From Planctomycetota bacterium (GTDB lineage: Bacteria > Planctomycetota > J058 > J103), in assembly GCA_003694875.1 (NCBI GenBank), contig RFJN01000074.1, forward strand, positions 1 through 10,349: 10,349 nucleotides of DNA. The letters are read 5' to 3'. The notes under the pieces were generated by a model, which was not told the DNA's origin, ran no database searches, and was given only the letters and a program-made list of their open reading frames with translations. The position numbers were made by a program, and so were the translations under genes. Shown here piece after piece: positions 1-10,349 of this stretch. Position 1 is the stretch's first letter. Every line of letters starts with the position of its first letter.

Positions 1-145
1 CGAGAAACGCGATCCGGACCCCCTCCTCCGGCACCTCCTCGATCTCGACGCGATCGGGGTCGGTGCCGAGGATCGTCGACCAGCGGCGCACGGCGTCGCG
101 CAGTCCACGCACCGCGATGCCGATGTGGTGCAGCGCTGCTGCCAT
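1..145 (-). CDS. Partial CDS; the N-terminus lies in the window and the gene continues past the left edge. Methylmalonyl-CoA epimerase / glyoxalase (VOC) family enzyme.
   Basis: Reverse complement of 1..145 starts at ATG (complement of 143..145) and reads MAAALHHIGIAVRGLRDAVRRWSTILGTDPDRVEIEEVPEEGVRIAFL. The 'HHIGIAV.DL..A..F' pattern followed by 'EV.E.GVR.AFL' is the typical N-terminal beta-alpha-beta-beta-beta module of methylmalonyl-CoA epimerases and glyoxalase-I-like proteins. Confidence 0.6.
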   Translation of the reverse strand, partial: MAAALHHIGIAVRGLRDAVRRWSTILGTDPDRVEIEEVPEEGVRIAFL

Positions 146-528
146 GGGCTCCCTCCCCGTTCCGTCCCGTCCGCCCGTCGGGGAACGCGAGGCGCGATTG
201 TAGAACAGCCGGCGAGCCGCTGCCACCGCTCGCGCGGGGCCCGCTTCCGACCGGCCGAGCGTGGTCGATTCCGCCACCGTGGCGGCGCAACTCGACAGAA
301 ACGGCTCCGGGTGTGTCGCGGTGTGTGGGGGTGGAACATGTTGGAGCTAAACGAGTTGTATTGTTGGTGGGGCGCTTGGGAGATGGGCCTGCCCGTTGCG
401 TCCGACCCCGGTGCGCGCAGCGCGCGGTTGCGTGCCGCGGGCGGTCTGGCGTACGCTCGTTACAGCAGTTGACAGTGGCTGACAGTATCCTGGATCCCGT
501 CGGACGGTCGGTGCGAGGAGCGGCACAG
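146..528. promoter_or_regulatory. Divergent intergenic/promoter region between the - strand epimerase gene and the + strand cluster. It holds a locally AT-richer tract (about 330..370), a TTGACA hexamer (469..474) and two TGACAGT direct repeats spaced one helical turn apart (470..476 and 480..486).
   Basis: No convincing coding frame. The two ORFs listed here (125..472 +, 460..759 -) translate to Arg/Gly/Ala-rich low-complexity peptides. TTGACA matches the sigma70 -35 consensus, and the TGACAGT..TGACAGT direct repeat about 45 nt upstream of the proposed GTG start at 529 looks like an operator. No clean -10 hexamer at 17 bp spacing was found. Confidence 0.3.
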
Positions 529-1929
529 GTGCGTGAGCGGCTGAAGGCGCTGGGGGCGCGGCTGCGCGACGAGGCGCAGCGGCTGTTGGACTACCGCGAG
601 ATCGAGGCGCGCTCGAAGGAACTCGGCTGCCCGGTGACCGAGCGCACCCTGCGGTTCTACGTGAGCGAGGGCGTGCTGCCGCCGCCGCACGCGCGCCGCG
701 GCGGCCGTACCCCCGTCTACGAGGAGCAGTGGATCCTCGGGGCGCTGCTCGCGATCCACATCATGCGCGAGCGCTTCGGTCGCTCGCTCGCCGAGATCCG
801 GGAGGTGCTGCGGCGGCTGACCGACGAGCCGGCACTGCTCGCCGAGAAGCTGCAGGCGCTACACGACGCGACCCACGATCCGGGCGAGCCGGGCGGTGCG
901 GGGCCGCTCGCGGACGTGGCGCTCACCCGCGAGCAGGCCCGCCGTGCGATCGACACCTTCTTCTCCCGCCTCGTCGGGGCGGACGGCAGCCGGCCGCTGC
1001 AGCCGAGCGAGATCTCGGTGCTCGATCTCGTCACCGAGATCGCGAACCCGCCCGAGCAGCGGGTGGCCGCCCTGCCGATCGAGCCCGCCGCCGTGCTCGC
1101 CCCCGACACGCTGCCCGAGGGGGCGGTGCCGCTCGAGCGGGCGCGTGCGCTCGAGGATCTGTTCATAGGCCGCTTCGAGGATCGGCTCGGCGAGGCGCGT
1201 CGGATCGTGCACCCCGAGGACGGCGGCGCGATCGCGGCGGGCCCGCGCGACCGGGTGGAGCAGAAGACGCTGCGCTTCGACGAGGTGGTCGATCTCATGA
1301 AGCGCCACCGCGTCTACGATCGGGCGCTGCTGCGCGCCATGCCGCTCGATGTCGCGCTGATCTACCGCTACATGTCGCGCTCGCTGTTCGGCCGCCGCGA
1401 GCCGCGGCTCGTGCTCGCGGCCTGCAGCGTCTCGCCGCTCGAGGAGCTCGTGACCCGGCGGTACGCGACGCGGCGAGCCGGTGCGGCCGAGCTCGAGCGC
1501 GCGCTCGAGCTCGTGCGTCCGTCGCCGGGCGCGCTGCACGCGGTGGGGGTGCTGTCCACCACCGGCTGGGAGCCTGGTACCGAGCACCAGCTGCCGGACA
1601 ACGCCGATCTGCTCGTCGCGCTCGTGAGCTTCGAGGGGGGCACGCGCTGGCGGCTGCAGCACAGCGGCGACGCGCGCTGGGCGCTGCTCGCGCCGTGGTT
1701 CGATCCCGAGACCGAGCGCGAGAAGATCGACCGGGCGCGCGCGGCGATCGCCGCCCACCCGCAGCTCGCGCTGCGCGGCGGGCACGTCGTGCTCGCGCAC
1801 CTCGTGGAGGAACTCGCCATGGACCCGCGGCTCGTCATGCGCGCGGTCGGAGAGCTGCTCGAGGCCGACCGGGAGCTGGCGCTTCTCGAGGTCGGGGGGC
1901 GTCAGATCATCAAGCGAAAACGGTTGTAG
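529..1929 (+). CDS. MerR-family HTH protein, about 466 aa, with a long C-terminal region of unknown function. It is the first gene of the co-directional cluster.
   Basis: Frame of track ORF 313..1929. The GTG at 529 has GAGGAG (515..520) 8 nt upstream; an alternative GTG lies at 511. The N-terminal region 'LDYREIEARSKELGCPVTERTLRFYVSEGVLPPPHARRGGRTPVYEEQWILGALLAIHIMRERFGRSLAEIREVL' matches the MerR HTH signature (T.RTLRfYe..GLLpP, then the wing, then the second helix pair). The remaining 380 aa or so show no motif I recognise. Stop TAG at 1927..1929. Confidence 0.55.
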   Translation: MRERLKALGARLRDEAQRLLDYREIEARSKELGCPVTERTLRFYVSEGVLPPPHARRGGRTPVYEEQWILGALLAIHIMRERFGRSLAEIREVLRRLTDEPALLAEKLQALHDATHDPGEPGGAGPLADVALTREQARRAIDTFFSRLVGADGSRPLQPSEISVLDLVTEIANPPEQRVAALPIEPAAVLAPDTLPEGAVPLERARALEDLFIGRFEDRLGEARRIVHPEDGGAIAAGPRDRVEQKTLRFDEVVDLMKRHRVYDRALLRAMPLDVALIYRYMSRSLFGRREPRLVLAACSVSPLEELVTRRYATRRAGAAELERALELVRPSPGALHAVGVLSTTGWEPGTEHQLPDNADLLVALVSFEGGTRWRLQHSGDARWALLAPWFDPETEREKIDRARAAIAAHPQLALRGGHVVLAHLVEELAMDPRLVMRAVGELLEADRELALLEVGGRQIIKRKRL

Positions 1930-1962
1930 TCGCGGGCGGGAGCGTAGGGAGGCAGCGCGGGC

Positions 1963-2718
1963 GTGTCCCTTCTCGAGAGAATCCAGAGGCTGTTCAGCCG
2001 GCCGGAGCTGCCCGAGCAGACGCGGCAGCTGTTCTCGCGCGCGCGCTCGACGCGCGAGCTGCTCGCGGGGCTCGACGAGCTGCTCACGCGCAACGAGATC
2101 GAGCTCGGCGAGATCGATCGCGAGATCGAGCGGCTCGAGCGCGCCGAGCGCCACGAGGCCGAGCGGGTGCGCTCGGGAGAGGTGCAGGGGCGCAACAGGC
2201 GCAACACGCTGTACCGGATCCAGCGGCTGCGCAAGCAGATGGATCTGTGCGAGGGCAGGGCGCGGATCTACCGGCACAACATCGAGCTGCACATGCGGCT
2301 GATCGACCGCATCCAGCAGCTCGAGGCCATGGCGCTGCGCGGGGTCGGGGAGGCCGAGATCGAGCAGATCGCGCTGCGCTTCGACGAGGAGCGCGAGAAG
2401 TTCGAGGAGACGGTGCACGCCGGTGCGGCGCTGACCGGCGAGACGCCGCTCGGTGCGAGCCGCGAGGAGCGCGAGCTCGCCGCGCTCGAGCGCGAGATCC
2501 TCGGCGAGAGCCGCCCGGCCGAGGCCCCGGAAGGCGAGCTGTCGGTCGAGCCCACGGGGGAGCCCGCGATCGAGGCGAACGTGCAGCCGCTTCCGCCCGC
2601 GGGCTTCGAGACGGTGGTGCCGCCGATCGAGCGCGCGCCCGAGCCGGGGATCGAGGCGGAGGGCGAGGCGGGTTCGGAGGCGGCCGAGCCGCGCACGCGA
2701 CGGCTCGAGCTGGAGTGA
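1963..2718 (+). CDS. ESCRT-III/Snf7-superfamily-like coiled-coil protein, 251 aa, with an acidic Glu/Pro/Ala-rich C-terminal tail.
   Basis: GTG start at 1963 with GGGAGG about 10 nt upstream; stop TGA at 2716..2718. It has an N-terminal amphipathic segment (MSLLERIQRLFSRPELP), long heptad-like helices (ELLAGLDELLTRNEIELGEIDREIERLERAERHEAERV ... LYRIQRLRKQMDL ... HNIELHMRLIDRIQQLEAMAL), then a low-complexity acidic tail. That is the Snf7/CHMP architecture, it is 33 nt downstream of the previous gene, and it sits next to two clearer Snf7-like genes and a Vps4-like ATPase. This is the weakest call of the three paralogues. Confidence 0.5.
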   Translation: MSLLERIQRLFSRPELPEQTRQLFSRARSTRELLAGLDELLTRNEIELGEIDREIERLERAERHEAERVRSGEVQGRNRRNTLYRIQRLRKQMDLCEGRARIYRHNIELHMRLIDRIQQLEAMALRGVGEAEIEQIALRFDEEREKFEETVHAGAALTGETPLGASREERELAALEREILGESRPAEAPEGELSVEPTGEPAIEANVQPLPPAGFETVVPPIERAPEPGIEAEGEAGSEAAEPRTRRLELE

Positions 2719-2727
2719 GGAGGGGGC

Positions 2728-3366
2728 ATGTCCATCAAGGCGATCTTCGAGCAGATCTTCGGCCGCAAGAAGCAGGTCACCAGCCGCGATCTCAAGGTGG
2801 CGCTGCTCGGGCTCAAGCGCCAGGCGCGCAAGAAGCAGCTCGCGCTGCGCAAGCTCGAGAGCAAGCGCAACGAGCTGATCGACCGCATCAAGCGCGCGCG
2901 CCGCGACGGGCGCTCGCTCGAGGTCGATGTGCTGTGGGAGGAGCTGCGCCAGGTGCGCATCGACGGGGCGTACGCGCGGCGCGAGGCGCGCGTGCTGTCG
3001 CTCGAGATGGTGGGGCTCACCCGTTATCTGCGCGGGATCGAGCGGCTCGAGCGCAGCGGGCGCTCGACCGAGATCCGCACGCTGATCGAGCGCGTGCGCA
3101 GCTCGGGGCTCGACGAGAAGCTGCGCGGCCAGGAGGTCGACGAGGCGGCGTATCTCGACGAGCTCAACGCGACGCTCGAGGAGGTGGGGCTCGAGATCGA
3201 GGCGTTCGAGGCCGAGGAGATCGACCCGGAGAAGGCGCGCTTCCTCGAGCAGATCGACGCGATCAACGCCGCCGAGAGCGAGGGCAAGATCGACGAGGCG
3301 GTGGCGCGCGAGGAGCAGCTCGCGCAGCAGCTCGAGGCGGAACCGCTCGCGGAGTCGGATCTGTGA
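2728..3366 (+). CDS. ESCRT-III/Snf7-like protein, 212 aa.
   Basis: ATG at 2728 lies directly downstream of AGGAGG (2718..2723) and only 9 nt after the previous stop; stop TGA at 3364..3366. 'MSIKAIFEQIFGRKKQ' resembles the Snf7/CHMP N-termini (MSLFGKLFG.KK). A basic helical hairpin follows (LKRQARKKQLALRKLESKRNELIDRIKRARRDGR ... LWEELRQVRIDGAYARREARVLSLEMVGL). The C-terminal region is acidic (DEAAYLDELNATLEEVGLEIEAFEAEEIDPEKARFLEQIDAINAAE) and ends in a short helix (EEQLAQQLEAEPLAESDL) that is MIM-like. Confidence 0.7.
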   Translation: MSIKAIFEQIFGRKKQVTSRDLKVALLGLKRQARKKQLALRKLESKRNELIDRIKRARRDGRSLEVDVLWEELRQVRIDGAYARREARVLSLEMVGLTRYLRGIERLERSGRSTEIRTLIERVRSSGLDEKLRGQEVDEAAYLDELNATLEEVGLEIEAFEAEEIDPEKARFLEQIDAINAAESEGKIDEAVAREEQLAQQLEAEPLAESDL

Positions 3367-3402
3367 GCGGCGACCGCGTCCGCGCACACGAGGGAGGCTA
3401 GC

Positions 3403-4659
3403 GTGGTCGATCTCAGTGCCAGCTTGCGCAAGGCTCTTCTCGACACGCTCGAGCGCGCGCGCACCCGCTACTACGCCGGCGAGGACAGCAAGGCGGCGGC
3501 CGACTACGAGCACGCCTCGCGGCTCGCGCTGCAGCTCGCCGAGAGCGCGCCGGACCGGCGCACCGAGATCAAGTACAAGCGCGACGCGCTGCGGTTTCGC
3601 GATGTGGCGCGCCGGATCGCGCGCGGCGACGTGCCGCCGGTGGGCGAGCGCGGCCGGCCGCGCGAGGAGCGCGGCGGCGCGAAGCCGGCCGGTGCGGCCG
3701 GGATCGAGAAGCAGGCCGGGGCGCGCGAGGAGGACGACGGGCTGTCGGCGGCCGTCTCCTCGCTCGTCACCGTCTCGAACGTGACGTGGAACGAGATCGG
3801 GGGGCTCGAGGAGACCAAGCGCGAGATCAAGTACGCGCTCGCGCTCTCGATGGCGGCCGCGCCCGAGGGGCTGCGCGTCACCCGCTTCCGCAACATGATG
3901 TTCTACGGGCCGCCCGGCACCGGAAAGACGCTGCTCGCCGCCGCGACGTCGAATGCGCTGCGCCGCAGCGCGCAGGAGCAGGCGCGCGCGGTGTTCTACA
4001 ACGTCAAGGTGAGTTCGCTGCTGTCGAAGTACTTCGGCGAGTCGCCGCGGCTCGTGAGCGAGCTGTACGGCCAGGCGCGCGACGCCTCGCCCGCGGTGGT
4101 GTTCCTCGACGAGTTCGACGCGCTCGCGGGCTCGCGCGACCGCGACGACACCGGCGCCGAACGCCGGATCCTCAGCACGATCCTCGCCGAGCTCGACGGG
4201 CTGTCGGAGAAGGGGCGCGAGGACGTCTACGTGCTCACGATCGCGGCGACCAACCGCCCCTGGGACCTCGACGAGGCGGTGCTGAGCCGCTTCGACAAGA
4301 AGATCCTCATCCCGCTGCCCGATCCCGACACGCGCGCGGCGATCCTGCGCATCCACATCCTCGATCGCGGCTTCGAGACGCGTGTGCCGATGGAGCAGCT
4401 CGTGGCGCTGACCGAGGGCTACAGCGGGCGCGAGATCGAGCGGTTCGCCAAGGAGGTGCAGAACCGCATGATCCAGGAGATGAACCCCGGGCTGATCGAG
4501 CGGCTCGACCGCGGTCTCGAGGCGGTGCGCGACTATCGCATCGCGGTGCGCGAGCTCGAGTGGCGCGACTTCGAGCAGGCGGCGGCGCGCATCACCCCGC
4601 AGACGTCGCCGCAGGAGATGGAACAGTTCGTGCGCTGGCAGGCATCCATGTCGGTGTAG
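3403..4659 (+). CDS. Vps4/CdvC-like AAA+ ATPase, 418 aa, with an N-terminal MIT-like three-helix domain. It belongs to the meiotic-clade AAA group (Vps4/spastin/katanin).
   Basis: GTG at 3403 with GGGAGG (3392..3397) 5 nt upstream; stop TAG at 4657..4659. N-terminus: LRKALLDTLERARTRYYAGEDSKAAADYEHASRLALQLAESAPDRRTEIKYKRDALRFRDVARRIARG, a MIT-like three-helix bundle with the 'Y..A..Y..A...L' pattern. A Pro/Gly/Ala-rich linker follows. AAA cassette: 'VTWNEIGGLEETKREIKYAL' (compare Vps4 'VKWEDVAGLEGAKEALKEAV'), Walker A 'FYGPPGTGKTLLA', pore loop 'SKYFGES', Walker B 'VVFLDEFDAL', 'TIAATNRPWDLDEAVLSRFDKKILIPLPD' (compare Vps4 '[26 protein letters not shown]'). The C-terminal helix 'LEWRDFEQAAARITPQTSPQEMEQFVRWQ' resembles the Vps4_C helix ('[29 protein letters not shown]'). 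Confidence 0.85.
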   Translation: MVDLSASLRKALLDTLERARTRYYAGEDSKAAADYEHASRLALQLAESAPDRRTEIKYKRDALRFRDVARRIARGDVPPVGERGRPREERGGAKPAGAAGIEKQAGAREEDDGLSAAVSSLVTVSNVTWNEIGGLEETKREIKYALALSMAAAPEGLRVTRFRNMMFYGPPGTGKTLLAAATSNALRRSAQEQARAVFYNVKVSSLLSKYFGESPRLVSELYGQARDASPAVVFLDEFDALAGSRDRDDTGAERRILSTILAELDGLSEKGREDVYVLTIAATNRPWDLDEAVLSRFDKKILIPLPDPDTRAAILRIHILDRGFETRVPMEQLVALTEGYSGREIERFAKEVQNRMIQEMNPGLIERLDRGLEAVRDYRIAVRELEWRDFEQAAARITPQTSPQEMEQFVRWQASMSV

Positions 4660-4683
4660 GGGCGAGGTTGCGAGGAGCGGAAC

Positions 4684-5280
4684 ATGGGGCTGTTCAAGAG
4701 CAAGGCCGAGCGAAAGCTCGAGCGCGACATGGAGATCCGCAAGGGGATCAACGCTTGCAAGCGCAGCATCCGGGAGCTGCAGCGCCACGAGCGCGACTAC
4801 ATCAAGAAGGCGCGGCGGGCCAAGGAGATCGGCGCGGAGGACCAGCTGCGCTTCCTCAAGAAGACGATCCGGCAGACCGCCGCGCAGCGGCGCGCGCTCG
4901 AGCGCCAGCTGCTCGCGATCGAGACGGCCGCGCAGCGCAAGAACCAGATGGAGATGCAGGGGCAGTTCGCGCGCTCGCTCGCCACGATCTCGAAGTCGAT
5001 CGCTGAGGTGTTCAACGACGTCAACTGGGTCGAGGTGCAGAAGAACTTCGAGAAGGCGATGCTGCAGGCCGAGACGTTCGAGGAGCAGGCCGAACTCTTT
5101 CTCGAGGCCTCGCAGCAGACCATGTTCACCGACAAGGCGTACGACGAGGAGCTGGTCAGCGACGACGAGATCGACCGCATGATCGAGGACCAGGCGGCGA
5201 AGGAGGAGTTGCGCGAGCTCGATCGCAAGATCGAGGCGGGGCTCGGCGAGATCGAGCGCGAGTTGAAACAGCGCGAGTGA
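4684..5280 (+). CDS. ESCRT-III/Snf7/CHMP-like protein, 198 aa, most similar in pattern to CHMP2/Vps2-type subunits.
   Basis: ATG at 4684 with GAGGAG (4672..4677) 6 nt upstream, 24 nt after the Vps4-like stop; stop TGA at 5278..5280. 'MGLFKSKAERKLERDMEIRKGINACKRSIRELQRHERDYIKKARRAKEIGAEDQLRFLKKTIRQ' parallels CHMP2A 'MDLLFGRRKTPEELLRQNQRALNRAMRELDRERQKLETQEKKIIADIKKMAKQGQMDAVRIMAKDLVR'. 'WVEVQKNFEKAMLQAETFEEQAELFLEASQQ' parallels 'LPQIQKIMMEFERQAEIMDMKEEMMNDAIDD'. The C-terminus is acidic (DEELVSDDEIDRMIEDQAAKEELRELDRKIE). Confidence 0.75.
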   Translation: MGLFKSKAERKLERDMEIRKGINACKRSIRELQRHERDYIKKARRAKEIGAEDQLRFLKKTIRQTAAQRRALERQLLAIETAAQRKNQMEMQGQFARSLATISKSIAEVFNDVNWVEVQKNFEKAMLQAETFEEQAELFLEASQQTMFTDKAYDEELVSDDEIDRMIEDQAAKEELRELDRKIEAGLGEIERELKQRE

Positions 5281-5311
5281 GGGCGGCGGCGGGGCCCGAG
5301 CATTGCGTGAT

Positions 5312-5347
5312 CGGCGGCAATGCCCGTCGCCATGCCGGTTGCCGCCG
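5312..5347 (+). terminator. Candidate stem-loop downstream of the ESCRT-like block: 9-bp perfect inverted repeat CGGCGGCAA / TTGCCGCCG with an 18-nt loop. No U-tract follows.
   Basis: Read directly from the sequence: cggcggcaa at 5312..5320 and ttgccgccg at 5339..5347. It lies 32 nt after the stop of the last Snf7-like gene, in the 155-bp spacer before the kinase gene. The loop is large and the T-run is absent, so an intrinsic-terminator role is uncertain. Confidence 0.2.
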
Positions 5348-5435
5348 CGATGCCGTGGTGCTACGGTGAGGTTGCGGCGATCGGGGGCTGCGGCGCCGTC
5401 GGGGCGCAGAGGTGTGCGAGCAGAGGTGTGAGGCC

Positions 5436-6713
5436 ATGGTGTTGCGCGAGGGAGTGCGGCTCGGGGACTGGCGGCTGGTGGAGCGTCTGGGCACGGGCGC
5501 GTTCAGCGAGGTGTGGCGCGCGGTGCACGCGGTGCTCGGGCACGAGGCGGCGCTCAAGATCGCCCATGGCGAGGAGGCGATCGAGCGGCTCGTCGCCGGC
5601 GCCCGCGCGCAGTTCGGTCTCGAGCACCCCGGCATCGTGGCGGTCCGCGACATCGTGGTGAGCGAGCGGCCGGCCTGGATCGTCATGGACGCGGTGCGCG
5701 GCCCCACGCTGCGGCGGGTGCTCGAGGAGCGTGGCCGACTCGAGGTGCCGTGCGCCGCGGCGGTGCTGCGCCAGGTCATGGACGCGCTCGAGCATGCGCA
5801 CGCGCGCGGGATCGTGCACGGGGATCTCAAGCCCGAGAACATCCTCGTCGAGATCGAGCCCGGCGCCGGCCGCGGCGCGCAGTGGCGCGTGCGCGTGACC
5901 GATTTCCTGATCGGACGACCGGGGGCGCAGCGCGCCCCCGCGCCCGGCGGCGCGCTGCGGCCGAGTCTGCGCACGCGCGAGGGGGTGGGGACGCTGCACT
6001 ACATGGCGCCCGAGCAGGAGCGGCCCGGGGGCGCGCCGCTCGATGCGCGCGTGGATCTCTACGCGCTCGGGGTGCTGCTGTTCGAGATGCTCACCGGCTC
6101 GCTGCCGCAGGGCCGCGATCTGCCGAGCGACCTCAACCCGGCGGTCTCGTGGTGGTGGGACCACGTCTACAGCCGCTGCTACACCGGGCGCGAGCGGCGC
6201 TACCCCTCGATCGAGGCGCTGCGGGCCGATCTCGACGCGATCGCGGGCGGCCCCACCTGGGGCGAGCTGCCGAGCCAGCGCCGGCCCTGGCCCGCGCGGC
6301 CGGCTGCGCCCGTGCTCGCGGCCTCGCGCGGGCGTCGGAGCGCGCGCGGAGGGCGCACGCGGCAGCTCTCGTGCGCCCACCGCCGGGCGGTCCGCCGCCG
6401 GCGGGTGCACACCGTGATCGGCCTGCTGCTGCTCGGCGGCGCGCTCGCGGTGGGCATGCGCCAGATCGACGCACTCGTGCGCGCGCCCTGGCGCGCCTCG
6501 CCGTGGCGGGTACAGCCGGTGGCGCGCCCGGTCGCGGCCGGCGCGCACGGCCGGCTCGTGCGCGCGTGGAACAAGGGCCGCTACCGGGTGCACGTGCTCG
6601 AATACGACGGACAGCGTTGGGTCTACGTCTATCCCCGGGAGGGCAACGAGCCGGTGCGGGTGCTGCGGGTGAACCGGCCCGGGTTCGTGCGGTCCGGGGT
6701 TTGCGGGCGGTGA
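5436..6713 (+). CDS. Membrane-anchored Hanks-type Ser/Thr protein kinase of about 425 aa. It has a kinase domain, a single transmembrane helix, then an extracytoplasmic domain of about 85 aa. The catalytic motifs are non-canonical (HGD in place of HRD, DFL in place of DFG).
   Basis: Frame of track ORF 5412..6713. ATG at 5436 gives MVLREGVRLGDWRLVERLGTGAFSEVW (Gly-rich loop), then 'EAALKI' (VAIK Lys), 'GIVHGDLKPENILV' (catalytic loop, non-RD), 'VRVTDFLIGRP' (DFG-like), 'GTLHYMAPEQ' (APE), 'DLYALGVLLFEMLTGSLP'. The TM segment is 'VHTVIGLLLLGGALAVGM', followed by a small C-terminal domain. The start is ambiguous between GTG 5412 and ATG 5436. Confidence 0.8.
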   Translation: MVLREGVRLGDWRLVERLGTGAFSEVWRAVHAVLGHEAALKIAHGEEAIERLVAGARAQFGLEHPGIVAVRDIVVSERPAWIVMDAVRGPTLRRVLEERGRLEVPCAAAVLRQVMDALEHAHARGIVHGDLKPENILVEIEPGAGRGAQWRVRVTDFLIGRPGAQRAPAPGGALRPSLRTREGVGTLHYMAPEQERPGGAPLDARVDLYALGVLLFEMLTGSLPQGRDLPSDLNPAVSWWWDHVYSRCYTGRERRYPSIEALRADLDAIAGGPTWGELPSQRRPWPARPAAPVLAASRGRRSARGGRTRQLSCAHRRAVRRRRVHTVIGLLLLGGALAVGMRQIDALVRAPWRASPWRVQPVARPVAAGAHGRLVRAWNKGRYRVHVLEYDGQRWVYVYPREGNEPVRVLRVNRPGFVRSGVCGR

Positions 6714-6786
6714 CGGCGGTGGGCGGCGGAGCGGCAACGGTGGGCGTGCGTCGGGCGGTTTCGCGGTGACACGGGCGGGAGGAGCC

Positions 6787-8766
6787 ATGGCCAGGGTGGA
6801 TGTGGAGCGGTTTGCGCAGAGTGCCGACGCGCTCGCGGTGGCGCTGGACGCCGACGCGCTGCCGGGGGTGTTCGGCAAGCGTCTGGTCGTGCCCGAGGGC
6901 TGCGTGGCGTGGATCGAGCCCGAGGACGCGGCCGCGCGCCTCGCCGCACCCGGCGACAGCGTGCGGGGGCGGTTCGAGGCGGTGCTCGTCAAGCGCGCCG
7001 ACGTGGCGCTGAGCTTCGAGTTCTCGGGGCTCGCGGCCGCCGACGGCCACGAGGTGACCGCGGGGCTGCAGCTCGTGCTGCGGCTGCCGCGCACCGAGGT
7101 GGCGATCCGGCAGCTCGCGGCGACGCTGTTGCGCGAGCAGCCGGCGCTCGATCACGACCGGCTGCGCGCCTACCTCGCTCCGGCGGTGCGCGCCGCGCTT
7201 GCGCGCCACGTGGCGGCGCGTGCGCTCGAACCGCTCATGGAGAGCGATCCGCGCGCGGCACTCGACGAGGCGATCCGGGCCGAGAGCGAGGCGCTGCTGT
7301 TCGACGCGGGGCTCGAGCTGCTCGAGCTGCGGCTGCCGTCGTTCTACAGCGAGGCGTTCGAGGCGATCCGCGCCGCGCGGGCCGCGGCCGAACTCGAGGC
7401 GCACCGGCTCGCCGAGCAGCAGCGGGTGCAGGAGATGCGCGCGCGGCTCGAGCGCAACGAGCGGCTCAAGCGCGAGGAGATCGAGGCGTTCGCGCGGCGG
7501 CTGCGCTACCAGGGGGTGCTCGAGGAGCTCGAGCTGCGCGAGCAGCTCGACCGCAAGCGCTTCGAGCAGCAGGTGCAGCGCTTCGAGGCGCTGTACGAGA
7601 AGCTCGGGCGCGACGAGACGAAGGCGCTGATCTTTCTGCTCGACGACGAGCAGCTCAAGGCGCAGCTCTTGCGCGAACTGATCCGGCGCGACATGACGCC
7701 GGAGCAGCTCGCCGCGCTGCGCGCCGAGGAGCTCGAGCGCCGGGTCGCCGAGCGGCTCGCCGCCTTCGGGGCGCACGCGGCCGAACGCGAGGGGCAGCGG
7801 GCGCAGCGGGTGGCGCGCTCCGGCATGCGCACCCGTCGTCTGCTCGTCGCCTTCGGCAAGCAGGTGCTCGCCTTCGAGCCGTCGGCGGGCGAGCGCTGCG
7901 AGCGCGAACGCTACGACTTCTCCGGCGGTCCTCTCGGCTGGGTGCGCAGTGTGCGCGTGGTGGCGACCCGCCGCGGGCCGGCGGTGGTGGCCGGGGCGCA
8001 GCGCGGAATCTACGTCGTGCTCGATGGCGAGACCGAGCCGCGCGCGCTCACGCTGCCGCGCGAGCCGCGCGGCCGGGGTGGCGTGAACGCCGCGGCCGCC
8101 TTCGGGGGCTATCTGTACGCGACCCACTCCGAACTCGGGCTCACCCGCTGGGACGAGTACGGGCTCGAGCGGCCCGAGCCGCTGTTCGAGGCGGTGACCG
8201 CGCGCAACGAGGCGACGCGCGGGGTGCAGGTCAGTGCCGACGGCCGGCTGTACTTCTCGTCGGGCCCCGACATCTATCGCTGCGACCTCGTGCGGCCGAG
8301 CCACGAACTGGTGCGCTTCCACGGGCGCGAGGGCTCGATCACGGGGTTCGTGCTCTCGGAGCACGAGGTGTTCGCGGGCACGGGCGAGGGGCGGGTGCTG
8401 CGCTGGTCGATCGACGATCCGGGCTCGCCGCGCGAGCTCAACGTGCGCAAGGGCGGGCCGATCTACATGCTGCGGCTCGCGGAGATCGACGGCGCGCCGC
8501 ACCTGCTCGTGGGCGCGAAGGAGCACGGGATCACCGCGGTCTCGCTCGAGCAGGGGCGTGCGTTCGACTACCGCGCGCCCGAGGCGATCCGCTGGGTCGA
8601 CGGCGCCACCGACTTCGTCTACGGTGTGAGTCGTGACGGTCGCGCGGTGCACGTCTGGGACGCGGACCGGCTCGGCGAGCCGCGCTTCGTGCTGCGGGTG
8701 CCGGAGCGGATCCAGGACGTGTGGGTGCAGAAGGAGCCCATGGTGCGAGAGGGGCCTGCATGCTGA
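6787..8766 (+). CDS. Large protein of about 659 aa with three parts: an SPFH/band-7 (stomatin/flotillin)-like N-terminal domain, a Glu/Arg/Ala-rich coiled coil, and a C-terminal beta-propeller-like repeat region.
   Basis: Frame of track ORF 6766..8766. The ATG at 6787 (MARVDVERF) follows GGGAGGAG (6777..6784); GTG 6766 is an alternative. The N-terminus 'LVVPEGCVAWIEPED ... RFEAVLVKRADVALSFEFSGLAAADGHEVTAGLQLVLRL ... DEAIRAESEALLFDAGLELLELRL' parallels SPFH hallmarks (IVPQGxxGVVERFG ... TKDNVTVxVDAVVYYRV ... EAxxPWGIEVxxVxIKDI). The coiled coil is 'AAAELEAHRLAEQQRVQEMRARLERNERLKREEIEAFARRLRYQGVLEELELREQL'. The C-terminal half has repeated beta-strand-rich units ending in W-containing motifs (GIYVVLDGE, GRLYFSS, GRVLRWSIDD, HLLVGAKEHGITAV, RAVHVWDAD), which is beta-propeller-like. 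Stop TGA at 8764..8766. Confidence 0.55.
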   Translation: MARVDVERFAQSADALAVALDADALPGVFGKRLVVPEGCVAWIEPEDAAARLAAPGDSVRGRFEAVLVKRADVALSFEFSGLAAADGHEVTAGLQLVLRLPRTEVAIRQLAATLLREQPALDHDRLRAYLAPAVRAALARHVAARALEPLMESDPRAALDEAIRAESEALLFDAGLELLELRLPSFYSEAFEAIRAARAAAELEAHRLAEQQRVQEMRARLERNERLKREEIEAFARRLRYQGVLEELELREQLDRKRFEQQVQRFEALYEKLGRDETKALIFLLDDEQLKAQLLRELIRRDMTPEQLAALRAEELERRVAERLAAFGAHAAEREGQRAQRVARSGMRTRRLLVAFGKQVLAFEPSAGERCERERYDFSGGPLGWVRSVRVVATRRGPAVVAGAQRGIYVVLDGETEPRALTLPREPRGRGGVNAAAAFGGYLYATHSELGLTRWDEYGLERPEPLFEAVTARNEATRGVQVSADGRLYFSSGPDIYRCDLVRPSHELVRFHGREGSITGFVLSEHEVFAGTGEGRVLRWSIDDPGSPRELNVRKGGPIYMLRLAEIDGAPHLLVGAKEHGITAVSLEQGRAFDYRAPEAIRWVDGATDFVYGVSRDGRAVHVWDADRLGEPRFVLRVPERIQDVWVQKEPMVREGPAC

Positions 8767-9626
8767 GGCTGCTGACGCGCGTCAGCCAGATCGGCTTCAG
8801 CCTCGCGGTGACCGCCGCGATCGTGTGGTTTCTGTGGGACAAGATCGGCGGCGAGCCGCGGCGCGAACTCGATCCCTACCGGCAGGTGCTCGCTGAGCGT
8901 GCGGTGCGGCAGCTCGCGCACGAGGTGCCGCGGCGCGACGAGATCCGCAAGCTCGTGGTGGCGCCGGTGGTGCGGGACGTCGACGACCGGGTGACCGATC
9001 TGCTCGTGGACGCGCTCGAGGACGAGCAGCTGTACTTCCTCGTCTCGCCGTCGACGGTGCGCGACACGATCGACAAGCGCTTCGGCGGCCGGCGGCCGCG
9101 CACGCTCGAGGACGCGGTGGCGCTCGCGCGCGCGATCGCGCAGGAGGATCCCGCCGTCGAGGGGGTGTTGTTCACCATCCTGGGGCACTTCAGCGATGGT
9201 CGACGCGGGATCGGGGCGCACGTCGAACTCAAGGGCTGGCTGGCGCGCCTCGATACCGGCGAGCCGGTGCCCGGCGGGCTCGTGGGGCCGGTGCACGCGA
9301 CCATCCGTGGCCGGCTCGATCTCGACTGGATCGCGGCGACCATGCGCTCGATCGCGCTGTGGAAGCGGCTCGGGATCTGGCTGATCTTCACCGCCGGCCT
9401 GCCGTTTGCGCTCTCGTCGGTCGTCGCGCGCGTGACGCGGCTGCGTTCCAACCGTGCGAACGCCTGGCTGCTCGCGGGGCTCGTGGGCGCGAGCGTGGCG
9501 CTCGGCTGGCTGCTCATGGGGCTGCGGATCGGCTGGGGCGGGGTGCTGGTGCTGCTGCTCGGGGCGCTCGTGGCGTTCGTGTACGATTTCACGATCTGCG
9601 ATCAGATCGACGAGGCGCAGCGGTGA
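8760..9626 (+). CDS. Polytopic membrane protein of unknown function, 288 aa, with one N-terminal TM, a soluble domain of about 170 aa, and three C-terminal TMs.
   Basis: Frame of track ORF 8721..9626. The internal ATG at 8760 (MLRLLTRVSQIGFSLAVTAAIVWFLW) overlaps the upstream TGA as ATGCTGA, the classic translational-coupling arrangement. Hydrophobic segments: IGFSLAVTAAIVWFLW; LGIWLIFTAGLPFALSSVV; AWLLAGLVGASVALGWLLMGL; GGVLVLLLGALVAFVY. Confidence 0.6.
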   Translation: MLRLLTRVSQIGFSLAVTAAIVWFLWDKIGGEPRRELDPYRQVLAERAVRQLAHEVPRRDEIRKLVVAPVVRDVDDRVTDLLVDALEDEQLYFLVSPSTVRDTIDKRFGGRRPRTLEDAVALARAIAQEDPAVEGVLFTILGHFSDGRRGIGAHVELKGWLARLDTGEPVPGGLVGPVHATIRGRLDLDWIAATMRSIALWKRLGIWLIFTAGLPFALSSVVARVTRLRSNRANAWLLAGLVGASVALGWLLMGLRIGWGGVLVLLLGALVAFVYDFTICDQIDEAQR

Positions 9627-9666
9627 GGGGATACGCGGGGGCAGGGCTCGAACGAGAGGGGTCGCG

Positions 9667-10349
9667 ATGAAGCGCGTGGCGCCCGGAGACCGGATCAGCG
9701 AGTTCGTCCTCGAGCGCCGGCTCGGCGAGGGCGGCTTCGGCGAGGTGTGGCTCGCGCACCACCACGTGTGGCGCGATCGGCGCGTCGCGGTCAAGCTGCC
9801 CGCGAGCCCCGAGCAGGCGCGGCTGCTCGAGAACGAGGGGGTGCTGCAGGACCTCGTGCGGCACCCGAACGCGGTCGAGGTGCTCGGCCTCGACCCGACC
9901 CACGATCCGCCGTACCTGATCCTCGAGTACGTCGAGGGCCGCAGCCTGCGCGAGCGGCTGCGCGAGGGGCGGCTCGGCCAGCTCGAGGCGATCGCGGTGG
10001 CGCGGCCGCTGTTGTCCGCGCTCGCGTACGCGCACGAGCGCGGGGTGGTGCACCGCGACCTCAAGCCCGGCAACGTGCTGATCGCCGACGACGGGACGGT
10101 GAAGCTCGCCGACTTCGGGCTCGGGCGGCTGCGGGAGCTCGAGCGCTCGCAGCTCGCGCTGAGCGCGACGTTCGCCTCGCGCAGCGCGCCGAGCTCCGGC
10201 ACGCTCGCGTACATGGCGCCGGAGCAGCGGGCGGGCGCGCGCGAGATCGACGCGCGCGCCGACGTCTACGCCTTCGGCATCCTGTGGTTCGAGATGCTCA
10301 CCGGCGCGCTGCCCGAGGGGCGCGAGGTGCCGAGCGATCTGCGGCCGGA
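9667..10349 (+). CDS. Partial CDS; the C-terminus lies beyond the right edge. Canonical Hanks-type Ser/Thr protein kinase.
   Basis: ATG at 9667 with GAGAGGGG about 6 nt upstream. 'LGEGGFGEVWLAHH' (GxGxxG), 'RVAVKL', 'GVVHRDLKPGNVLIADDGTVKLADFGLGR', 'GTLAYMAPEQ', 'DVYAFGILWFEMLTGALPEGREVPSDLRP'. All catalytic motifs are intact. The open frame runs to the window end. Confidence 0.85.
   Translation, partial: MKRVAPGDRISEFVLERRLGEGGFGEVWLAHHHVWRDRRVAVKLPASPEQARLLENEGVLQDLVRHPNAVEVLGLDPTHDPPYLILEYVEGRSLRERLREGRLGQLEAIAVARPLLSALAYAHERGVVHRDLKPGNVLIADDGTVKLADFGLGRLRELERSQLALSATFASRSAPSSGTLAYMAPEQRAGAREIDARADVYAFGILWFEMLTGALPEGREVPSDLRP

Follow-up and report, generated by a model that had tools for sequence, protein, structure and literature searches.

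The window analysed here is the whole 10,349-nucleotide stretch (contig RFJN01000074.1, from a member of the Planctomycetota). It holds two overlapping genes, one encoding a 659-residue protein, called the scaffold protein below, and one a four-TM partner, flanked by the following genes and signals:

3403 to 4659, forward strand: classical-clade AAA ATPase ('AAA#1') with an N-terminal helical region of about 115 residues (Pfam, NCBIfam)
4684 to 5280, forward strand: 198-aa putative Snf7/ESCRT-III-like protein (Pfam, profile search, orthologs)
5412 to 6713, forward strand: membrane Ser/Thr kinase, encoded immediately before the scaffold gene (ORF, Pfam, BLAST)
6777 to 6784, forward strand: Shine-Dalgarno-like GGGAGGAG, read from the sequence, with a 2-nt spacer (3 positions) to the ATG
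6787 to 8766, forward strand: gene for the 659-aa SPFH-coiled-coil-WD40 scaffold protein (ORF, 13 homologs, AF2 pLDDT 83.9)
8760 to 8766, forward strand: ATGCTGA, a 7-nt overlap in which the partner gene starts and the scaffold gene stops (sequence)
8760 to 9626, forward strand: gene for the 288-aa four-TM partner, of no known family (ORF, hydropathy, homolog alignment)
9667 to 10349, forward strand: 5' portion of another Ser/Thr kinase gene, which runs off the end of the contig (synteny)

The scaffold gene runs from an ATG at 6787-6789, a start backed by alignment A1 (the NCBI annotation begins 5 codons downstream), to a TGA at 8764-8766. The window is 72% GC and chance long ORFs arise in such DNA (a 1309-aa ORF is also present on the opposite strand), so the length of an ORF is no evidence of coding, and the frequency of spurious long ORFs in the window would fit a gene that is not real. 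Coding is supported, however, by 13 homologs (49-100% identity), by an uncharacterised family of 668 clusters at 50% identity, and by a confident AlphaFold model; hundreds of homologs with the same architecture, the conserved synteny and the predicted structure refute a chance ORF, the probability of which is vanishingly small. Promoter- and terminator-like sites were sought between 5200 and 10349 and none were found, a result that is uninformative given the GC-rich genome.

The partner ATG at 8760-8762 agrees with the NCBI-annotated 288-aa product and with the N-termini of homologs. At the equivalent junction the closest relative (L012) has GTGCTGA, and elsewhere the two genes overlap by 4 nt or 1 nt or are separated by a gap of 0-4 nt, such that the scaffold and 4-TM genes are tightly coupled in seven loci (range 7-nt overlap to 4-nt gap). 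The start-in-stop arrangement had been read in the initial annotation as 1:1 co-expression; the overlap does argue for coupled expression, but it says nothing on stoichiometry, and only the coupling is retained here.

Structure models, alignments and conservation divide the scaffold protein as follows:

6787 to 6876, forward strand: N-terminal extension, aa 1-30, with one short helix plus a strand that is added to the SPFH sheet (models, alignment)
6877 to 7350, forward strand: SPFH/Band-7 domain, aa 31-188
7351 to 7488, forward strand: long helix, aa 189-234, the counterpart of the CC1 wall helix in SPFH cages
7489 to 7554, forward strand: linker, aa 235-256 (pLDDT below 50 at 234-256, mean conservation 0.20)
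7555 to 7821, forward strand: helical middle region, aa 257-345 (models, alignment, conservation)
7822 to 8739, forward strand: seven-bladed WD40-type beta-propeller, aa 346-651 (DSSP strands, Foldseek, profile matches, conservation)

In the close clade, residues F9, A10, L25, P26 and G27 of the N-terminal extension do not vary. The SPFH alpha/beta fold is present according to fold comparison, in which about 193-228 positions of the SPFH domain and wall helix were aligned with HflK/C, PHB and erlin, although sequence identity to solved SPFH proteins is just 8-18%. A CC1-type long coiled-coil helix directly follows the SPFH domain, helix H189-234/235 being found in both structure models. The middle region consists of three short helices with a conserved motif, G274-Q307 ('KALIFLLEDERLKA...RDMT'), and ends in a 41-residue helix that runs into the propeller.

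The scaffold protein had no match when scanned directly against Pfam, NCBIfam and PADLOC; Pfam Band_7 (PF01145) did not match the window protein at E<=1, nor did Pfam WD40, and with the protein below every Pfam threshold for both families, support for the two domains comes from orthologs and structure. Band_7 scores 26.3, 24.4 and 30.8 bits in the orthologs P0002, P0008 and P0010 (cut-off 23.6) and matches 16 of 50 diverse family members at E<=0.01. A PDB profile search with the N-terminal alignment returned no SPFH entry, the fold comparison alone finding SPFH proteins. The N-terminal SPFH/band-7 domain proposed in the initial annotation is thus borne out by the ortholog matches and the predicted structure, whereas the proposed likeness to flotillin repeats was not recovered, as no Flot-type Pfam family matched any of 11 close or 50 diverse members.

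The propeller model contains 28 strands (DSSP on the AlphaFold model), arranged as seven four-stranded blades with 3+1 closure, in which the C-terminal strand 642-651 closes the last blade together with strands 347-377. Foldseek aligned about 270-330 columns with WD40 propellers at E of about 1e-11, among them Tako8, Fbw7, beta-TrCP, TLE1 and G-beta. The C-terminal propeller with W-ending repeats that had been suspected from the sequence therefore stands; the tryptophans end strand C at 455, 540 and 624, in blades 2, 4 and 6. The family profile matched designed and natural WD40 chains with E-values from 7e-10 to 2e-3, with individual repeats scoring weakly, and Beta-prop_TEP1_2nd matched 2 of 50 family members. 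Among 50 diverse members, R387, S388, G403, N434, H447, S448, G451, R478 and G535 are invariant. The polar residues of this set are found in blades 1, 2, 3 and 6, at position two of strand A, and in the B-C turn of blade 2; from established WD40 topology we take these sites to line the entrance of the top-face channel.

The top face is also where the phosphodegron-binding arginines of Fbw7 and Cdc4 sit, two proteins that rank among the best structural matches. With the phosphodegron readers Fbw7, Cdc4 and beta-TrCP, and with TLE1 and G-beta, the scaffold protein shares a seven- or eight-bladed WD40 fold (Foldseek E of about 1e-10 to 1e-11) and conserved Arg, His and Ser at top-surface positions. 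Identity to these propellers is 11-17% and the scaffold protein has no F-box or other known partner domain; phosphopeptide binding is a candidate property.

By hydropathy, a membrane anchor of its own (N-terminal TM segment or hairpin) is not present in the scaffold protein: no 19-residue window reaches a Kyte-Doolittle value of 1.4, no signal peptide was detected, and of 148 family representatives just 6 have a TM-like segment. SPFH proteins occur universally as scaffolds of membrane microdomains; their cage structures were solved only recently, and PDB entry titles describe them as membrane-bound cages. In contrast to the cage-forming scaffolds HflK/HflC, QmcA, prohibitin, erlin, stomatin and flotillin, the protein described here lacks an N-terminal TM segment, hairpin or lipid anchor, and where those have a C-terminal cap (CC2 and a terminal strand), it has a propeller of 300 residues on a flexible helical stalk. 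The shoulder of the major vault protein gives a lower fold score than membrane SPFH proteins, and that protein differs in its N-terminal repeat domains, its lack of a propeller and its eukaryotic origin. We conclude that the scaffold protein is a cytoplasmic, anchor-less member of the SPFH superfamily in which wall helix, helical stalk and seven-bladed WD40 propeller follow one another.

The partner gene can be subdivided as follows:

8781 to 8837, forward strand: TM1, aa ~8-26 (hydropathy; conserved)
8838 to 9368, forward strand: charged loop domain of ~177-180 aa between TM1 and TM2 (alignments A3, A9)
9369 to 9596, forward strand: conserved 3-TM module, aa ~204-279 (hydropathy, alignment)

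Hydropathy places the TM helices at about 8-26, 204-223, 235-255 and 259-279, in a layout conserved among homologs, in agreement with the polytopic four-TM protein that had been annotated downstream. Invariant positions of the 3-TM module are W207, P215 (in 'LPFA'), N231, G240, L252, G258 and Y275. The loop between TM2 and TM3 is Arg-rich (RVTRLRSNRAN), from which the positive-inside rule predicts a periplasmic loop domain, so that only the short loops and the conserved 9-residue C-tail could touch a cytoplasmic scaffold. The loop domain is missing from the 134-aa homologs of distant loci (L007, L008 and L010), which also carry the 4-TM module, and is therefore considered a clade-specific insertion; in that distant clade the 4-TM gene lies about 6 kb from the scaffold gene and does not adjoin it. 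The 4-TM module is found in all eight related loci with comparable DNA, and a ninth (the contig of P0004) has a syntenic 286-aa gene after the scaffold gene. Searches of the partner against Pfam, NCBIfam, PADLOC and the PDB gave chance-level matches only (MurJ E=0.5, FA_desaturase E=0.24) and the loop domain had no family match; it may resemble periplasmic domains of the LpoB, FlgO or TolB-N type. Partners in SPFH-NfeD operon pairs are NfeD proteins, unlike the one here: no NfeD OB-fold was matched in the partner and its orthologs by Pfam at E<=5, or in NCBIfam or the PDB.

The gene pair is part of a conserved, undescribed Planctomycetota cluster. In eleven other loci the scaffold gene shares a cluster with genes for a Snf7-like protein, one or more AAA ATPases, Ser/Thr kinases and the 4-TM module, a synteny that spans 23-63% identity (homology by all-against-all BLAST); all nine organism-named family members are from Planctomycetota. 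Repeating the word-indexed search with the diverse alignment A4 added no protein to the 13 already known, and a scan of genome contigs with the narrow alignment A1 listed at least the one known relative. Several divergent genomes also share the chromosomal setting, with a glyoxalase upstream and a Zn-peptidase and FGGY kinase downstream. The order of Snf7-like protein, AAA ATPase and scaffold is fixed across loci. A further reading takes the cluster for an anti-phage or conflict system with band-7 and propeller as effector superstructures, as such superstructure-forming modules are used in NTP-dependent conflict systems (PMC7159879) and the kinase and AAA ATPase match PADLOC models generically. 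These matches are at domain level only, the scaffold, partner and Snf7-like proteins match no PADLOC model, the stable neighbourhood is unlike that of mobile defence islands, and no nuclease, protease or toxin-like effector occurs in the cluster; we regard this reading as very improbable and reject it.

Against Pfam Snf7 the 198-aa neighbour scores E=0.0067, the match covering positions 4-157 of the 171-position profile; five of its nine orthologs also match (best 1.7e-4), all below the gathering score. In a PDB profile search Snf7 ranked first (E=0.017), followed by CHMP2A, CHMP3 and CHMP1B at 0.1-0.6, and the protein is present in every related locus with comparable sequence, with a nearly invariant N-terminus (MGLFKS...ER). 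The evidence for an ESCRT-III-like identity is weak but consistent, in keeping with the suggestion of adjoining ESCRT-III-like machinery in the initial annotation. The window AAA ATPase has no MIT or Vps4_C match, scores 156 bits against CdvC (cut-off 650), and finds mostly two-domain Cdc48/p97 proteins in a PDB sequence search; it is at most a putative Vps4-like ATPase. Two further coiled-coil proteins, of 212 and 251 aa, gave no significant family or PDB match.

In most genomes the cluster includes one Vps4/katanin-type ATPase among its one or two AAA ATPases. An AAA gene is directly upstream of the scaffold gene, as its most constant neighbour, in 9 of 10 loci with a readable upstream gene (the sequence of L002 ends before this position, and the gene is unclassified there). 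This second AAA ATPase matches Vps4_C in four of the seven examples scanned, with 29.4 bits in L008 (above the 21.3 cut-off) and 19-21 bits in the other three. Of the suggested co-occurrence with Snf7/Vps4 genes, that with Snf7-like and AAA genes was recovered in the eleven other loci; the window and its closest relative lack the Vps4_C-type AAA, pointing to a reduced system in the window, and keep the scaffold and 4-TM genes. The scaffold protein might instead be a soluble adaptor, providing substrates or localisation for this Vps4/katanin-clade ATPase, that forms dimers or small oligomers through its coiled coil, with the 4-TM protein merely co-regulated. Its SPFH domain would then be a binding module, and not a ring-forming membrane scaffold. 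The constant AAA neighbour and the missing anchor agree with such a role, the major vault protein, with its SPFH-like shoulder, is an example of this fold working away from membranes, and katanin p60 is accompanied by a WD40 subunit, p80. We consider it unlikely, though with some weight: scaffold and 4-TM genes persist where the ATPase has been lost and so appear not to need it, the 4-TM module is present in every comparable locus, and the SPFH-oligomerising wall helix is retained.

Every related cluster holds one to four kinases, including one that also has FHA and RDD domains; in related loci this kinase-(FHA)-RDD gene stands where the window has the kinase gene at 9667 onward. With kinase genes on both sides of the pair in the window (5412-6713 and 9667 onward), and with a GGDEF and a PspC-domain protein, typical of signalling and envelope stress, in distant loci, the propeller could read Ser/Thr-kinase phosphosites and the scaffold could organise envelope-stress signalling, the Snf7-like protein and AAA ATPase being only operon-mates. 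Kinase number and position are variable, however, in contrast to the fixed order of Snf7-like protein, AAA ATPase and scaffold, and L011 has no kinase between these genes, which makes a signalling scaffold quite unlikely.

Taken together, the pair probably builds a membrane-remodelling platform. The reading we prefer, at a probability of roughly 0.5, is that the protein oligomerises into a scaffold beneath the membrane, is docked there by the 4-TM partner and recruits clients of the ESCRT-III-like system through its propellers. To our knowledge, every SPFH protein with a solved assembly oligomerises through its SPFH domains and wall helices, and by the same contacts the scaffold protein would form a ring- or cup-shaped assembly beneath the cytoplasmic membrane. 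Other SPFH systems are anchored by their own TM segment or by an NfeD-type partner; here the co-translated 4-TM protein may stand in for the missing N-terminal anchor and fix the ring to the membrane. Seven-bladed propellers on each subunit would clash with a closed cage cap, so the assembly should be open or differently organised. The propellers might project from the ring on their stalks and capture a client in the conserved top-face pocket (R387, N434, H447/S448, R478, R602). As the cluster encodes an FHA domain as well as three or four kinases, this client may be phosphorylated, with the Snf7-like subunit or the AAA ATPase as candidates, and the assembly would mark the membrane patch where an ESCRT-III-like polymer is built or dismantled. 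Ring formation, 4-TM docking and phospho-dependent binding are all inferred.

Several points count against this reading: the clash of the propellers with a closed cap, the predicted periplasmic position of the partner's loop domain, the lack of the Vps4_C-type AAA ATPase in the window, Snf7 similarity below curated thresholds, and a distant-clade 4-TM gene that does not adjoin the scaffold gene.

Bacterial PspA-band-7-AAA-propeller-3TM operons have been described, with a TM-band-7-CC-flotillin protein, an AAA+ ATPase fused to a coiled coil and beta-propeller, and a YqiJ/YuaF 3-TM protein, as in YdjI/YdjL of B. subtilis (Ravi et al. 2024, PMC11237479). Like these operons, the present cluster brings together a putative ESCRT-III-superfamily protein, band-7 domain, coiled coil, beta-propeller, AAA ATPase and small multi-TM protein. 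In contrast to them, the propeller is on the band-7 protein, which has no TM segment, and not on the ATPase; the ESCRT-III-like protein scores as Snf7 instead of PspA, the TM partner is of another family, several Ser/Thr kinases are added, and there is no CesT/Tir gene. In B. subtilis, an SPFH protein localises PspA (PMC10936438).

Makarova et al. (2024, PMC10936438) describe archaeal ESCRT systems whose accessory components include SPFH (Meth_adaptin) and WD40/PQQ (Halo_adaptin) proteins, kinases and FHA domains, and the present cluster in most genomes likewise combines a Snf7-like protein and a putative Vps4-type AAA ATPase with an SPFH-coiled-coil protein, propeller, Ser/Thr kinases and FHA domain in one locus. 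The host here is bacterial, and SPFH domain and propeller form a single chain, in contrast to the archaeal SPFH protein with its zinc ribbon; the cluster showed neither ESCRT-I/ESCRT-II-like winged-helix proteins nor adaptin-like Ig domains.

An SPFH protein that lacks an anchor and bears a WD40 propeller where others have the cap would be a new use of this scaffold, as a ring displaying protein-binding modules. ESCRT-III and Vps4 systems are regarded as absent from bacteria (PMC10936438; 2025 review PMC7619361), a view against which the fixed link to a Snf7-like protein and a Vps4_C AAA ATPase in Planctomycetota runs. On a broader and distinctly unlikely reading, the whole cluster would be a Planctomycetota-specific ESCRT-like scission machine, with the SPFH-WD40 ring defining the scission neck, and could serve the long-sought FtsZ-independent division or budding of Planctomycetes, or the building of their membrane invaginations; if true, it would be a bacterial ESCRT-III plus Vps4-type system. 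Planctomycetota lack FtsZ and their division mechanism has been described as entirely unknown (PMC6952346), so the cluster offers a concrete gene set for study. Even if it is only an envelope-stress module, the PspA-band-7 theme is extended to a new architecture and a new phylum.

All plausible genes of the window lie on the + strand, in DNA with a GC content of 68-78% (approximately 72%); the contig derives from a Planctomycetota metagenome-assembled genome, as given in the source name of the database entry of the window protein (P0001). Because the DNA is so GC-rich, the length of an open reading frame carries little weight as evidence. Antisense ORFs are very long (up to 1309 aa; 859-4788, - strand) and were rejected as genes, being an expected artefact at ~72% GC. 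The gene pair considered here, encoding an SPFH-coiled-coil-WD40 protein (the scaffold) and a four-TM protein (the partner), is regarded as real based on the homologs, the conserved synteny and the confident structure predictions. The features are located as follows:

313-1929, + strand: MerR-like gene
1963-5280, + strand: run of genes for coiled-coil proteins of 251 and 212 aa, a classical AAA ATPase (AAA#1, 3403-4659) and a Snf7-like protein (4684-5280)
6777-6784, + strand: Shine-Dalgarno-like GGGAGGAG, read in the sequence upstream of the scaffold ATG
6787-8766, + strand: scaffold gene, 659 aa, ATG at 6787, TGA at 8764-8766
8760-9626, + strand: partner gene, 288 aa, ATG at 8760 inside ATGCTGA
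9667-10349, + strand: 5' part of a Ser/Thr kinase gene, 40 nt after the partner gene, running off the contig

The ATG at 6787 is in register with the N-termini of all homologs (MATIDIxGFA...) and has a good Shine-Dalgarno sequence upstream; the NCBI model of the scaffold (654 aa) starts five codons 3' of it. For the partner, the database entry and the homolog N-termini share the start at 8760. The scaffold-partner junction reads ATGCTGA in the window and GTGCTGA in L012, the closest relative of the window; in the other loci the two genes overlap by 4 nt or 1 nt or are separated by 0-4 nt. The overlap of start and stop is in line with the translational coupling proposed in the initial annotation, whereas the 1:1 stoichiometry proposed with it goes beyond the evidence.

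The initial annotation described the scaffold as a fusion of an SPFH/band-7 domain, a flotillin-like coiled coil and a propeller. The window protein itself has no match to any Pfam, NCBIfam or PADLOC model, but Band_7 scores above the Pfam gathering score over residues ~35-220 in three orthologs (51-63% identity), and 16 out of 50 diverse family members match it at E<=0.01. The N-terminal part is a member of the SPFH superfamily by its predicted fold, and by sequence only its orthologs are. The remainder of the predicted structure is organized as follows:

aa 234-256: low-confidence linker
G274-Q307: well conserved motif (alignment) with three short helices, after the linker
aa 305-345: 41-residue helix
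aa 346-651: beta-propeller, 28 strands forming seven four-stranded blades

The C-terminal strand completes the blade that was started first, closing the propeller. Residues 346-651 match WD40 propellers in Foldseek (E~1e-11), the profile of the scaffold family matches WD40 chains in the PDB, and strand C ends in W at residues 455, 540 and 624. The SPFH part and the propeller are thereby both borne out. The likeness of the coiled coil to flotillin repeats is not, as Pfam scans of close and 50 diverse members find no flotillin-type repeats in the family. Hydropathy analysis detects neither a hydrophobic segment nor a signal-like N-terminus in the scaffold, which argues for a cytoplasmic protein; an own membrane anchor, a usual feature of SPFH proteins, is absent.

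A word-indexed search with the scaffold retrieved 13 relatives only; when 1.84 billion cluster representatives were searched exhaustively with a profile, 668 matched at E<=1e-3, of which 163 at E<=1e-30. Family representatives are mostly 550-650 aa in length and match in the N- and C-terminal parts alike, with a TM-like segment in 6 out of 148. Members carry database names such as 'hypothetical protein', 'WD40 repeat domain-containing protein' and 'SPFH domain-containing protein'. All nine members with an organism named in the source are from Planctomycetota (Phycisphaerae included), and all are MAGs; the phylum assignments rest on metagenome bins.

Hydropathy analysis places four TM helices in the partner, as initially annotated: one N-terminal (~8-26) and three C-terminal (~204-223, 235-255 and 259-279), with a charged region of ~177 aa in between. 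The syntenic orthologs share this layout as well as a 'GLPFA' motif. The partner has no match in Pfam, NCBIfam, PADLOC or PDB sequences, and an assignment as NfeD protein was rejected on that ground. More distant loci encode a 134-aa four-TM protein that aligns with TM1 and the three-TM module of the partner and lacks the ~180-aa loop domain. Its genes are not adjacent to the scaffold gene but lie ~6 kb upstream:

L007, 4063-4467
L008, 3577-3981
L010, 2576-2980

Residues W207, P215, N231, G240, L252, G258 and Y275 are invariant in the partner and these homologs. As the 134-aa homologs do not contain it, the loop domain is a clade-specific insertion, and the membrane module that received it is conserved. 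Among the short loops, the one between TM2 and TM3 (RVTRLRSNRAN) carries the highest positive charge; by the positive-inside rule, the N-terminus and C-tail would be cytoplasmic and the loop domain periplasmic.

We inspected 11 related loci (23-63% identity), and homology among neighbors was determined by all-against-all BLAST of eight loci with extracted genes. In the closer clade, genes for a MerR-like protein, a ~250-aa coiled-coil protein, a ~212-aa protein, AAA#1 and the 198-aa Snf7-like protein are followed by one to three Ser/Thr kinases (none in L011), a second AAA (AAA#2), the scaffold, the four-TM protein and a kinase with an RDD domain and, in some loci, FHA. The order from the MerR-like to the Snf7-like gene is kept in the Planctomycetota loci L001, L003, L005, L009 and L011. 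The distant clade (L007, L008, L010) is arranged differently: a GGDEF protein and the 134-aa four-TM protein are followed by a zinc-ribbon kinase, a small zinc-ribbon TM protein, a ~490-aa homolog of the C-terminal part of the MerR-like protein, a ~203-aa protein, a PspC-domain protein, a 201-aa Snf7-like protein, an AAA and the scaffold. The association of the scaffold with Snf7-like and AAA genes is a fixed one.

The PspC-domain gene of the distant clade (~67 aa; L007 7979-8182, L008 7827-8033, L010 6815-7015) is flanked by two genes for ~200-aa proteins, a short distance upstream of the AAA and scaffold genes, and connects the cluster with envelope-stress components of the phage-shock type.

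Pfam Snf7 covers the 198-aa protein with nearly the whole model (E=0.0067) and matches five out of nine orthologs (best 1.7e-4). In PDB profile searches Snf7 ranks first (E=0.017), ahead of CHMP2A, CHMP3 and CHMP1B; there is no PspA model among the matches of either search. These weak but consistent similarities point to a Snf7-like protein. Its N-terminus, MGLFKS(K)EER (window 4684-4713), is nearly invariant among the orthologs (alignment A8) and is presumably similar to the short motifs by which eukaryotic ESCRT-III subunits insert their N-termini into membranes.

An AAA of 365-408 aa is encoded directly upstream of the scaffold in 9 of the 10 related loci with a readable upstream gene, for example:

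L001, 8790-9941
L003, 8735-9961
L008, 8678-9805

The Vps4 C-terminal oligomerisation domain (Vps4_C) scores 29.4 bits in the L008 protein (cut-off 21.3) and 19-21 bits, against the same cut-off, in three of six other upstream AAAs scanned. Judged from sequence, this places the upstream AAA in the Vps4/katanin/spastin type. In the window and L012, tblastn retrieves AAA#1 only and the C-terminus of a membrane kinase directly precedes the scaffold (the AAA#2 site being between 6713 and 6787 in the window), which looks like a lineage-specific loss. That the scaffold is an AAA adaptor that forms no ring is unlikely: its regular AAA neighbor is what such an adaptor would have, and this neighbor is missing from two loci that retain the scaffold.

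In bacterial PspA operons, a member of the ESCRT-III superfamily is accompanied by band-7, AAA and propeller domains and a small TM protein (PMC11237479). There, the ATPase carries the propeller and the band-7 protein contains a TM segment of its own (PMC11237479), whereas here the propeller is on an SPFH protein without TM segment. Archaeal ESCRT loci encode SPFH-coiled-coil-zinc-ribbon proteins, WD40/PQQ proteins, kinases and FHA domains (PMC10936438). A full-text literature search found no paper on an SPFH-coiled-coil-WD40 fusion or on this Planctomycetota cluster. The type of scaffold (SPFH) and the contextual theme are thus known, and the fusion, the partner family and the phylum are new. 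Vps4-type systems are stated to be absent from bacteria, or to occur only as sporadic transfers without Snf7 (PMC10936438, PMC7619361); as reviews call such ESCRT systems absent, the neighborhood from the MerR-like to the Snf7-like gene merits its own analysis. Planctomycetota lack FtsZ, and their division mechanism is described as unknown (PMC6952346). On its own the scaffold is a moderately surprising architecture, to which the conserved Snf7-like/Vps4_C-AAA/kinase cluster adds weight; the cluster is a candidate ESCRT-like machine of bacteria that can be put to the test.

Established for the scaffold are its architecture, the missing anchor, its coupling to a conserved four-TM module and a fixed gene context of Snf7-like, AAA ATPase and kinase genes. 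To our knowledge, judging from PDB entry titles, all SPFH proteins with a solved assembly form a membrane ring or cage via SPFH-SPFH and wall-helix contacts. As the scaffold keeps the SPFH domain and the wall helix, the most economical expectation is that it would form a ring under the membrane through these contacts. Since it has no anchor, the co-translated four-TM protein is an obvious docking site and may hold it on the membrane. With the propeller standing in for the cap-forming C-terminus, the assembly would be unable to close like HflK/C and would display a crown of propellers. These may capture a client, the Snf7-like subunit or an AAA being the candidates. We infer this model, as all functional statements here, and give it a probability of about 0.5.

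Residues R387/S388, N434, H447/S448, G451 and R478 of the propeller are invariant across the family, and R602 is present in 84% of members; in the predicted structure they fall on the second residue of strand A (blades 1, 2, 3 and 6) and on the turn between strands B and C (blade 2). Such positions lie around the top opening of the central channel in propellers of standard WD40 topology. The phosphodegron readers Fbw7 and Cdc4, which use the same top surface, are among the best structural matches of the scaffold propeller (Foldseek). As the cluster encodes three or four kinases and an FHA domain, it is reasonable to propose that the propellers may capture clients in a phospho-dependent manner. 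The same kinases would be expected around a pure kinase-signalling scaffold, which we consider rather improbable, as the kinases vary in number and position between loci and the Snf7-like, AAA and scaffold genes keep a fixed order. A defence system, to which PADLOC links neither the scaffold nor the partner, is very improbable.

In the Ser/Thr kinase at 5412-6713, the kinase domain is followed by a TM helix and then by a small beta-rich C-terminal segment (…YRVHVLEYDGQRWVYVYPREGNEPVRVLRV…); BLAST is not significant (E>=0.8) for this segment, which by eye recurs at the end of the L012 gene fragment upstream of the scaffold. The genes at the place of the 9667-10349 kinase in related loci also encode RDD, and sometimes FHA, domains. 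In L007 (a 5.4-Mb contig), transposase genes (DDE_Tnp_1, DDE_3) at 12683-15367, directly downstream of the scaffold, suggest an insertion at this site, where the partner gene might have been expected.
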